Assembly: GCA_017934595.1 (NCBI GenBank)
Contig: JAGBJG010000009.1
Span: forward strand, 839-64,838
Reading direction: 5' to 3'
DNA length: 64,000 nucleotides
Source: Bacilli bacterium
GTDB taxonomy: Bacteria > Bacillota_I > Bacilli_A > RF39 > UBA660
The notes under the pieces were generated by a model. The model was not told where the DNA came from. It did no database searches and saw only the letters and a list, made by a program, of their open reading frames with translations. A program made the translations under genes and the position numbers. This document shows, in pieces, positions 1-64,000 of the stretch. Position 1 is the stretch's first letter. Each line of letters opens with the position of its first letter.

Positions 1-40
1 CAGTGGGCAAGGGATAAATACCCCTTTGAACCCCATTTAA

Positions 41-87
41 GCGACAAAACTACAAACTAATCGTAAGTAGTAATGTCGCCTTTTTTA
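41..87 (+). terminator. Putative intrinsic terminator
   Basis: Stem GCGACA (41-46) pairs with TGTCGC (74-79) and is followed by a T6 run. It lies at the end of an open frame that enters from the left edge and stops at 58-60. Confidence 0.4.
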
Positions 88-179
88 TTGCAACTTACGT
101 TTTATAAAAAAGAAAGAATACTATCACCACTTTCATTTACTATCGTAAACAAAACGTGCCACGTATTCTTTATATAAAA

Positions 180-212
180 ATAACCTTAATACGATTAATG
201 TACTAAGGTTAT
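180..212 (-). terminator. Putative terminator for the repressor gene
   Basis: ATAACCTTA (180-188) pairs with TAAGGTTAT (204-212), flanked by an A-run and a T-run. The stop codon of 209..757 lies in the right arm. Confidence 0.35.
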
Positions 213-757
213 TTTCTTTTTGGAAATAATGCACTATCAAATGATGGATATTTTGATTTATCAAATTTTTCTAAATTTGGTCTAATCATAGGAATTATTT
301 CCTTTAATCTATCTAATATTTCATCATTAGATAATTCTCTTTTTTCTATCTTTGCTAATTCTAATTTATCAATTAAATCAGCAATACATCCTTTAACAGC
401 AAAATCTACTTTTCTTCTTTCTTCCAGATTATCTAAAGCATAAAAGTAAAATTGTTCATAACTTTGTATTTGTTTTTGATAATCTGCAGTAGATCTTTTA
501 ACAGATAAATCTTTACCCCAGTTTATATCTATATCATCATAACCAGCAAGTTTCATTAAATCTACCATACTTAAATCAAGTGTTTCTGCGATTCCTTTTA
601 AGTATAAAATATTTGGTTTTAATCTTTTACCAGCTTCAATACGAGATACTTCAGCACAATCCATATTTGATCTACGAGCAAGTTCTCTTTGTGAAATACC
701 TAGTTTTTCTCTTGTTTCACTTACTAATTTTCCTAATTCAGTAGTCTGTTTTTTCAT
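209..757 (-). CDS. XRE-family (HTH_3) phage-type repressor with a C-terminal helical extension
   Basis: The N-terminus LGISQRELARRSNMDCAEVSRIEAGKRLKPN is a typical Cro/C1 HTH. An RBS GAGGTGG precedes the ATG, and the gene is divergent from the next gene. Confidence 0.8.
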   Translation of the reverse strand: MKKQTTELGKLVSETREKLGISQRELARRSNMDCAEVSRIEAGKRLKPNILYLKGIAETLDLSMVDLMKLAGYDDIDINWGKDLSVKRSTADYQKQIQSYEQFYFYALDNLEERRKVDFAVKGCIADLIDKLELAKIEKRELSNDEILDRLKEIIPMIRPNLEKFDKSKYPSFDSALFPKRK

Positions 758-780
758 CTAATACCACCTCAACTGAAATA

Positions 781-888
781 AGTATAACATATAGTGATGT
801 AAAAATCAATACATTTTTGTAATTATGGTGTTGACAAACTCATTTTATGATGATATACTCAATATGAATTGATGTAAAACTCATCAAT
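781..888. promoter_or_regulatory. Back-to-back divergent sigma-A promoters with repeated operator-like motifs (genetic switch)
   Basis: Plus-strand promoter: TTGACA (831-836), 17 nt spacer, TATACT (854-859). Minus-strand promoter: TTGATT (810-805), 17 nt spacer, TATACT (786-781). The motif TGATGTAAAA[A/C]TCA occurs at 795-808 and 870-883, and the second copy lies within the inverted repeat ATTGATG-N7-CATCAAT (868-888). Confidence 0.6.
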
Positions 889-910
889 AAGAAAGGAGGA
901 ACAGAGATGA

Positions 911-1174
911 ATGAGGGTAAAGCACCTAGACATTTCAAACCATAAGATATGGAGAGATAAAAACATCAAACCCGAAGCAAAAGAAATATATGCTTATCTA
1001 TTTGCAGAGGGATTTGAAAGAACTATCTCACATATAAGTATTGGAAGAATACAAAGGGAGCTGAAAAGTATAACCAATATCGGATTTAGAAATAATCTAA
1101 AGATATTAGAAAAAAACAAATATCTAGTTTATAAAGAATACGATACAGGATTATATGAATATCACATTTACTAG
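911..1174 (+). CDS. Small hypothetical protein, probably a winged-HTH DNA-binding protein
   Basis: RBS AAAGGAGGA at 892-900. The segment ISIGRIQRELKSITNIGFRNNLKILEKNKYLV looks like a wHTH. A competing ATG at 907 gives only 12 codons. Confidence 0.5.
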   Translation: MRVKHLDISNHKIWRDKNIKPEAKEIYAYLFAEGFERTISHISIGRIQRELKSITNIGFRNNLKILEKNKYLVYKEYDTGLYEYHIY

Positions 1175-1387
1175 AACGATAGAATCACTAGTAAATATAG
1201 GTACAGTAAATGTTCGGAGATTTATGTTAGTACCTTTTCTATAAGATATATAGAATAAATCAAAATAATATCTTTAGGGGAAGATATAAAAAATCCCCTT
1301 TAGGATATTATTGCTCAAAATTGGGAATGGAAAAGCCCATATTTATTAGATAGGAGAACTATTATTATATTAGATTGTGAATTTATC

Positions 1388-1879
1388 ATGACTCCAAGAA
1401 TATTATTTAATGATAGGAATTTATCTAAAACAGATTGTAGTGTTTTAGGTCTTATCATTTCACTTACCTTAAAAAATGGATATTGTTATGCGAGTAATGA
1501 ATATTTAGCAGACTATGTAAAAGTATCAAAAAGAACAATTAGTGATTCATTGTCTAAAATAAAACGATTAAAATATATCATAGTAAAGTATGAAAATAAT
1601 AATCGTAGAATATATCTTAATACTGAAAAGATACCAACAAAAGTTGCGAACCAAGTAGCAAAAAATTGTGATGATATGGTAGCAGAAACTTGCGACCATA
1701 ATATAAATAATAAATATAAAAATGAATATAAAAAAATAAATAAATTTAAACGAGAGGGAATTGTACCTTATTGGATGGAACATCCTGAAGTGTGCAAATC
1801 AGATCCAATGACCGAAGAAGAATCTATAGAATTTGATAAACAGTTAGATGAAATACGAAATACAATAGATAAATTATAG
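1388..1879 (+). CDS. Hypothetical wHTH protein, possibly a replication-initiation/DnaD-like N-terminal domain
   Basis: GYCYASNEYLADYVKVSKRTISDSLSKIKRLKYI resembles the HTH of small phage or plasmid replication-organiser proteins. The C-terminus is Lys/Asn-rich. Confidence 0.45.
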   Translation: MTPRILFNDRNLSKTDCSVLGLIISLTLKNGYCYASNEYLADYVKVSKRTISDSLSKIKRLKYIIVKYENNNRRIYLNTEKIPTKVANQVAKNCDDMVAETCDHNINNKYKNEYKKINKFKREGIVPYWMEHPEVCKSDPMTEEESIEFDKQLDEIRNTIDKL

Positions 1880-1948
1880 AATGAAAGGAGAAGATGTCTA
1901 TGAAAGGAGTATTTAATTTATAATTAAAAAGATAGGGGGTAATAGAAA

Positions 1949-2092
1949 ATGGAGGTAGTATATAATGTAAAATATAAATTTAAGAACAATGAAAATAAAA
2001 CTAATGAAGAATTAAAAGAGTTATTTAATAGAAAATTGTTAAATATCATTATAAAGCTAGAAAATCAAAAATTAGGATTAAATAATTCGTAA
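1949..2092 (+). CDS. Unannotated 47-aa ORF (MEVVYNVKYKFKNNENKTNEELKELFNRKLLNIIIKLENQKLGLNNS)
   Basis: Translated by hand. An RBS AGGGGG lies about 9 nt upstream of the ATG, directly upstream of the recombinase gene. The ORF is below the size cut-off of the ORF track. Confidence 0.35.
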   Translation: MEVVYNVKYKFKNNENKTNEELKELFNRKLLNIIIKLENQKLGLNNS

Positions 2093-2159
2093 TAATGATA
2101 TATAATATACTTGTATTTAAAATTATTCGTAGTTGTTCCAATGTATTGGAGGAATGGCT

Positions 2160-3758
2160 ATGATAGAAAAGGTAGGTGTATATTGTAGATTATCTGATGA
2201 AGATAGAGATAAAATAAATAAAACTGATGATAGTGATAGTATAATAAATCAAAGAAGTATGTGTTTAAAATATGCTAGTCAAAATGGTTGGGATATTGTA
2301 GATATATATTCTGATGATGATTTCTCTGGAGCAGGAACTTATAGACCAGATTTTGAAAGACTTATAAATGATTGTAAAAATGGTAAGATTAATTTAGTCT
2401 TATGTAAATCACAATCTAGATTTTCAAGAGATATGGAAGTTATTGAAAGATACTTACATAATAAATTTATTGAATGGGGAGTTAGATTTGTAAGTATTAT
2501 TGATAATGCTGATACAAGTATTGAATCTAACAAGAAATCAAGACAAATAAATGGACTTATTAATGAATGGTATTTAGACGACTTATCTCAAAATATTAGA
2601 AAGTCTTTAAAGAATAAAAGAGAAGATGGTTTATTTATGGGTAGCTTTGCCTCATATGGTTATGATAGAGATGAAGATGGACATAAGTTAGTTGTAGATC
2701 CAGTAGCTGCAGAAGTAGTTAAAAAGATATTTAAAATGTATGCAGATGGATATGGTTATCATAGAATATGTGAATATCTAAACAATAATAATATTCCACC
2801 TAGATCTGTTTATAAAAAGCAAAAAGGTAGCAAATTTGTATGTTGTAATTGCGATTTAAAGACAGTTAGATGGAATCCTGATACAATTGCTCAAATGTTA
2901 AAAAATGAAGTTTATATTGGCAATTTAGTCCAAGGAAAAACTACTTATGTAAGTTATAAAAATCATAAACCTATGAAAGTACCTAAAAAAGATTGGATTA
3001 GAATTGAGAATGCACATGAACCAATTATAGATATGGAAACATGGAATAAAGTACAATCAATATTAGGAACACATTACAAGGTTACTAAAACAGGACAAAT
3101 AAACTATTTTACTAGAAAAGTATATTGTAGTTGCTGTGATAAAGCATTTATGAGAAATGTTTATAGTGTTAAAAGTGAAAAAACTGGTAAAAGAGCATAT
3201 TTACAATGTAAGGGTAATAAAAAGTTTCATATATGTCCTAACAATAAAGCAATTAGAATGGATAGTTTAGAGGAAATATTATTAAATGCTATTAATGATT
3301 TATTAGATAATTACTATGATAAGAATAATTTAAAAGAACTCTATGAAAACAGACAAGAACAAGATACAGATAATAATGATTCAATAAAAGCACTAATAAA
3401 AGAAAAAGAAGATTTGAATAAAAAAATAAGTAATAATAAAACTTATTATAGAAATCTTTTTGAGGAAAAAGTTAAAGGAGTTATTTCCGAAGATATGTTT
3501 CAGATGATGTCTAAAGATTATTTCAATGAAATAGAAAATATGATGAAAAGAATTGAAATAATAGATAAACAAATTGATGAGTTAAAAGTAGAAAAGAAAG
3601 AAAAGAAAAATGCTGATGACATATTAAAGAAATATAAGCATATAAAAGAACTTAATAAAATTGTATTAGATGAGTTTATTGATAAAGTATATATTGGAGA
3701 ATATGATAAAGTAAATAAAACAAGAGATATTGAAATAGAATGGAATTTTGAATTTTAG
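2160..3758 (+). CDS. Large serine recombinase (SpoIVCA/SprA/phiC31-type)
   Basis: It has a resolvase catalytic domain (VGVYCRLSDEDRD... LVLCKSQSRFSRD), a recombinase domain, a Cys-rich zinc ribbon (CSCCDKAF...LQCKGNKKFHICPNN) and a C-terminal coiled coil. The start was moved to the ATG at 2160, 7 nt after GGAGG. Confidence 0.9.
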   Translation: MIEKVGVYCRLSDEDRDKINKTDDSDSIINQRSMCLKYASQNGWDIVDIYSDDDFSGAGTYRPDFERLINDCKNGKINLVLCKSQSRFSRDMEVIERYLHNKFIEWGVRFVSIIDNADTSIESNKKSRQINGLINEWYLDDLSQNIRKSLKNKREDGLFMGSFASYGYDRDEDGHKLVVDPVAAEVVKKIFKMYADGYGYHRICEYLNNNNIPPRSVYKKQKGSKFVCCNCDLKTVRWNPDTIAQMLKNEVYIGNLVQGKTTYVSYKNHKPMKVPKKDWIRIENAHEPIIDMETWNKVQSILGTHYKVTKTGQINYFTRKVYCSCCDKAFMRNVYSVKSEKTGKRAYLQCKGNKKFHICPNNKAIRMDSLEEILLNAINDLLDNYYDKNNLKELYENRQEQDTDNNDSIKALIKEKEDLNKKISNNKTYYRNLFEEKVKGVISEDMFQMMSKDYFNEIENMMKRIEIIDKQIDELKVEKKEKKNADDILKKYKHIKELNKIVLDEFIDKVYIGEYDKVNKTRDIEIEWNFEF

Positions 3759-3769
3759 AAAGATAATAA

Positions 3770-4333
3770 ATTTGGACTTTTCCAATACCCCGACATGGTG
3801 GAGTAGATCCAGGAGCTTATTATGGAGGAATTAAAGAAGAAGATATAAATTTAGATATCGCTTTTAAATTAAGGGAAGAATTAGAAAAAGTTGGAGCAAC
3901 TGTATATTTGACAAGAGATGGTGACTACGATTTATCTAATAATGCCGTTGATAGAAAGAAAAATGACTTATATAAAAGAGTAAAATTAATTAACAATTCA
4001 GGATGTGATATGTATTTGTCCTTACATTTAAACGCGACTAAATCTAAATCTTGGCATGGAGCTCAAGTGTTTTATGATGATATAAATGATTCAAATATCA
4101 AACTAGCCGCGATATTACAAAAGCAATTGAAAGCTGATTTGAAGACTAATAGGAAGTACAAAGAAGTAACTAATGGGTATATATATCGTAGGGTAAAAAT
4201 ACCTGGCGTATTAGTCGAAATGGGATTTTTAAGTAATCCATATGAACGAGAAAAACTGAAAACGGCGAATTACCAATATTTAATAGCGCGCTCGCTTGTT
4301 AAGGGAATTAAAATTTATTTCGAAAGATATTGA
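3770..4333 (+). pseudogene. cwlD: 3' portion of a split N-acetylmuramoyl-L-alanine amidase gene (CwlD-type, Amidase_3); the 5' part is absent from this window
   Basis: The frame is open from 3770 and reads ...PRHGGVDPGAYYGGIKEEDINLDIAFKLREELEKVGATVYLTRDGDYDL...LSLHLNA...VEMGFLSN. There is no ATG/GTG/TTG in frame before the TTG at 3908, and no signal peptide or RBS. Confidence 0.75.
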
Positions 4334-4382
4334 AAAGTAATAGTAAAAATGGTAAAATATTATTATAAGGTGTGGTGGAAAT

Positions 4383-5786
4383 ATGAACGAGGAATATAGT
4401 AACTATTATGACCCAGAACAAAAACGTTCACCAATACTTAAAATTGTAGTTATCGCGATGATATTATTAATCGCTATATTGATAATCGCATTATTTACTA
4501 AAGCCTTCAAAAAAGGTCCGGATTTACACCCAGTTTTATCTAATATGGCTAATAGTTATATTACTAGTGATAAACTACCAAAAGAGGTTGGAGAATGTAA
4601 TACATATGCTTTAAAAGATATGATTGCAAATCAAGATAGTAAAACTAAAAAAGAGTTTGCTAAATGTAATGATCAAGAAACATATGTTAAGGTATGTAAA
4701 ATTGCTAATGATAATTATCAATATACTCCAGTGCTATCATGCAAAAAACAAAAAACTAAGTTTGGTGATTGGCAAACTGGAACACTTGATGACATAATCA
4801 AAAATAATTCTGATGTAGTAATTAGTTATGATGGTCAAGTTTTAGAAAATGGTAATAGAACATATTATCCAAATGACTTAACTGATTTATCAAAAGTATC
4901 AGAATACTATACATCATCTCCTAAAGAAGGATATGTGTATAAGGTAAATCCTCAAGAAGCATATAAATGGTATGTTGAGGGGGATGAAAAAGATTATTAC
5001 AATCATGGTGAGTATGTTGCTACAGCTCCAGATTTATATCCACTTAAAGAGGATGAAAAGACAAAAACATATTTTTCATTATCAAGGCCAAACAGTGCAT
5101 CTTATAGAACTATAGATAATACAGTATTGTATGCAACTGAGTATACATCATATCCATACAAATATGAATGCCAAGATCCTAAATATCAGGGTACAATTAC
5201 TTCTAATACATTATGTGAAAGAAGAAATACTGGAACATTTAATGTAACAGTAAAAATGTATTATACATGTGATGGAAAAAATGAAACTGCAAAAGATGTT
5301 TTATGTAAAGGAAGAAGTGATTGGTCAGAAACTTCATGTAAGAATAGTAATCAAACTATTGATGGTAAAACAAGTGATGGATATAATTACACTAGAAATT
5401 TATGGAATGGTCTAACATGTGTTGAGGCGAATGGATATAAAGTAGTTGATACTGTATCAAAATGGTATAGATTAGCTAAAGTGAATAAATATTATCCTAG
5501 TGATTCATCTAAAGAAACAGATGAAAAAACATATTATATATCAACACCAACACCTGGTGCTAGTAAAGATGAAAGTACTAAAACAACTGCATATCAATAT
5601 TTTAAATTGGTTCCAAATGATTCTACTGAACCTACATGGGTATCAATAGGAGATGCTAATATGAACAAAGAAGAACTTATAAATAGTTTTAAAGAATTAG
5701 GATATAAAGTTAATAATTTCGAAGAAATAGATAAAAATGAAAACACTAAATATCAAGTAGTTATCAAATATAGGAATAGAAAGTAA
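4383..5786 (+). CDS. Hypothetical type II membrane protein with a Cys/Tyr/Lys-rich extracytoplasmic domain
   Basis: A single N-terminal TM (ILKIVVIAMILLIAILIIALF) is followed by about 420 aa with many Cys residues. RBS GGTGTGGTGGA. No family was recognised. Confidence 0.6.
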   Translation: MNEEYSNYYDPEQKRSPILKIVVIAMILLIAILIIALFTKAFKKGPDLHPVLSNMANSYITSDKLPKEVGECNTYALKDMIANQDSKTKKEFAKCNDQETYVKVCKIANDNYQYTPVLSCKKQKTKFGDWQTGTLDDIIKNNSDVVISYDGQVLENGNRTYYPNDLTDLSKVSEYYTSSPKEGYVYKVNPQEAYKWYVEGDEKDYYNHGEYVATAPDLYPLKEDEKTKTYFSLSRPNSASYRTIDNTVLYATEYTSYPYKYECQDPKYQGTITSNTLCERRNTGTFNVTVKMYYTCDGKNETAKDVLCKGRSDWSETSCKNSNQTIDGKTSDGYNYTRNLWNGLTCVEANGYKVVDTVSKWYRLAKVNKYYPSDSSKETDEKTYYISTPTPGASKDESTKTTAYQYFKLVPNDSTEPTWVSIGDANMNKEELINSFKELGYKVNNFEEIDKNENTKYQVVIKYRNRK

Positions 5787-5798
5787 GGAAGTGTTAAA

Positions 5799-8432
5799 AT
5801 GAACGAAGACGTAATAAGAAATTTACAAGGACTTTTAGAAAATCTATCAAGAGATTCTGAATCTACAAGTTTAAAAAACGAAATCGAAGAATTAGAAAAC
5901 AGATTATCTAACATAGATTATTATAAAACTCCAAATAAAGCTGATGGTACACCAGCGCAAACAGGTGATTTTGGAAGGGAATATAGAAATTATAGTTCAC
6001 ATATTAATTCTGTTAATGAATCACTTAATAATTTAGTTAATAATAAGATTGCTGAAATAACTGCTAGACAATCAGATTTAGATCAGACTGTAGAACAAGC
6101 TCAATTGACTAATGATACAGCTACTATAGATGAAGCTAGTAGAGCTGCTGCAGAAAATCGTGCTGTATTAAATAATTTAACTGAACTTGCAAATAGACAA
6201 ACAAGTTTAGCGGAAGGTTTAGAACAAGCACAATTAACTAATGATAATGCTTTAATAGAAGAAGCTAATCGTGCGTTAGAAGAAAATCAAAGATTATTAG
6301 ATGAAACTATGTTAAGCTTTGAAGATTCAGCCGATAAAGATGAATATCAAAGATTAGTTGATGATAGAGCAGAAGAAATTAGAGAACATGAAGAATTCTT
6401 AGCTAGAGCCAAAGCATTACAAGCTAAAGATGAAAATGGTAATGTATATTTAGATAAGAATGGTAATCCAGTTGTTAATGTTAACTTATATAACATGATA
6501 AGCGATGAAAAGAAACTTGCAAAAGCAAAAGAAGAATACGCTAAAACAAATTTAGGAATGCTAGAAAATATAATGAATTCAATGGGCGCTAATACTAATG
6601 ATTATCAAACAGATACTTCAGTTGAGACATCTACTGAAGAACAAGAAACTTCAGTAGAAGATGCACCAACAACTTCTAATAATGATCAAGAGCTTATTGC
6701 TAAATATAATCAAATGATGTTAAATGGTGAATATTTCATGGATAATACAGGAACTATTGTATTAGGAACATCACTTATAAAAGATGGTGATTCTGGAATA
6801 TATACATGGAATAATGATATGGGACTTGCGAATTATCAAACTCTACTAGCAAATCTTACTCCTTATGGAAAAACTGCTAGCATAGATGAACTTGAAAATT
6901 TATGTTCTGAAGAAACATTAGATCCAGAAATTAAGGCTTCATTACAAGCTATTATATATGATAAGAAACATGATTATTATTTCGAACATCCTGAATATGG
7001 TAAAGTAATTCCAGTATCAGATAAAGTAAAAGAAGATGGTACTGTTGATGTACAAACACATGGAGGTGAAATAGTATCAGTTAAATTATCTGAACTTATA
7101 TCTTCTGATGTATTAGTTGATAAAGAAGAAAATAAAGAAATCAATGATGCGATAGTTGATATTCCTCAAGTTGATCCAAAGATAGCTGAAGAAAGAAGAG
7201 CTAACTTAGATAGAATATTTAATGATTATACTATGAATGGTTCAGCATTAGATAATTTAGAAAAAAATGGTATTTATAGAGCAACTACTCCAGTAGAAGA
7301 AACTGATGATAAAATAATAGAAATGCCAACTAAAGAAAATGAAGAAACTGTAATTGCAGCAGTTGCTGCAAATGATGTAGATACAGATATCCCATCAACA
7401 GCAGAAGAAATTAAAGACGATAAGGAAAGCGAGGAAAAAGATATGGCAAAGGGTAAAAGAGAAAATAATGTAAATTACACTGAAGCAACTCCTGAACAAA
7501 AGAAAAAGGCTAAAGAAAAATTAGGAAAATTAAAAGCAATTGGTTATGCTCTAGTTGGAATAATTGCGGCAGCTGGAACATATTTCGGTGTAAGTAAATT
7601 ACTTGATGGAACTGAACAAGAAAAGACATCTATTGAAACTGATTATGAAAATAAATTAGAAGATGAAGTAGAAGATGTAATTGAAGATGCAGAAAAAACA
7701 ATTGGTGATTTAGATCATCATAATAAGAGTGATGGAGATTTCACTAAACCAGAACACACAGTTACTAATACAAACCCAGCTCCAGCACCTGCACCTGTTG
7801 AACCAATTATAGGATTACCTGCTGAATCAGTTGATCCAAACTTGCTTAACTTATATCCTGCATTCGGTAATGTAACAAATCCATATACAGGTCAACCAGT
7901 AGCTCCAGTTTCAGTTGAAGAACATCAAACTTCTACAGACCCAACACCAGAGCAAATCGCAGCTGCTCAAGCAGATATAGCAAATGGTGTAAATGTAGGA
8001 GATGTACTTGCTGGAACAGGACAAACAGTATTAAGTCAAACTACAACAATATCTGGTGGCGAATATACAGGTACTACTGAAACTGTAGTTCAAGATAATC
8101 CTGTTACTCCAAATAATGTGGCAGTTACAGATGTAGTTAATACTCCATCAACAGAAACAGTTCAACAACCAGCTAATGATGTGGTTAATACAGATACTAA
8201 TGTAACTACTATAGATATTAATCCTGGTGATACAAGTTATTCATGGACTGATTCAACTGGAGAAACTCATGTTGAAGAAATTCCTGCCGGAGCCACAGAA
8301 GTTCAAGTTGAAGAAAGAACAGAAGAAGTTCTTCCTGCAGAATTATCTGGACTATCTCAAGATGAATTAGCTGCAATCGCAAGTTATCAAGATGAAGCTA
8401 ACTCATTAGAAGAAGGCGGAAGAAGTTTATAA
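5799..8432 (+). CDS. Large hypothetical bitopic membrane protein: coiled-coil N-terminal region, one TM, and a Pro/Thr/Val-rich C-terminal region
   Basis: It starts 12 nt after the previous gene. There is an internal duplicated segment, EQAQLTND-x-A-x-I-[DE]EA-x-RA. The TM is AIGYALVGIIAAAGTYFGV, followed by PAPAPAPVEP and T/V/N-rich sequence. Confidence 0.6.
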   Translation: MNEDVIRNLQGLLENLSRDSESTSLKNEIEELENRLSNIDYYKTPNKADGTPAQTGDFGREYRNYSSHINSVNESLNNLVNNKIAEITARQSDLDQTVEQAQLTNDTATIDEASRAAAENRAVLNNLTELANRQTSLAEGLEQAQLTNDNALIEEANRALEENQRLLDETMLSFEDSADKDEYQRLVDDRAEEIREHEEFLARAKALQAKDENGNVYLDKNGNPVVNVNLYNMISDEKKLAKAKEEYAKTNLGMLENIMNSMGANTNDYQTDTSVETSTEEQETSVEDAPTTSNNDQELIAKYNQMMLNGEYFMDNTGTIVLGTSLIKDGDSGIYTWNNDMGLANYQTLLANLTPYGKTASIDELENLCSEETLDPEIKASLQAIIYDKKHDYYFEHPEYGKVIPVSDKVKEDGTVDVQTHGGEIVSVKLSELISSDVLVDKEENKEINDAIVDIPQVDPKIAEERRANLDRIFNDYTMNGSALDNLEKNGIYRATTPVEETDDKIIEMPTKENEETVIAAVAANDVDTDIPSTAEEIKDDKESEEKDMAKGKRENNVNYTEATPEQKKKAKEKLGKLKAIGYALVGIIAAAGTYFGVSKLLDGTEQEKTSIETDYENKLEDEVEDVIEDAEKTIGDLDHHNKSDGDFTKPEHTVTNTNPAPAPAPVEPIIGLPAESVDPNLLNLYPAFGNVTNPYTGQPVAPVSVEEHQTSTDPTPEQIAAAQADIANGVNVGDVLAGTGQTVLSQTTTISGGEYTGTTETVVQDNPVTPNNVAVTDVVNTPSTETVQQPANDVVNTDTNVTTIDINPGDTSYSWTDSTGETHVEEIPAGATEVQVEERTEEVLPAELSGLSQDELAAIASYQDEANSLEEGGRSL

Positions 8433-8455
8433 TATAATTAGATAGGAGAATAAAA

Positions 8456-8707
8456 ATGGAAAATAGAATTAATCAAATAATTACTACTGATAACGGTAAT
8501 AAATATATGATCTTACACCAAGCTATATATGAAGGTCAAAACTACTTTGTATGTTGTGGTGTAGAAGCCGATGATGATTTAAATGATAACTTCTATCTAT
8601 TCAAAGAAGTAAAAGGAAATACTACTTCAATCGAATTAGTAGAAGATGAGGCTATGGCTAAATTTATACTAGAACATTTAGATTTAATAGAGAAAGATGA
8701 AAAGTAA
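8456..8707 (+). CDS. Small acidic protein, DUF1292-like
   Basis: RBS AGGAGAA. The pattern I-T-D-NGN-Y-I......EG-NY-V.......D....F-L-K......L-VEDE matches the general shape of DUF1292 proteins, judged by eye only. Confidence 0.35.
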   Translation: MENRINQIITTDNGNKYMILHQAIYEGQNYFVCCGVEADDDLNDNFYLFKEVKGNTTSIELVEDEAMAKFILEHLDLIEKDEK

Positions 8708-8752
8708 TTCATCTTTTTTTTATATTATGCTATAATTAATATAGGTGATGAT

Positions 8753-9682
8753 ATGGCAAGCAAAGTATTTAAAAATTTAAATGAGCAAATAGAAATATTA
8801 AAAAATCGTGGTTTAGTAATACAAAATGAAACAGTAGCTAAAAACATACTTTTAAGAGAAAACTATTTCTTTATAAATGGTTATAGACACTTATTTGCTA
8901 AAGAGGCTGGTACTGATACATTTTTAGATGGTACAACATTTGATGAATTATATGCTACATTTAGCTTTGATAGAAAAATAAGAAATATATTCTTTAGATA
9001 TATATTAGTAGTTGAAAACAATATTAAATCAATTATTAGTTATCAATTATCTAAAAAATATGGTTATAAGGAAAAAGAATATTTAAATCCAGATAACTTT
9101 AATCAAGATCCTTTAAGAAGAAGACAAGTTAATGACGTTATTAATAAAATGAAAAGGCAAATCAGAGTTAATGGTGATAAGCATACAGCTACAATGCACT
9201 ATTTAAGCAAATATGGATATATTCCAATGTGGATATTAGTTAAAGTATTATCATTTGGTATTGTATCTGAATTGTATGCTATATTAAGATATGAAGATCA
9301 AAGAGCCATCGCTGATGTATATAGAACTACACCTGATATCTTAAGTCTATATTTATCTATAGTAGCTAACTTCAGAAACTTATGTGCCCATGAAGAAATT
9401 TTATATGATTATAGAACTCAAAGATCTATACCAGATACACCTATTCATTCAGCTTTAGAAATAGCAAGAAATAGTGAAGGATATATCTATGGTAAAAATG
9501 ATTTATTCGCACTTGTGATTATGTTAAAAACATTACTTGCTACTGAAGATTTTAGAAATATGGTATATGAAATAAGTTATGCTATTGAAGTTTTAGATCA
9601 TCATGTAGATACTGTTCCATTATCTGATATCTTACATAAAGTCGGATTCCCTGATAATTGGAAAGATATTATGGATTTATAA
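8753..9682 (+). CDS. Abi_2 family (AbiD/AbiF-like) abortive-infection protein
   Basis: The N-terminus LNEQIEILKNRGLVIQNETVAKNILLRENYFFINGYRHLF and the later motifs MWILVKVLSFG and FRNLCAHEE are characteristic of Abi_2. It has its own extended -10 element, TGCTATAAT (8728-8736). Confidence 0.8.
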   Translation: MASKVFKNLNEQIEILKNRGLVIQNETVAKNILLRENYFFINGYRHLFAKEAGTDTFLDGTTFDELYATFSFDRKIRNIFFRYILVVENNIKSIISYQLSKKYGYKEKEYLNPDNFNQDPLRRRQVNDVINKMKRQIRVNGDKHTATMHYLSKYGYIPMWILVKVLSFGIVSELYAILRYEDQRAIADVYRTTPDILSLYLSIVANFRNLCAHEEILYDYRTQRSIPDTPIHSALEIARNSEGYIYGKNDLFALVIMLKTLLATEDFRNMVYEISYAIEVLDHHVDTVPLSDILHKVGFPDNWKDIMDL

Positions 9683-9719
9683 TTGACAATATACTAAAAT
9701 AGTGTTAATATTTTTGTAA

Positions 9720-9922
9720 TGGCAATGATTATATCTAGTAGTTATATATGATGCTAAAAGAGAAAGTAACATTGGGTGTGAGTTACTTAGAAGTAATATA
9801 TAATGAATTTCAATATATGAGCTGGTTATACCCGTTTAATTCGCGTTAAGAAAAGAGATAGAATATCTATAAAGTAAGGTGGTACCACGGTAATGCGTCC
9901 TTACATTATAGGTATTTTTTTA
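9720..9922 (+). promoter_or_regulatory. T-box riboswitch leader, Phe specifier
   Basis: Promoter TTGACA-17-TAATAT at 9683-9711. It has an AGAGA box, a GGGTGTGAG distal element, a specifier TTC (9809-9811) followed by A, the T-box sequence AAGGTGGTACCACGG (9876-9890), and a terminator with a U-run ending near 9921. Confidence 0.85.
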
Positions 9923-9938
9923 ATTTAGGAGGGATATT

Positions 9939-10982
9939 ATGGATGAAAAAGTTGTTTTAAGCCTATGTGAGGAGATAAAAACTAAATTTGAAGGTGTTGA
10001 TACTTTAAATAAGTTAAACGATTTAAAGCAAGAATATATGGGTAAAAAAGGTATTATTACAGAATATCAAAATGGTATTAAAGACGCAGAAGATAAAAAA
10101 ACATATGGTATGAATTTAAATAAAGTTAGAAATACTTTTGATGAACTATATAGTGCTAAATTAGAAGAATTAGAAACATTAGAATTAAATAAAAAATTAG
10201 AAAGTGAAAAAATTGATATAACATTACCAAGTAAAAAGGTAAGAGTAGGTTCTAAACACCCAATGACAAGGATTCAAGAAGAATTCGAAGATTTATTTGT
10301 CTCAATGGGATATGATGTTTATGATGGACCTGAAATAGAAACTGATGAAAATTGTTTCCAAAAATTAAACTTACCATTAGGACATCCTGCTAGAGATGCA
10401 CAAGATACTTTCTATTTAGAAAATGAATATGAAAATTATTTACTTAGAAGTCAAACATCTACAGGTCAAGTACGTGTAATGGAAGCTAATGAAGATAAAG
10501 GACCTATAAGAGTAGTTTGTCCAGGTAAAGTATATAGAAGAGATGATGATGCAACTCATTCACATCAATTTATGCAAATCGAAGGTTTAGTTATTGATGA
10601 AAACGTATCAATGGCTGATTTAAAAGGTACTTTAGAAATGTTTTCTAAAAAAATATTGGGTGAAAAAACTAACGTTAGATTTAGACCAAGTTATTTCCCT
10701 TTCACTGAACCAAGTGTAGAAGTTGATGTTACATGTTTTAAATGTGGTGGAAAAGGTTGTCCATTATGTAAACAAACAGGATGGATTGAAGTATTAGGTG
10801 CTGGTATGGTTCATCCAAATGTACTTAGAATGGGCGGATATGATCCAGAAAAATATCAAGGATTCGCTTTTGGTACAGGTATGGATAGATTTGCAATGTT
10901 CAAATTTGGTATTACAGATATAAGAACAATATATGGTAATGATGAGAGATTTTTATCTCAATTTGAAAGAAAGGATGATTAG
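9939..10982 (+). CDS. pheS: Phenylalanine--tRNA ligase alpha subunit
   Basis: Class II motifs are present (HPARDAQDTFY, FRPSYFPFTEPS, GFAFGTGMDRFAM). It lies downstream of the Phe T-box. Confidence 0.95.
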   Translation: MDEKVVLSLCEEIKTKFEGVDTLNKLNDLKQEYMGKKGIITEYQNGIKDAEDKKTYGMNLNKVRNTFDELYSAKLEELETLELNKKLESEKIDITLPSKKVRVGSKHPMTRIQEEFEDLFVSMGYDVYDGPEIETDENCFQKLNLPLGHPARDAQDTFYLENEYENYLLRSQTSTGQVRVMEANEDKGPIRVVCPGKVYRRDDDATHSHQFMQIEGLVIDENVSMADLKGTLEMFSKKILGEKTNVRFRPSYFPFTEPSVEVDVTCFKCGGKGCPLCKQTGWIEVLGAGMVHPNVLRMGGYDPEKYQGFAFGTGMDRFAMFKFGITDIRTIYGNDERFLSQFERKDD

Positions 10983-10984
10983 TT

Positions 10985-13339
10985 ATGAAGTTAAGTCGTA
11001 AATTCTTAAGTGATTATATTGATATTGATGGTATAACTACAGAACAAATAGCTGAAGATATGACAGCTGTTGGCAATGAATATGATTCATGTGAAAAGTT
11101 AATACCTGCAACTAACTTAACTATCGGTGAAGTAATAGAATGTGCTGATCATCCAGATAGTGACCATTTACATGTATGTAAGGTTGATATAGGTAGTGAA
11201 GTATTAGATATAGTATGTGGAGCTCCTAATTGTAGAAAAGGAATTAAAGTTGTAGTTGCTTTAGTGGGCGCTAAATTACCTGGTGGTGAAATTAAAGCTG
11301 GCGTAATTCGTGGATGTGCTTCAAATGGTATGCTATGTTCTAAAGCTGAATTAGGCCTAGATTCTAAATTCTTGAAAGAAGAAGACTATAAAGGCATTAT
11401 TGAGTTAGGCGAAGATGCTAAACTTGGTGAAGATCCTATTAAATATTTGGGATTAGATGATGAAGTTATAGATTTTGAACTTACATCTAATAGAGGAGAT
11501 TTATTAAGTATATTAGGTATGGCATATGAGATAGGTGCCATATATGGTAAAAAAGTTAATGAAGTTGATGGCTATCATAATGAATCTGGTAATATTGATT
11601 TTGATGTTAAAGTTGAAACAGAAAACTGTCCTTTATTCTTAGCAAAACAAGTTAAGAATGTAACTATTAAAGAAAGTCCTGAATTCATTAAAAATCGTTT
11701 AATAGCTAGTGGTATTAGACCTATTAATAACGTTGTTGATATTTCAAATTACGTTATGTTAGAACTAGGACAACCACTTCATTTCTATGATAATGATTTA
11801 TTAGGTAATAAAATAGTTGTTAGAATGGCTAAAGAAGGAGAAGAAGTAAAAACTTTAGATGATGAAGTAAGAACATTATCTAGTGAAGATATTGTTATTG
11901 CTGATGAAAGTAAGGCTATAGGATTAGCTGGTATCATGGGTGGAGCTTCTACTGAAATAAATGAAAATACGAAAAATGTATTAATTGAAGCTGCCATATT
12001 TGATAGTGTAAAAATTAGAAAGACTGCTAAAAAAGTTTTAAGAAGTGAAGCTTCTAATAGATTTGAAAAAGGTATCGCCCCTATAAGAACATATTTAGCT
12101 ATCCATAGATGTTGTAATTTATTAGAAAAATATGCTGATGCTACTATAGTAGGCGGCATGATAGAATATGATAAAACATTTAAGGGTGTAAAAGAAATTG
12201 AAGTATCTTTAGAAAAGATTAATAAAGTATTAGGTATTAATATATCTAGTGAAGAAGTTATAGATATATTTGAACGTTTAAATTTCCATGTTAATGAAGA
12301 TAATAATGTATTTAAAGTTATGATTCCACCATATAGATTAGATATCTCTATTAAAGAGGATTTAATTGAAGAAGTAGGTAGAATGTATGGCATGGATAAA
12401 ATAGAAAGTACTAAGTTAGTTTTACCACTTAAAGAAGGTAAATATAATAAAGATAGACGTCAAATAAAAAATAAGATGGTGTCTTTAGGTTTAGATGAAA
12501 CTTTGTCGTATACATTAATACCAGAATCAGAAGTACATAAATTTACTTTAGATAATTTTACTCATATAAATTTAGCTGATCCAATGAGTGAAGATAGAAA
12601 AACTTTAAGATATTCACTTTTATATTCATTAAAAGAGATTTATGAATATAACAAAGCTCGTAATGAAAAAGATGTATGTATCTTTGAAATGGGTAAAGGT
12701 TTTTATAAAGCTGATAATGAATATAAAGAAGAAAATAAACTTGCATGTTTAATGACAGGAAAATATTATTTAGATATAAATTCTACTAATGTTGATTTTT
12801 ATATTATAAAAGGTGTATTAGAAGACTTATTGGATTATATGGGATATAAAGGACGTTATAGTATCGTAGAAGGTAATGTCCCAAGCGAATTCCATCCTGG
12901 TCAAAGTGCTGTTATAATGTTACAAGGTAGTGTAGTAGGATATATTGGTAGACTACATCCTAGTGTTACTAAAGATGCGGTATATGTTTTTGAAATTAAC
13001 TTAGATAAGGTACTTAATAATAAGGCATCTAGAATTACATTTAAAGAAATACCTAAATATTTAAAAATGGTTAAAGATGTAGCTTTTGTTGTTGATAATA
13101 ACGTATCATCAAGAGAAATTGAAGATGTAATCAAAAAAGCTGGTGGAAAACTATTAAATAATATTATATTATTTGATCTATATACTGGAAATAATCTTGG
13201 TGAAAATAAAAAATCAATCGCGTATTCTTTAGAATTTTTAGATCAAACTAAGACGTTAACTGAAGAAGAAGTTATGGAAGTAGTTAATAAGATTATTGAA
13301 GCAGTAACTACTAAATTGGATGCTAAATTAAGAGATTAA
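10985..13339 (+). CDS. pheT: Phenylalanine--tRNA ligase beta subunit
   Basis: It has an N-terminal tRNA-binding domain, B3/4 and B5 domains and a C-terminal FDX-ACB-like domain. It is adjacent to pheS. Confidence 0.95.
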   Translation: MKLSRKFLSDYIDIDGITTEQIAEDMTAVGNEYDSCEKLIPATNLTIGEVIECADHPDSDHLHVCKVDIGSEVLDIVCGAPNCRKGIKVVVALVGAKLPGGEIKAGVIRGCASNGMLCSKAELGLDSKFLKEEDYKGIIELGEDAKLGEDPIKYLGLDDEVIDFELTSNRGDLLSILGMAYEIGAIYGKKVNEVDGYHNESGNIDFDVKVETENCPLFLAKQVKNVTIKESPEFIKNRLIASGIRPINNVVDISNYVMLELGQPLHFYDNDLLGNKIVVRMAKEGEEVKTLDDEVRTLSSEDIVIADESKAIGLAGIMGGASTEINENTKNVLIEAAIFDSVKIRKTAKKVLRSEASNRFEKGIAPIRTYLAIHRCCNLLEKYADATIVGGMIEYDKTFKGVKEIEVSLEKINKVLGINISSEEVIDIFERLNFHVNEDNNVFKVMIPPYRLDISIKEDLIEEVGRMYGMDKIESTKLVLPLKEGKYNKDRRQIKNKMVSLGLDETLSYTLIPESEVHKFTLDNFTHINLADPMSEDRKTLRYSLLYSLKEIYEYNKARNEKDVCIFEMGKGFYKADNEYKEENKLACLMTGKYYLDINSTNVDFYIIKGVLEDLLDYMGYKGRYSIVEGNVPSEFHPGQSAVIMLQGSVVGYIGRLHPSVTKDAVYVFEINLDKVLNNKASRITFKEIPKYLKMVKDVAFVVDNNVSSREIEDVIKKAGGKLLNNIILFDLYTGNNLGENKKSIAYSLEFLDQTKTLTEEEVMEVVNKIIEAVTTKLDAKLRD

Positions 13340-13361
13340 AAAAACGACTTAGGTCGTTTTT
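13338..13361. terminator. Bidirectional intrinsic terminator (copy 1 of a near-duplicated sequence)
   Basis: AAAAAAACGAC-TTAG-GTCGTTTTT. The stop codon of the minus-strand gene 13349..13885 lies in the loop. Confidence 0.75.
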
Positions 13362-13885
13362 ATTTTCTTTTTAGTTTCAATATCATTTTTTAAAATAGCT
13401 TGTGTATTTTCATAAGTTTCTTTTTCATCATCGTTTTTATATATTACATTGGCTTTATATAATGCCTTTGCGTACCTAAGATAATTAAAAGTTTCAACAT
13501 CTTTTATAATATCGATAAATCCAAATATATTAATATACTCTTCGAATGATATTTCATTAAGCATTAAAAGTTGATTTATGATGAAGATAGTATCATTAAA
13601 TTCGCCATTATTATATTGTTTTGTATATTTTGTTATATAGTAATTAGAAATTATATTAGCTATTCTATCCATATTATTTTTATATTCATCAATATCTTTA
13701 TCAGTTCCGCCAATCACACCTTTATGTATTAATATATTTGCATAATATTTAGCTTTGCATATAGGGCCTAAATTTTCTATAGCTGGTAGTACAAAGCCAC
13801 AACAAATATTAAATTTTCTAACTGTCAATTTAGTCGATTTAATAGTTTCCATATAACTACTTAATTCTTTTCTTGATATATTCAT
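13349..13885 (-). CDS. Hypothetical protein (178 aa), no recognisable family
   Basis: It is an ORF with RBS GATGGTGAAGA, flanked on both sides by near-identical terminators. Confidence 0.5.
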   Translation of the reverse strand: MNISRKELSSYMETIKSTKLTVRKFNICCGFVLPAIENLGPICKAKYYANILIHKGVIGGTDKDIDEYKNNMDRIANIISNYYITKYTKQYNNGEFNDTIFIINQLLMLNEISFEEYINIFGFIDIIKDVETFNYLRYAKALYKANVIYKNDDEKETYENTQAILKNDIETKKKIKTT

Positions 13886-13940
13886 ATCTTCACCATCTTA
13901 TCTTAATTTAATTATATCATATTCTAAAAATGGATTAAAT

Positions 13941-13964
13941 AAAAAAACGACATTAGTCGTTTTT
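13941..13964. terminator. Bidirectional intrinsic terminator (copy 2)
   Basis: AAAAAAACGAC-ATTA-GTCGTTTTT. The stop codon of 13953..14957 lies in the loop. Confidence 0.75.
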
Positions 13965-14957
13965 AGCAGTATACATTTTAATATATTTATCATATTCTTT
14001 AGCTAAAGATGTATCCTTAATTTCTACCTTAGCATCTTTTCTCATATCAATTAATGCTTTATATAATAATGTAGAGTCATTATCTTTCTTTTCATTAGCT
14101 AATACTTTTATTATTCTATCTTTGATATTTTCTAAACTATCTTTATCTTTTGAAGATTCCTTAAATATAATCTTATATCCATTAGAATCTTGGATAGCTT
14201 CTTTGGTATATGAATTATTATTTAGTTTCTTTAATGCATCTAAATAAGATTTATCTAAATCACTATCAAATGATACATAATCTAAATCTTTAGTTGTTAT
14301 TCTATCTTTATAATGATCTACGATTGCTTCATAAGTTTCTCCGTTATTAAGTCTATTAATAATTCTTTCTACTAATGATTTAGCATTATCATCAGTACCG
14401 GCAACACTTATATATTTAGTTTTGATATCACCATAGACATTATTTTCATAATATAAATTGATATCTTTGTCAGTAATTAATGATTTAGCATATTCATCAA
14501 ACCATTTATTACGTCTATATTCTAGTTTTAATGCCTCAATAAATTCATCGCGATTTTTAAATTCATTAGATTCTAAGAATTGATCTTCACTATATCCATA
14601 ATATGTTTCTGCCATTGATATATAGTAATCAGCCATTTTATTTACTTCTGTCTTCATATCGTTATCTTCAGGATATTTTTCTTCAAGAAGCATTTTATCT
14701 ATTCTTTCTAATAATACATTTACAGAATAATATTCTTTCATGTCGTTATATAAATCATTAGCTGTAATATTTTTATCAGAGATAGAAACAATTACCTCTT
14801 CTCCATTTTCTAGTGTAGCAATTCTATCAGGCATAAATAATACCATAATTAATAGTCCTATAGATAAACCAATTATGAATGCCGCGACAGTAGTTTTGTT
14901 AAGCAAATCATTTTTAATAATATTTTTAATTTCTAGTTTAGTTTTTTTAGTTTTCAT
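13953..14957 (-). CDS. Membrane-anchored PrsA/SurA-N-like foldase-type protein
   Basis: An N-terminal TM is followed by a SurA_N-like helical region (ITANDLYNDMKEYY...LLERIDKMLLEEKY) and a PrsA-like overall layout. No clear parvulin signature was seen. The start was moved to the ATG at 14957, behind AGGAGGG. Confidence 0.5.
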   Translation of the reverse strand: MKTKKTKLEIKNIIKNDLLNKTTVAAFIIGLSIGLLIMVLFMPDRIATLENGEEVIVSISDKNITANDLYNDMKEYYSVNVLLERIDKMLLEEKYPEDNDMKTEVNKMADYYISMAETYYGYSEDQFLESNEFKNRDEFIEALKLEYRRNKWFDEYAKSLITDKDINLYYENNVYGDIKTKYISVAGTDDNAKSLVERIINRLNNGETYEAIVDHYKDRITTKDLDYVSFDSDLDKSYLDALKKLNNNSYTKEAIQDSNGYKIIFKESSKDKDSLENIKDRIIKVLANEKKDNDSTLLYKALIDMRKDAKVEIKDTSLAKEYDKYIKMYTAKND

Positions 14958-15081
14958 AAAAACCCTCCTATTACCATTGTATACCATTTTTATTAAAAAT
15001 ACTTTAAAAAGTTGAAAAAATCTATAATTTTTAATTAAAAAATAGAATTTTATTGTATAATATTAATAAGGAGGTATAGTT

Positions 15082-15858
15082 ATGTGGTTTTTAATAGGAT
15101 TTATCGTTTTTGTAGTGCTAATATCAATTAAACAAGTTAATCAATATGAAAGAGGAGTTAAATTTACTTTAGGTAAATTTTCAGGTATTATGAATCCAGG
15201 ATGGAATTTAGTATTACCAATATTCCAATCATATTCAAAAGTTGATATCAGAACAAAAGCAGTTGACGTTCCTGAACAAGACGCTATCACTGGTGATAAC
15301 GTTTCAGTAAGAATCAATGCAGTTATTTACTACAAAGTATTTGATGCTGCTAAAGCTATTCTTGAAGTTGAAAACTTTAGATATGCAGTTAGTCAATTAG
15401 CTCAAACTACTATGCGTAATGCTGTAGGTTCAGTTTCTTTAGATGAACTTTTATCTTCAAGAGAAAAAATTGCTACATCTATTTGTAAAATAATTGATGA
15501 AGCAACTGACCCATGGGGAATTAAAGTTGAAAACGTTGAATTAAAGGAAATTACTTTACCAGAAGAAATGAAACGTGTTATCGCTAAAGTTGCTGAAGCT
15601 GAAAGAGAAAAAGCTGCAGTTATTACTAAAGCAGAAGGTGAAGCTGAAGCTGCTAATAATTTAGCACAAGCTGCTAATATTATGGGTTCAACTCCAGGTG
15701 CACTTCACTTAAGAACTTTAGCTACATTAAACGATTTATCATCAGATCAATCAAATACTATTATATTTGCGATTCCAATTGAAGTATTAAAAGCATTTGA
15801 AGGATTAGATGGAAAAAAAGTTGTTGAAGCTGTAAAAAGCGCTAAAAAAACAAAATAA
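15082..15858 (+). CDS. SPFH/band-7 (stomatin/slipin-like) membrane protein
   Basis: An N-terminal TM is followed by YERGVKFTLGKF...VDVPEQDAITGDNVSVRINAVIYYKV and an Ala/Glu-rich coiled coil typical of the family. Confidence 0.9.
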   Translation: MWFLIGFIVFVVLISIKQVNQYERGVKFTLGKFSGIMNPGWNLVLPIFQSYSKVDIRTKAVDVPEQDAITGDNVSVRINAVIYYKVFDAAKAILEVENFRYAVSQLAQTTMRNAVGSVSLDELLSSREKIATSICKIIDEATDPWGIKVENVELKEITLPEEMKRVIAKVAEAEREKAAVITKAEGEAEAANNLAQAANIMGSTPGALHLRTLATLNDLSSDQSNTIIFAIPIEVLKAFEGLDGKKVVEAVKSAKKTK

Positions 15859-15881
15859 GATATCTTAGGATATCTTTTTTC
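15858..15881. terminator. Bidirectional intrinsic terminator
   Basis: AAGATATC-TTAG-GATATCTT is followed by T-runs on both strands. Confidence 0.8.
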
Positions 15882-15910
15882 TTGATAAAAAGATTAAATC
15901 ATCATATAAT
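15882..15910 (+). promoter_or_regulatory. Consensus sigma-A promoter with no ORF downstream
   Basis: TTGATA (15882-15887), exactly 17 nt spacer, TATAAT (15905-15910). Confidence 0.7.
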
Positions 15911-15916
15911 ATAGAT

Positions 15917-16002
15917 GTAGGAGCTACTAAGTTACTATGCTTGGTAACTACCTTAGATGGCCTTAGCCTAATCCGTTTATGTTAAATGGTTAGGCACTTT
16001 TT
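15917..16002 (+). ncRNA. Candidate small RNA of about 85 nt (putative type I antitoxin)
   Basis: It starts about 7 nt after the -10 element. Hairpin 1 is at 15927-15956 (CTAAGTTAC...GTAAC-bulge-TTAG). Hairpin 2 is GCCTAATC...GGTTAGGC (15966-15995), followed by ACTTTTT. There is no ORF. It is convergent with, and overlaps, the 3' end of the peptide gene. Confidence 0.5.
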
Positions 16003-16073
16003 ATTATATTTAATAAATAAATTATTAAAAGTAATATGATCACTAATTTTAGAAATTTATTGTCTTTCTTCAT
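15990..16073 (-). CDS. Unannotated 27-aa hydrophobic peptide MKKDNKFLKLVIILLLIIYLLNIIKSA (putative type I toxin)
   Basis: Translated by hand. A strong RBS GGAGG lies 8 nt before the ATG. The peptide has a charged N-terminus and a single TM-length hydrophobic core. The SD can pair with CCUUCU just upstream (16082-16099). Confidence 0.5.
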   Translation of the reverse strand: MKKDNKFLKLVIILLLIIYLLNIIKSA

Positions 16074-16209
16074 AGAATCATCCTCCTTTCAAAAGAAGGC
16101 AGTTACCTAACAACTTTTCACTCCTATTAATTAAATACGCCAAAACTTTTTAATATCCTCTTAATTTGGGTGAATTGTGTTCTTTTTGTTATATTATTAG
16201 TAAAAAATG

Positions 16210-16238
16210 TTGACATTAATGGAAAGAATTGGTATAAT
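16210..16238 (+). promoter_or_regulatory. Sigma-A promoter of the tRNA gene
   Basis: TTGACA (16210-16215), 17 nt spacer, TATAAT (16233-16238), with an extended -10 TG at 16230-16231. Confidence 0.8.
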
Positions 16239-16252
16239 CTATTATGTCAGTT

Positions 16253-16330
16253 GGGGAATTAGCTCAGTTGGCTCAGAGCACCTGCCCTGCACGCAGGGGG
16301 TCGCGGGTTCGAGTCCCACATTCTCCACCA
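16253..16330 (+). tRNA. tRNA-Ala (anticodon UGC), CCA-encoded, stand-alone
   Basis: The cloverleaf was folded by hand. Acceptor GGGGAAT/ATTCTCC carries the G3:U70 Ala identity pair. The anticodon stem is CCTGC/GCAGG with loop CCTGCAC, and the T-loop is TTCGAGT. Position 33 is C, and T-stem pair 50:64 is a C.A mismatch. Confidence 0.85.
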
Positions 16331-16341
16331 GATTGATAATA

Positions 16342-16365
16342 AGCTCACTTCGGTGAGTTTTTTTA
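16342..16365 (+). terminator. Intrinsic terminator after the tRNA
   Basis: GCTCAC-TTCG-GTGAGT is followed by a T7 run. Confidence 0.85.
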
Positions 16366-16424
16366 TTGATTTTTATTGATATTTATTGCTGTTATGATAT
16401 AATATTAATTCATGGGTGATCATT

Positions 16425-17042
16425 ATGAATAAATTAGAAAATGAGATAGCTAAATTAAAAAAAGAAGTAGCAGAATTATCTGAAGAAAAAGAAAATTTAG
16501 AAAGTAATAAAATAGTTATTAATTATATAAAAATAGTAGAGACTCTTGCGCAAAAAGAATATTCTTTAATGGATAAGAAACATCAATTGAGAAAAAGTAA
16601 AATCAATAAGGAATATATAAAAATGAAAGGTAAGTATAGTAAATGTCATCATTATACTATAACGGATCCTAAGACTGGATATTCAACATGTATACTATGT
16701 GATATAACAAATGCAGGTAAATTTAAAAATAATCCTACTATAAAAGAAGTTGCTATGGGAATTTATCAAGATAATGAAGGTGGAGATATTTCTATGCATG
16801 CCGTAGCATTACAAAATTGTTTATATGCATGTGATACAAAGATGGCTAAAGCTATTATTACTAAAATTAAAGAAGCTAATAAAGATATTAAAAGGGAAGA
16901 ATTAATTAAATATTTTGAAATAGCTTTAGATAATATGATTGATATTGAAGTGTCTGATGAAAGAATAAATAGTAGGGCTAAAAGATTAGGTGTAAGACCT
17001 ATAAAAGTAAGAAATATATCAGTGAAATGGGAAAAACATTAA
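16425..17042 (+). CDS. Hypothetical protein with an N-terminal coiled coil and a CHH...C..C motif
   Basis: The ORF has a likely start at ATG 16425, behind GGGTGA. It contains KCHHYTITDPKTGYSTCILC. No family was recognised. Confidence 0.5.
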   Translation: MNKLENEIAKLKKEVAELSEEKENLESNKIVINYIKIVETLAQKEYSLMDKKHQLRKSKINKEYIKMKGKYSKCHHYTITDPKTGYSTCILCDITNAGKFKNNPTIKEVAMGIYQDNEGGDISMHAVALQNCLYACDTKMAKAIITKIKEANKDIKREELIKYFEIALDNMIDIEVSDERINSRAKRLGVRPIKVRNISVKWEKH

Positions 17043-17084
17043 ATCTTTACTTTTTATAGATTATGGTATAAAATATTAGAGGAA

Positions 17085-17302
17085 AGCCGAAGAAAAGAAG
17101 AGTAATTAAATTAAAGCATAAAGAGAACTCTATATGGTGTGAAATGAGGATGTAGTAATTTGATGAACATGGTCTTGGAGGCTGGTAAGTGAATAATTAG
17201 CTTATTGCGGGTCATACACGTTACGTATTAGAGATTAGGGAAACCTAAAAAAGAGTGGTACCGCGGTAATTCGCCTCTTAGCTTTATGCTAAGAGTTTTT
17301 TT
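17085..17302 (+). promoter_or_regulatory. T-box riboswitch leader, Met specifier
   Basis: It has an AGAGA box, a TGGTGTGAAATGAGG distal element, a specifier ATG (17169-17171), the T-box sequence AGAGTGGTACCGCGG, and the terminator CTCTTAGC-TTTAT-GCTAAGAG followed by T7. Confidence 0.85.
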
Positions 17303-17320
17303 ATTAAAGGAGGATAAAGA

Positions 17321-18922
17321 ATGAAAAGAAATGTTTTAGTTACAGGAGCTTGGCCATATGCAAACTATTTATTACATATAGGTCATTTAGTTGCGTTACT
17401 ACCAGGTGATGTAATCGCGAGATATTATAGAATGAATGGTGATAATGTTGTATATGTAAGTGGTTCAGATACACATGGGACACCTATCACTGAAAGAGCT
17501 AAAAAAGAAGGTAAAACACCTGCTGAAATAGCTATGTATTATCATAATGAAGATGTTAAGAGTTTAGAAAAAGCCGGTTTTTCTTATGATATGTATACAT
17601 CAACTGAATCAGATTATCATAAAGAAAAAGTTATGAAATACTTTAAAGAAATGTATGATAACGGTAATATTTATGAAAAAGAAGAAGAGCAAGATTACTG
17701 CCCTAAATGTAACAAATTCTTATCTGATAGAGAAATCATTGGTACATGCCCACACTGTGGTGGAGAAGCTAAAGGTGATCAATGTGATAGTTGCCTTGCT
17801 TCATTAGAATCTAATGAATTATTAAATAGAAGATGTAGTACTTGTGGATCAACTCCAGAACTTAGAAAAAATAAACATTTATATTTAGAATTATCTAAAT
17901 TCCAAAAAGATATTGAAAATTTAATTAAAGAAAGAGAATCTATTTGGAGAAAGAATGCTTTAAATGAATCAAAAAAATTCTTATCTATGGGATTAATTGA
18001 TAGAGCTGCAACTAGACAACTTGATTGGGGTATTAAAATACCAGTAGATGGATATGAAGATAAAAGAATTTATGTATGGATTGAAGCTGTATTAGGTTAT
18101 ATTACTACTTGTGAAAGAGTATTAGAAGAAAGAGGAGAAAGTTTTAAAGATTTTATAACTGATCCTAACTTAATTAGTTATTACTCAATTGGTAAAGATA
18201 ATATTCCTTTCCATACAATAATTTTCCCAGCTATTTTAAAAGCTATAGGTGAAAACATGAGTTTACCTACACATATTATTTCATGTGAATTCATGAATAT
18301 GTCAGATGAAAAGATGAGTAAGAGTAAAGGTAACTTAATTACTATTAATGATATAGTTGATAAATTTGGTAAAGATACAGTTAGATATTTCATGATCGCG
18401 AATGGTCCTGAAAAGAAAGATACTAACTTCTCTGAAAATGATTTAATTATGGCACATAATAAATTCTTAGTAGGTGGTTTAGGAAACTTTATTAATAGAA
18501 ACGTTTCATTTATTAATAAGAAATTTGATGGTGTAGTAAGTGAAGGTATAGTTAATTCTGATATTATTAAATTAACTAAAGATACATATAGTGAAGTAGC
18601 TAAGTTAATTGAAGCAGGAGAATTAAGAGCTGCTTTAGATAAAGTATTTGATTATGTATCAGAAGCAAATAAATTTTATGATAATAGTACACCATGGATT
18701 CAAGTTAAAGAAGATATGGATGCATTCAATAATACAACATATACTTGTATGTATATGATAGCTAACTTATCTAACTTATTAAGACCATTTATTCCAGATA
18801 CAACCGATAGAATGAAAGCATTATTAGGTATAGAAGAAAATGGTTGGAATGAAGTTACATTAAGTGGTGATATCAAATTAAATGATATTGGTTTACTTTT
18901 TGAAAGAATAGATGTTAAATAA
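17321..18922 (+). CDS. metG: Methionine--tRNA ligase (short form)
   Basis: It has a HIGH-type motif (LLHIGHL), KMSKS, and a Cys-rich knuckle CPKC...CPHCGG...CDSC...CSTCG. Confidence 0.95.
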   Translation: MKRNVLVTGAWPYANYLLHIGHLVALLPGDVIARYYRMNGDNVVYVSGSDTHGTPITERAKKEGKTPAEIAMYYHNEDVKSLEKAGFSYDMYTSTESDYHKEKVMKYFKEMYDNGNIYEKEEEQDYCPKCNKFLSDREIIGTCPHCGGEAKGDQCDSCLASLESNELLNRRCSTCGSTPELRKNKHLYLELSKFQKDIENLIKERESIWRKNALNESKKFLSMGLIDRAATRQLDWGIKIPVDGYEDKRIYVWIEAVLGYITTCERVLEERGESFKDFITDPNLISYYSIGKDNIPFHTIIFPAILKAIGENMSLPTHIISCEFMNMSDEKMSKSKGNLITINDIVDKFGKDTVRYFMIANGPEKKDTNFSENDLIMAHNKFLVGGLGNFINRNVSFINKKFDGVVSEGIVNSDIIKLTKDTYSEVAKLIEAGELRAALDKVFDYVSEANKFYDNSTPWIQVKEDMDAFNNTTYTCMYMIANLSNLLRPFIPDTTDRMKALLGIEENGWNEVTLSGDIKLNDIGLLFERIDVK

Positions 18923-18957
18923 TTGACTAAAATATATAATAAGTATATAATATAATA

Positions 18958-19159
18958 TATAAATTGTTGATGTGGAGAAGTAATATATATGATATTTCTA
19001 GAGAGTCAGTGGTTGGTGTAAACTGATAATTAGTATATATGAATAACACCGCGGAATGCTTGATTGAACTTAAGTAGGTCGAGCCGGGATGACCGTTATC
19101 AATTAAGATAAACAAAGGATGGTACCGTCTATATGACTCCTTATACCATTCTTTTTTTG
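18958..19159 (+). promoter_or_regulatory. T-box riboswitch leader, Asn specifier
   Basis: Promoter TTGACT-17-TATAAT (18923-18951). It has an AGAGAG box, a GGTTGGTGTAAACTG distal element, a specifier AAC (19045-19047) followed by A, the T-box sequence AAAGGATGGTACCG, and a terminator followed by T7. Confidence 0.85.
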
Positions 19160-19176
19160 TTTATAGGAGGGATATT

Positions 19177-20553
19177 ATGGATTTAAAAGAATTATATTTA
19201 GATATAGAAAAATATCTAGATAAAGAAATTACATTACAAGGTTGGATTAGAAACCATAGAAAACAAAAAGAATTTGGATTTATTGATTTTTCTGATGGAA
19301 CATGTTTTAAACATATGCAACTAGTATATGATAATAAGTTAAAAGATTTTGATGAAATTCAAAAGTTCCATATAGGTTCAGCAATTACTGTAGTAGGTAC
19401 TTTAATCAAATCACAAGGTAGTGGTCAAGATTATGAAGTAGCTGTTAAAAGTATAAAATTAGAAGGTGATTGTCCTGAAGATTATCCTATGCAACCAAAA
19501 AGACATAGTTATGAATTTTTAAGAGAACAAGCATACTTAAGACCAAGAACTAATGTTTTTCAAGCAGTATTCAAAATTAGAAGTGTAGCAGCACAAGCAA
19601 TACATAATTATTTCCAAAAAAATAACTATGTATATGTTCATACGCCACTTTTAACAACAGCTGATTGTGAAGGATCAGATCAAATGTTTAAAGTAACTAC
19701 ATTAGATATGAATAAAGTGCCAACAAAAGAAGGTAAAGCAGATTTTTCAAAAGATTTATTTGGAAAACAAACATATATAACTGGTTCTGGACAATTACAT
19801 GGTGAAACATTTGCGATGGCATTTAAAAAGATTTATACATTTGGTCCAACATTCAGAACTGAAAACTCAAATACAAAAACACATGCAAATGAATTCTGGA
19901 TGATTGAACCAGAAATGGCATTTATGCACTTAGATGATTTAATGAACGTTGAAGAAGAAATGTTAAAATCAGTAGTAAGTGAAGTTTTAGAAAAATGTCA
20001 TAATGAATTAGAGTTCTTAGATAAATTTGTTCAAAACGGACTTATTGAAAAATTAGAAAAATTAGTTAGCAGTGCTTTCGTTAGAATTACTCACCATGAT
20101 GCAATTAAATTGTTATTAGAATCAGGAGAAAAATTCGAATTTACTCCTTCATATGATGATGATATAGCTAAAGAACATGAAAAATGGATTACAGATCATT
20201 TTAATTCACCAGTATTTATTTATAACTGGCCAAAGGATATTAAAGCTTGGTATATGAAATTAAATGATGATGGTAAGACAGTTGCGGCTGTAGACTTAGA
20301 AGTACCTGGTTCAGGAGAATTAATGGGTGGTTCTGAAAGAGAAATAGATATGGATAAACTAGAAGAATTAGTTAAAATCCATAATGTTGATAGAAAACAA
20401 ATTGAATGGTATTTAAATTTAAGAAAATTTGGTGGATGTTATCACTCAGGATTTGGGATGGGATTTGAAAGACTTATTATGTATTTAACAGGAATTGAAA
20501 ATATTCGTGATGTAATTCCATATCCTAGAACTCCAGGTAACTGTGAATATTAA
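19177..20553 (+). CDS. asnS: Asparagine--tRNA ligase
   Basis: It has a class IIb OB-fold N-terminal domain and a catalytic core (FRTENSNTKTHANEFWMIEPE, GFGMGFERL). Confidence 0.95.
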   Translation: MDLKELYLDIEKYLDKEITLQGWIRNHRKQKEFGFIDFSDGTCFKHMQLVYDNKLKDFDEIQKFHIGSAITVVGTLIKSQGSGQDYEVAVKSIKLEGDCPEDYPMQPKRHSYEFLREQAYLRPRTNVFQAVFKIRSVAAQAIHNYFQKNNYVYVHTPLLTTADCEGSDQMFKVTTLDMNKVPTKEGKADFSKDLFGKQTYITGSGQLHGETFAMAFKKIYTFGPTFRTENSNTKTHANEFWMIEPEMAFMHLDDLMNVEEEMLKSVVSEVLEKCHNELEFLDKFVQNGLIEKLEKLVSSAFVRITHHDAIKLLLESGEKFEFTPSYDDDIAKEHEKWITDHFNSPVFIYNWPKDIKAWYMKLNDDGKTVAAVDLEVPGSGELMGGSEREIDMDKLEELVKIHNVDRKQIEWYLNLRKFGGCYHSGFGMGFERLIMYLTGIENIRDVIPYPRTPGNCEY

Positions 20554-20580
20554 AAAAGAGGACTAATTAGTCCTTTTTTT
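20553..20580 (+). terminator. Intrinsic terminator
   Basis: AAAAAAGAGGACTAATTAGTCCTTTTTTT. Confidence 0.85.
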
Positions 20581-20603
20581 CATATATTTATATAGGTGAA
20601 ATT

Positions 20604-21659
20604 ATGAAGAAACTACTTTTAATATTAGCTTTATCTTTATCCTTTATTAATGTGAAAGCATCTAGTATGATTGCATATGATATGGATACAAAGCAAATAC
20701 TATATCAAGATAATATACATGAAATAAGACCAGTTGCTTCTATATCTAAGATAATGACTGCTATAGTAGCTTGTGAATCAGGTAAATTAGATGATATGGT
20801 TACTATAGGTGATGAAATAAATAAATCATATGGATCAGGTATATACATAAGGATAGGTGAGAAATTAACTTTAAGAGATTTAGTATATGGATTAATGCTT
20901 AGAAGCGGCAATGATGCAGCGTTTGCTATTGCAAAATATGTTGGTGGAGATATAGATACATTTGTAGATATGATGAATAATAAAGCTAAAGAATTAGGTA
21001 TGAATGACACTACTTATAATAATCCTAATGGATTAGATGATAAAGGTGGTAATTTATCTAGTACATATGATATGGCCTTACTTACTAGTTATGCTATGAA
21101 GAATGATGAGTATAAAAAAATTACTAAAACTAAAAAGTATACATTAAAAACTAATATGAATTATTATTCATGGATCAATAAGAACAAATTACTATTTAGT
21201 TATAAGTATACTACAGGTGGTAAAACTGGATTTACGAAGATAGCTAAAAGGACGTTAGTTACAACTGCATCCCATAATAATATGAATATCGTTATAGTTA
21301 CATTAAATGATGGTAATGATTTTAATAATCATAAGAACTTATATGAGAAATTATTTAATAAATATAAAGGATATAACATATTAAAAATAGGAGATGTATC
21401 AATATCTAATTTAAAAGATAAAAATAGATATTATGTTAAAGAAGGATTTAAATATGATTTAGATGAAATAGATAAGGATAATATTACTGTAAAATTTGAC
21501 ATAAATAGTATACAAAAAGATGACAATATTATAGGTAATGCCATAATTTATCTAAATAACAAAGAACTTTATAGAACTAATGTATATTTAGATGCAAACA
21601 AAAAGGTAACATTTTGGCAAAAAATACTGAATTTCTTTAAAGTAGGTAAAAATGATTAG
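20604..21659 (+). CDS. dacB: D-alanyl-D-alanine carboxypeptidase (S11), sporulation-type
   Basis: It has a signal peptide plus the SxxK (SISK), SGN (RSGND) and KTG (GGKTGFT) motifs. It is followed by spmA-spmB, as in Bacillus. Confidence 0.85.
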   Translation: MKKLLLILALSLSFINVKASSMIAYDMDTKQILYQDNIHEIRPVASISKIMTAIVACESGKLDDMVTIGDEINKSYGSGIYIRIGEKLTLRDLVYGLMLRSGNDAAFAIAKYVGGDIDTFVDMMNNKAKELGMNDTTYNNPNGLDDKGGNLSSTYDMALLTSYAMKNDEYKKITKTKKYTLKTNMNYYSWINKNKLLFSYKYTTGGKTGFTKIAKRTLVTTASHNNMNIVIVTLNDGNDFNNHKNLYEKLFNKYKGYNILKIGDVSISNLKDKNRYYVKEGFKYDLDEIDKDNITVKFDINSIQKDDNIIGNAIIYLNNKELYRTNVYLDANKKVTFWQKILNFFKVGKND

Positions 21660-22239
21660 TTTAATATTTGGTTTATTCATAATTATAGGAATAATATTTT
21701 CTATATTCAGTGGTAATATTGGTAATATGTCTAATGTTATAGTTAAAAGTGCATCTGATACTTTTAATATAATAACAGGATTATTTCCTTTAATGGCATT
21801 ATGGTTAGGTATTATGAATATTGCATCTAAATCAGGATTTTTAAAAAAGTTAACACACTTACTAAGACCATTATTAAATCTCTTATTTCCAGATGTACCT
21901 AAAGATAGTAAAGCATTAGAATACGTCTCATCTAATATTATAATGAATATGTTTGGTCTAGGTAACGCGGCTACACCTATGGGTATAAAAGCACTTAAGT
22001 CATTAAAAGAATTAAATAATAATTCAACTACTGCGTCTGATAGTATGATTACATTCCTAGTTTTAAATACTACAGGATTTACAATAATACCTACAACTAT
22101 TATTTCTTATAGATTAATGTATGGTAGTTCTAATCCGTCTGCTATTACACCTATATGTATTATTGCATCCTTATTAGGTTCAATTGTAGGTATATTAATT
22201 AATTTGATCATGAAGAAGGTGTTTAGATGGCATTCTTAG
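21652..22239 (+). CDS. spmA: Spore maturation protein A
   Basis: It is a nucleoside-recognition (Gate) domain membrane protein that overlaps the end of dacB. Confidence 0.85.
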   Translation: MISLIFGLFIIIGIIFSIFSGNIGNMSNVIVKSASDTFNIITGLFPLMALWLGIMNIASKSGFLKKLTHLLRPLLNLLFPDVPKDSKALEYVSSNIIMNMFGLGNAATPMGIKALKSLKELNNNSTTASDSMITFLVLNTTGFTIIPTTIISYRLMYGSSNPSAITPICIIASLLGSIVGILINLIMKKVFRWHS

Positions 22240-22721
22240 TAGTAATTATTATTTTATATGGATTATATAAGAAACTTAGTATATATGACGTCTTTGTAGA
22301 AGGCGCTAAAGAATCGTTTAGTATTATCTTAACTTTATTTCCTACACTACTTGGTATGGTATTATGTATTAATCTATTAGTAGGTAGTGGATTGTTTGAT
22401 TATTTATTTAATATCATAAAAATAAGTTTTATTCCCGTAGATATCATACCTTTAATGATTCTAAGACCAGTATCAGGTAGTTCCACTTTAGCTATATTAT
22501 CTAATATTTTAACTAAATTTGGGGCAGATAGTTATACAGGAGTACTTGCCTCTACAATGATGGGTTCTACTGATACAACTGTCTATTGTTTAGCTGTATA
22601 TTTTGGTGCTGTAGGAATTAAAAACGCTAGATATGCGTTAGCTAATGGTCTTTTAGCTGATATATGTGCCTTTATTATATCTATTTTCTTAGTAAAGTTA
22701 TTATATAATTGCTTTTTCTAA
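22227..22721 (+). CDS. spmB: Spore maturation protein B
   Basis: It has the second Gate-domain half (LRPVSGSSTLAIL...STDTTVY) and overlaps spmA. Confidence 0.85.
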   Translation: MAFLVVIIILYGLYKKLSIYDVFVEGAKESFSIILTLFPTLLGMVLCINLLVGSGLFDYLFNIIKISFIPVDIIPLMILRPVSGSSTLAILSNILTKFGADSYTGVLASTMMGSTDTTVYCLAVYFGAVGIKNARYALANGLLADICAFIISIFLVKLLYNCFF

Positions 22722-22754
22722 CTTTTTAATATATACTTATTTTGGTGATTTCTT

Positions 22755-23480
22755 ATGGAAAGATTACAAAAAGCAATATCTGAATCAGGTTATACATCAA
22801 GAAGAAAAGCAGAGGAACTTATTAGAAATGGTAAGGTATTAGTAAATGGTAAATTAATAACTGAAATGGGTTATCAAGTATCTGGAAATGATACTATTAC
22901 TGTTGAAGGAACTACTATTAATAGGGAAGAGAAAGAATATATTTTATTATATAAACCAAGAGGAGTAGTTACTACTACATCTGATGAAAAGAAGCGAAAA
23001 ACAGTATTAGATTTAATTGATACTAAAAAAAGAATATATCCAGTTGGTAGATTAGATTATGATACAACAGGAGTGTTATTACTTACTAATGATGGTGAAT
23101 TAACTAATTTATTAATACATCCATCTAATGATGTAGAAAAAGTATATGTGGCTAAAGTAGAAGGTATTTTATCTAAAGATGATATTATTAAATTAAGTAA
23201 AGGCGTCATTGTAGATGGTAAGAAAACCGCTAAAGCAGTAGTTAAAGTAGAAAAAGTAGATAAAAAAAATAATGTAAGCTACATTAAATTAATTATTCAT
23301 GAAGGTAGAAATCATCAAGTTAAAAAGATGTTTGAGAGTTTAGGATATACTGTTATTAAATTAAAAAGAGAAAACTTTGCATTCTTAAATCTTAATGGAT
23401 TAAAATCAGGTGAATATAGATATTTATCTACTCATGAAGTAAAAATGTTATATAGTTTAGCTAAAAAAAAGAAAGCCTAA
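22755..23480 (+). CDS. rluB: 23S rRNA pseudouridine synthase, RsuA/RluB family
   Basis: It has an S4 domain and the catalytic motif VGRLDYDTTGVLLLTNDG. Confidence 0.9.
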   Translation: MERLQKAISESGYTSRRKAEELIRNGKVLVNGKLITEMGYQVSGNDTITVEGTTINREEKEYILLYKPRGVVTTTSDEKKRKTVLDLIDTKKRIYPVGRLDYDTTGVLLLTNDGELTNLLIHPSNDVEKVYVAKVEGILSKDDIIKLSKGVIVDGKKTAKAVVKVEKVDKKNNVSYIKLIIHEGRNHQVKKMFESLGYTVIKLKRENFAFLNLNGLKSGEYRYLSTHEVKMLYSLAKKKKA

Positions 23481-23716
23481 GCGGCTTTTTTTTCTTCTTT
23501 TAAATCATTGATAGATACAACATTATCTTCAGTTATTTCAATAGCTGCAACTGGGCATCCATCTTTAATTTCTTCTACTGCTTTTAAATCTGCTTCTTCA
23601 ATATCTTCTTTTATAGCTTTTGAATATCCTTCTTCATTAAAACCAAAATACTTTGGACAACTTGAAACACAGTATCCACATCCAATACAATTTTCACTGA
23701 CATTAACTTTTTTCAT
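23477..23716 (-). CDS. Small ferredoxin (single Fe-S cluster)
   Basis: It has the CIGCGYCVSSCP ... CP pattern and an acidic C-terminus. Confidence 0.85.
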   Translation of the reverse strand: MKKVNVSENCIGCGYCVSSCPKYFGFNEEGYSKAIKEDIEEADLKAVEEIKDGCPVAAIEITEDNVVSINDLKEEKKAA

Positions 23717-23819
23717 ATTAATCCTCCTTTTTCATTATAAGAAAAAAAATAATAAAAATCAAGGAAATAGTTTATAAAAATGTCTAATTATGTTATCATT
23801 ATATTAGAAGGTGGTTAGT

Positions 23820-24572
23820 ATGTCTAGTAGAATGGATCGTTACTATGAAAATCATGGTGAAGAAACAAAAAGAACAAATAAAAACTCTACATTATATAAA
23901 GATTTATATAGTAATAAAGAATATGATAATGTGGAAAACTTAAATTTAAATGTAGGCAAAGAAATAAATATTAATGATGTAAAAGACATGCTTGAAAAAA
24001 GAGATAAGTATAGAGATGTTAAAGATTATCGTATCATAAAACCTGAAGAACCTGTTATGCGTAGAGTTAGATATTATGAGGAAGATGAACCTAATAGTCA
24101 TGATATTAATGAAATGATAGGTCAAGCTAAGGTTGAAAGACCAGCTGAAGAAAAAAGAAGAAGTCTAGAAGAAACTCAAGTATTGACATTAGAAGAATTA
24201 GTCAGTAAAAAATCATATGCTAAAAAGAAAAAACTAAATAAATCTGATATGGAAGATTTAGTAAATACTATTTATGATACACAAATGTTAAGTGAAGATG
24301 GTGGCTTATTTGATGATCTTAAATCTACAGGTAAGACAGTAATGGCTCCAAGTATTAGACAAGTATTGGAAGAAGCTAAAGAAGAAATGAAGGATGCTGA
24401 AGATATGGATAACTCATTCTTTACATCAAGTTTAGGGCTTAAAAAATCAGACTTTGAAGAAGTAGAAGAATCAGAAGAAGGCGACGATAAAACATTAAAA
24501 TTTATAACTATTTTGGCGGTTATCTTTGTAATAGTTGTATTATTTATATTAATTAAATTTGCTTTATTATAA
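23820..24572 (+). CDS. Hypothetical acidic protein with a C-terminal transmembrane anchor
   Basis: The start was moved to the ATG at 23820, behind GAAGGTGG. The C-terminal TM is FITILAVIFVIVVLFILIKFALL. Confidence 0.5.
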   Translation: MSSRMDRYYENHGEETKRTNKNSTLYKDLYSNKEYDNVENLNLNVGKEININDVKDMLEKRDKYRDVKDYRIIKPEEPVMRRVRYYEEDEPNSHDINEMIGQAKVERPAEEKRRSLEETQVLTLEELVSKKSYAKKKKLNKSDMEDLVNTIYDTQMLSEDGGLFDDLKSTGKTVMAPSIRQVLEEAKEEMKDAEDMDNSFFTSSLGLKKSDFEEVEESEEGDDKTLKFITILAVIFVIVVLFILIKFALL

Positions 24573-24578
24573 AACGGG

Positions 24579-25619
24579 TTATCCCGTTTTTTTAATCTTT
24601 AAGTATATCATGATTATAATAATTAATATGATGGTACTAGATATAGGTATTAATACTTTCGTAATAGTATTATAAAGAGTACTATTTCTAAATATAATCA
24701 CGCATAATATGATATTTAAAATGACTAATATATAGTTTTTAATATTAGTTAATTTATTTATAAAATAAGTAATCAAACTTAATAAAATAAACATTTCAAA
24801 TACCCAATGTATGATAATAAAATTTTCTATTTTATCAATAAATCCAAATATACTTACCTCTTTCATAACTATATAAGCAGGATAATGATATTTCATAGCT
24901 AAATCTATTCCTAATGATCCAATAGTATATATAATAATTATTAAAAATAAGATAAACGCTAATGTCATCGCAATAATTAAACCAATATTCATATGCTTAT
25001 TATTAGATACATTATCTTTCGGAATGATAAGTAGGATAAACATATATATAATTTGAAATATTAATATATATACACTTCCTATTATAGGCCTATTAATTCC
25101 ATTAGTAAGAATAGGTAACATATTAATAAGTTCAATCTTATTATATTCACCAAATATCGCAATCATTATGAGAATTATATTTATATAAAATAGGAAATTA
25201 GAAACTCTAAATATAGAAGTAATATCTTTACTATTAATAAATATTATAAGCATACCTAATATTATCATTGTGTATATAATTGGTGTTTCAGATAGAAATT
25301 GAGATATTATAAAATTATTGATATTGTAAGATAAACATAATGACATACTAAATAAAGCTATAGAAAATAAGATAATGATTAATTTACTTCTTTTAAAAAG
25401 AACATTAATTTTATCTTTTAAATCTAAGTTTGACTTATAATCATTTATACGAATGAAGATTATTAAAAACGCGAAGCTTAATATATATCCTATAATGACT
25501 GATATTGATGAATCAATACTAGCCTTAATAAGTAAATTATATAATCCCATTCCAAGAAATGGCGCCATTATAATCATAAAGAAAGTCGATACATACTCTA
25601 ATAGATTTATTTTATGCAT
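24579..25619 (-). CDS. Spore germination protein, GerAB/GerKB family (APC-like permease subunit)
   Basis: It is a polytopic membrane protein and the third gene of an A-C-B germinant receptor operon. Confidence 0.8.
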   Translation of the reverse strand: MHKINLLEYVSTFFMIIMAPFLGMGLYNLLIKASIDSSISVIIGYILSFAFLIIFIRINDYKSNLDLKDKINVLFKRSKLIIILFSIALFSMSLCLSYNINNFIISQFLSETPIIYTMIILGMLIIFINSKDITSIFRVSNFLFYINIILIMIAIFGEYNKIELINMLPILTNGINRPIIGSVYILIFQIIYMFILLIIPKDNVSNNKHMNIGLIIAMTLAFILFLIIIIYTIGSLGIDLAMKYHYPAYIVMKEVSIFGFIDKIENFIIIHWVFEMFILLSLITYFINKLTNIKNYILVILNIILCVIIFRNSTLYNTITKVLIPISSTIILIIIIMIYLKIKKTG

Positions 25620-26688
25620 TTAATTCTTTAACCCCATTTCCTTTATATTTTAAAAGTATATCTATATTAATATCAAAATTTAGTTTTTTAAAATTAAAAT
25701 CTTTATAATTTTTAAAATCTTTTTTATACATTAAATCTTTAAATCCAAATATATCTGTATCGTATTTATCAATAACTTTTTGAATAAACTTAGATATACG
25801 AGATTTTAAATCTTCTTCAAATGTATCCTCTATTTCTTTTATTATCTCAGGATTAGTTAAATCTACTTTGCTATTGATTTCAGCTATATATCCTGATAAA
25901 TCTATTTTAATTTTAAAAGTATTATTTAAAACATTTATAGAAGTATTAGTATTATTAATTTCGATAGTTGTATATTCATTTTTATATAAACTAGTTAATA
26001 CAGTATCAGATACATTATTCATAATAAGACTATAATATAATGATTCGTGTTCATCTATATAACCAATTAATTTATCACCTTTAAATATAGCTGTATCATC
26101 AATAACTATTTCTTTATCATTTAATTTAACAGATGGTATAACCATTTCAATATTAGGATTGGCATATTTAGTCAATAATTTAGAGAAAGTAATAGGTGTA
26201 GTATTAGATAGGTAATCATCATTGACTTTTAATCTTTCTACCAATGATTTCGCGGTTATTTCATCTGTTGTTTCCAATACTTTTTTTATATCATCTTTTG
26301 ATATTAAAACATAAAATTGTTTTCGTGATTCAACATCTCTAAAGAATAAATCCATAATCGAAGCTATACCGTCTTTAGCTAATTCCTCATCAATTAAAAT
26401 CATATATAAGTGATTTGCGTATAATCTTTTAGGAGATTTTAAAATCGCGCGTCTTAATGCTTCTTGGATAGTTTTACCACTTGATTCGTATAAAATTGTT
26501 TCGATTTTATTTTCTTCATTAGAAGAAGTTTCAGTTTTTAATACTTCAATTACTAAGTTATAATTATCACCATCTTTAGATATTCCAACAGCAGTAGTAA
26601 TTCCTAAATCATTTAGTTCACGATAGTTATAACATCCAGTAATTAGTGTGATAAATAAACTAATTATTAATATTTTTATATATTTCAT
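25612..26688 (-). CDS. Spore germination lipoprotein, Ger(x)C family
   Basis: It has the lipobox LITGC followed by YNYRELNDLGI, typical of GerAC/GerKC. Confidence 0.85.
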   Translation of the reverse strand: MKYIKILIISLFITLITGCYNYRELNDLGITTAVGISKDGDNYNLVIEVLKTETSSNEENKIETILYESSGKTIQEALRRAILKSPKRLYANHLYMILIDEELAKDGIASIMDLFFRDVESRKQFYVLISKDDIKKVLETTDEITAKSLVERLKVNDDYLSNTTPITFSKLLTKYANPNIEMVIPSVKLNDKEIVIDDTAIFKGDKLIGYIDEHESLYYSLIMNNVSDTVLTSLYKNEYTTIEINNTNTSINVLNNTFKIKIDLSGYIAEINSKVDLTNPEIIKEIEDTFEEDLKSRISKFIQKVIDKYDTDIFGFKDLMYKKDFKNYKDFNFKKLNFDINIDILLKYKGNGVKELNA

Positions 26689-28064
26689 TATTGCCTCCTT
26701 GGATTAATTCTTATGATACTATCTTTTAATTTAGTAAAATTAGTAGGTACAAAAGGAGTTAGATAAGGCTTACCAAATGAGTTAGTTGATATCATATTAA
26801 TGATAAAATAGATAAATGCGAATACTACACCTATAATACCTAAAGAAGACGCGCCTATCATAAATAAAATTCTATACCATCTAAGACCATTAAATATTTC
26901 ATATTCATTAAAAGGAAGTGATGCAATCGCGGTTAAAGCAATTATAATTATCATGATAGGAGAAACTATACCAGCTTTGGAAGCAGCTTCACCAAGTATT
27001 AAAGCTCCTACTATAGATAGTGAACTACCTGCAAATCCAGATGACCTAATATCACTTTCATGTAATAATTCAAAACATATCATCATCATAAATGCTTCAA
27101 AGAAAGCTGGAAAAGGTACAGTAGATCTCTGCATCGCGAAATTTATTAAAAATTCTGTTGGTAACATCTCTTGATTATATGTGATTAACGCAATATAAAT
27201 AGCTGGTGTGAATAAGGCTATATAAAAAGATAAATATCTAAGTATTCTAGTTAGACTAGTGTTTATAGGTTTACCTGAATAATCTTCACTTGTTTTGAAA
27301 AAATCATTTAATACTTCAGGTAAGATTAAAAGATATGGGTCATTATCTACTAAGATAACTATTTTTCCTCTTAATAATGACCTACATACTCTATCTGGTC
27401 TTTCCGTACTCATAATAGTGGGCATCGGATTTATATTTGATTCACCAATGATGTTTTTTAATGTACCACTATTTATTACACCATCAATATTGGTATTTTT
27501 AAGTTTATCATATATTTTATTTACTAATGATATATCAGCTTTACCATTTATATATACGATATTAATGATAGTATTTGTATATTTACCTATATTAACTTCT
27601 TTAATCCATAAATTATTACTTTTAATTCGTTTTTTTATGAGACCTATATTAGTTTGATAATCTTCTGTAAAAGCATCTTTACTTCCTCTAATGGCTATTT
27701 CACTAGTAGGTATACCAATACTTCTTTTATTACTACTCTTAGTTTCTAAAGCTAATAGTTTTTTCTCTTTTTCAATTAAGATAATAGTAAATCCACTATG
27801 TAAGTATGTACACATATCATTATAATTATCTATTTCAATTACTTTAAAGTTATAAATATCCTCTTTTATTTTAGACGCTAAATTAATGGAAGTTATCTTA
27901 TTTAATCTATCTAAACTCTTAATAATAAAATCACTTATACTACTACCACTAGTAAGTGAATCACTATAAATAATCCATACTATTTTACCTTTAATTTTTT
28001 TCTTTCTATAGACTATATCTTTTAAGTTATTAGTCTCTATTTGTAGACGTTTGATATAATTCAT
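26688..28064 (-). CDS. Spore germination protein, GerAA/GerKA family
   Basis: A soluble N-terminal domain is followed by a C-terminal membrane domain with RILRYLSFYIALFTPAIYIAL. Confidence 0.9.
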   Translation of the reverse strand: MNYIKRLQIETNNLKDIVYRKKKIKGKIVWIIYSDSLTSGSSISDFIIKSLDRLNKITSINLASKIKEDIYNFKVIEIDNYNDMCTYLHSGFTIILIEKEKKLLALETKSSNKRSIGIPTSEIAIRGSKDAFTEDYQTNIGLIKKRIKSNNLWIKEVNIGKYTNTIINIVYINGKADISLVNKIYDKLKNTNIDGVINSGTLKNIIGESNINPMPTIMSTERPDRVCRSLLRGKIVILVDNDPYLLILPEVLNDFFKTSEDYSGKPINTSLTRILRYLSFYIALFTPAIYIALITYNQEMLPTEFLINFAMQRSTVPFPAFFEAFMMMICFELLHESDIRSSGFAGSSLSIVGALILGEAASKAGIVSPIMIIIIALTAIASLPFNEYEIFNGLRWYRILFMIGASSLGIIGVVFAFIYFIINMISTNSFGKPYLTPFVPTNFTKLKDSIIRINPRRQ

Positions 28065-28136
28065 TAAATCACCATATTTAGTATGTGAAAATATAAATAA
28101 AATATGATAAAATAATTATAGATAAGAAGGTGTTTT

Positions 28137-29330
28137 ATGGAAGTAAAGATTGATAGGTTAGATCATCAAGGTAGAGGTATCGCGATGATGGATAAGGTTA
28201 CGTTTATACCTGATGCATTACCAGGTGAAATAGTGGATATAGAAATAACAGAATCAAAAAGTAAATATAATGTCGGGGAAGTAAAAAACTATATTCAAAA
28301 AAGTGATGTACGTATAAAACCGGTATGTCCTTATTATCATGTATGTGGTGGATGTGATTTGATGCACATTTCATATGATGAAGAAGTAAAATATAAGGAA
28401 AATAAAATTAAAAATATTATGCAGAGATATGCTGGTTTAACTAATGTATCTAAAATAGTTAGATGTCAAACTGAATTAGGGTATAGAAATAAAGTTACAT
28501 TTAAAGTAGATAAGAAATTAGGTATTTATAAAAAAGATTCACATGATATAACATATATTGATAATTGTATGCTTATATCTGAACAAATGAATAGCTATAT
28601 TGAAATTATCAATAAAATGGATTTAACTGGTGTATATGAAGTAGTTATAAGAGAATCTGATAATGCCGATATGATTATATTTAAATGTAATGATGATGTT
28701 AAACTTGATGTAGATGATTTAGAAGCTAATGTAGTAAGATATTATGATAGAAAATATAAAACATTAAAGGGTAATAATTACATTATAGATAAGATAGGTG
28801 ATTTATCATATAAAATATCACCATCATCATTCTTCCAAGTTAATTCTCATCAAGTAAAAAGATTATATGATTTAGTATTAGAAAACTTAGAATTAAAAAA
28901 TACTGATAAAGTATTAGATTTATATTGTGGAACGGGTACAATAGGTTTATATGTATCAAGATATTGTAGTGATGTATTTGGTATTGAAATAAATGAAGAT
29001 GCCATTAAAGACGCGAATTACAATAAAAAACTAAATGATATTGATAATATATTTTTTACTGTTGGTGATAGTAAAATAATTAAAGATATTAGTTATAAAG
29101 CAAATAAAATAATAGTAGATCCACCTAGAGCTGGATTAGATAAGAAAGTAATAGATGAAATTTTAAATATTAATCCTGAAACTTTAGTATATGTATCATG
29201 TGATCCTATTACTTTAGCTAGAGATTTAAATATATTAAAAAATAATTATACTGTGGAAAAGATTATTCCTGTTGATATGTTCCCTAGAACATATCATGTA
29301 GAAACAGTGTGTAAGTTAAAAAGGAAGTAA
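28137..29330 (+). CDS. 23S rRNA (uracil-C5)-methyltransferase, RumA/RlmCD family
   Basis: It has a TRAM domain, the Fe-S Cys cluster (CPYYHVCGGCDLMH), the SAM motif LDLYCGTGTIG and the catalytic VSCDP. Confidence 0.9.
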   Translation: MEVKIDRLDHQGRGIAMMDKVTFIPDALPGEIVDIEITESKSKYNVGEVKNYIQKSDVRIKPVCPYYHVCGGCDLMHISYDEEVKYKENKIKNIMQRYAGLTNVSKIVRCQTELGYRNKVTFKVDKKLGIYKKDSHDITYIDNCMLISEQMNSYIEIINKMDLTGVYEVVIRESDNADMIIFKCNDDVKLDVDDLEANVVRYYDRKYKTLKGNNYIIDKIGDLSYKISPSSFFQVNSHQVKRLYDLVLENLELKNTDKVLDLYCGTGTIGLYVSRYCSDVFGIEINEDAIKDANYNKKLNDIDNIFFTVGDSKIIKDISYKANKIIVDPPRAGLDKKVIDEILNINPETLVYVSCDPITLARDLNILKNNYTVEKIIPVDMFPRTYHVETVCKLKRK

Positions 29331-29331
29331 T

Positions 29332-29976
29332 ATGGTAGTAAATAGTGAGTTAAAAAGATATATTGAAACTTCATTATTTCCAGAATATGAGAAAAATGAA
29401 GCAGCACATGGTATAGAACATATAAAAACAGTTATTGATAGAAGTTTTGAGCTAGTTGAAGAAAACAATTTAGATGTTAATTATGATATGGTTTATGTTA
29501 TCGCTGCATACCATGATATAGGTCATCACATTGATCCAAAAACACATGAAATAATTTCTGCTGATATTATGTCAAAGGATAAGAATTTACAGAAGTTCTT
29601 TAATATTGAAGAATTGAAAATAATAAAAGAAGCTATTGAAGATCATAGATCATCTGCTGATAGAAATCCACGAAGTATATATGGGGAAATAGTTTCATCT
29701 GCAGATAGGAATATAGATATATATGTAAGTTTAAAAAGATCTTATATTTATGGTAAAAAGCACTTTCCAAATTATACAGAAGATGAATTATTTAATCGTG
29801 CTTATAATGTAATGAAAGATAAATTTGGTAGTGATGGATATGCGAAATTTTATTTTAAAGATACTAAATACGAAAAGTTTTTGAACGACATGCGAGAATT
29901 ATTAGAAGATAAAAATTTATTTATTAATACGCAAAGAGAATATATTAGAAAACTAAAAAGTAATAATGAGCTTTAA
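29332..29976 (+). CDS. HD-domain phosphohydrolase
   Basis: It has the H...HD motif (HGIEHIKTV, AAYHDIGH). Confidence 0.8.
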   Translation: MVVNSELKRYIETSLFPEYEKNEAAHGIEHIKTVIDRSFELVEENNLDVNYDMVYVIAAYHDIGHHIDPKTHEIISADIMSKDKNLQKFFNIEELKIIKEAIEDHRSSADRNPRSIYGEIVSSADRNIDIYVSLKRSYIYGKKHFPNYTEDELFNRAYNVMKDKFGSDGYAKFYFKDTKYEKFLNDMRELLEDKNLFINTQREYIRKLKSNNEL

Positions 29977-30055
29977 TAATATTACTCTTAATTAATGGAA
30001 GAAGTTGATGCATAACTTCTTCTTTTATTGTATAATTAAATATAGAGGTGATAAT

Positions 30056-30955
30056 ATGATAAACATTAGTATAATTAAAAAAGTAAGAGTGTTTTTGAGT
30101 CAAGCTAATAGTTTAAAATATTTAGACCCCAATATATTTGAAAAGATTGATAGGTTCAAAGAAATAGCTGAAATAAATTTTAATGAGTATTTTTTAGAAT
30201 ATATAAGTACTTTACCTAAACTTGATTTTGAAAATGTGGTTAAAATATCTAGAGAAGTATACCAAGTCTACGGTAAAGAAACTGAATTTGATACTATCTT
30301 AGAAAAGTTAGTTAGTAATCATAATATAGATAACGGTTCATTAAATAAAGAAGATGAAAACTGTATTACTAATGCATCTGAAAATAGAATATTACTTTCT
30401 GGGACTTGTTATGATGTAATAATGTTATGTCATGAGATAGGGCATAAACTAAGATATAATGATTCATATAATGATAAAATAATGGATAGTGTCTTATTTG
30501 AAACACCATCAATTATAATGGAATTCGCGGCTGATGAATATTTGAAAAACATTTATAATATTGATTTAGGGATACATGATTTAAGGAAAAAACAAATATT
30601 AAGTAGATCTAAAGATAATAATATTGAAAATGATATATTCATGATAATAATTAATTTAATGAAAAATAATAAATTAGATATTATTCATCTATATAATGGA
30701 ATCGTAAGCAACAATAATATTTCAAATTATCTTAATAATCATAATGTTTCAATTATGGAATCTTTTGATGAGGCAATGTCTAATTATAATTATGAAATTG
30801 GATATATCATAGGTAGTAATGCATTAAATTCCACAAATAAGAAAGAATTATTAGATGAATGTTTAAGTTACAAAGATCTAGGTATTAATATTCCATTTAC
30901 TATTGATGAGAATATAATACAAACATCACTTAAAAGTGAAGAACATATTAAATAG
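30056..30955 (+). CDS. Hypothetical zinc metallopeptidase-like protein (HExxH)
   Basis: CHEIGHKL is followed by FETPSIIMEF, which resembles the M3 (PepF-like) active-site arrangement. The start was moved to the ATG at 30056, behind GAGGTGA. Confidence 0.4.
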   Translation: MINISIIKKVRVFLSQANSLKYLDPNIFEKIDRFKEIAEINFNEYFLEYISTLPKLDFENVVKISREVYQVYGKETEFDTILEKLVSNHNIDNGSLNKEDENCITNASENRILLSGTCYDVIMLCHEIGHKLRYNDSYNDKIMDSVLFETPSIIMEFAADEYLKNIYNIDLGIHDLRKKQILSRSKDNNIENDIFMIIINLMKNNKLDIIHLYNGIVSNNNISNYLNNHNVSIMESFDEAMSNYNYEIGYIIGSNALNSTNKKELLDECLSYKDLGINIPFTIDENIIQTSLKSEEHIK

Positions 30956-30964
30956 GGAGGCTTT

Positions 30965-32197
30965 ATGAAAGATTTACAAGAAAAATACGCAAGAGTGATA
31001 TTAGAGTCTTGCTTAGGAGTAGAAAAGAATCAACCATTATTTATAAGTTGTCTTGCTGAAAGAAATGATTTTGTTGAAATAGTAACTAAAGTAGCTAAAG
31101 AACATGGTATAACAGATATTTATTATGATATAGTGGATTCTTATTTAAAACATGATTTATTAAAAAATAAGAAAATAGATGAATTAAAAACATTACCTTA
31201 TTGGAATAAAGATGCATGGAATACATATGCAGAAAAAGGTGCGGCATTTTTAATGTTAGCTGCTGAAATGCCAGGATTAATGAGTGATATTGATCCTAAA
31301 AAAGTAACTGAAATGACAAAGTATTTATATTCAACAAGAAAAAGATTTGAAGAATTAAGAGATAAAGCAATAGTACCTTGGTGTATCGCGGCTGTTCCAA
31401 CTGAATTATGGGCTAAAGAATTATTTAAAGATTCAGCTAACCCAGTAGATGAGTTATGGAATAAAATATTTAAAATATGCAGTATTGATAAAGATAATCC
31501 TGTTAAAATATGGAATGATAAAACTAAACTTTTATCTGAAAGAGCTAAGAAATTAACTAACTATCATTTTAAAACATTAAGATATAGTAATTCTAAAGGT
31601 ACTGATTTTAAAGTTAGTTTACCAAAAGAAGCTATATGGGAATCTGGTTATTCCACTTTAGCTACAGGTAAAAAAGTATTAGTTAATTTCCCTACTGAAG
31701 AAGTATTTACGTCACCTGATTGTATGAGTGCAGAAGGAATAGTATACTCATCTAAACCTTTATCATATCAATCTACAATAATAGATAATTTTAATATCAC
31801 TTTTAAAGCTGGTAAGGCAATAGACTGCCATGCAGAAAAAGGTAGTGATGTACTAAAAGAAATGATTAATATATGTGAAAATTCAAATATGTTAGGTGAA
31901 GTTGCTTTAGTACCTTATGATTCACCAATATCAAATAGTAAACAAGTATTCTTAGAAACATTATTTGATGAAAATGCTTCATGTCATCTAGCATTAGGTG
32001 ATTCATTTACTGAATGTATAGAAAATGGTATTAATATAGATAAAGATACATTGTTTAATGAATATCATTTAAATAAATGTGATTCACATGTAGACTTTAT
32101 GGTTGGTACAGAAGATTTAAATATTACTGGTGTTACATATGACGGTAAAGAAATACCAATTTTCATAAATGGTAATTTTACAGAAGAATTTAATTAG
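30965..32197 (+). CDS. ampS: Aminopeptidase, M29 family (AmpS/PepS-like)
   Basis: There is full-length similarity in shape and motifs (YARVILESCLGV, NFPTEEVFTSP, HLALGDSF) to thermophilic-metalloprotease-type aminopeptidases. Confidence 0.85.
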   Translation: MKDLQEKYARVILESCLGVEKNQPLFISCLAERNDFVEIVTKVAKEHGITDIYYDIVDSYLKHDLLKNKKIDELKTLPYWNKDAWNTYAEKGAAFLMLAAEMPGLMSDIDPKKVTEMTKYLYSTRKRFEELRDKAIVPWCIAAVPTELWAKELFKDSANPVDELWNKIFKICSIDKDNPVKIWNDKTKLLSERAKKLTNYHFKTLRYSNSKGTDFKVSLPKEAIWESGYSTLATGKKVLVNFPTEEVFTSPDCMSAEGIVYSSKPLSYQSTIIDNFNITFKAGKAIDCHAEKGSDVLKEMINICENSNMLGEVALVPYDSPISNSKQVFLETLFDENASCHLALGDSFTECIENGINIDKDTLFNEYHLNKCDSHVDFMVGTEDLNITGVTYDGKEIPIFINGNFTEEFN

Positions 32198-32206
32198 GAG
32201 GTATTT

Positions 32207-32881
32207 ATGAATATAAAAGATGAATTATTTAAATTACAGGATACTAAGTATCGTGATTTTCAAGCTAAATTAATTCCAACGGTAAAGTCTGATACAGTAA
32301 TAGGTGTACGTACTCCACAGTTAAGAAGTTTAGCTAAAGAAATAGTTAAAGAAGATTATTTATCTTTTATAAATGAACTACCTCATAAATACTTTGATGA
32401 GAATCAATTACATGCATTTATCTTATCTGAAATAAAAGATTATGATGAATGTATAAATTATATTAATAAATTTTTACCTTATGTAGATAACTGGGCAACA
32501 TGTGATCAAATGTCTCCTAAGGTATTTAAAAAACATAAAAAGGAATTATTAAATCATATTAAAGTATGGATTAAATCTAAAGATACTTATACTGTCCGTT
32601 TTGGAATAGGTATGTTGATGCAACACTATTTAGATGATGATTTTAAACCTGAATATATAAAATGGGTATCAAGTATTAAATCAGATGAATACTATATTAA
32701 TATGATGATTGCTTGGTATTTTGCCACAGCATTAGCAAAACAATATAAAGATGCTATACTATATATAGAGAATAACAAACTTGATATATTGGTGCATAAT
32801 AAAACTATTCAAAAAGCTTGTGAAAGTTTTCGTATTACAGTAGAACATAAAGATTATCTAAAAACATTAAAAAGGAGGTAG
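32207..32881 (+). CDS. DNA alkylation repair protein (AlkD-like HEAT-repeat family)
   Basis: KYRDFQAKLIPT...VIGVRTPQLRSLAKEI and NWATCDQ are typical of the DNA_alkylation family. Confidence 0.8.
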   Translation: MNIKDELFKLQDTKYRDFQAKLIPTVKSDTVIGVRTPQLRSLAKEIVKEDYLSFINELPHKYFDENQLHAFILSEIKDYDECINYINKFLPYVDNWATCDQMSPKVFKKHKKELLNHIKVWIKSKDTYTVRFGIGMLMQHYLDDDFKPEYIKWVSSIKSDEYYINMMIAWYFATALAKQYKDAILYIENNKLDILVHNKTIQKACESFRITVEHKDYLKTLKRR

Positions 32882-32883
32882 CT

Positions 32884-34671
32884 ATGAGATTTAAAAGTAT
32901 AATATTAACATTAATTCTATCATTTATTTTTATATTACCTGTTAAAGCTAATAGTATAAAAAGTATTGATATGGATATTTACCTTGATAGTAATGGTACT
33001 GCTCATATTAAAGAGGTATGGGAGGCATCACTTACTCAAGGAACAGAAGGATATAAACCTTATAGTGATTTAGGTATATCTAAAGTTACTAATTTTAGTG
33101 TTACTGATGATTTAGGTAATACTTATGAAACGTTAGATAGATGGAGTACTAATGCATCATTTTCAGCTAAAGCTAATAAATGTGGTATTAATAAAACTTA
33201 TGATGGATTAGAATTATGTTTTGGTATTTCAAAGTATGGTGATAGAACGTATACATTAACATACGATATAACTGATTTTGTAACGCAATATACTGATGTA
33301 CAAGGAATATATTTCACATTTATAGATATGGAACAACATATTGATAAAGCTAAAGTAACTATATATTCAGATACACCATTTAGTATTGAAGAAAACGTCA
33401 AGATATGGGGATATGGTCATATTGGTACAACCACAATAGAAGATGGTAAAATAGTAATTGAAACAACAGAAGAAATGAATTCTTCTAATTATATATCTGC
33501 TTTAGTTAGGTTTGAAACAAATATGTTTAATACAAATAAAACATCTACTAAATCTTTCGATGATATATATGATGACGCGATGGAAGAAGTAGAGGAATAT
33601 GAAAATGATCATAAACCAATTTATTATATTCTTGCTGCTCCATTTCTTATATTACTTATGATAGCTTATGTATTTTTAAATCCATTTACATGGTTTATTA
33701 TACTTATAATATATTTAGCAGTTAAAGGAAAAGGTTTTTCAAATACTACATCTGGTTCATTAGTATATGATGGTGGGCAAAATCTAGGTAGTGTAGAAGC
33801 ATTTAGAGATATTCCATGTAATAAAGATTTATTTTATGCTTATTTCTTAGCTTACCAATATAATATAGTATCATCTAAAAGTGTTAAAGAAGGTATTATA
33901 GGAGCAGTATTACTTAAATGGATAGATGAAAATAAAATCGATATTGTGGATGGTAAAAAGAAACTATTTAATGTAAAGGATAATAACTACGCTGTTGATT
34001 TTAATCGTATGGCTAGTCCAACAGAAGAATTAGAAAAAGGTATATATGATATATTTATAAGTGCATCTGGAGTAAATAGAATTTTGGAAGCAAAAGAATT
34101 TGAAAAATGGTGTACTAAAAATTATTACAAATTAAGTAAATGGTTTGATAAAATTATTGAGCATGAAAAATCCACTTTAGAGGCAAAAGGATTAATCACA
34201 TTAGAAACAAAAGAAGTTAAAGGATTATTCGGTGGAACTTCAACTAAAACTGTTAAGCATTTAACTATAAAGGCTAAAGAAGAAGCAATTAAATTAGCCG
34301 GATTAAAAAAATTCTTAGAAGACTATTCTTCAATAGAAGAAAAGAAATATATTGAAGTACATGTATGGAATGAATACTTAATGTTAGCTGAATTACTTGG
34401 TATAGCAGATAAAGTAAGAGAACAATTCAGTAAGTTATATCCAGATATTAAAACTAACCCTACATATAATATTGACAATATGAGATTTATAACTAATATG
34501 GCATCATGTGCATATAAAGGTTATACAGTTGGTATTAATAGAGCTTCAGCTAGAAGTTATTCTGGTGGACATTCTTATAGTGGCGGATCATCATGGAGTG
34601 GTGGCGGTGGTCATAGCTTCAGTAGTGGTGGCCATTCATCAAGTGGTAGCCATGGTGGAGGATTTAGATAA
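32884..34671 (+). CDS. DUF2207 family membrane protein
   Basis: It has a signal peptide, an extracellular N-terminal domain, two TMs, a cytoplasmic domain and the characteristic Gly/Ser/His-rich tail (SGGHSYSGGSSWSGGGGHSFSSGGHSSSGSHGGGFR). Confidence 0.85.
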   Translation: MRFKSIILTLILSFIFILPVKANSIKSIDMDIYLDSNGTAHIKEVWEASLTQGTEGYKPYSDLGISKVTNFSVTDDLGNTYETLDRWSTNASFSAKANKCGINKTYDGLELCFGISKYGDRTYTLTYDITDFVTQYTDVQGIYFTFIDMEQHIDKAKVTIYSDTPFSIEENVKIWGYGHIGTTTIEDGKIVIETTEEMNSSNYISALVRFETNMFNTNKTSTKSFDDIYDDAMEEVEEYENDHKPIYYILAAPFLILLMIAYVFLNPFTWFIILIIYLAVKGKGFSNTTSGSLVYDGGQNLGSVEAFRDIPCNKDLFYAYFLAYQYNIVSSKSVKEGIIGAVLLKWIDENKIDIVDGKKKLFNVKDNNYAVDFNRMASPTEELEKGIYDIFISASGVNRILEAKEFEKWCTKNYYKLSKWFDKIIEHEKSTLEAKGLITLETKEVKGLFGGTSTKTVKHLTIKAKEEAIKLAGLKKFLEDYSSIEEKKYIEVHVWNEYLMLAELLGIADKVREQFSKLYPDIKTNPTYNIDNMRFITNMASCAYKGYTVGINRASARSYSGGHSYSGGSSWSGGGGHSFSSGGHSSSGSHGGGFR

Positions 34672-34742
34672 AAGATACTTTTGTATCTTTTTTTATTGTT
34701 ATGGTTTTTAATATTTGTTATAATTATTATGGAGGTAATGAT

Positions 34743-35201
34743 ATGAAAACAAGAGGTTTTGAAGTAGCAAAGGGGTTTGAAGAATCTAATATAAATTTAC
34801 CAGTTAGAAAGACTAAATATTCAGCTGGATATGATATTGAAGCAGCTGAAGATGTAGTTATTCCTAGTTTTAAGAAAGGTGATGCACCTACATTAATTAA
34901 GACTGGTTTAAAAGCATATATGGCAGATGATGAAGTATTAATGCTATACAATAGAAGTTCTAATCCAAAGAAAAAAGGATTAATCTTAGCTAATAGTGTT
35001 GGTGTAATCGATAAAGATTATTATGGTAATCCAGATAATGATGGACATATAATGTTTGCTTTTTATAACATTAAAGAAGAAGATGTAACTATTAAAAAAG
35101 GAGAAGCTATTGGACAAGGCGTATTCCAAAAATATTTAGTTACAGATGATGATATTGCATCAGGCGAAAGAACTGGTGGATTTGGATCAACAGATAAATA
35201 A
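34743..35201 (+). CDS. dut: dUTP diphosphatase (trimeric dUTPase)
   Basis: It has the motifs SAGYDI, NSVGVIDKDYYG and RTGGFGSTDK. The start was moved to the ATG at 34743, behind GGAGGT. Confidence 0.9.
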   Translation: MKTRGFEVAKGFEESNINLPVRKTKYSAGYDIEAAEDVVIPSFKKGDAPTLIKTGLKAYMADDEVLMLYNRSSNPKKKGLILANSVGVIDKDYYGNPDNDGHIMFAFYNIKEEDVTIKKGEAIGQGVFQKYLVTDDDIASGERTGGFGSTDK

Positions 35202-35232
35202 AAATAGAGTTCAAATTGAACTCTATTTTGTT
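35201..35232. terminator. Bidirectional terminator
   Basis: AAAAATAGAGTTCAAATTGAACTCTATTTT lies between convergent genes. Confidence 0.8.
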
Positions 35233-36056
35233 ATCCTATAAAAATTGATTGATGGTCTATTCATAAATCTAAATTTAATATTATCAGTACCTAAACCATT
35301 TGATACATATAAGTCTGTATCATTTATTTTATAATGACCATTTGTATATTTTTGGGCACCAATAGGTAAGTTAATTCGTCCTTTGATAGGAATATATAAA
35401 CCACCTAATGAATGACCAGCTAAGATTAAATTATATTTATTAACATCAATATTATCAACATAGTCAGGTTCATGCATTATAAGTATAGAGTAACATGAAT
35501 TAATATTTTGTGTTTTTTCATCTATCTTAGCTAACTTTTCATTGATTTCACCATATTTACTATTTGATGATACACCACTTATAAGTATGGGTGTTGAATC
35601 ATTATCAAATATCAAATTATATGTATCATTTAAATTAGTAAATTCACTGTTAGTAACAATTTCTTCCCATTTTTCATTTGAATCATTATCACCTTTAATT
35701 ATATATTTACCTATTCTAGCTTCCATATTTTTTAGTGAATTTGTAATATTTGTTATATCATCATCACTATAAGTAACTTTATTATTAAATATATCTCCTG
35801 TTACAACAATAATATCAGGTTTATTTAAATTTACTTCTTTAGTGATATCTTCTAGCATATCTTTAGATACTGTTTTACCATAGTGAATATCAGATATATG
35901 AATTATTTTAAATCCATCATAATTATCGGGTATATTGCTTTTAATTTTTATTTCATTTGTTTTAAATGTTTTAGGTTCCATATATACTCCATATAAGATT
36001 ATAGATAGAACTATTAATAATATAATAAGTATAAATTTAAATATTTTATTTTTCAT
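35223..36056 (-). CDS. Membrane-anchored metallophosphoesterase (YkuE/YaeI-like)
   Basis: It has the motifs ISDIHYG, VVTGDIF, MHEPD and GHSLGG. Confidence 0.85.
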   Translation of the reverse strand: MKNKIFKFILIILLIVLSIILYGVYMEPKTFKTNEIKIKSNIPDNYDGFKIIHISDIHYGKTVSKDMLEDITKEVNLNKPDIIVVTGDIFNNKVTYSDDDITNITNSLKNMEARIGKYIIKGDNDSNEKWEEIVTNSEFTNLNDTYNLIFDNDSTPILISGVSSNSKYGEINEKLAKIDEKTQNINSCYSILIMHEPDYVDNIDVNKYNLILAGHSLGGLYIPIKGRINLPIGAQKYTNGHYKINDTDLYVSNGLGTDNIKFRFMNRPSINFYRITK

Positions 36057-36781
36057 AGCATTCCTTTAGAAAGCAATATAACTTGTAATGTCATTAGTAT
36101 TGTATTATGTATTAAATGTAGTGATATAGTATTAAATATATTATCAGTTTTAACTAAGATATAGGCAAAGGCAACGCCAGGCGCACAGTAAGGAATTAAA
36201 TATAATAAATCTAATAACTTAATATCATAAGTAAGTACATGTAATCCACCAAAAATAAATGATGATACGATAATAAATACTATTTTATTGCTAAATATAT
36301 TTCTAATACTTTTTCTAAAAGTTAATTCTTCCATAATAGGGGCGAATAATGCAGCTGATATAAATGTATATATAGGTGCTTTTGTTAATGTTTGTCTTAT
36401 TATTTCTTCATTCTCAGCAGTGCTTATATTTCCACTAACATAGTAATTTATTCCCGCGATAATTAAGTTAGATGCATACATAATTGCAAGTGCAAATAAC
36501 CAATATTTAATGTTCTCTTTAAAATATTTTTTATAGTTCTTTTTAAAGTCTTGCCATTCAGTTTTTAATTCATTCCTATAGATAAATATAAATAGTAATA
36601 CAATAAATAAGTTATAACATATTAAATATATTTGTTTAACAGTTAAAGACATAGTATCATAATTAATATGTAATAGTTTTAATGGTACTGATGTAGTATA
36701 ACTTAGTATAAAATATAATGTGAATACAATTAGACCTTTTACTATTTTTTTATCTCTATCATTTAAATTAAATATTTTCAT
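36053..36781 (-). CDS. CPBP family intramembrane glutamic endopeptidase (CAAX protease-like)
   Basis: It has EELTFRKS, FGGLH and HLIHN motifs in a polytopic protein. Confidence 0.85.
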   Translation of the reverse strand: MKIFNLNDRDKKIVKGLIVFTLYFILSYTTSVPLKLLHINYDTMSLTVKQIYLICYNLFIVLLFIFIYRNELKTEWQDFKKNYKKYFKENIKYWLFALAIMYASNLIIAGINYYVSGNISTAENEEIIRQTLTKAPIYTFISAALFAPIMEELTFRKSIRNIFSNKIVFIIVSSFIFGGLHVLTYDIKLLDLLYLIPYCAPGVAFAYILVKTDNIFNTISLHLIHNTILMTLQVILLSKGML

Positions 36782-36890
36782 ATTATCACCTATAATTAAT
36801 TATATCAAAAAATAATAAAATATTGTGAAAAAGTTAGTAAAAATATAGTATTTATAAAAAAAGTGTGCTATAATACGTGTATCAAGCAGC

Positions 36891-36920
36891 AAGAGTGGGA
36901 AATTCCCACTCTTTAATTTA
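36891..36920 (+). promoter_or_regulatory. Terminator-like hairpin in the rimP-nusA-infB leader (putative attenuator)
   Basis: AAGAGTGGGA-AAT-TCCCACTCTT is followed by TAATTTAT. It lies between the extended -10 element TGCTATAAT (36866-36874) and the rimP RBS. Confidence 0.5.
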
Positions 36921-36930
36921 TGGAGGTTAT

Positions 36931-37185
36931 ATGATAGAGAAGAAAGTAAGAGACCTTGTAGAAGGTGTAATAACTGAAAATGGTTATATCCTAGATGAGG
37001 TAGAATATGTTAAGGAAGGTTCTTCATATTTTTTAAGAATCATCGTTGACAAAGAAGGAGCTTATATTAATGTAGGTGATTGTGTTAAAATCAATTCATT
37101 AGTTGGCCCAATTATTGATGAAGCTGATCCTATAGAAGGAAGCTATATATTAGATATATGTTCAAAAGAGAAAGGAAGTTTATAA
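36931..37185 (+). CDS. rimP: Ribosome maturation factor RimP, N-terminal domain only (84 aa)
   Basis: The N-terminal domain is RimP-like (VEGVITENGYILDEVEYVKEGSSYFLRIIVDKEG). The ORF stops 1 nt before the nusA start, so there is no room for the C-terminal domain. Confidence 0.65.
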   Translation: MIEKKVRDLVEGVITENGYILDEVEYVKEGSSYFLRIIVDKEGAYINVGDCVKINSLVGPIIDEADPIEGSYILDICSKEKGSL

Positions 37186-37186
37186 T

Positions 37187-38362
37187 ATGAAAACTGGTGA
37201 AGAATTTTTAAAAGCTGTAAAAATATTAAAAGATGAAAAAGGTATTTCAGAAGATACTATTTATGAAGCTATGGAATTAGCCTTAACAAGTAGTTATAAA
37301 AAGAATAGTGGATTACAAAATGTTAAAGTAGTAGCTGATAGAGAAACAGGTGAATTCCACTTATATTCTTATAAGACTGTAGTTTTAGATCATGAACATG
37401 AAAAAAGTTTAGATGAAGATGAAATTACAATTACTGATGAAGAATTAGATGAAATGAGTCCATCTGAAAGATTAGAAAAATTAAAACCATTTACTTTTGA
37501 TGATAGATTACATATAACTTTAGATGACGCTAAGAAATTAGATAAATCATTAGAACTTGGTGATACTATAGAAACAGAAATTACACCAAAAGATTTTGGT
37601 AGAGTTGCTGCAGCTACAGCTAAACAAGTAGTTGTTCAAAAGATTCGTGAAGCTGAAAGAAATATTATTGAAGAAGAATTCTCTGATAAACAAGATGAAA
37701 TGGTTTCAGGAACTGTTGAAATGGAAGATGAAAGAAATTACTATATTGATTTAGGTAGAACTAGAGGTATCTTATCTAAAGATGAAATTATCCCTGGTGA
37801 AACTATTGAAATGGGTAGCCATATTAAAGTATACATTTCTAAAGTTGATAATAGTGGTAAAGGGCCTCTTATCTTACTTTCAAGAAAACATTATGGATTT
37901 GTTAAAAGATTATTCGAATTAGAAATTCCAGAAATTAATGATGGAACAATCTTAATCTATAGTGTAGCTAGAGAAGCTGGTGTAAGAAGTAAAGTTGCAG
38001 TATACTCTGAAAATGAAAGAGTTGATGCAGTAGGATCTTGTATTGGTGAACATGGTTCTAGAATAAACGCTATCATTAAAGAATTAAACGGAGAAAAAAT
38101 TGATATAATTCCATATGATAAAGATGCATCTAAGTTCATTGAAAATGCTTTAGCGCCTGCTAAAAACTTACATGTTATTATGAATGATCCAAAAGAAGAA
38201 TCTGCATTAGTAGTAGTTGATAATGATAATTTATCATTGGCTATTGGTAAAAAAGGATTAAATGTAAGATTAGCTGCTAGATTAACTCATTATAAATTAG
38301 ACGTTAAAACAACTGAACAAGCTCAAGAATTAGGTATTAATTTTGTAGAGGATGCAGAATAA
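37187..38362 (+). CDS. nusA: Transcription termination/antitermination factor NusA
   Basis: It has the NusA N-terminal, S1 and two KH domains (GSRINAIIKELNGEKIDI, AIGKKGLNVRLAARLT). Confidence 0.95.
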   Translation: MKTGEEFLKAVKILKDEKGISEDTIYEAMELALTSSYKKNSGLQNVKVVADRETGEFHLYSYKTVVLDHEHEKSLDEDEITITDEELDEMSPSERLEKLKPFTFDDRLHITLDDAKKLDKSLELGDTIETEITPKDFGRVAAATAKQVVVQKIREAERNIIEEEFSDKQDEMVSGTVEMEDERNYYIDLGRTRGILSKDEIIPGETIEMGSHIKVYISKVDNSGKGPLILLSRKHYGFVKRLFELEIPEINDGTILIYSVAREAGVRSKVAVYSENERVDAVGSCIGEHGSRINAIIKELNGEKIDIIPYDKDASKFIENALAPAKNLHVIMNDPKEESALVVVDNDNLSLAIGKKGLNVRLAARLTHYKLDVKTTEQAQELGINFVEDAE

Positions 38363-38619
38363 TGGAAAAGAAAATTCCTATGCGTTCATGCGTAGTTACA
38401 AGAGAAAAATTACCTAAAAAAGAACTTATAAGAGTTGTTAGAACAGTAGATGGTACTGTAGTAGTAGATGAAACAGGCCGTGTTAATGGTAGGGGTGCTT
38501 ATCTAAAAAAAGATGAAGCAACTTTTGCTAAAGCAAAGCAATCTAAAATATTAGATAGAGTATTAGAAGTATCTGTACCTGATAGTATTTTTGATGATTT
38601 AATGAATACAATTAAATAA
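38362..38619 (+). CDS. ylxR: YlxR/DUF448 RNA-binding protein
   Basis: It has the PMRSCVVTREKLPKKELIRVV and GRGAYL motifs and lies between nusA and infB. Confidence 0.9.
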   Translation: MEKKIPMRSCVVTREKLPKKELIRVVRTVDGTVVVDETGRVNGRGAYLKKDEATFAKAKQSKILDRVLEVSVPDSIFDDLMNTIK

Positions 38620-38637
38620 TTATAGGAGGTGTATATT

Positions 38638-40719
38638 ATGATGACAGTCGCTGAATACGCAACTGATGTCAATAGAACTGTTGAAAACATCCTAAAAATG
38701 TGTAGTGAATTAAATATTAATGTCACATCTGAAGATGATTTATTAGATGATGAAGCTATTACAATATTAGATAACAGTTTAGATGACTATGAAGATGAAA
38801 TAATTGAATCTACTAATATTAAAGTAGAGGAAACATTTACAAATACACAAAAATTAAAGAAAAAATCAGATGTTGTTAATGCTAAAAAAGTTAATAATAT
38901 AGCTGATTTAAAGAAAAAGAAAAAAGATATGTATAAGAATAAAGAAAAATTACAAAGCAATACAGCTAGTAATGATAGTAATGTAGTCTTATACAGAGAA
39001 AATATGTCAATTGGTGAATTAGCTAAAGCCTTAAATGTTAATAGTGGTGAAGTAATTAAAAAACTATTTGATTTAGGTATGATGGTTAATATTAATAGTC
39101 CAATTAGTTATGAAAATGCACAAATTTTAGTTTTAGATTATAATAAAGAATTAAAAAAAGAAGAAGCTGCTGACGTAACTAACTTTGAGGAATTTGAAGT
39201 TAATGATGATCCAAAAGATTTAGTTAAACGTCCTCCAGTAGTTACAATTATGGGGCACGTTGATCATGGTAAAACAACTTTACTTGATACAATCAGAAAA
39301 ACTTCAGTAGCCGCAGGTGAAGCTGGTGGTATTACACAAGCTATATCAGCATACCAAGTTAAAGTTAATGATGATTTAATTACATTTATTGATACTCCAG
39401 GACATGCTGCATTTACTGAAATGAGAGCTCGTGGAGCTAAAATAACTGATATTGTAATTATAATTGTTGCTGCTGACGATGGTGTTATGCCTCAAACAGA
39501 AGAAGCAATTGATCATGCTAAAGCTGCAGGTGTACCAATCATTGTCGCAATTAATAAAATTGATAAACCAGATGCTAACCCAGAAAAAGTTATGACTGAA
39601 CTTACTAATTATGGATTAACACCTGAAGAATGGGGTGGGGATACAATTTTCTGCAAAATCTCTGCTAAATCAGGTGAAGGTATCCAAAATTTATTAGAAA
39701 ATATCGTATTAGTAGCTGATTTAAATGAATATAAAGCTAATCCTAATAGATATGCAATGGGTACAGTAGTAGAATCTAGATTAGATAAACATTTAGGACC
39801 AGTAGTAACTGTATTAGTACAAAATGGTACATTAAGATTAGGTGATCCTATCGTAGTAGGTACATCTTATGGTAAGATTAGAACATTAAGAAATGATTTA
39901 GGTAATGAAGTTACAAGTGCATTACCATCTACTCCGGTAGAAATTACAGGATTAAATGATGTTCCATCTGCTGGTGATAAATTCTTTGCTTATGAAACTG
40001 AAAAAGAAGCAAGAAGTATTGGTGAAACAAGAAGAACACAACTTAAACAAAAAGAATTAAGATCAACACAAGCATTATCATTAGATGAATTATTTAATAG
40101 AATTAATGAAGGTTTAAAAGAAATTAATGTTATTATTAAGACTGATGTTAACGGTTCAGCAGAAGCTGTTAAAAATTCATTAGAAAAACTTGATGTTGAA
40201 GGCGTTAAGGTAAAAGTAATAAGAAGTAGTGTAGGAGCTATTAAAGAATCTGATATCGTACTTGCTAAAGCTTCTAATGCCATCGTTATAGGATTTAATG
40301 TAAGACCTACTAATGATATAAGAGATTATGCTAAAGAACAAGGTGTAGAAATAAGGCTTTATGACATTATTTATAAAGTTGTTGAAGATATGGAAGCTGC
40401 TATGCGTGGTATGTTAGATCCTGAATATGTTGAAGAAATATTAGGTTCAGCAGAAGTAAGACAATTATTTAAATTCTCTAAAGTTGGTACTATAGCTGGT
40501 TCATACGTAGTTGATGGTTTAATTAAGTCAAACGCTAAGGCTAGAGTTATTAGAGATGGTGTAGTTGTATATGATGGTAATATTGGTTCCCTACAAAGAG
40601 AAAAAGATTCTGTTAAAGAAGTTAAAAAAGGTTTGGAATGTGGTATTACTATTGAAAATTATAATGATATCAAAGAAAGAGATATTATTGAAGCATATGA
40701 AATGGTTATTAAAAAATAA
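38638..40719 (+). CDS. infB: Translation initiation factor IF-2
   Basis: It has the G domain motifs [17 protein letters not shown] and NKID. The start was set at ATG 38638, 8 nt after AGGAGG. Confidence 0.95.
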
Positions 40720-40768
40720 CCATTTTATTTTGTATTTAAACATGTTATAATAACGTTAGGTGATGTAT

Positions 40769-41407
40769 ATGCGCGATAAAGTATTAGATTTAATTAAATC
40801 AAAGGATATGTCTATTCCAAGATTATTATTATTTAATTATAAAAGTCTAAATATTACAGAAGAAGAATTAGTAGTATTAATTTATTTACTAAATACTACT
40901 AGTGATTTATATAATCCAAAAGATATAAGTGATGATTTAAAATTTGAATTGGTTAATGTATTAACTATCGTAAGTGGCTTAACTGAAAAAGGTATCATTA
41001 ATATCAATATGGAAACAAGAGGCAGTAAAAGTTCTGAGGTAATAGATCTAGGACCTTTATTTAATAAATTAACCACATTAGTCGTTAATGAAGAAAAGAC
41101 TAAAGATACAACTATTTTTACAGCAATAGAAAATGAATTCGCGCGTGCTTTAACACCAATAGAATATGATTTAATCAATGCTTGGTTAGATAATGGTTAT
41201 ACTGAAGAATTAATCAATGAAGCATTAAAAGAAGCTATATATAACAATGTAACAAGCCTAAAATATATTGATAAGATATTAGAAGCTTGGAATAAAAAAG
41301 GTATCAAAACTAAAGAAGATGTTGTAGCTGATAAAAAGAAATTTAAAGAAAGAAAGCAAGTTAAAAGTGATCCTTTCTACTATGATTGGTTAAATGATGA
41401 AGAATAA
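40769..41407 (+). CDS. dnaD: DnaD-domain replication initiation/membrane attachment protein
   Basis: It has an N-terminal wHTH (LNITEEELVVLIYLLN) and a DnaD/DnaB_2 C-terminal domain (LTPIEYDLINAWLD...YIDKILEAWNKKGI). It is adjacent to nth, as in Bacillus. Confidence 0.85.
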   Translation: MRDKVLDLIKSKDMSIPRLLLFNYKSLNITEEELVVLIYLLNTTSDLYNPKDISDDLKFELVNVLTIVSGLTEKGIININMETRGSKSSEVIDLGPLFNKLTTLVVNEEKTKDTTIFTAIENEFARALTPIEYDLINAWLDNGYTEELINEALKEAIYNNVTSLKYIDKILEAWNKKGIKTKEDVVADKKKFKERKQVKSDPFYYDWLNDEE

Positions 41408-42005
41408 TATAATTAATTATCTAGATGAGGTAATACCAAATCCTAAATGTGAATTAAATTATCATACTGATTATGAACTTTTAATCGCGACAATGTTAAG
41501 TGCTCAAACAACTGATAAGATGGTCAATAAAGTAACTTCTATATTATTTAATAAATATCCTAATATTGATGCTTTATCTAAAGCTGATATAGCTGATATA
41601 AAGGAAATAATTAGACCATTAGGTAATTATAATAAAAAAGCTTTAAATATCGTTGGTATAGCCACTTCATTGATTGGATATGATATTATTCCAAAAGATA
41701 GAACTTTTATAGAAAGTTTACCAGGAGTAGGAAGAAAAACAGCTAATGTCTTTTTAGCTAATATATATGATGAACCTGTTATGGCAGTTGATACACATAT
41801 AGAAAGAGTTAGTAAAAGATTAGGGATAGCTAAAACTAATGATTCAGTAAGAATAGTTGAAGATAAATTAACTAAATATTTTAAAGGATATAATATAAAT
41901 AGATTACATCATCAATTACTATTATTTGGTAGATATCATTGCAAGGCAGTTAATCCTTTATGTGAAAATTGCAAATTGAAAGATATATGTAAACACTATC
42001 ACTAG
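41394..42005 (+). CDS. nth: Endonuclease III
   Basis: It has the HhH-GPD motif (LPGVGRKTANVFL, VDTHIERV) and the C-terminal 4Fe-4S Cys cluster. Confidence 0.95.
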   Translation: MMKNNIINYLDEVIPNPKCELNYHTDYELLIATMLSAQTTDKMVNKVTSILFNKYPNIDALSKADIADIKEIIRPLGNYNKKALNIVGIATSLIGYDIIPKDRTFIESLPGVGRKTANVFLANIYDEPVMAVDTHIERVSKRLGIAKTNDSVRIVEDKLTKYFKGYNINRLHHQLLLFGRYHCKAVNPLCENCKLKDICKHYH

Positions 42006-42014
42006 TGTTTTAAT

Positions 42015-42043
42015 TTGACTTTATTAGGTTAAAATGCTAATAT
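42015..42043 (+). promoter_or_regulatory. Promoter of paralog A (copy 1 of a duplicated intergenic block)
   Basis: TTGACT, 17 nt spacer, TAATAT. The surrounding ~45 nt are repeated at 42790-42835. Confidence 0.6.
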
Positions 42044-42066
42044 ATATGCCTAAAGAAGGGGATTTT

Positions 42067-42786
42067 ATGTTAGACTATGATATATATAATTTATTGTTAA
42101 AGGACACTCATTTTTATAATTCGCATGCTAGCTATACAAATTTATTAAGAAAACATGGTATTGATACAGTAGGTAAGTTATTAGATAACTACACTATAAC
42201 TCGTACTACTAGTGGTAATTCGAAACAACAATTAGAAGTATTAATATCTTTATATAAATATCAATATTTGGGTAAGCCTTTAGGAAAAGATAGAATGTTA
42301 AAAAGAAGAATTATAAAATTAGCTTTAGAGCCTGGTGGATACATGATTTATGTAGGAGACAACAATTATAAACATTATTGCTATAATCTTGAGGATTATT
42401 TGGAAAAATTACTTGGGGTCCCTAAGGGAAGTCTATATGGCATTTGTAAAAAAATAATAAATGATAAAATAGTATTAGACGAAATGATTCAAAGCAAAGA
42501 CTTTAAAGTGCATGATTTGCTTAAATTAATTATTACTTATAAAGATGAATATAGAGGTAAATCAGGTGTAGCTATTAAAAATATTATCTTGGCGTATATA
42601 GAGTCATATGGTGGTAATATTAAAAATATGAACATGAATATGAGTATTAATGCTAAGGATATATTGAAAGGTGAAATAATTAATTTAATAAAGTTAAAGG
42701 ATGCTATCGAAATAAAAACTATAACTTTACAAAGAGAATTAGACAAATTGATTCAAGAAGAAAATAATGAGCAAAAAAGGCACTAG
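42067..42786 (+). CDS. Hypothetical protein, paralog A (N-terminal helix-hairpin-helix resembling the RpoA alpha-CTD)
   Basis: The start was moved to the ATG at 42067, behind GAAGGGGA. LLLKDTHFYNSHASYTNLLRKHGIDTVGKLLDN aligns with the paralog B N-terminus. Confidence 0.5.
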   Translation: MLDYDIYNLLLKDTHFYNSHASYTNLLRKHGIDTVGKLLDNYTITRTTSGNSKQQLEVLISLYKYQYLGKPLGKDRMLKRRIIKLALEPGGYMIYVGDNNYKHYCYNLEDYLEKLLGVPKGSLYGICKKIINDKIVLDEMIQSKDFKVHDLLKLIITYKDEYRGKSGVAIKNIILAYIESYGGNIKNMNMNMSINAKDILKGEIINLIKLKDAIEIKTITLQRELDKLIQEENNEQKRH

Positions 42787-42803
42787 AAAACTAGTGCTTT
42801 TAA

Positions 42804-42832
42804 TTTGACTTTATATGTTAAAAATGTTAATA
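42804..42832 (+). promoter_or_regulatory. Promoter of paralog B (copy 2)
   Basis: TTGACT, 17 nt spacer, TAATAT, preceded by the terminator hairpin CACTAG-AAAA-CTAGTG followed by a T-run. Confidence 0.6.
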
Positions 42833-42858
42833 TATTCTAGTCGAAAAGGGGGATCATC

Positions 42859-43542
42859 ATGAGAAAACAAAACATAGATGAAATATTACTTAATGAAACA
42901 GAATTTTATGATTATAAAGCACCACATATTATTTTATTAAATAAGCATAACATTACTACAGTAGGTGAATTATTAAATGAAGAATTAATGAGACCTGTAT
43001 ATAAGAATGTTAAAATGGATACAAGAAGATTATTAAACAATTTTATAAAGGTTGTAAGATATAAATATCTTGGTGAAAAGCTACCATGGTCTGAATTATT
43101 AGATGAAAAATTATATATAAGGCCAGAATTATTTTTAGATTTCTATTTAAATAATGATGAGAAAAAACGTTTTAGTCTTTTTGGATTTTTAAATATGAAT
43201 GCTGCTGATGAAAGAAGAATTTTAGAAGCGCTTAATAAAGATTTATGTTTCAAAAATGAAATTGCATATGGTGATGTTAGAGTAATTGATTTACTAAAAA
43301 AGATATCATTGGCGTATATAGATGTAATTCCACAGTATAAAGATTTAATTAGAGCATATATGGCTTTATATAGAAATAGAAAGTCTAGATTAAAGTTAGA
43401 TGTAGACGCCACAATAGTAAAAAGATTAGAATCAACTAATATAGTTTTAGTAGATTCTAAAGTTAATTCAGATGCATTAGAATATAAACCTGTGGAAAAT
43501 AATAAAACTTATAAGAAAAGAAAAAATACTAGTTTGAACTAG
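42859..43542 (+). CDS. Hypothetical protein, paralog B
   Basis: ILLNETEFYDYKAPHIILLNKHNITTVGELLNE, VRYKYLGEKL, RVIDLLKKI and SLAYIDV match corresponding segments of paralog A. Confidence 0.5.
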   Translation: MRKQNIDEILLNETEFYDYKAPHIILLNKHNITTVGELLNEELMRPVYKNVKMDTRRLLNNFIKVVRYKYLGEKLPWSELLDEKLYIRPELFLDFYLNNDEKKRFSLFGFLNMNAADERRILEALNKDLCFKNEIAYGDVRVIDLLKKISLAYIDVIPQYKDLIRAYMALYRNRKSRLKLDVDATIVKRLESTNIVLVDSKVNSDALEYKPVENNKTYKKRKNTSLN

Positions 43543-46357
43543 TATTTTCTTTTACTGTAATATTAATTGTGAATGTATCAACTTCATCTCCATCATATAA
43601 TACTTTAACTGAAAGTTTATATGTATCACCAACTTTTTTAGTGTTATCTAATTTATAACTATAAGATACTTTAGAAGCTGCGGCAGGTAATCCATTTACT
43701 GTTACAGTAGCAATTTTAGATTCGTTTGCTAGCTTTGTATCAGTTGGTTTAACATCTGCATCCTTAATACCTTGTGTAGCAACTATTAAATCTTTAGCTT
43801 GTACACCAGATGCTTTTACTGAAGTACCATCACTCATATTATCTTTAAATTTAGTATAAGCTGTTTTAACTATATATGTAGGATTAGTTGAATATGCTTC
43901 TACAACGGCTTCATTTGAATCGGTTGTTTTAAGCAGTGTTAATTTATCACCAATTTTTTCATATACGTTATAAACGATTGTACCAAGTCTGTTTAAGTTT
44001 TCATTATATCTATCAGAAGAAGCTTTAGATGCCCAGTCTGCATTCTTATAAGCATTACCCATATAAGCTTTGATATAATCAATATCTATTGCATGTGGAG
44101 TTTTAATTTTATCCCATGTAAGAGTTACTTTGCCACCATTAACTTTTGCTTTTAGATTTGTTACATCATCTAATTTAGCAAATCTATCAGATACTGTTGA
44201 TGGTTCATAACCTTTCTTATAGTATTCAGACATACGCATATCAGCTGGAGTAAATTCACTTGGTAAACATGCTTCTAAACATCCTATTTCAGTTTCAACA
44301 GATACAACACCATCTGGTTTAGGGAAATCGGATTGTTCTGTAAATACACCTTTGGCTACGTTAGCAAATATTCTATAATTTTCACCACTAGCAAATACGT
44401 TATGACCATCTTTTAATGAATCGTATCCATACCATGTAGCGATTGTAAATTTATCTGTATAACCAACAGCCCATAGATCAGCAACAGCATTGCTACCTAA
44501 GCCCCAGTATTTTAAGTCTTCTTGAGATAAGTTTGTAGTACCTGATTTACCAGCGTATGTAACACCGTTTACATAGTATCCAGAGAAACCTGTACCTCTA
44601 GCAACTGAAATTAATACGTTTGTAATCATCCAGGCTGTTTCTTCACTCATTACTTTCTTCATTTCATATTTATATTCAAATGGTTCAGAACCATCATTAA
44701 ATTCAATCTTAGTAATTGAATATGGTTCAATATAATAACCTCTTGTAGCAAATGCATTATATGCACCGGCTAATGTTAATGGAGATTCACCATTATATCC
44801 ACCAGTTGAATGCGCTTCATGGATTATACCGTCTTCAAGTTCTGGATGTAATCCTAAGTTGTTAATCCATTCAACTCTTGTTTTACTATCTATAGCTTGG
44901 AATGCTTTTAATGCTGGAATATTTCTAGATTCAACTAACGCTGTACGTAATGTAACGAATCCTTCATATTTATAATCCCAGTTATTAATGTAGTCACCAC
45001 CAGTATAATGCCATGGTTCATCTACAAATATTTGACCAGTACTCCAGTTTAATTTTTCAATACCAATTGCGTAATCGTATAGAGGTTTAGCTGTAGAACC
45101 AATTTGTCTTGAAATACCATATTGATTAACTACACCATCACTCCATAGAGCTCTGTTAACACCTCTTTGAACTCTGTTACGTCCACCGCCAACAGCTGCA
45201 ACAGAACCATCAGTAGCACTTAATACTGCTACACCTGCTTGAACTTTATCATCTTCCCAAACATAACCTTCATAATTGCCGTTCATTAAGTTTGCAACGT
45301 GTTCTTGTTTAGCTCTATCCATCTTAGTATATACTTTCATAGATACATTGTATGGATTTTTACCAGTTTTACTAATAATTTCTTCAGTAACCATATCTAC
45401 ATAATCTTGATATAAGTTAACTGCAGCTTCTTTTTGTGGCTTAACAATTTTATCAACTGTTAATTGCATTGCTATATTATATTCTTCTTCAGTTATATAA
45501 CTATGTCTTTTCATTAGATATAATACTGTTTCTCTTCGTTGTTCACAATAATCTGGATGTATATATGGATCGTAATAGTTAGGAGCATTAAATATACCAG
45601 CTATCATAGCAGCTTCAGCAATATTTAAATCTGTAACACTTTTACCAAAGTAAGTTTGTGATGCATCTTCAACACCATTAGTACCAGCACCCATATAGTT
45701 TGAGTTAACATAAAATTCAATTATTTCTTCTTTAGTATAAGCTTTTTCAATTTTGAAAATTGCCATATAGATATCAGTGAATTTTCTTTTGATACCACCA
45801 AGCTTAGTTTCTTCTTCAGAACCCTTTAATGTGATTTTGTTTTTAGAAAGTTGCATAGTAAGTGTTGAAGCACCACCAGCATCTTTTCCTAAAGCTTGAC
45901 CAAAAGATGCTTTTAAGAATCTTGGTAAATCAAATCCATTATGTTGGAAGAATCTAGAATCTTCAGTAGCTATAATAGCATCAACTAAAGTTTCAGGTAA
46001 TTGATCATAAGTAACAATACTTCTAATCTTTTCACCTAATCTAGCGTACTCTTTTCCATCTTTATCATAATAAATTGATGGTTCCGCATCATAAAGTTCA
46101 TTAGGATTAAACTCAGGAGCATTTTTAACAATATATCCTAAAAATAACCCAGCTGTAGTTAAACCTATGATACAGCAAATCAAGAAGACTAATAAAACAA
46201 TTTTTAATGTTTTACGTTTTCTGACTGCTTTTTCAGCTTCTGTTCTAGCAACTTTTTTCTTTTTAGGTAAATTGATTTTTGGTAATTTAATTTTACCTGT
46301 TTTTTTAATCTGCGTTTTTGGTTTTGATTCTTTAACCTTTGATTTAATTTTTTTCAT
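43529..46357 (-). CDS. ponA: Bifunctional class A penicillin-binding protein (PBP1A) with an extended C-terminal beta-rich region
   Basis: It has glycosyltransferase motifs (EDSRFFQHNGFD, GASTLTMQ) and transpeptidase motifs (STAKP, SRN, KSGTT). It is downstream of recU, as in Bacillus. The start was set at ATG 46357, behind GGAGGT. Confidence 0.95.
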   Translation of the reverse strand: MKKIKSKVKESKPKTQIKKTGKIKLPKINLPKKKKVARTEAEKAVRKRKTLKIVLLVFLICCIIGLTTAGLFLGYIVKNAPEFNPNELYDAEPSIYYDKDGKEYARLGEKIRSIVTYDQLPETLVDAIIATEDSRFFQHNGFDLPRFLKASFGQALGKDAGGASTLTMQLSKNKITLKGSEEETKLGGIKRKFTDIYMAIFKIEKAYTKEEIIEFYVNSNYMGAGTNGVEDASQTYFGKSVTDLNIAEAAMIAGIFNAPNYYDPYIHPDYCEQRRETVLYLMKRHSYITEEEYNIAMQLTVDKIVKPQKEAAVNLYQDYVDMVTEEIISKTGKNPYNVSMKVYTKMDRAKQEHVANLMNGNYEGYVWEDDKVQAGVAVLSATDGSVAAVGGGRNRVQRGVNRALWSDGVVNQYGISRQIGSTAKPLYDYAIGIEKLNWSTGQIFVDEPWHYTGGDYINNWDYKYEGFVTLRTALVESRNIPALKAFQAIDSKTRVEWINNLGLHPELEDGIIHEAHSTGGYNGESPLTLAGAYNAFATRGYYIEPYSITKIEFNDGSEPFEYKYEMKKVMSEETAWMITNVLISVARGTGFSGYYVNGVTYAGKSGTTNLSQEDLKYWGLGSNAVADLWAVGYTDKFTIATWYGYDSLKDGHNVFASGENYRIFANVAKGVFTEQSDFPKPDGVVSVETEIGCLEACLPSEFTPADMRMSEYYKKGYEPSTVSDRFAKLDDVTNLKAKVNGGKVTLTWDKIKTPHAIDIDYIKAYMGNAYKNADWASKASSDRYNENLNRLGTIVYNVYEKIGDKLTLLKTTDSNEAVVEAYSTNPTYIVKTAYTKFKDNMSDGTSVKASGVQAKDLIVATQGIKDADVKPTDTKLANESKIATVTVNGLPAAASKVSYSYKLDNTKKVGDTYKLSVKVLYDGDEVDTFTINITVKENTSSN

Positions 46358-46913
46358 ATATACCTCCATATTTATCTATAATTTCTAAATAATTTAATCT
46401 CGGTGCGTATTTAACATTTATAATATGACCTTTTTCTTTAAAATAATTATATGGTATAGATTTTCTATCATTATTTTTTAAATATTCGTTTAAATCTTTA
46501 ATAAATAATAAATATGTTTCATTTAATAAAGTGAATCTAACAATTATAAATCCTATACCACCATGTTTACTGATTTTATTTAAATGTATAATTTGGTGTT
46601 CATGAATATTTGAAAGTGGAAAACTAGTTTTGTTTTTAGTTTCTTTTGCTTCAAAATCAATATATTTTCCTTTGTATACACCGTTATAATCAGTAGTTGA
46701 TGGTGTTTTAAAATATGCTTCTTTAATTACGGCCTTATGTGGACCAGGATATTCAGCTTTATGTATAGTAACTGAAGTGGGTTTTTTATATATAACCGCG
46801 ATATCATTATCTAAATAATACTTATTAGTATCATTGATATCGTTTTCTAAATCCATTCCTCGATTACTATAAGTTGATATATTCTTGATAGAAGATATTC
46901 TCAAATTAATCAC
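46344..46913 (-). CDS. recU: Holliday junction resolvase RecU
   Basis: It has RGMDLENDIN and DYNGVYKGKYIDFEAKET. It overlaps the ponA start. Confidence 0.9.
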   Translation of the reverse strand: MINLRISSIKNISTYSNRGMDLENDINDTNKYYLDNDIAVIYKKPTSVTIHKAEYPGPHKAVIKEAYFKTPSTTDYNGVYKGKYIDFEAKETKNKTSFPLSNIHEHQIIHLNKISKHGGIGFIIVRFTLLNETYLLFIKDLNEYLKNNDRKSIPYNYFKEKGHIINVKYAPRLNYLEIIDKYGGIYEKN

Positions 46914-47033
46914 CTATATAATTATACTATAAAATTGATAATTTTTCTACTTTAAGAATGCTAAATATGACTAGTTTTGTCGAAAAGGCCAAAAAGAGTA
47001 ATAAAGGTGATATATTTACTCTAGGAGGATATA

Positions 47034-47149
47034 TGAAAACATATTATATTGATAGTATTTTTGATGAAATGATTAATGATATTAGATATATAGAATTAGT
47101 TGAAACTGTTTCAAAGATAGATGAAAAACTAAGTAATTTATTGCCATAA
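47034..47149 (+). CDS. Small hypothetical protein (38 aa from the RBS-supported start)
   Basis: AGGAGGA lies 5 nt before the ATG at 47034. The longer 46958 start has no RBS. Confidence 0.3.
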
Positions 47150-47195
47150 CATAATAAAAGGTATATAATATCTAAACGTGTAGGGGGAAATATCT

Positions 47196-47627
47196 ATGGA
47201 AGATATATTATACATTGAAACTAATAATTGGAATGGTAAAATATTACTTAAAGAAGATGGCTATTTTGAAGGTGTAGCTTTCAATGAAAAAAGTGACATA
47301 TCAACTGATTTAATAACCGGTATTTATGATAAAGGTATAGGAAAAATTTATTTTAAAACAGGTAAATCAAAAAATACATATGAATTAGATGATAAAAATT
47401 TAATTGATGGATATTATGTTACTATTAAAGATAAAGATGGAAGTTTTGAAGGAACATGTACTGATGAATTTAGTAGAGTAAGTTATTTATCATTATCATT
47501 AACCTTACATGAAATAGAAGATAAAGAATTTAGTAGTGAACTAGATGATCTAAAAATGCTTATTAATAGTATTAAGGATGAAGTTTATACAGAAGCACAT
47601 ATTTATAAATTAAGAAGGATTAAATAA
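47196..47627 (+). CDS. Hypothetical protein (143 aa)
   Basis: The ORF has RBS GGGGGAAA and a downstream terminator, AAGGTTGC-TATG-CAACCTTTTTT. No family was recognised. Confidence 0.5.
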   Translation: MEDILYIETNNWNGKILLKEDGYFEGVAFNEKSDISTDLITGIYDKGIGKIYFKTGKSKNTYELDDKNLIDGYYVTIKDKDGSFEGTCTDEFSRVSYLSLSLTLHEIEDKEFSSELDDLKMLINSIKDEVYTEAHIYKLRRIK

Positions 47628-47727
47628 GGTTGCTATGCAACTTTTTTAATTCCTGATTTTATTACCTATTGTATTGAAATGATTAATCCTTTATGATATA
47701 ATATTTGTGAATAAAAGAGGTGTTATT

Positions 47728-48051
47728 ATGTATCAAGGAAGAGTTGAATTAACAAGCAAAGATATTCTTGAAAAAGAATTTAGCATCGATACTAGAGGAT
47801 ATAGACCCCAAGAAGTAGATGGTTTCTTAGATCAAATCATTAAAGATTATAGAGCTATGACAGAAATTATCGATGAACTTATTGATGTAAAAAACAAACT
47901 TAATGATGAAAACTTATCATTAAAGGAAGAGATACGTAATTTAAATATGAAGATAGAAACATTAAAGAGTGCAGAAGGTGACAACAGTAGTAGTGCTGAT
48001 GTACTTAGAAGGTTATCTAATCTTGAAAAAATAATTTATGGTAAGGAATAA
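47728..48051 (+). CDS. gpsB: Cell-cycle protein GpsB (DivIVA-domain)
   Basis: LTSKDILEKEFSIDTRGYRPQEVDGFLDQIIKDY is followed by a coiled coil. Promoter TTGAAA-17-TATAAT is upstream, and rnpB follows directly, as in Bacillus. Confidence 0.9.
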   Translation: MYQGRVELTSKDILEKEFSIDTRGYRPQEVDGFLDQIIKDYRAMTEIIDELIDVKNKLNDENLSLKEEIRNLNMKIETLKSAEGDNSSSADVLRRLSNLEKIIYGKE

Positions 48052-48388
48052 AATATCTTAGGCAAACGCTGCAATTATTTGTAGAGGAAAGTCCATGCTT
48101 GCACTGTCTGCGATGACAGTAGTGATTGTGCTAAGGGAAAAAATAACCTTAGGTAGCTTATGCTAACGGCAAATAGCTAGTCTAAGTCATAGATATGATT
48201 AGTTACTAACGTGCCACAGAAACGAGCTTAGTGGAAACGCTAAGATGAAACGAGGTAAACCCCACAAGCAAGAAATCCAAATTTTGGTAGGAGAGCTTAG
48301 ATAAGGAACTGAACTGATTCTAGGACCTGTAAGGTAGATAAATGTTTGCCGCCCGTTAGGGTACAGAACATGGCTTATTAGATATTTT
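48050..48388 (+). ncRNA. rnpB: RNase P RNA (bacterial type B, compact)
   Basis: It has the universal motifs GAGGAAAGTCCATGC near the 5' end and ACAGAACATGGCTTA near the 3' end. P1 pairs AAAATATCT (48050-48058) with AGATATTTT (48380-48388). Confidence 0.9.
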
Positions 48389-48417
48389 ATTTTTTTATTC
48401 TAATGGAGGTGTCTATT

Positions 48418-48876
48418 TTGAAAGAAATAGGTGAAAAGTTAAAAAAAGCAAGAGAAGAAATCGGTATATCTTTAGATGAAGCTAGTACTGATTTAAAAAT
48501 AGAAAAAGATCAATTAAAAAATTTAGAAGAAGGTAAAACTGATACTTTTAAAGATATTATTAATGTTAAATATTTAATTAGAGATTATGCTAAATATTTA
48601 GGTTTAAATAAAGATGATTTGGTTGATGATTTCAATGAATATTTATTTGATTATACTTCTAAAATATCTTTAAATGATATCATGGAAGCTAAAAGTAAAA
48701 AAGAAGGTAAGGATACTAAGGTTAAATCTCCTTATACAACAATTAAAACTAAAAGTAAATTTAATATTGTATTAGTTATAGTATTATTAGTTATAATATC
48801 TGCTATAGCTACTATTACAATATACAGTATAAAAAATACTCATAAAGATAACATTATTTCATATGTAGGAAGGTGA
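48418..48876 (+). CDS. rodZ: RodZ-like cytoskeleton protein (XRE HTH plus a single TM)
   Basis: It has an HTH (IGEKLKKAREEIGISLDEASTDLKI) and the TM IVLVIVLLVIISAIATITIY. It lies upstream of pgsA, as for B. subtilis ymfM. A TTG start at 48418 lies behind GGAGGTG. Confidence 0.75.
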   Translation: MKEIGEKLKKAREEIGISLDEASTDLKIEKDQLKNLEEGKTDTFKDIINVKYLIRDYAKYLGLNKDDLVDDFNEYLFDYTSKISLNDIMEAKSKKEGKDTKVKSPYTTIKTKSKFNIVLVIVLLVIISAIATITIYSIKNTHKDNIISYVGR

Positions 48877-48880
48877 TAAT

Positions 48881-49486
48881 ATGAATTTAGCTAATAAAAT
48901 TACAATATCAAGAATAATTCTTACAATTATAATAATCGCTATATTAGTATTTCCATTTGAATCTGCTGGTATAGATTTTGTCAATCTATTTATTAATGAA
49001 GCAATTGTTATCAATATTAAATATTTAATTGTTGGTGTATTATTTATAATAGCTGTATTTACTGATTTCTTAGATGGATATGTTGCTCGTAAAAAAAATA
49101 TGCAAACTGAATTTGGTAAAACATTAGATAAGATTGCTGATAAATTATTAATAGATTCAGTATTAATCGTATTAGCGTCACAAGGTTTTTTGCATCCAAT
49201 AATTCCTGTAATTGTTGTTGCTAGAGATTATATTGTTAATACAATTAAAAATGCTGCATTAAGAAATGGTAAAACATTAAGATTTGTTAAAACTGGTAAA
49301 GCTAAGAATATTGTATTTAAGATTGGTATAACATTAACATTATTCTATAACTTACCATTTGAATTATTTAATATAAATGTTTCTGATATGTTATTAATAG
49401 TTGGTACAGTATTAGCAGTGATATCATGTATCCAATACTATAATGATAATAGAAAGAAGATTATAACAAAAGATAGCCAAGTATAA
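48881..49486 (+). CDS. pgsA: CDP-diacylglycerol--glycerol-3-phosphate 3-phosphatidyltransferase
   Basis: It has the CDP-alcohol phosphatidyltransferase motif DFLDGYVARKKNMQTEFGKTLDKIADK. Confidence 0.9.
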   Translation: MNLANKITISRIILTIIIIAILVFPFESAGIDFVNLFINEAIVINIKYLIVGVLFIIAVFTDFLDGYVARKKNMQTEFGKTLDKIADKLLIDSVLIVLASQGFLHPIIPVIVVARDYIVNTIKNAALRNGKTLRFVKTGKAKNIVFKIGITLTLFYNLPFELFNINVSDMLLIVGTVLAVISCIQYYNDNRKKIITKDSQV

Positions 49487-49492
49487 ACTTGA

Positions 49493-50800
49493 CTATTTTA
49501 TTTTACCTAAAATCATTTTCTTTTTATTTGGTTTATAATTACTTATAGTAATTGCATTTAAATATTTAGATGCAATATCATCTATATCTTCTTTATTAGT
49601 ATATAAAGTTGCGATTATCTTACCTTTTCTTACGTAATTACCTACCTTAGATTCAATTATGATACCTGCACCATAATCTATAGTATCTTCCATAGTAGAT
49701 CTTCCCGCTCCTAATAAATTAGCTACTTTACCAATTTCTTCAGCATTCATTTTAGTAATATAACCCGTTTTATTAGCCTTAACTTCATATCCATATTTAG
49801 ATATAGGAAGTAACTTATAATCATCTACAATATCAGGGTTACCATGTTGATATTTAATAAACTCTTTAAATTTTTCTAATGCCTTACCACTATTAATGGA
49901 ATTGATAACTAGTTTTCTTGCATTAGCTTCTTTTATACCTCTAGCTAACATAACCATATTAGTAGCTAGTGTAATACATAGTTCTTTTAACTCTGGATTA
50001 CCTCTACCTTTTAAAATAGATATAGCTTCAATAACTTCTAATGAGTTACCTACATAATTACCTAAAGGTTCATCCATATTAGTTAGAATAGCACTAATAT
50101 TTTTTCCTAATTTCTTACCTATATTGACCATTTTATTAGCTAATTCTGTTGCTTCTTTTTTTGTCTTCATGAATGCTCCAGAACCTACTTTTACATCTAA
50201 TAAAATGTTTTTATCACCTGCAGCTATCTTTTTACTCATAATAGATGAAGCAATTAAAGGTATATTTGATACTGTAGCAGTAGTATCACGTAGGGCATAT
50301 ATCTTTTTATCAGCAGGCGCGATATTACCTGTTTGACTAATAATAGATATACCTATATCTTCTACTTGTTTAACAAAGTCTTTTTCTTTTAAATCAACTT
50401 TAAATCCTGGAATAGACTCTAATTTATCAATAGTTCCTCCAGTATGACCTAAACCTCTACCACTCATCTTAGCTACTTTAATACCTAAACTAGCTACAAT
50501 AGGGCATATAACTAAACTTGTCTTATCACCAACGCCACCAGTAGAATGTTTATCTACTGTCTCACCAAACATCTCTTCTAGATTGATCATGTCACCAGAA
50601 TGTGCCATCGAATCTGTTAGATATGTCGTTTCAGTATCATTCATACCATTTAAATATATAGCCATAATTAGACTAGATATTTGATAATCTGGTATTTCTT
50701 TTTTTATCATACCATCAATAACAAATGATATTTCATCTTTAGTTAGTGATTTACCATTTCTTTTTTTTTCAATAATATCATACATTCTCATATCATTCAC
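49493..50800 (-). CDS. pdp: Pyrimidine-nucleoside phosphorylase
   Basis: It has the DKHSTGGVGDK and GRGLGHTGGT motifs and is the last gene of the deo-type operon. Confidence 0.95.
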   Translation of the reverse strand: MNDMRMYDIIEKKRNGKSLTKDEISFVIDGMIKKEIPDYQISSLIMAIYLNGMNDTETTYLTDSMAHSGDMINLEEMFGETVDKHSTGGVGDKTSLVICPIVASLGIKVAKMSGRGLGHTGGTIDKLESIPGFKVDLKEKDFVKQVEDIGISIISQTGNIAPADKKIYALRDTTATVSNIPLIASSIMSKKIAAGDKNILLDVKVGSGAFMKTKKEATELANKMVNIGKKLGKNISAILTNMDEPLGNYVGNSLEVIEAISILKGRGNPELKELCITLATNMVMLARGIKEANARKLVINSINSGKALEKFKEFIKYQHGNPDIVDDYKLLPISKYGYEVKANKTGYITKMNAEEIGKVANLLGAGRSTMEDTIDYGAGIIIESKVGNYVRKGKIIATLYTNKEDIDDIASKYLNAITISNYKPNKKKMILGKIK

Positions 50801-51191
50801 CTAACTCAAAACTATGCGGCAATAATTCACCAAATGTATATACTTTATATTCTAAATTTTTATTACCTAATATAATTTTAAAATCTTTATCACAGAATTC
50901 GGCCATTACTTGTCTACATACTCCACATGGAAAACATTCATCTGTGAAGTTTCCATCTTTACCACCAACGATAGCTATAGCTTTAAACCTTTTTTCACCA
51001 TCAGATATAGCTTTGAAAAATGCAGTTCGTTCAGCACAATTACTTGGGCCATATGCACCATTTTCTATATTACAACCTAGATATAATTTGTTACTTTCTG
51101 TTAAAAGAGCAGCTCCAACTCTAAAGTTAGAATATGGACTATAAGAGTTCTTTGCTGCTTCAATAGCGTATTTAACTAATTCTTTTTCCAT
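50793..51191 (-). CDS. cdd: Cytidine deaminase
   Basis: It has the zinc motifs CAERTA and PCGVCRQ. Confidence 0.95.
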   Translation of the reverse strand: MEKELVKYAIEAAKNSYSPYSNFRVGAALLTESNKLYLGCNIENGAYGPSNCAERTAFFKAISDGEKRFKAIAIVGGKDGNFTDECFPCGVCRQVMAEFCDKDFKIILGNKNLEYKVYTFGELLPHSFELGE

Positions 51192-52351
51192 TATTTAATA
51201 TCCTTAAGAAAACTTTTACCAGGTAAATCAGTTGCTATATCAAAGTTATGTGTAATAGTTTTACCAATATCTGCGAATGTATCTCTTATACCTAAGTTAA
51301 CAGGCTTAATATTTTTATTATATACAATAACTGGTACATATTCTCTTGAATGATCTGTAGAAGGAGTAGATGGGTCACAACCATGATCAGCTGTTATGAT
51401 AAGTAGGTCATCATCTTTCATATTTTCTACGAATTTAGTTAACCATCCATCAAATTCAGCAAATGCTTTTGCATATCCGTCTACATCATTTCTGTGGCCA
51501 TATACCATATCAAAATCAACTAGATTAGTGAAGCATAATCCTTCAAAATCTTGTTTTAACATTTGAGTAGTACCTTTCATACATTCAATATTACCATGAC
51601 TAGTAATTTTAGCTGTAACACCAGAGCCAGCAAAGATATCATTAATTTTACCAACTGAAATAACTGTTTTATTATTTTCATCTAAATAATTCATAACGTT
51701 TTTAGATGGTTTAATAGCATAATCTTTTCTATCAGGTGTTCTACTATAATTACCTTCAACTCCTTCAAATGGTCTAGCGATAACTCTTGATACTTCTAAA
51801 TCACCAGTTAACATTTCTCTAGCTATTTCACAACATCTATATAATTCCTTTAATGGAACAACATCTACATGAGCAGCTATTTGGAATACTGAATCAGCTG
51901 ATGTATATACGATTAATGCTTTTTTATCATAAGCTTCTTTACCATAATCTTTAATTACTTCAGTACCTGAATATGGTTTATTAACTAATATTTCATGACC
52001 TGTTTTCTCACTGAATTCTTTAATTAAATCTTCAGGGAAACCATCAGGGAATACTGGGGCTGGTTTTTCTGTAATAATACCCATCATTTCCCAGTGACCT
52101 GTTGTAGTATCTTTACCATTAGATAATTCTCTAGCTTTACCATAAGCACCTATAGGATTAGGATAACTATCATGATAATCTATACCATCAACATTAAATA
52201 AACCTAGTTTTTCCATAGTATCTGCTTTAAAATTAGGATTAGTTGAAATTGCTTTTATAGTATTACTTCCAACATCACCATATTTATCTGCATCAGGAGC
52301 TTCTCCAATTCCTACACTATCCAATACAACCAAAAATATTCTTTTATACAT
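51191..52351 (-). CDS. deoB: Phosphopentomutase
   Basis: It has VVLDSVGIGEAPDA and ITADHGCDP. Confidence 0.95.
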   Translation of the reverse strand: MYKRIFLVVLDSVGIGEAPDADKYGDVGSNTIKAISTNPNFKADTMEKLGLFNVDGIDYHDSYPNPIGAYGKARELSNGKDTTTGHWEMMGIITEKPAPVFPDGFPEDLIKEFSEKTGHEILVNKPYSGTEVIKDYGKEAYDKKALIVYTSADSVFQIAAHVDVVPLKELYRCCEIAREMLTGDLEVSRVIARPFEGVEGNYSRTPDRKDYAIKPSKNVMNYLDENNKTVISVGKINDIFAGSGVTAKITSHGNIECMKGTTQMLKQDFEGLCFTNLVDFDMVYGHRNDVDGYAKAFAEFDGWLTKFVENMKDDDLLIITADHGCDPSTPSTDHSREYVPVIVYNKNIKPVNLGIRDTFADIGKTITHNFDIATDLPGKSFLKDIK

Positions 52352-52352
52352 A

Positions 52353-53087
52353 TTAATCCTCCTTAATAGCTGTTTCTAAAGCTAATATAATCATTTCATC
52401 TAATGATTTTTCTCTTTCATCTGCTGTAAGTTTATTATCTTCATATTTACTATCAGTTATAGTAAGTAGGCAAGTTGCATTTTTGTTAAATTTTTTTGCC
52501 ATATAGAATAATGCGAATGATTCCATTTCAGATGCAAGACTATCTAAATCACTAGGGTAATGTGATTTATACTTATCTTCTGAATCACAATAAGGATCAA
52601 ACACATCACTAGTAATTATTCTACCCTTTTTGATATTTATATTTAAGTTATTAGAAACCTCTTCTATTTTTTTGTTTAATTTATATGATGATTCTAATTC
52701 ATTCCCATCAAATTCATCATATAACTTTGCAAAACTAGATAAACTATAACTAGAAGTCGCTAAAATGATATCTTTTAGTTTAACTGAAGGACTATTAGAT
52801 CCTGAAGTACCAATTCTAATTATGTTATCTACATCATATATTTTAAATAATTCATAAGCATATATAGCCATACTAGGTATTCCCATACCACTTGCCATAA
52901 CACTTATCTTATGTCCTTTATATGTACCAGTATATCCAGATACACCTCTAACATCATTAAATAACACTGGATTTTCTAAGAATTTAGAAGCTATATATTC
53001 ACTTCTTTTAGGATCTCCAGGCATTAGAAATGTCTTAGCTGGTTCACACTTAGGATTTATATGTGGAGTATTTATCAATTCAATCAT
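52353..53087 (-). CDS. deoD: Purine nucleoside phosphorylase, DeoD type
   Basis: It has TPHINPK...LMPGDPKRSEYIA and SGMGIPS. The true start may be the TTG at 53078, which is better spaced from AGGAG. Confidence 0.9.
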   Translation of the reverse strand: MIELINTPHINPKCEPAKTFLMPGDPKRSEYIASKFLENPVLFNDVRGVSGYTGTYKGHKISVMASGMGIPSMAIYAYELFKIYDVDNIIRIGTSGSNSPSVKLKDIILATSSYSLSSFAKLYDEFDGNELESSYKLNKKIEEVSNNLNINIKKGRIITSDVFDPYCDSEDKYKSHYPSDLDSLASEMESFALFYMAKKFNKNATCLLTITDSKYEDNKLTADEREKSLDEMIILALETAIKED

Positions 53088-53243
53088 CTCCTATCATAAA
53101 AATTATATCATAAAACGTTTAAATATACTATTTTTCAAAAGAAAAAAGACAACCTGTTTACACTAAGTCGTCATTAAATAATTCTTTAATATTATAAATT
53201 ACTACTAAATTCATCATATAAATAAAATCCTACGATTCATAGG

Positions 53244-53272
53244 TTGCATAAAATACACATGATTTATATAAT
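53244..53272 (+). promoter_or_regulatory. Sigma-A promoter of the XRE-VanZ gene
   Basis: TTGCAT (53244-53249), 17 nt spacer, TATAAT (53267-53272). Confidence 0.6.
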
Positions 53273-53292
53273 TTTTTTAGAAGGAGGATATT

Positions 53293-54369
53293 ATGGAAAT
53301 AGACAAGGTTGCAAGTCTTATCAAAACTAAAAGAAAGGAAAGAGGTTTAACCCAAGAAGAACTGGCTAATAAATTAAATGTTACTGAAAAAGCAATTTCA
53401 AGATGGGAAACAGGAAGGGGTCTGCCAGATGTATCTTTATTGGTATCACTTTCTAATGAACTTGAAATATCAGTATCTGAAATACTTAAAGGTGTAGAAG
53501 ATAAAAAAGAGGATAAAAATTTAAAAGATATAGTAAATTACATTGATGAATCAAAGAAAAACAAAAATAACCATATTATTATGATTTCTTCAATTATATA
53601 TATTATTTTGATTTTTTTATACTTATGGTATTTAAGATACGAATATAGTATGAGCCATAGGCCTATTTATTTTGGTGAATTAATTAAAAATTTATTTTTT
53701 ATGATATCAGTATTTTTAAATAATAGATTTATCGCGAATAACTATTATGATACATTAGAAGATAAGAAAAGAATGAATAAAATATCATATATTATAATTT
53801 TTATGCTTTATGTTATTATGATATTTAATTTAACAATATTTGGTAGAGATAATATAGGTATAGGTGGTGGGTATAATTTAATTCCATTTAAAACATTACT
53901 TCATTACTGGGCTTTTCCAACACCATATAACATATGGATAAATGTAATTGGTAATATTGTTGTAATGATGCCTATTCAATATTTTATTATCAAAATATTA
54001 GATATTAAAAAATATAGTAAATGTTTTATTATAGATTTGGCATTTATCTTACTTATTGAATTAACTCAAGTAATAAGTAATGTAGGTATATTTGATGTTG
54101 ATGATATCATGCTTAATTTATTTGGTATGTCACTAATGTATGCATTAGTTATGGGTAAACATAAATTATTAAGTAAGTATAAAGAATATACTGTTATTTC
54201 GTTTATTTCTCTGATGATAGTTATATTTATATTTGATATTTTTGGGTGGTATTCTATAGGTGATATTCCAACAACGTTAGTTTTATTTAGAATTATCATA
54301 GCTACTATTCTTACTGGAATAATTAATTATTTAATATATAAATCATGTATTAGTAGAAGGCTCAAATAG
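53293..54369 (+). CDS. Fusion protein: N-terminal XRE HTH domain plus a polytopic VanZ-like membrane domain
   Basis: The HTH is RKERGLTQEELANKLNVTEKAISRWETGRGLPD. Multiple TMs follow, with VanZ-like segments (YNLIPFKTLL, NVIGNIVVMMP, FDVDDIMLNLFG). Confidence 0.7.
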   Translation: MEIDKVASLIKTKRKERGLTQEELANKLNVTEKAISRWETGRGLPDVSLLVSLSNELEISVSEILKGVEDKKEDKNLKDIVNYIDESKKNKNNHIIMISSIIYIILIFLYLWYLRYEYSMSHRPIYFGELIKNLFFMISVFLNNRFIANNYYDTLEDKKRMNKISYIIIFMLYVIMIFNLTIFGRDNIGIGGGYNLIPFKTLLHYWAFPTPYNIWINVIGNIVVMMPIQYFIIKILDIKKYSKCFIIDLAFILLIELTQVISNVGIFDVDDIMLNLFGMSLMYALVMGKHKLLSKYKEYTVISFISLMIVIFIFDIFGWYSIGDIPTTLVLFRIIIATILTGIINYLIYKSCISRRLK

Positions 54370-54429
54370 CCTTTTTTCTTTTGCAATAAACTATCTTTAA
54401 TAGTATAATTATTATAGGTGAAAATAAAT

Positions 54430-55539
54430 ATGAAAAATAGAGAAAAAATAGTAGTAAGAACTAGTGTTATAAGTATTTTATCTAATATTTTATTAGCTTC
54501 ATTTAAAGCCGTTATAGGTATGCTTTCTAATTCTATCGCGATTATATCCGATGCGATTAATAATTTATCCGATGCATTATCAAGTATAATTACTATTGTT
54601 GGTACAAAATTAGCAGGTAAATCACCAGATAGAAAACACCCATATGGTTATGGAAGAATAGAATATATGACTTCATTAATAGTATCCGCTATCGTATTAT
54701 ATGCAGGTATTACAGCTTTAGTAGAATCAGTAAAAAAGATAGTTAGTCCAGTAGTAACAGAATATAGTATATTAACAATTCTAATTTTAGTAATCGCGAT
54801 TATTGTTAAATGCTCATTAGGTTTATATGTTAAAACAGTAGGTAAGGAAGTTAATTCAAATTCTTTGGTAGCTTCAGGATCAGATGCACTTAATGATGCC
54901 GTACTATCTATTTCTGTTTTAATATCTGTAGTATTTTATATGTTATTTAAAATTAATATAGAAGCTTATGTGGGTATCTTATTATCAATATTTATTATTA
55001 AAGCTGGTTTAGAATTAATTAAAGATTCTGTTGATAATATGCTTGGTACGAGAGTAGAAAGTAATTTAGCTACAAAAATAAAAAAAGAAGTATGTAAAGA
55101 AAAATACGTAGAAGGAGCATATGACTTAATTTTAAATGATTATGGTCCAGATAGATATATAGGTTCAATTCATATTGAAGTTCCTGATACATTATCTGTA
55201 TCAGAAGTAGATAAAATATCTAGAAATATAACAAAAAATATAGCTTCTAAATATGGTGTATTACTTCATACAATTGGAGTATATTCTGTTAATACTAAAG
55301 ATAAAAAGATAATTAATATTCATAAAGAAATACGTGAAATAGTATTTTCTAATAAAGGAATATTACAAATGCATGGATTTTATTTTGATGAAGAAGAAAA
55401 AACTATTAGTTTTGATATAATTATTGATTTTAAAGTTAAGAATAAAGAAGAAGTATATAAAAAGATATATGATGAAGTTAAGAAAAAATATAAAGGTTAT
55501 AAAATTAATATAACTCTTGATATAGATATGAGTGATTAA
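54430..55539 (+). CDS. Cation diffusion facilitator family transporter
   Basis: It has six TMs with DAINNLSDA and SDALNDA metal-site motifs and a C-terminal cytoplasmic domain. Confidence 0.85.
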   Translation: MKNREKIVVRTSVISILSNILLASFKAVIGMLSNSIAIISDAINNLSDALSSIITIVGTKLAGKSPDRKHPYGYGRIEYMTSLIVSAIVLYAGITALVESVKKIVSPVVTEYSILTILILVIAIIVKCSLGLYVKTVGKEVNSNSLVASGSDALNDAVLSISVLISVVFYMLFKINIEAYVGILLSIFIIKAGLELIKDSVDNMLGTRVESNLATKIKKEVCKEKYVEGAYDLILNDYGPDRYIGSIHIEVPDTLSVSEVDKISRNITKNIASKYGVLLHTIGVYSVNTKDKKIINIHKEIREIVFSNKGILQMHGFYFDEEEKTISFDIIIDFKVKNKEEVYKKIYDEVKKKYKGYKINITLDIDMSD

Positions 55540-55607
55540 TAAGACTAATAGTCTTTTTTCTTTACATTAAACTAGATTTAATAGTATAATTAAATTATGG
55601 TGATAAT

Positions 55608-58196
55608 ATGAACAAGATAATATTAGTCGATGGAAATAACTTACTTTTTAGAAGCTATTATGCAACAGCTTACAATGGTAATTTTATGAAAAATAGTAAG
55701 GGATTCCCTACAAACGCATTATTCGGATTTACTAATATGATTAATAAAATTATATTAGAAGAAAAACCATCATATATATTGGTTGCTTTTGATAAAGGTA
55801 AAACTTTTAGACATGAAAAATATAAAGATTACAAAGGTGGTAGATCTGAGACTCCTGATGAGTTAAAAGTACAATTTCCAATAGCTAAAGAATTACTTAC
55901 ATATATGGGTATTAAATATTATGAAATAGATAATTATGAAGCAGATGATATTATTGGTACATTTGCTAAATACTGTGATAATGATCCTAATTTTATAGGT
56001 ACAATTATTAGTAGTGATAAAGACTTATTGCAACTTATAAGTAATGATATAGATATTAAATTATTAAAACAAAAAGATTATATTAGATATAATAGGGATT
56101 CATTCTATGCAGAATATGGTATTGAACCTATAAATATAATTGATTTAAAAGCATTAATGGGAGATTCGTCTGATAATATTCCTGGTGTTAAAGGAATAGG
56201 AGAAAAAGGTGCCTTAAAACTATTACAAGAATATAAAACATTAGATGGAATATATGAAAATATAGATAATATTAAAGGCGCGACTCATGATAAATTAGTT
56301 AATGATAAAGAATCTGCTTATATGTCTTATGATATCGCTACTATATATAAAGATGTACCTATGGATATTAATATAGATGATTTAGTATATAAAAATGCTG
56401 ATTATGATAAATTAAATAAATTATATGAAGATTTAGAATTTTTCTCATTTTTAAAAAAAGATAAAGTAGAAGTAACTAAGAAACCTTTAGATATCGTAAC
56501 TATTAAAGATATAAGTGAATTAGATATAAAAGGTGAAGTTGCTTGTTATTTAGAAGTATTAGGTACTAATTATCATAATGCAGAAGTACTCGGTATGGGT
56601 ATTTATAATAAAGACGTTATGGCATACATACCAGTAGATATCTTAAAGAAAAATCCTAAGTTCTTAACTGATAATATTAAATATACATATGATTATAAAA
56701 AGATGTATGTGGCTTTAAAATGGTTAGGTATTGATATATCTAATGTTAAATTTGACACGATGATAGCTTCTGAGATGCTTGAATATAATGTAAAAGGTGA
56801 TATAGCATACTTAGCTACATCATTAGGAGAAGATATCCCTTTCTATGAAAACACTTATGGAAAAGGTAATAAAATCGCTAAACCAAGCGATGATGTTATT
56901 GCTTATAATGCATGTATTAAGGCTAGATTTATTTTTGACACAATGGATAAATTTAAAAAAGAATTAGATGATAAAGAAATGTTATCTTTATATGAAGATA
57001 CTGAAGTTCCTTTAGCTAGAGTATTAGGCGATATGGAATATAATGGTGTTCATGTAGATATAAATACTTTAGATGAAATGGGTGTAGTAATCAAAAATAA
57101 AATAGATGAGTTATCTAAAGAAATATATGAATTAGCTGGACATGAATTTAATATAGCTAGTCCAATACAATTAGGTAATCTACTTTTTGAAGAACTTAAT
57201 TTGCCTCACGGTAAAAAAGGTAAAAATGGTTACTCTACATCTGTAGAAGTATTAGAAAAATTAAAAGGAAAACATCCTATAATAGATCTAATTATGGAAT
57301 ATAGGACTTATGCTAAACTATATAGTACATATATAGTTGGTTTAAAAGAAACAATATCATCAGATGGTAAAATACATACTATATATACTCAAACAATGAC
57401 TAGAACAGGAAGATTATCTTCCATTGAACCAAATCTTCAAAATATTCCTATAAGATATCCTGAAGGTAAAATGATTAGAAAAGCATTTATACCTAGTCCT
57501 AATTCAGTTATCATTAGTAGTGATTATTCTCAAGTAGAACTTAGAATTTTATCTCATGTAGCTAATATAAAAGGATTAATTGAGGCATTTAAAAATGATT
57601 TAGATATTCATGCTAAAACAGCAGCTGATATATTTAAAGTAGAATTAGATAGTGTTACCAAAGATATGAGAAGAATGGCTAAGGCTGTTAACTTTGGTAT
57701 TATTTATGGTATATCTGAATATGGATTAGCTGATAATACAGGTTTATCTAATAAAGAAGCTAAGGCATTTATTGAAAACTATTTAAATACATATCCAGAA
57801 ATAAATAAATATATGGAAGATACTATTAAATATGCACATGAACACGGATTTGTTAAAACTTTATTTGGAAGAATTAGAAATATACCAGAATTAGAAAATA
57901 AGAATTATATGATTAGAAAAATGGGAGAAAGAATGGCTTTAAATACTCCTATTCAAGGTACATCAGCTGATATAATTAAAAAAGCAATGGTATTAGTTGA
58001 TTCTAAAATGAAAGAAAATAACTTAGAAAGTAAAATGATATTACAAGTTCACGATGAGTTGATTTTTGATGCAAAAGAATCTGAATTAGATATACTTAAT
58101 AAGATAATAAAAGAATCAATGGAAAATGTAGTTAGTCTAACAGTTCCATTAAAAGTTGATATAGAAAGTGGTAAAAATTGGTTGGAGGCAAAGTGA
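55608..58196 (+). CDS. polA: DNA polymerase I
   Basis: It has a 5'-3' exonuclease domain (ILVDGNNLLFRSYYA), a 3'-5' exo-like domain, and polymerase motifs DYSQVELRIL, RRMAKAVNFGIIYG and QVHDELIF. Confidence 0.95.
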   Translation: MNKIILVDGNNLLFRSYYATAYNGNFMKNSKGFPTNALFGFTNMINKIILEEKPSYILVAFDKGKTFRHEKYKDYKGGRSETPDELKVQFPIAKELLTYMGIKYYEIDNYEADDIIGTFAKYCDNDPNFIGTIISSDKDLLQLISNDIDIKLLKQKDYIRYNRDSFYAEYGIEPINIIDLKALMGDSSDNIPGVKGIGEKGALKLLQEYKTLDGIYENIDNIKGATHDKLVNDKESAYMSYDIATIYKDVPMDINIDDLVYKNADYDKLNKLYEDLEFFSFLKKDKVEVTKKPLDIVTIKDISELDIKGEVACYLEVLGTNYHNAEVLGMGIYNKDVMAYIPVDILKKNPKFLTDNIKYTYDYKKMYVALKWLGIDISNVKFDTMIASEMLEYNVKGDIAYLATSLGEDIPFYENTYGKGNKIAKPSDDVIAYNACIKARFIFDTMDKFKKELDDKEMLSLYEDTEVPLARVLGDMEYNGVHVDINTLDEMGVVIKNKIDELSKEIYELAGHEFNIASPIQLGNLLFEELNLPHGKKGKNGYSTSVEVLEKLKGKHPIIDLIMEYRTYAKLYSTYIVGLKETISSDGKIHTIYTQTMTRTGRLSSIEPNLQNIPIRYPEGKMIRKAFIPSPNSVIISSDYSQVELRILSHVANIKGLIEAFKNDLDIHAKTAADIFKVELDSVTKDMRRMAKAVNFGIIYGISEYGLADNTGLSNKEAKAFIENYLNTYPEINKYMEDTIKYAHEHGFVKTLFGRIRNIPELENKNYMIRKMGERMALNTPIQGTSADIIKKAMVLVDSKMKENNLESKMILQVHDELIFDAKESELDILNKIIKESMENVVSLTVPLKVDIESGKNWLEAK

Positions 58197-58197
58197 T

Positions 58198-59016
58198 ATG
58201 AATAAACTTACATATACGGTATTTACAAGTTTCATGGGTAATACATTTTTATCCATAGTAAAAATTATAGCTGGATTTGTTGGTAGATCTATGAGTTTAA
58301 TTGTAGATGGTGTTCATACCTTTGCTGATCAATCCTTAGAACTAGTTACTATGTCTAATTCTAGATATAATAAAAATAATGGTTTAAAACATTTTATCAA
58401 CTTATTCACAGGTACTATTGTTTTAGGTTTAGGATTATCATTTATTTATTTAGCTATATCAAGAGGTGTAGTAATACCTAGAATGAGATTACTTGGTATA
58501 TCTTTATTTACGATAGTATTTAAATATGTATTATCAACATATTTAATGGAAAAAGGTAAACTTTATAATAATAGTATTTTAGTTAATGACGCTAAACAAA
58601 GTAATAAAGATGTATTAAGTTCAGTAATAGTATTTATTGCATTAATACTTATGACATTAAGTGATAAAGTTGAATACTTTAAATATGCTGATATGGCTGC
58701 CTCTATAATAGTTTCATTATTTGTTATATATACTGGATTTGTTATTATCAGTAGAGATTTAACAGAAATATTTGGTACTAAGGTAGATAATTTAGAATAT
58801 ATAAATAGTATTAAAACATTTATCGAAAATAATAGAAATGTTATGGGTATTAAAAGTATGGTTACTCATAAATATGGGCCTTATTATGAAGTTAGATGTG
58901 ATATCATCTTAGATAATAATTTAACTTTAAAATTTGCGAATGAAGTAGTTAAATACTTAGAATATGTAATAAGAAGAACATATAAAGATGTTATAATTAT
59001 TATTAATATTGCATAG
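58198..59016 (+). CDS. Cation diffusion facilitator-like membrane protein (second copy)
   Basis: The ATG is 1 nt after the polA stop codon. VDGVHTFADQS in TM2 and a CDF-like topology with a C-terminal domain are present. Confidence 0.7.
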   Translation: MNKLTYTVFTSFMGNTFLSIVKIIAGFVGRSMSLIVDGVHTFADQSLELVTMSNSRYNKNNGLKHFINLFTGTIVLGLGLSFIYLAISRGVVIPRMRLLGISLFTIVFKYVLSTYLMEKGKLYNNSILVNDAKQSNKDVLSSVIVFIALILMTLSDKVEYFKYADMAASIIVSLFVIYTGFVIISRDLTEIFGTKVDNLEYINSIKTFIENNRNVMGIKSMVTHKYGPYYEVRCDIILDNNLTLKFANEVVKYLEYVIRRTYKDVIIIINIA

Positions 59017-59072
59017 AAAGCCTTAATGGCTTTTTTTGTTTTGGTGTGCTATAATTTATATAGGGTGGTTAT

Positions 59073-59651
59073 ATGGGTAAGAATATTAAAATGTTAAAAG
59101 TCTATAGAGAAGTTTTAAAAGGTAATAAATATGAAATAGAAAAAGTAATACCTAATATGTATGCTAGAAACTTTTATGATATAGATTTTGATAGATTAAG
59201 AGAAATTAATATTGATAACTTAATAATTGATATTGATGGAACTATATTACCTGTAGATGGTATGTTAGTTCCTGAAAAATTAGTAAGACAAATGAGTATA
59301 TTAAGAGAAAATGATTTTAATATCGTATTAGTATCTAATAATGATATGGATAGAGTTGTTCCAATCGGTAAAATATTAGATTTAAAATGCTTATATAAAG
59401 CAAATAAACCTTTAAGTGAATGTTATGATAAAGCATTAGATATCTTAGATGCGAATAAGGATAATGTAGCTATGATAGGAGATCAGATGCTTACTGATGT
59501 TTATGGGGCGAATAGTTATGGAATATATTCTATCTTAGTTGATCCTATAGATAAAAAGAATAATATAGGTACATATACAAATAGATGTCTTCAAAATAGC
59601 ATGGAAAAATACTTAAAGAAAAAGAAAATATACGAAAAAAGAATTGGTTAA
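59073..59651 (+). CDS. yqeG: YqeG-family HAD-IIIA phosphatase
   Basis: It has the motifs IIDIDGTI, LVSNN and GDQMLTDV. Confidence 0.85.
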   Translation: MGKNIKMLKVYREVLKGNKYEIEKVIPNMYARNFYDIDFDRLREINIDNLIIDIDGTILPVDGMLVPEKLVRQMSILRENDFNIVLVSNNDMDRVVPIGKILDLKCLYKANKPLSECYDKALDILDANKDNVAMIGDQMLTDVYGANSYGIYSILVDPIDKKNNIGTYTNRCLQNSMEKYLKKKKIYEKRIG

Positions 59652-59667
59652 TGCCAATTTTTTTCAA
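59642..59667 (+). terminator. Intrinsic terminator
   Basis: AATTGG-TTAATG-CCAATT is followed by T7. Confidence 0.75.
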
Positions 59668-59703
59668 TTTGACATGGAAAAAACTTTATGTTATATTAAA
59701 GAT

Positions 59704-59990
59704 GCGTTGAGGGAGAAAAGTACCCAAAAGTGTTATTCGAGTGAGTTAGGTATAGTGTGAACTAATATTAACCTTTGGCGAAAGAACACTCCTGAGCAGA
59801 CTACCGAAAGGTAACCCAAGTAGACTAGTCCGGAAAGCAATCCGTTACCATATTGCTAGGTTTGTTAGAACTGAAAAGTGATTACTGTAATAACAAACCA
59901 TCTTTCTAGATGGTTTTTTAAGTAATAATTAAGGTGGCACCGCGGATACCCGTATTCGTCCTTATTGTAGGATGAGTACGGGTTTTTATA
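59704..59990 (+). promoter_or_regulatory. T-box riboswitch leader, Asn specifier (long form)
   Basis: Promoter TTGACA (59669-59674), 17 nt spacer, TATATT. It has an AGTGA box, a GGTATAGTGTGAACT distal element, a specifier AAC (59785-59787) followed by A, and the T-box sequence AATTAAGGTGGCACCGCGG (59927-59945). The terminator is ACCCGTATTCGTCC...GGATGAGTACGGGT followed by T5. Confidence 0.85.
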
Positions 59991-60011
59991 TATAAAAAAG
60001 GAGGTGTTAAA

Positions 60012-60815
60012 ATGAGTAAATATTTTAGAAAAGCAAAAGATGAGATGAAATTTACTAAATATTTAAAAACTATAACTGATAGTGACGCTAAACATATCAT
60101 AAAATATTTAATCAGAGTTTTTGGAGATTATAAATTTCCAAAAGATATCTTAGATGCACTTACATCGTATTGGTGTGATGAAAAATCAAGATATAAAGTC
60201 AGAGGTTTATACGTAACATACGAAGGATTATTTGAATTTTATAGAAAGTTTCCAAGATTATCTGGTAAAGCATTATATGAAATCGCTAATGAATATGTAA
60301 GAGATTTATTTGATGATTATGAAATGGATAAGAAGTTAGCTGAACTTATAAAAAAATATGGTGAAGAAGATATCGCGTTTGAAGAGTTTATATCATATGT
60401 GTCTAAAAAGGGTGATTTATTAGAAGAACAATACAAAGAAGATGTTAAAAAGTTGGATATATATGAAAAAATGTATGATATAGGTGATATATCACTTATA
60501 CCAATGGTAAAACAACTTGTAGTAGAAAAACATGTTAAAGTTGATGATGCGATTGCTGGGTTACCATCAGTAAAGATAATTAAACAAGATATGAAGCATC
60601 TTGAAGACTTATGTGCTAAATATCGTATATTTATAGGATGCACATATCCTGTTACATTTGATATGACTAAAGATTACTTGTTAGGAGAAGATTTATTAGA
60701 AAAATATGGTGATGTACCAAAATATGGAATTAGTATAGCAGGCCGAGTACAAGCCTCATTTACTACACAAGAATTTTTAGATAGTATGAAAAAAACAAAA
60801 ATAAGAAAGAAGTGA
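60012..60815 (+). CDS. Hypothetical soluble acidic protein (267 aa), first gene behind the Asn T-box
   Basis: A strong RBS AAGGAGGTG lies 7 nt before the ATG. No family was recognised by eye. Confidence 0.55.
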   Translation: MSKYFRKAKDEMKFTKYLKTITDSDAKHIIKYLIRVFGDYKFPKDILDALTSYWCDEKSRYKVRGLYVTYEGLFEFYRKFPRLSGKALYEIANEYVRDLFDDYEMDKKLAELIKKYGEEDIAFEEFISYVSKKGDLLEEQYKEDVKKLDIYEKMYDIGDISLIPMVKQLVVEKHVKVDDAIAGLPSVKIIKQDMKHLEDLCAKYRIFIGCTYPVTFDMTKDYLLGEDLLEKYGDVPKYGISIAGRVQASFTTQEFLDSMKKTKIRKK

Positions 60816-60854
60816 TTAGAATGTCGGATGACAATAATAATATAAAAAGATCAC

Positions 60855-60893
60855 GTATAAAGTAGAAGTTTTTCATTTCTATCTACTTTATAC
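60855..60893 (+). other. Perfect 12-bp inverted repeat between the unknown ORF and asnA
   Basis: GTATAAAGTAGA (60855-60866) pairs with TCTACTTTATAC (60882-60893). There is no U-tract after it. Confidence 0.6.
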
Positions 60894-60984
60894 TTCATAA
60901 ATAAAGTGGATAGTACCTACATCTATCTTAATTATTTATAAAATTCAAAAATGAAACAATTAATTAAGAAAGAAGGAATTTAAA

Positions 60985-61953
60985 ATGAAAAAAGAATTAA
61001 GTTATTTAGAAACAATAAAAGCAATATCAGAAGTTACAAAATATTTTGAAGGACAATTAGAAGCAAGATTATCTTTAACTAAAGTAGAATGCCCATTATT
61101 TGTTAAAACATCTTCAGGATTACAAGATGCTTTAACAGGAGTAGAAAAAGGAGTTAGTTTTACTAAAGGTGATGAAAAATTTGAAGTAGTTCACTCATTA
61201 GCTAAATGGAAAAGATATGCTTTAGGTAAATATGAATTTCCTATGCATACAGGGTTATATACTGATATGAAAGCTATTAGAAAAGATGAAGTAGTAGATA
61301 GTCTTCATTCTATGTTTGTAGAACAATGGGACTGGGAAAAAGTAATCAGTAAGGAAGATAGAACTATAGATTTCTTAAAAGAAACAGTAAAAAGTATTTA
61401 TAAGGCAGTGAGACAGACATCTATATTTGTGAAACAAAAATATAAATTTATTACTTTAGATTTACCTAAAACTGTTTACTTTATTACTAGTCAAGAATTA
61501 GAAGATATGTATCCTACTAAAACTCCAAAGGAAAGAGAAGAAGCTATTGTTAAAGATAAAAAAGCTGTATTTATAATTGGTATAGGAGATAAATTAAAAT
61601 CAGGTGTTGAGCATGATTTAAGAAGTCCAGATTATGATGATTGGGCTTTAGATGGAGATTTATTAGTATATGATAAAGTTTTAGATAAAGCTTTAGAATT
61701 AACATCTATGGGTATTAGAGTAGATGAAAAATCTTTAGTATCCCAATTAGAAAAATCAAAATGTTTAGATAGATTAGAATTACCATATCATAAGATGATT
61801 CAAAAATGTGAACTTCCATATACAATTGGTGGAGGTATAGGTAAATCAAGAATATTATTGCTTTTATTAGAAAAATCCCATATTGCTGAAGTACAAGCTT
61901 CAAGTTGGGAAGACAAAACATTAGAAGAATTAAAAGATAGAAAAGTATTATAG
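60985..61953 (+). CDS. asnA: Aspartate--ammonia ligase (asparagine synthetase A)
   Basis: EVVHSLAKWKRYALGKYEF and the class II synthetase-like core closely match the AsnA pattern. Confidence 0.9.
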   Translation: MKKELSYLETIKAISEVTKYFEGQLEARLSLTKVECPLFVKTSSGLQDALTGVEKGVSFTKGDEKFEVVHSLAKWKRYALGKYEFPMHTGLYTDMKAIRKDEVVDSLHSMFVEQWDWEKVISKEDRTIDFLKETVKSIYKAVRQTSIFVKQKYKFITLDLPKTVYFITSQELEDMYPTKTPKEREEAIVKDKKAVFIIGIGDKLKSGVEHDLRSPDYDDWALDGDLLVYDKVLDKALELTSMGIRVDEKSLVSQLEKSKCLDRLELPYHKMIQKCELPYTIGGGIGKSRILLLLLEKSHIAEVQASSWEDKTLEELKDRKVL

Positions 61954-62027
61954 TTTATAATACTTTTTTTGTTAAAATTCTTCCAAAACTATGTTCGTAT
62001 ATGATATAATGGATATAGGGTGATAAT

Positions 62028-64000
62028 ATGAACGTAGAAGTATTAGTTGAATTAAAAGCTCAGAGTTTAGATAAAACTTTTACATATAGTGTTCCTAATT
62101 CTTTAAAAGATAAAGTAGAAATAGGAAAACGCGTTTCAGTACCTTTTGGTAAACAAAAACTAGAAGGTTTTATCATGGATATAAATAATAAAAAATGTGA
62201 TTATGAAATAAAAGATATTATAGATGTAGTAGATGAAGAAGTAATACTTAATGATGAGATGATATCTATAGGTAAATATATATCATCTAAGACATTAGCT
62301 AGTTTAATGAGTTCTTATTCTACAATGTTACCGAAAGCCCTAAAAGCATCTCATAAGACAAATATAAACAAAAAATATATATCTTATTTAAAAATAAATA
62401 GAAATATAGATAATATTAAAACTGATAAACAAAAAGAAATTGTATCTTTATTTAAAGAAGATATATTATTAAAAAGTGAAGTAGCTAAAGTATCAGTTTC
62501 AGCTATGAATACTTTAATTAAAAATGGTGTTTTAGAAGAAGTAAAAGAAGAAACATATAGGTATAATATTAAAACAAATTATGAAGATAAAAAGATTAGT
62601 TTAACTGATGAACAAGCTAATGCTTTTAATACTATTAAAAAATCATTAAATAAATTTGAACCATTTTTGATACATGGAGTTACAGGTTCAGGTAAAACAG
62701 AAGTATATATGCATCTAATTAAAGAAGTTATAGATAGAGGCAAATCTGCTATTGTTTTAGTACCAGAAATAAGTTTAACTCCACAATTAGTTAATATATT
62801 TAAAGCTAGATTTGGTAATATAGCAGTACTACATAGTGGCTTATCTGATGGTGAAAGATATGATGAATATAGGAAAATCGCTAATGGTGAAGTTAGTATT
62901 GTAGTAGGCGCTAGAAGTGCTATATTCGCGCCATTTAAAAACGTTGGAATCATTATTGTAGATGAAGAACATTCTGATACATATAAACAAGAAAATAATC
63001 CAAGATATAATGCTATTGATATAGCTATTTATAGATCTAAATATCATAAATGTCCACTAGTATTAGGTTCAGCTACTCCATCAATAGAGTCTTATACAAG
63101 AGCCTTACTTGGTACTTATACATTAATTAATATGCCTACTAGAGTAAATAAAAATTTGCCTAAAGTATATTTGGTTGATATGAAAGATGAAATAAAAAAA
63201 GGTAATAGAGTCTTTAGTGAACTATTGACTACTAAATTAAATGAAGTAATTAAAGATAATAAACAAGCTATAATCTTACTTAATAGAAGAGGATTTAATA
63301 CTATTATGTCTTGTAAAAATTGTGGCTATGTAGCTAAATGTCCTAAATGTGATATACCACTTACTTATCATAAAGTATCTAATACATTAAGATGTCATTA
63401 CTGTGGATATGGTGAAGCTAAACTAGTTAAATGCCCAAGTTGTGGAAGTCTAGATATAAATTCACTTGGAATGGGTACACAAAAATTAGAAGAAGAAATA
63501 CTTAAGAATTTTGAAGGTGCTAAAGTAATACGTATGGATGTTGATACAACATCAAGAAAAGGCGCTCATGAAAAGATTATAGAATCATTTAGAAATGGTG
63601 AATATAATATTTTAATTGGTACACAAATGATATCTAAAGGCTTAGATTTTCCTAATGTTACTTTAGTAGGTGTCATTAATGGTGATGCAAGTTTAAATAT
63701 ACCTGATTTTAGAAGTGCAGAAAAAACATTTGATTTATTAAACCAAGTAAGTGGAAGAGCAGGTAGAAGTAAATCTTTAGGTAATGTAGTTATCCAAGGA
63801 TTTAATATAAATCATTATAGTATTGTAGCTGCCTCTAAATGTGATTATAAAGGATTTTATAATGAAGAAGTTAATATGAGAAAAAGATTAGGTTATCCAC
63901 CATATAATAACTTATGTTTAATTAAAATATCATCTAGTAATTATGATACAGTATCTAAAGAAGCTAATAAAGTAGCTAATTACTTAAAAGAAAATATTCC
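62028..64000 (+). CDS. priA: Primosomal protein N' (PriA helicase), 3' end beyond the window
   Basis: Translated by hand as MNVEVLVELKAQSLDKTFTYSVP...VSVPFGKQKLEGFIMD. It has Walker A (GVTGSGKTEVY), DEEH, and zinc-binding CxxC pairs (CKNCGY...CPKCD...CHYCGY...CPSCGS). It is absent from the ORF track because no stop codon is reached. Confidence 0.9.
   Translation, partial: MNVEVLVELKAQSLDKTFTYSVPNSLKDKVEIGKRVSVPFGKQKLEGFIMDINNKKCDYEIKDIIDVVDEEVILNDEMISIGKYISSKTLASLMSSYSTMLPKALKASHKTNINKKYISYLKINRNIDNIKTDKQKEIVSLFKEDILLKSEVAKVSVSAMNTLIKNGVLEEVKEETYRYNIKTNYEDKKISLTDEQANAFNTIKKSLNKFEPFLIHGVTGSGKTEVYMHLIKEVIDRGKSAIVLVPEISLTPQLVNIFKARFGNIAVLHSGLSDGERYDEYRKIANGEVSIVVGARSAIFAPFKNVGIIIVDEEHSDTYKQENNPRYNAIDIAIYRSKYHKCPLVLGSATPSIESYTRALLGTYTLINMPTRVNKNLPKVYLVDMKDEIKKGNRVFSELLTTKLNEVIKDNKQAIILLNRRGFNTIMSCKNCGYVAKCPKCDIPLTYHKVSNTLRCHYCGYGEAKLVKCPSCGSLDINSLGMGTQKLEEEILKNFEGAKVIRMDVDTTSRKGAHEKIIESFRNGEYNILIGTQMISKGLDFPNVTLVGVINGDASLNIPDFRSAEKTFDLLNQVSGRAGRSKSLGNVVIQGFNINHYSIVAASKCDYKGFYNEEVNMRKRLGYPPYNNLCLIKISSSNYDTVSKEANKVANYLKENI

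Follow-up and report, generated by a model that had tools for sequence, protein, structure and literature searches.

Some genes are broken by mobile elements for good, and others are broken in a way that the element itself can undo. The first lines of a 64,000-nucleotide stretch of Bacilli DNA (JAGBJG010000009.1:839-64838, hereafter the window) raise the question of which applies to a sporulation amidase gene, probably cwlD, that lies in two pieces with a large serine recombinase gene at the break.

The split gene and its junction

The initial annotation had described 3908..4333 (+) as a TTG-started ORF encoding the C-terminal part of an Amidase_3/CwlD-type enzyme, in a frame open back to 3770, with a 532-aa large serine recombinase gene ending at 3758, 11 nt before that frame. 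The ORF call (141 aa), the translation, which reads IWTFPIPRHGGVDPGAYYGG..., and the recombinase gene all bear this description out. The junction consists of the following features:

2160..3758 (+), large serine recombinase, 532 aa, DUF4368-bearing (TnpX/TndX-like), reading toward the junction
3768..3793 (+), element-side arm of attR, aaatttggacttttccaataccccga, constant among close elements regardless of the gene they occupy
3794..3795 (+), crossover dinucleotide CA, positions 1 and 2 of the active-site His codon in G-H-G-G
3794..4333 (+), 3' cwlD fragment of 179 codons and a stop, the first codon being His38 of the reconstituted 216-aa protein

In profile searches, residues 8-181 of the open frame match positions 6-173 of 174 of Pfam Amidase_3 (E 9e-45), and the 3' fragment matches positions 7-189 of 189 of TIGR02883 spore_cwlD at 196.7 bits; what it lacks is confined to the N-terminal membrane/signal segment and profile positions 1-6. 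The junction of cwlD with the element recurs in six or more contigs that were assembled independently, and the split is thus no accident of assembly.

Rejoining the two fragments

If the element had entered an intact gene, a 5' cwlD fragment should lie at its other end, as had been predicted. This fragment was found beyond the window, 10,341 bp upstream on a near-identical 667-kb contig (L001), where it reads MKYKIFMLSIFVISLVIFGTVKADNSLYGKCIYLDPGHGG followed by IG*. The in-silico join of the two fragments, set beforehand as a test, keeps the reading frame and yields a CwlD of 216 aa. Relatives without the element, the other comparison proposed at the outset, carry intact 216-aa orthologues with no recombinase and an unchanged gene neighbourhood. 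The natural unoccupied site equals the joined sequence over 80 bp around the junction; the closest empty site aligns without gaps over 1163 bp at 97.9% identity, with identical junction DNA, and its intact allele differs from the joined protein at 2 residues. Because the orthologues are intact in the same neighbourhood without a recombinase, the TTG-initiated short protein is not the normal form of the enzyme, a candidate that the 2-residue-different allele also rules out. Recombination of attL with attR at the CA dinucleotide would, in silico, release the element in circular form and leave an exact 216-codon cwlD behind. We consider insertion together with this precise reversibility to be highly probable. 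Between the split allele and the nearest intact allele dN/dS is 0.06, equal to the value among intact alleles (only 10 differences).

The split gene is identified as cwlD on its profile match, its best solved-structure match and its gene neighbourhood. The joined protein spans the whole of TIGR02883 (positions 1-189 of 189; 210.4 bits), the next-best family reaches 75 bits, and its best match of solved structure is C. difficile CwlD (7RAG_B, 118 bits vs 80 for LytH). An N-terminal hydrophobic segment (MKYKIFMLSIFVISLVIFG...) precedes a single Amidase_3 domain. The predicted protein resembles the CwlD proteins of C. difficile and B. subtilis, amidases that act in forming the muramic delta-lactam of the spore cortex, in its short N-terminal membrane/signal segment, its one Amidase_3 domain, its length of ~216 aa and its best profile and solved-structure matches, and differs in a profile score just below the curated cut-off of 221.55. 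The gene lies downstream of ecf-truA-rplM-rpsI, as cwlD does in B. subtilis.

A mobilizable element of the Tn4451 type

The element measures 10,341 bp between its two core copies. Its right-hand part opens the window:

1..3795 (+), right-hand 3.8 kb of the integrative mobilizable element, by comparison with L001
209..757 (-), cI-like repressor, HTH_3, 182 aa, by domain match
831..859 (+), near-consensus sigma-A-type promoter TTGACA-17-TATACT with TG, 11/12 matches, from a consensus scan only
911..1174 (+), 87-aa ORF without a family match, kept in the sister elements L003/L004
1388..1879 (+), HTH_36 winged-helix protein, 163 aa (E 8e-9)
1949..2092 (+), 47-aa ORF just upstream of the recombinase gene, without a family match
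2073..2110, approximate (+), sigma-A-like recombinase promoter TTAAAT-17-TATAAT, overlapping the 3' end of the 47-aa ORF and reaching just past it, hexamers placed by eye

The left 6.5 kb lie upstream of the window on L001 and hold a Mob_Pre relaxase (L001 15908-17182), HTH regulators, Acyl_transf_3, DUF6434 and the attL end. Over the 10.7-kb overlap, window and L001 are identical bar 40 mismatches at 2213..2588, within the recombinase gene. T4SS or coupling-protein domains were not found among the 14 element genes. A repressor switch and two winged-helix proteins had been noticed behind the recombinase; the HTH_3 repressor with its facing promoter stands, and one winged-helix protein (HTH_36) has a family match while the second does not. 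The promoter at 831..859 points away from the repressor gene and heads the row of 87-aa, HTH_36, 47-aa and recombinase genes. An identical repressor protein is encoded on the sister element inside a different amidase gene (L003/L004). The 47-aa ORF holds the same position in almost every relative with a recombinase of 57-98% identity, and is the only candidate accessory factor.

The recombinase combines Resolvase, Recombinase, Zn_ribbon_recom and DUF4368 domains, the last scoring 30.1 bits (cut-off 25). DUF4368 marks the TndX/TnpX-like clade, to which the recombinase is assigned on this domain content, and the TnpX catalytic domain is among its three PDB matches. Its best NCBIfam match is XisF, at 102 bits, far below the 375 cut-off. 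The promoter block gatATATAATATActtgTATTT is kept across ~45 loci. A motif search found no sigma-E/K-like promoter upstream of the recombinase gene or the 47-aa ORF, and the search for a sporulation-controlled recombination directionality factor (RDF) or promoter for the recombinase returned none; the sigma-A-like promoter and the cI-like switch are present instead.

By its gene content the element is best classed as a Tn4451-like integrative mobilizable element, not as prophage-like. Tn4451 and Tn4453 are clostridial mobilizable transposons with a TnpX large serine recombinase and a TnpZ Mob/Pre relaxase. The common points are small size (about 6-10 kb), a MOBV (Mob_Pre) relaxase, a single DUF4368-type large serine recombinase, a 2-bp crossover, a circular intermediate and target DNA resembling the circle joint. 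The cwlD element differs in carrying its recombinase gene at the right end, reading outward, in having no evident resistance gene, and in a CA crossover rather than the GA of Tn4451. The Tn4451 recombinase integrates and excises without an RDF (review), and given the shared DUF4368 clade, excision of the cwlD element could also be constitutive and rare rather than programmed.

One codon block in two paralogous genes

Relatives of the recombinase occur in 80 species genomes. In 54 of the 58 that are informative, an Amidase_3 3' fragment cut exactly at HGG adjoins the recombinase gene; 13 of these split loci are cwlD-like and 41 are signal-less LysM amidases. Metagenomes add ~40 further attL junctions. 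At all 16 loci having both ends, identity changes from element to host exactly at CA and the in-silico join is in frame, which gave 16 reconstructed attP/attB pairs. The attP arms are 16-20/26 symmetric across the family, and the attR element arm shows 17/26 inverted symmetry with the other arm of the cwlD element. One metagenome contig (L103) is circularly permuted and holds the circular attP joint of a sister element.

From these loci, GHGG-coding DNA of Amidase_3 genes is identified as the chromosomal attachment site of the recombinase family. Tn4451 has a low target specificity (review), whereas this family sits at one Amidase_3 codon in 54/58 loci. The targets in this lineage are, on the evidence of sequence, cwlD and a cwlC-like LysM amidase gene with a sigma-K-type promoter. 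A shared DNA motif alone would explain this choice, and selection for mother-cell genes need not be invoked.

Frameshifts and stops are absent from the amidase fragments of all 54 species-level genomes. On one contig cwlD and the LysM amidase gene are both split, and more than one interruption of a single LysM amidase gene was seen. Recombinases of 98% identity are found beyond this species and also at the second target gene, which points to an actively spreading element and to recent insertions; intact fragments and the low dN/dS, with its 10 differences, therefore carry little weight.

Sporulation genes of the host

Two gene groups mark the host as an endospore former: an operon for GerA, Ger(x)C and a spore permease (window positions 24579..28064), in which Ger(x)C scores 242 bits against a curated cut-off of 163, and a dacB-spmA-spmB-like cluster at 20604..22721. 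Genomes of this lineage, uncultured gut Bacilli with small genomes, are often labelled Tenericutes or Mollicutes, and the loci described here add evidence, from sequence, that this little-known group has endospore genes.

Upstream of cwlD there is only a weak sigma-E-like -10 match, CATAAAAT, which resembles the -10 before the dacB-like gene and is unlike the sigma-G-like CATACTA before gerA. In C. difficile, cwlD is controlled by SigE, in the mother cell (PMC6021603). The LysM amidase genes, in contrast to this weak match, carry a strong sigma-K-type motif. Among 31 distinct regions upstream of them, CATAnnnTA is present in 30 (shuffles, 0.64) and the full AC-N16/17-CATAnnnTA in 20 (shuffles, 0.03); neither motif was found at any of the 44 window genes.

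Excision during sporulation or plain insertion

Neither target gene would be required outside sporulation, and probably not outside the terminally differentiating mother cell, so that the element would do no harm in growing cells. If it left the chromosome in the mother cell, in the way that skin leaves sigK and SPbeta leaves spsM, the host would remain able to germinate. We take the split cwlD to be a real feature and a sporulation gene-intervening element, and infer for it a developmental control with excision specific to the mother cell. Functional rescue through excision during sporulation we place just short of an even chance; the explanation as a whole, a reversible split of cwlD with developmental rescue, appears to us evenly poised.

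The main competitor is plain insertional inactivation, which we hold to be somewhat less likely than not. A Tn4451-like element preferring GHGG-coding DNA would have landed in cwlD, and its sporadic excision would serve its own transfer; the CwlD-less spores of carriers would germinate poorly, or carriers would survive as vegetative cells in the gut, and their lineages would be short-lived. The relaxase, the cI-like switch, the sigma-A-like recombinase promoter and the DUF4368-type recombinase all suit this account, as do near-identical elements across species and target genes and element-free strains within the same species-level group, and an excised circle is expected of any such element. 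It fits less well with split sporulation amidase genes in 54 species-level genomes without a frameshift or stop in the fragments, with the contig in which both targets are split, and with the recurrence of the split cwlD allele in at least six assemblies. From what is established for cwlD mutants, a germination defect should also be strongly counter-selected in a gut anaerobe transmitted by spores.

A decayed remnant, with an immobile element and cwlD a dead pseudogene, is very improbable. The protein collection holds no intact copy of exactly this allele, but every element gene is open, the recombinase is complete in length and in domains and has 98%-identical copies in other species, an attP circle is known in the family, both cwlD fragments are intact with a dN/dS of 0.06, and a near-identical empty site exists. 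A chimeric contig that fused a mobile element to cwlD is scarcely credible: the source is a metagenome and the 375-bp recombinase patch differing between window and L001 could reflect strain mixing, but the attR junction is common to several independent assemblies, a matching attL lies at the expected distance, and the architecture is repeated in 54 other genomes, including the closed long-read chromosome L012.

Known intervening elements and wider meaning

The proposal that cwlD is rebuilt in the manner of skin and SPbeta holds for the split, the recombinase at the junction and the exact join; it does not hold for the content of the element, which bears a relaxase and a TnpX/TndX-type recombinase. 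The systems compared were skin in sigK (SpoIVCA), SPbeta in spsM (SprA/SprB), vfbin in spoVFB, vrin in spoVR and gin in gerE. Like elements of the skin, SPbeta and gin type, the cwlD element interrupts a sporulation gene within its coding region, both fragments being intact, has its large serine recombinase gene at the end adjoining the junction, restores the frame precisely on excision (for cwlD, in silico), and is absent from some strains. It differs in being mobilizable through a relaxase, in its DUF4368/TnpX-like recombinase, in the lack of a sporulation-controlled RDF or promoter in motif searches, and in belonging to a family that hits one protein motif in two paralogous genes and dozens of species. 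As gin illustrates, intervening elements need not be prophage-like (PMC5595907). Moreover, cwlD is reported as host gene for none of these elements: the suggestion that it is new to the list agrees with the open-access literature, in which we found no paper linking or co-mentioning cwlD and gene-intervening elements.

If excision is developmental, germination competence would depend on a mobile element acting in the mother cell, and cwlD, probably with the cwlC-like lysis amidase gene, would join the short list of genes rearranged during sporulation. Ordinary mobilizable elements, and not just degraded prophages, could then fill the intervening role, which bears on the origins of such systems. 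Without developmental control, the family would still offer a natural serine integrase homing to active-site motif codons common to paralogues.

The heterocyst elements in nifD, fdxN (XisF) and hupL provide a more distant comparison, in another phylum and another differentiation programme. They too carry recombinases and split genes that only a terminally differentiated cell requires, and one target gene can bear more than one interruption, as does the LysM amidase gene here; XisF is the best NCBIfam match of the recombinase (102 bits against 375), and the sequence similarity is only at the general large-serine-recombinase level. A lineage-wide reading built on this analogy is speculative and, taken whole, rather unlikely. 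Uncultured small-genome gut Bacilli would keep cwlD and the sigma-K-driven cwlC-like lysis amidase gene in pieces, at least three unrelated large-serine-recombinase families would home to GHGG, NAGGG and LysM KSGD codon blocks, and serial excisions in the mother cell would reassemble the genes, a possible parallel in the firmicutes to heterocyst nif and hup genes with their multiple interruptions. The elements would still be horizontally mobile, relaxase-bearing, and sporulation would also be the moment of their release.

On a practical side, the attachment sites are well defined, with a CA core and 16 in-silico attP/attB pairs, and may interest recombinase engineers.

The split cwlD gene and its predicted rejoined product

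The window opens inside an element whose right-hand end adjoins a fragment of the germination amidase gene cwlD. Two features define this junction:

3908..4333, forward strand, C-terminal open reading frame (ORF) of cwlD, TTG start, 141 aa
2160..3758, large serine recombinase, 532 aa, with domains Resolvase, Recombinase, Zn_ribbon_recom and DUF4368

The frame of the cwlD ORF remains open back to 3770, where it reads IWTFPIPRHGGVDPGAYYGG..., and the recombinase ends at 3758, 11 nucleotides before this open frame, an arrangement that the initial annotation had described accurately. Against Pfam Amidase_3, the conceptual 187-aa product aligns with positions 6-173 of 174 (E 9e-45); against TIGR02883, the cwlD equivalog of NCBIfam, it aligns with positions 7-189 of 189 (196.7 bits). 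Behind the recombinase lie a conserved 47-aa ORF, an HTH_36 protein, an 87-aa ORF and a divergent HTH_3 repressor, with a near-consensus sigma-A-type promoter between the last two. Neither the 47-aa nor the 87-aa ORF has a match in NCBIfam or Pfam.

The 5' fragment of cwlD is absent from the window and was retrieved from a near-identical contig, L001, a 667-kb metagenome scaffold of a ruminant gut assembly found through the repressor sequence. It overlaps the window by 10.7 kb, extends 9.8 kb further upstream, and is identical over the overlap save for 40 mismatches, all within 2213..2588. As had been supposed, the missing fragment stands at the far end of the element, 10,341 bp upstream of the window junction. 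It is a 42-codon ORF (MKYKIFMLSIFVISLVIFGTVKADNSLYGKCIYLDPGHGG, then IG and a stop codon) comprising a hydrophobic leader and the beginning of the amidase domain. Joined in silico to the window fragment at the common CATGG, it restores a continuous frame of 651 nt encoding a 216-aa protein, which covers the whole TIGR02883 profile (positions 1-189) at 210.4 bits (curated cut-off 221.55; next family 75 bits). Its closest solved structure is Clostridioides difficile CwlD (7RAG_B, 118 bits, versus 80 for LytH). The predicted empty site, attB, is TTATCTAGATCCAGGTCATGGTGGAGTAGATCCAGGAGC, and the predicted joint of the circle, attP, is TTTTCCAATACCCCGACATGGAGGAATAGGATAAATCC. The interruption of cwlD is thus real and the structural part of the initial proposal is confirmed; in silico, the mechanism by which it would be reversed is well defined.

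The 40 mismatches with L001 form a patch of 375 bp in the recombinase catalytic domain, a pattern suggesting that co-resident sister elements have recombined or that strains were mixed in the assembly.

A mobilizable element

The two core copies enclose 14 genes. Among them are a Mob_Pre relaxase, an acyltransferase, several genes for HTH regulators and small uncharacterised ORFs; none of the 14 encodes phage structural proteins or a conjugation pore. The whole is an integrative mobilizable element whose layout comes nearest to that of Tn4451/Tn4453. Among large serine recombinases, DUF4368 reportedly marks the TndX/TnpX-like clade (preprint 10.1101/2021.11.05.467528), and the Tn4451 recombinase is reported to need no directionality factor for either integration or excision (PMC5704250). 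Recombinases 98% identical to that of the window occur in other species, with a LysM amidase gene as target (loci L012, L013, L014 and L046); the elements are therefore spreading now.

Target codons of the recombinase family

A scan for the family, in which each bacterial species was represented by one genome, yielded 80 loci; almost all come from gut metagenome-assembled genomes labelled Bacilli, Tenericutes or Mollicutes. At 58 informative loci the recombinase is at least 51% identical to that of the window, and an Amidase_3 3' fragment follows its stop codon in 54 of them. The tblastn amidase match begins 23-68 nt past the stop in most loci, and 260-1390 nt past it where an extra small gene intervenes. 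Where the DNA of a locus was inspected directly, its amidase fragment starts exactly at CAYGGNGGN, the H-G-G codons. The interrupted gene is cwlD-like in 13 of the 54 loci and, in the other 41, a signal-peptide-less Amidase_3 gene with C-terminal LysM repeats. Among recombinases of 48-50% identity, 13 of 16 loci lack an amidase nearby, and these were excluded as a group with another specificity.

Both ends are present in 16 loci, which delimit elements of 7.5-11.3 kb. In all of these, host and element sequence switch exactly at the CA dinucleotide (3794..3795 in the window, the first two bases of the His codon in G-H-G-G), the reconstructed attP arms share 16-20 of 26 inverted matches about it, and the in silico joins are in frame (16/16). 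A pattern scan of metagenome contigs for attL and attP brought up about 40 more attL junctions located within 5' fragments of amidase genes, and also L103 (Ga0352976_1036818, 9,859 bp), a contig in which CATGG links the element's left end to its recombinase end, with the joint at 2082. The ends of this contig map to adjacent element positions, and it probably represents a sister element as a circle, either excised or free. Its cargo genes are unlike those of the element in the window.

The LysM amidase as second target

A sister element occupies the LysM amidase gene at the same H-G-G codons in contigs from samples of one same study (L003 4247-4340; also L004); its repressor is identical to that of the window and its recombinase has 535 aa. 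The LysM amidase, which has no signal peptide and 3-5 LysM repeats, is split in 41 loci among L012-L075. No NCBIfam model supports the name CwlC, all matches being driven by LysM; the label cwlC-like used here is a tentative one, drawn from architecture and promoter.

Thirty of 31 distinct upstream sequences carry the motif CATAnnnTA at a distance of 12-29 nt (mostly 23-29) from the start codon, and 20 of the 31 carry the full AC-N16/17-CATAnnnTA, the sigma-K consensus known from Bacillus (e.g. L096, L132, L098, L115, L027). Shuffle controls gave 0.64 and 0.03, respectively, and neither motif precedes any of the 44 window genes. Such a sigma-K-type motif would fit a cwlC-like mother-cell lysis enzyme.

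The same gene is interrupted at other sites. A second interruption follows NHINAGGG(E/D)G (L012 11883-21596; L027, L028 and about 15 other loci), with the junction peptide QSVTNKCITIKA*; at these loci the amidase match ends near residue 85. The element there encodes a 526-aa large serine recombinase of its own, which is 31% identical to that of the window, and a restriction-modification-like methyltransferase. No retrieved locus contained the matching right junction, since the retrieved flanks are shorter than these elements. A third interruption lies within the first LysM repeat (YIVKSGD / RVFMGNNE...*; L037 12608-16027, L060 12246-19729, L025), with a recombinase of a third family (521 aa, 31-32% identical) that ends 11-15 nt before the remainder of the gene; the LysM amidase of L037 and L060 is therefore in three pieces. 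On contig CAJLIR010000005.1 (L067 10001-14424 and L040), cwlD and the LysM amidase gene lie about 2 kb apart and are both split at HGG, by different family members (51% and 75% identical to the recombinase of the window).

Empty sites and selection

Full-length orthologues of 216-217 aa and 87-94% identity are common. They share their neighbours with the split cwlD and lack the recombinase: a glycosyltransferase, a methyltransferase and an RluA-type pseudouridine synthase lie upstream, and a 467-aa protein, Abi_2 and pheS downstream. On one empty-site contig the order further upstream is ecfA-ecfT-truA-rplM-rpsI, which is also the neighbourhood of Bacillus subtilis cwlD. That the TTG-initiated 141-aa ORF is the normal form is ruled out by 216-aa orthologues, 88-99% identical, at the same locus without a recombinase.

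The exact in silico product is absent from a collection of 15 billion proteins. The cluster of the truncated protein holds a 216-aa protein, P0121, two residues apart from it, whose contig (1167 bp) aligns with the predicted excision product without gaps over 1163 bp at 97.9% identity and is identical to it over 80 bp around the junction. Between the split allele and its nearest intact allele, dN/dS is 0.06 (8 synonymous and 2 nonsynonymous differences), a ratio that with 10 differences only is uninformative as a test of continued selection. The undecayed state of the cwlD fragments argues only weakly for such selection, because the elements are spreading now.

In the window, the region 3' of cwlD (4383..9682) encodes two large proteins without any family match, of 467 aa and 877 aa, followed by an Abi_2 abortive-infection-like gene; the gene of the 877-aa protein differs in length among strains (805 aa, or 504 + 291 aa).

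Spore formation and the cwlD promoter

The host is a spore former, since the window carries a GerA/Ger(x)C/spore-permease operon (24579..28064) and a dacB-spmA-spmB-like cluster (20604..22721). Its relatives were deposited as Tenericutes, Mollicutes or 'Candidatus Faecisoma' and have chromosomes of about 1.3-1.5 Mb; the presence of these two loci in such a lineage points towards endospore formers among bacteria with small genomes.

The only features upstream of cwlD are a terminator and, after it, CATAAAATTA. This last sequence resembles CATATATTTA before the dacB-like gene, unlike the sigma-G-like CATACTA before gerA, and faintly suggests a sigma-E-type promoter. The cwlD gene of C. difficile is SigE-controlled, and that of B. 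subtilis is transcribed in both compartments (PMC6021603).

Control of excision and relation to known elements

A conserved TTAAAT-17-TATAAT block precedes the recombinase gene, and the whole right-hand module stands behind a repressor-controlled sigma-A-type promoter. A motif search detected no sigma-E/K promoter upstream of the recombinase, the 47-aa ORF or the HTH genes, nor was a recognisable directionality factor found on the element, where the conserved 47-aa ORF is the sole candidate. We offer the idea that the element works like skin as a hypothesis with slightly less than even odds, because the defining mark of programmed excision was sought at motif level and not found. The developmental reading draws on the choice of targets, on the fact that split alleles recur across many genomes, and on the cost that losing cwlD would be expected to carry.

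Known sporulation gene-intervening elements reside in sigK, spsM, spoVFB, spoVR and gerE (PMC4191935, PMC5595907). The suggestion that cwlD is not a classic host gene is supported: a search that covered few subscription journals returned no literature linking cwlD, or any N-acetylmuramoyl-L-alanine amidase gene, to such elements. We group the cwlD element with them, although it is unusual among them in being mobile and bearing a relaxase, in its TnpX-like recombinase, and in belonging to a family that targets a single active-site motif shared by two paralogous sporulation genes.

Follow-up and report, generated by a model that had tools for sequence, protein, structure and literature searches.

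What occupies the 390-nt gap that would otherwise be unannotated in the window, the whole stretch of 64,000 nucleotides from a Bacilli bacterium contig analysed here? The first-pass annotation read it as an uncharacterised type I toxin-antitoxin (TA) module of Bacillota, in which a 27-aa hydrophobic peptide gene faces a convergent small RNA (sRNA). We find that a module of ~311 nt accounts for the gap, and with a probability of about 0.68 this block, 15882-16192, is a diverged and atypical copy of a large family of type-I-TA-like modules common in uncultured low-GC gut Bacilli. Its features are as follows.

15882..16192, no strand: whole module, ~311-nt insert between the terminator of a slipin (Band_7) gene and a tRNA-Ala promoter
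15858..15881, no strand: AT-rich, bidirectional terminator hairpin of the slipin gene, AAGATATC-TTAG-GATATCTT, with T-runs on both strands
15882..15910, plus: sRNA promoter TTGATA-17-TATAAT, score 11/12
15917..16002, plus: antisense sRNA of ~86 nt, putative antitoxin (from promoter, fold and terminator)
15918-15965, plus: 5' domain of the sRNA, homologous to hairpin 2 of the family
15966-15995, plus: sRNA terminator hairpin, followed by a U-run at 15997-16002; the hairpin contains the ORF stop codon (15992-15990)
15918..15955, minus: 3' arm of the long-distance helix, in the 3' UTR of the peptide mRNA, exact complement of the sRNA 5' domain
15990..16073, minus: gene for the 27-aa peptide, putative toxin MKKDNKFLKLVIILLLIIYLLNIIKSA (from the ORF list, family HMM and blastn)
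16082..16099, minus: Shine-Dalgarno sequence (SD) GGAGG, 16086-16082, inside the anti-SD hairpin CCUUCUU-UUGA-AAGGAGG (from folds)
16095..16128, minus: 5' arm of the long-distance helix, start of the peptide mRNA (UAGGAGU...GGUAACUGCCUU; from duplex energy and inverted repeat I3)
16130..16137, minus: degenerate remnant of the peptide-mRNA promoter, TATTTAAT, at the position of the family TGnTATAAT, with no -35

The block is not present in 11 distinct close-relative sequences of the same locus. In nine of them (L082, L085, L087, L088, L091, L092, L094, L095 and L217) the slipin stop and a short terminator are followed directly by the tRNA-Ala promoter, and in L219 and L221 a NUDIX gene stands in place of the module. 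Slipin identity at the module-free loci is 93–99%, and some of these contigs have a neighbour product that is 99% identical. The block is carried by L081, where it is identical, and by L222, a metagenome contig of independent origin in which the block has 3 SNPs. By these alignments, the block is a recently acquired insertion of strain-variable DNA. Target-site duplications and terminal inverted repeats were sought at its borders, where only low-complexity T-rich similarity was found. The hairpin at 15858-15881, already taken for a bidirectional terminator in the first-pass annotation, does have a T-run on each strand; it was left uncalled by the automatic terminator scan because it is AT-rich. 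Hairpins of the same type are found in the module-free relatives L088 and L095. The hairpin is ancestral and marks the left boundary of the insert, and it is likely the place where a read-through peptide mRNA would end. With the slipin gene as anchor, none of 80 GTDB loci at 70–85% identity is syntenic or has the module downstream. No relative of the downstream 205-aa protein was found in the GTDB genome collection, and two scans of the GTDB genomes for exact patterns of the window copy gave zero matches.

The 27-aa ORF is uncalled in the annotation of the source contig. Both it and its SD, GGAGG 8 nt before the ATG, are present where the first-pass annotation had placed them, and the SD-sequestering hairpin proposed there is found in every predicted fold of the minus-strand RNA. 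One pair of the hairpin, U.G, would become a C-A mismatch on the plus strand; in family subfamily B, the sequence aligned with the hairpin is CUUUCUUAUGAAAGGAGG. The peptide begins with a Lys-rich segment, has one membrane-spanning helix and contains 15 uncharged residues in a row; an AT-rich genome easily yields ORFs rich in Lys, Ile and Leu, so this composition alone is weak evidence. There are 20 GGAGG-N5-10-ATG sites in the window, 17 of which precede ORFs of at least 79 aa. When the window is simulated with a first-order Markov model, sites of this type followed by an ORF of at least 20 aa occur 0.53 times per 128 kb, so the chance of one within the ~311-nt block is ~0.003. By exact look-up, the window peptide is not in a collection of 15 billion proteins, in which the 30-aa peptide of L032, a family locus, is a singleton cluster.

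On the plus strand, the promoter called in the first-pass annotation at 15882-15910 scores 11/12. Promoters of this quality are not rare by themselves, the window having 15 where simulations give 8.6 ± 3.0. The RNA of ~85 nt with two hairpins and a U-run near 16002 that was expected behind it corresponds to a structured RNA at 15917-16002, whose predicted fold has -29.1 kcal/mol (z = -3.1; matched by 1 of 200 shuffles). The reverse strand folds to only -20.5 kcal/mol, so that the plus strand, whose fold has 4 G-U pairs, is better by 8.6 kcal/mol. The sRNA region is a 40–42% GC island in a 27% GC genome, with flanks of 5–17% GC. The RNA converges on the peptide gene and overlaps its stop codon, as had been claimed: its 3' end (16002) covers ORF codons 24-27 and the stop, and the remaining part lies within the 3' UTR. 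Complementarity between sRNA and mRNA is ~85–100 nt. Rfam gave no match within 15859-16250 at E ≤ 10. SRP RNA, 6S RNA, a riboswitch and a tRNA-like RNA were considered for the plus-strand RNA; there is no Rfam match to them, and the sequence shows none of the SRP domain-IV motifs. Pairing of the sRNA in trans with the SD region was rejected as well (duplex -33.2, shuffles -31.1 ± 4.1; 95 of 300 as good).

The two ends of the peptide mRNA are predicted to pair over a long distance. The duplex of the 5' and 3' arms has an energy of -32.6 kcal/mol, while shuffles give -14.9 ± 3.3 and 0 of 1000 reach the observed value. The window has, in the same geometry, the bipartite 5'-3' helix that starts at UAGGA near the mRNA 5' end in the family, where the mean energy is -31.4 kcal/mol.

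This family was collected with a 24-nt motif common to two loci, L032 and L021, in which the same architecture had been found independently; the motif was scanned over the GTDB species-representative genomes. At least 120 stretches carry it, mostly from metagenome-assembled genomes, and all but two of them are titled Bacilli, 'Tenericutes', Mycoplasma, Clostridium/Clostridia or Firmicutes. Among the matches listed, the copies are numerous and lie at many unrelated loci, with tandem arrays of 2–4 copies. In the phage, plasmid and IMG/VR collections, the motif gave chance matches or none.

Among the matches listed, an SD-preceded ORF of 24–31 aa is kept in 98 of 119 unique modules, and its products are Lys-rich and hydrophobic, most of them ending Lys-Lys directly after the helix. 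Family peptides besides that of the window include MKKKDLLISFLILIIILLIVSLMILCIKK and MTKREFSQFIIILLLFLVVIILLLK. Variable sites at codon positions 1, 2 and 3 number 81, 37 and 109, and the family ORF is under coding constraint. The peptides fall into at least 6 subfamilies, between which only charge and hydrophobicity are kept. The peptide mRNA would be ~234 nt long, with a modelled probability of an unpaired SD of 0.15–0.25 across the family. Its promoter has the consensus TTgTtT-17-(TG)nTATAaT; among the matches listed, 57 of 97 modules score 9 and 76 of 97 score 9 or more. The sRNA promoters score 9–12/12, and the sRNA has an invariant 5' stem-loop, a hairpin 2 and a terminator, with a U-run for which the C-terminal Lys codons of the peptide ORF are the template.

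The arms of the long helix differ in sequence across subfamilies, with a bipartite design that is constant in all of them. Cognate arms pair at -31.4 ± 7.0 kcal/mol, compared with -18.0 ± 4.9 for arms swapped between subfamilies. Covariation in the hairpins, for which the first-pass annotation had asked related genomes to be searched, is seen as 5 compensatory pairs in hairpin 2, and compensatory change maintains the RNA helices of the family. In ~15–20 copies the peptide side is truncated, frameshifted or interrupted by a premature stop while the sRNA side is kept. This recurrent loss is the one indirect hint of toxicity, but the count is biased by a search motif that itself belongs to the sRNA side.

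The window aligns full-length with the family modules, and its 5' UTR, SD hairpin and ORF are homologous to theirs. A family HMM built without the window matches 16115-16011 on the minus strand (nhmmer, E = 3.1e-4), the only window match below E = 0.1, and blastn against L097 gives 69% identity over 137 nt (E = 1.6e-7). The copy is atypical on its sRNA side. The canonical sRNA 5' stem-loop GUCAAGGNAACUUGC, the A-run and the promoter motif region TTATTTTATGCAAGTTNCCTTGACA are not in the window even at 3 mismatches. The window sRNA begins at hairpin 2, from a different promoter that is not homologous to that of the family and whose -10 sits at the position of the family CATAAAAT.

The peptide side of the window copy has also changed, which raises the possibility that it is a relic, in which an sRNA is still made beside a silent or non-functional peptide gene, as an orphan antitoxin or as a plain sRNA beside a dead ORF. 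The first-pass annotation was correct in finding no convincing peptide promoter: none of at least 9/12 for sigma-70 serves the peptide mRNA on the minus strand, and alignment with the family shows that the homologous promoter is mutated. The best score there is 8/12 (the family mode is 9 among the matches listed), with a disrupted -10 and no -35; the promoter has decayed. After the 3' arm the window has AUCUAUAUUAUAU where the family has UUUUUAUUUUAU, and the terminator U-run is not present; the family combination of TTGnnn-17-TGnTATAAT with a U-run is therefore not found here. Without a credible promoter and an mRNA terminator U-run the peptide may not be made from this copy, which is probably kept silent or is becoming an antitoxin-only relic. 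No upstream minus-strand gene would supply read-through, and peptide-side loss is clear in the other copies described above. Against a completed loss, the ORF and its SD are undamaged, as are the anti-SD hairpin and the 5'-3' helix, and the sole helix SNP in L222 (15924 C>T) strengthens the helix by converting a U.G pair to U-A. Moreover, the very recent insertion leaves little time for decay, and a weak toxin promoter with a strong antitoxin promoter is normal in chromosomal type I systems. We consider a relic possible though doubtful, and keep the reading of a diverged, atypical family copy.

What would such a module do? Of the elements that characterise type I systems, the window has a small hydrophobic membrane-spanning ORF (<60 aa) with a ribosome-binding site and, at the sequence level, an antisense RNA with its own promoter and terminator that is complementary to the toxin mRNA; the anti-SD hairpin and the 5'-3' helix are predicted as the mRNA structure that restrains translation. 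Its layout is that of the known Bacillota type I families (defined in PMC8594479), and the layout and mRNA length (~234 nt) of the family agree with those of Gram-positive type I families, as summarised in the same paper. Judged by layout, the module looks like a Gram-positive type I TA system with a hok/AapA-like 5'-3' closure.

The experimentally studied models for the mechanism are txpA/RatA, bsrG/SR4, bsrE/SR5 and yonT/SR6 of Bacillus subtilis, in which binding at the 3' end recruits RNase III and, for SR4, also tightens occlusion of the ribosome-binding site (PMC5848175). Like the module, they have convergent genes, a small single-helix hydrophobic peptide, an SD held in structure, and a cis-antisense sRNA of ~100 nt, with its own promoter and terminator, over the 3' UTR and the ORF end. 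The likeness to txpA/RatA and bsrG/SR4 claimed in the first-pass annotation is architectural only and does not extend to homology, since neither peptides nor RNAs of the B. subtilis systems are similar in sequence to those of the module. What stands of that proposal is the ORF with its SD, the SD-sequestering structure and the convergent sRNA, to which a homologous multi-copy family can be added; the recent insertion, the pairing of the mRNA 5' UTR with its 3' UTR and the decay of the peptide promoter in this copy had escaped it. The family peptides are shorter (24–31 aa, compared with 38–59), and the module mRNA differs in being closed by a ~30-bp 5'-3' helix whose 3' strand is the sRNA target. 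Moreover, the B. subtilis loci lie on prophages or prophage-like elements, whereas the family motif was not found in the phage, plasmid and viral collections searched.

The long-distance closure is closer to that of hok/Sok (enterobacterial plasmids and chromosomes) and aapA/IsoA (Helicobacter pylori), Gram-negative families in which the full-length toxin mRNA is locked by interaction of its 5' and 3' ends; they also share with the module local SD-sequestering hairpins that could act during transcription and multiple copies on the chromosome (PMC6733600). However, their antisense RNA lies over the 5' part or the ORF, while the module sRNA lies over the 3' UTR. In hok and aapA the long-distance interaction itself is the anti-SD, whereas in the module the SD is covered by a local hairpin of its own and the helix chiefly brings the two ends together. 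For hok and aapA, activation by trimming of the 3' end has been shown; for the module it is conjecture by analogy.

Two further Bacillota systems, Fst/RNAII (par of pAD1) and SprA1/SprA1as, resemble the module in their convergence toward a shared terminator region, in a structured 5' region that restrains translation and in a small membrane peptide toxin. Unlike the module sRNA, their antisense RNA has no ORF overlap (PMC8594479). The module peptides do not match the Pfam Fst model, and no Pfam or NCBIfam toxin homology or Rfam antitoxin homology to the known Bacillota type I families (Fst, TxpA, BsrG/E/H, YonT, SprA1 and SprG) was found. The module peptides also have no Pro/Gly-containing core like that of Fst. 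Searches with the window and family peptides gave no Pfam match and only sub-threshold chance matches in NCBIfam; five family loci had no Rfam match at E ≤ 1, the module had no match to a PHROG family, and we found no published description of the modules. The family was previously uncatalogued.

By this comparison, the minus strand would give an mRNA of ~210–240 nt for the 27-aa peptide, presumably a membrane toxin by analogy. The local hairpin over GGAGG would limit its translation, and the ~30-bp helix between the 5' UTR and 3' UTR would close the mRNA as a second restraint. The plus strand would give the ~86-nt sRNA, a perfect complement of the mRNA 3' UTR that includes the 3' arm of the helix and the last ORF codons. 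In excess, the sRNA would pair with the 3' UTR and, as with RNase III in the B. subtilis systems, the long duplex would be cleaved, so that the peptide mRNA may be destroyed before activation. Tightening of the ribosome-binding site in the manner of SR4 was modelled and is unsupported for the family: in the window alone the unpaired probability of the SD falls from 0.39 to 0.01, but 46 modules are inconsistent, with 20 up and 20 down. With no consistent effect of the sRNA on SD accessibility, the mode of repression is taken from analogy only; transcription, toxicity and RNase-dependent repression are what we infer for the module.

The same architecture might serve a small membrane protein that is not toxic, such as a membrane-complex subunit or regulator whose level is set by a cis-antisense RNA. 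The SD, the ORF constraint and the antisense RNA fit this equally well, and neither SD sequestration nor antisense control is exclusive to toxins. What makes it unlikely is the manner in which the family occurs, as many copies at unrelated loci, in tandem arrays and with presence or absence between strains, which typify selfish or addictive modules and not housekeeping genes. A peptide that keeps only charge and hydrophobicity over its diverged subfamilies, whose translation is predicted to be blocked by two independent layers and which is frequently a pseudogene, also argues for a TA-like module.

The dispersed copies, the insertion polymorphism and the ~30-bp inverted repeats around ~170 nt recall a MITE-like non-autonomous mobile element, whose terminal inverted repeats would be the arms and whose ORF and promoters would be incidental. 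Among the matches listed, 41 of 132 copies adjoin tRNA gene 3' ends, and IS elements lie beside or inside some family copies. However, the inverted repeats are internal, with the promoters and terminator outside them, and they form a bipartite helix with a conserved bulge that is compensatory between subfamilies, unlike conserved transposase-binding sites. Codon-periodic variation of the ORF, the conserved SD and the lack of a clear target-site duplication at the window insertion also speak against such an element, which we regard as very improbable.

A secreted signal or bacteriocin-like pro-peptide is hardly credible: the peptide does resemble a signal peptide with nothing attached (MKK..., a hydrophobic core, ...KSA) and matches PhrA-type peptides of NCBIfam weakly, below threshold (E = 0.41), but this match is far below the cut-off (10.9 against 40 bits), no receptor, processing or export gene accompanies the 311-nt module or the family copies, and most family peptides have no mature part after their terminal Lys-Lys.

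A diverged copy of a type-I-TA-like family thus remains the preferred reading of the block. Beyond it, we can sketch, as a speculation that we hold to be rather unlikely in its full form, a new abundant type I TA family of genome-reduced uncultured gut Bacilli with a hybrid logic. Its 5'-3' helix would double as an intrinsic terminator, and its sRNA, with a near-copy of the 5' arm, would compete for the 3' arm, opening the mRNA and marking it for duplex cleavage. Such units of ~300–480 nt would spread between strains without a mobility gene, preferentially just downstream of tRNA genes.

The distribution of type I TA families is considered narrow, and short peptides and RNA antitoxins make such families difficult to detect. 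The type I TA catalogue T1TAdb holds 24 families, and Tenericutes and Mollicutes are unmentioned in its paper (PMC8594479). If the present reading is true, a family of >100 loci would extend type I TA systems to uncultured small-genome gut Bacilli, where none is catalogued, and would give a concrete annotation model for ORFs skipped by gene callers. Its covarying mRNA/sRNA pairs would also form a natural series in which to study how 5'-3' closure is combined with 3'-end antisense targeting.

The 394-nt gap separating the slipin (Band_7) gene from tRNA-Ala in this window (27% GC) holds every feature from which the first-pass annotation had inferred an uncharacterised type I toxin-antitoxin module. 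The 27-aa ORF with its GGAGG, the hairpin said to sequester this Shine-Dalgarno (SD) sequence, the plus-strand promoter and the structured RNA ending in a U-run were all recovered:

15082-15858, slipin (Band_7) gene
15882-15910, plus strand, sRNA promoter TTGATA-17-TATAAT, score 11/12
U-run end at 16002, plus strand, sRNA with two structured domains
16073..15990, minus strand, 27-aa peptide ORF, GGAGG 8 nt ahead of the ATG
Predicted fold of the peptide mRNA, anti-SD hairpin CCUUCUU/AAGGAGG over the SD
16253-16330, tRNA-Ala

GGAGG-N5-10-ATG almost always marks a real gene in the window: 17 of 20 such sites lie ahead of ORFs of at least 79 aa, whereas in simulated sequence sites followed by an ORF of at least 20 aa occur only 0.53 times per 128 kb. 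The sRNA folds at -29.1 kcal/mol (z = -3.1), its region folds 8.6 kcal/mol better on the plus than on the minus strand with four G-U pairs in the plus fold, and it forms a 40-42% GC island between stretches of 5-17% GC. Promoters of 11/12 quality are not rare by themselves (15 observed in the window vs 8.6 +/- 3.0 simulated), and this one carries weight only in combination with the structured RNA that follows it and that RNA's terminator. The tRNA-Ala promoter (16210-16238) is a perfect 12/12 TTGACA-17-TATAAT with a TG extension, kept in all relatives compared.

In GTDB the slipin gene finds its best matches in gut MAGs titled 'uncultured Bacilli', 'Tenericutes', 'Mycoplasma sp. CAG:611' and 'Clostridium sp. 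CAG:594', a group which we take to be "RF39-like". We compared contigs encoding slipins 93-99% identical to that of the window. Nine distinct locus sequences (L082, L085, L087, L088, L091, L092, L094, L095 and L217) run from the slipin stop through a short terminator hairpin directly to the tRNA-Ala promoter, while a NUDIX gene follows slipin directly in L219 and L221; the block of about 311 nt (15882-16192) is in none of these 11 distinct sequences from close relatives. Since slipin is 99% identical on the contigs of L217 and L218, the module was gained recently, within the strain or species. Two contigs have the block: the source-like L081 and an independent metagenome contig, L222, where the ORF, whose maintenance had been proposed as a check, is unchanged despite three SNPs in the block.

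The slipin terminator hairpin (15858-15881 in the window) has two unrelated forms in close relatives, GATATC-N4-GATATC (window, L088, L095) and GGTAGAAATACC (L217, L094, L082). The window's nearest relatives carry the other form and also differ in the slipin stop codon (TAA vs TAG), so the recombination that brought the module may also have swapped the 3' end of the slipin gene. Close relatives (L088, L091, L095, L096, L217, L219) show that the DNA after tRNA-Ala and slipin (16331-17050) is a hot spot of rearrangement. It contains, in the window, a lineage-specific gene of 205-208 aa (no relative of the 205-aa protein was found in GTDB representative genomes), a phage integrase and HTH/S24 repressor in L091, SpoIID in L088, tRNA-Gln/Thr in L096 and the NUDIX gene in L219/L221. 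Elsewhere, a 178-aa minus-strand ORF (13349-13885) between pheT and a 344-aa gene is shared with L081 and P0003's contig and absent in L082-L087, where a gene of about 349 aa directly follows pheT. A T-box leader (17081-17281) that precedes the gene for methionyl-tRNA synthetase (17321-18922) scores 86.1 bits, just below the Rfam gathering score of 93; two more T-boxes exceed the Rfam threshold (18958-19144 and 59698-59966), and class B RNase P RNA lies at 48053-48382.

Scanning the intergenic DNA of other loci for SD-preceded hydrophobic mini-ORFs yielded L032 5311-5403, with peptide MKTKTFIVKVLKLIAIILLLSTLLVLAIKK, a convergent promoter (5539-5511) and, on the minus strand, a terminator (5426-5402) that adjoins the stop codon; in its predicted mRNA a 28-bp helix joins the first and last nucleotides and is followed by a U-run (z = -7.2). 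L021 is a third example of this architecture; where the mRNA terminator and sRNA 5' end lie, it shares a 30-nt motif with L032. A version of the motif with 24 specified bases, scanned against GTDB species representatives, hit at least 120 stretches. The module inferred in the window is supported as far as computation allows, and the finding generalises to a family of at least 120 loci. Among the matches listed, all but two ('uncultured Muribaculaceae' and 'Roseburia sp.') are titled Bacilli, 'Tenericutes', Mycoplasma, Clostridium/Clostridia or Firmicutes, mostly MAGs. Several loci carry tandem copies spaced 390-480 nt apart, and L208 has four. The modules matched no family in Pfam, NCBIfam, PHROG or Rfam, none of the phage, plasmid and IMG/VR sequences searched carries one, and our literature search found the peptide strings in no paper and no paper linking type I TA with RF39.

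A tRNA gene lies within 300 nt of 41 of the 132 family modules among the matches listed (L021, L032, L097-L216; e.g. L032 5511-5669): Leu 17, Arg 9, Thr 7, Met 5, Ala 2 and Lys 1. All tRNA-adjoining modules listed have their sRNA-promoter side toward the tRNA 3' end, with a small hairpin and T-run between the tRNA and the sRNA -35; the window copy is opposite, with the tRNA-Ala promoter on its peptide side. The L021 module is preceded, at a distance of about 270 nt, by a gene (L021 5404-6576) presumably encoding an IS30-like transposase, judged from its N-terminal sequence, and long ORFs abutting truncated modules without the peptide side in L127 and L184 are, by eye, presumably ISL3-like transposases.

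The SD-preceded ORF, of 24-31 aa, is kept in 98 of 119 unique modules among the matches listed. Its peptides form at least six subfamilies (MKTKTFIIKVLKLIAIILFLLIIMIVVIKK, MKKKDLLISFLILIIILLIVSLMILCIKK, MTKREFSQFIIILLLFLVVIILLLK, MNKKDFLILSLIILIFLLVLLLFIVLI, MRKSEKYLCTIIILLIIVILVILIKIVPTV and MTKKDFLIFALIVIIILLILLLFK), which have in common only a basic N-terminus, an Ile/Leu-rich helix of about 18-20 residues and usually a terminal Lys or Lys-Lys. Variable sites within subfamilies fall on codon positions 1/2/3 as 81/37/109 (chi-square about 35, 2 d.f.), the mark of a translated hydrophobic ORF. The C-terminal Lys-Lys codons (AAAAAA/AAGAAA before the stop; e.g. L097) template the sRNA terminator U-run on the other strand, and the conserved lysines may therefore reflect RNA constraint as much as protein constraint. 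Loss or damage of the peptide side with the sRNA side kept, in about 15-20 copies, would be expected of a toxin gene, with the count biased because the search motif sits on the sRNA side.

The predicted family mRNA, about 234 nt long, starts about 6 nt after the promoter TTgTtT-17-TGnTATAaT. Its 5' arm (UAGGAA...) forms a helix with a 3' arm immediately ahead of the U-run. Arm sequences vary by subfamily while all keep the bipartite geometry with its bulge of 7-8 nt, and cognate arms pair at -31.4 +/- 7.0 kcal/mol vs -18.0 +/- 4.9 for arms exchanged between subfamilies. The predicted sRNA, about 115 nt, would be transcribed from a separate extended -10 promoter, which scores 9-12/12 except in 16 copies. 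It opens with an invariant stem-loop (GUCAAGGNAACUUGC) and continues with an A-run that complements the mRNA terminator, a hairpin 2 and the Lys-templated terminator. Covariation, suggested earlier as a check on the hairpins, is seen as compensatory change at five pairs of hairpin 2. This hairpin complements the mRNA 3' arm, which makes the 3' half of the hairpin a near-copy of the 5' arm.

A family profile HMM built without the window has a single match below E = 0.1 there (16115-16011, minus strand, E = 3.1e-4), and the best blastn match among subfamily-B modules is 69% identical over 137 nt (E = 1.6e-7). Aligned at full length, the window copy matches the 5' arm, anti-SD/SD hairpin, ATGAAGAAA start, ORF, sRNA terminator and 3' arm. 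Its helix (16095-16128 with 15918-55) reaches -32.6 kcal/mol vs -14.9 +/- 3.3 for shuffles (0/1000 as low), and the single L222 SNP in it turns a U.G pair into U-A. The peptide-mRNA promoter is degenerate (TATTTAAT vs family TGnTATAAT; no -35; 8/12), and mutations have altered the U-run that follows the 3' arm. The family sRNA promoter and 5' stem-loop are missing from the window; a near-consensus promoter is placed closer, with its -10 in the position of family CATAAAAT, and the sRNA would hence begin directly at hairpin 2. These differences from the family explain why the first-pass annotation saw a strong sRNA promoter and, rightly, no convincing one for the peptide. The window copy is thus an atypical member, possibly decaying.

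At the level of sequence, the module has a translatable mini-ORF under coding constraint and two conserved predicted structures, which hold the SD and bring the ends of the mRNA together, and we consider the locus a type-I-TA-like peptide/antisense module with a probability of roughly two in three. The convergent sRNA is complementary to about 85-100 nt of 3' UTR and the last codons. In txpA/RatA, bsrG/SR4, bsrE/SR5 and yonT/SR6 the sRNA binds its mRNA at the 3' end, and the resulting duplex is cut by RNase III (PMC5848175); by analogy this may happen here. The 5'-3' closure would keep the full-length mRNA inert and stable, as in hok and aapA (PMC6733600), and processing or stress-dependent loss of the sRNA might license peptide translation. 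The modelled SD is mostly paired (0.15 at full length, 0.15 with the 3' UTR blocked, 0.25 nascent); blocking the 3' UTR changed its predicted accessibility in no consistent direction across 46 modules, and an SR4-type RBS switch is therefore not proposed.

A non-toxic, antisense-regulated small membrane protein would be compatible with the sequence features but fits poorly with the copy number of the modules, their dispersal to unrelated loci, strain-level presence/absence and rapid peptide diversification. Whether the window copy is a silent relic, which we think rather unlikely, is separate from the nature of the family. A signal or bacteriocin peptide would stand here without any partner gene, and a MITE is contradicted by the codon periodicity of the ORF, the conserved SD, promoters outside the repeats and arms that are compensatory rather than conserved.

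The likeness to Bacillota type I systems claimed for the locus holds for the layout, since Gram-positive families likewise have the asRNA on the 3' side, overlapping the ORF end (PMC8594479). Homology to any Gram-positive type I family was tested and not found. With this layout and no such homology, we file the modules as a putative new family inside the known type I class. Their predicted end-to-end mRNA closure resembles hok and aapA of Gram-negative bacteria. The combination, in which the closing helix would offer its 3' strand as the antisense target while the sRNA would mimic the 5' arm, is unusual and possibly represents a new variant.
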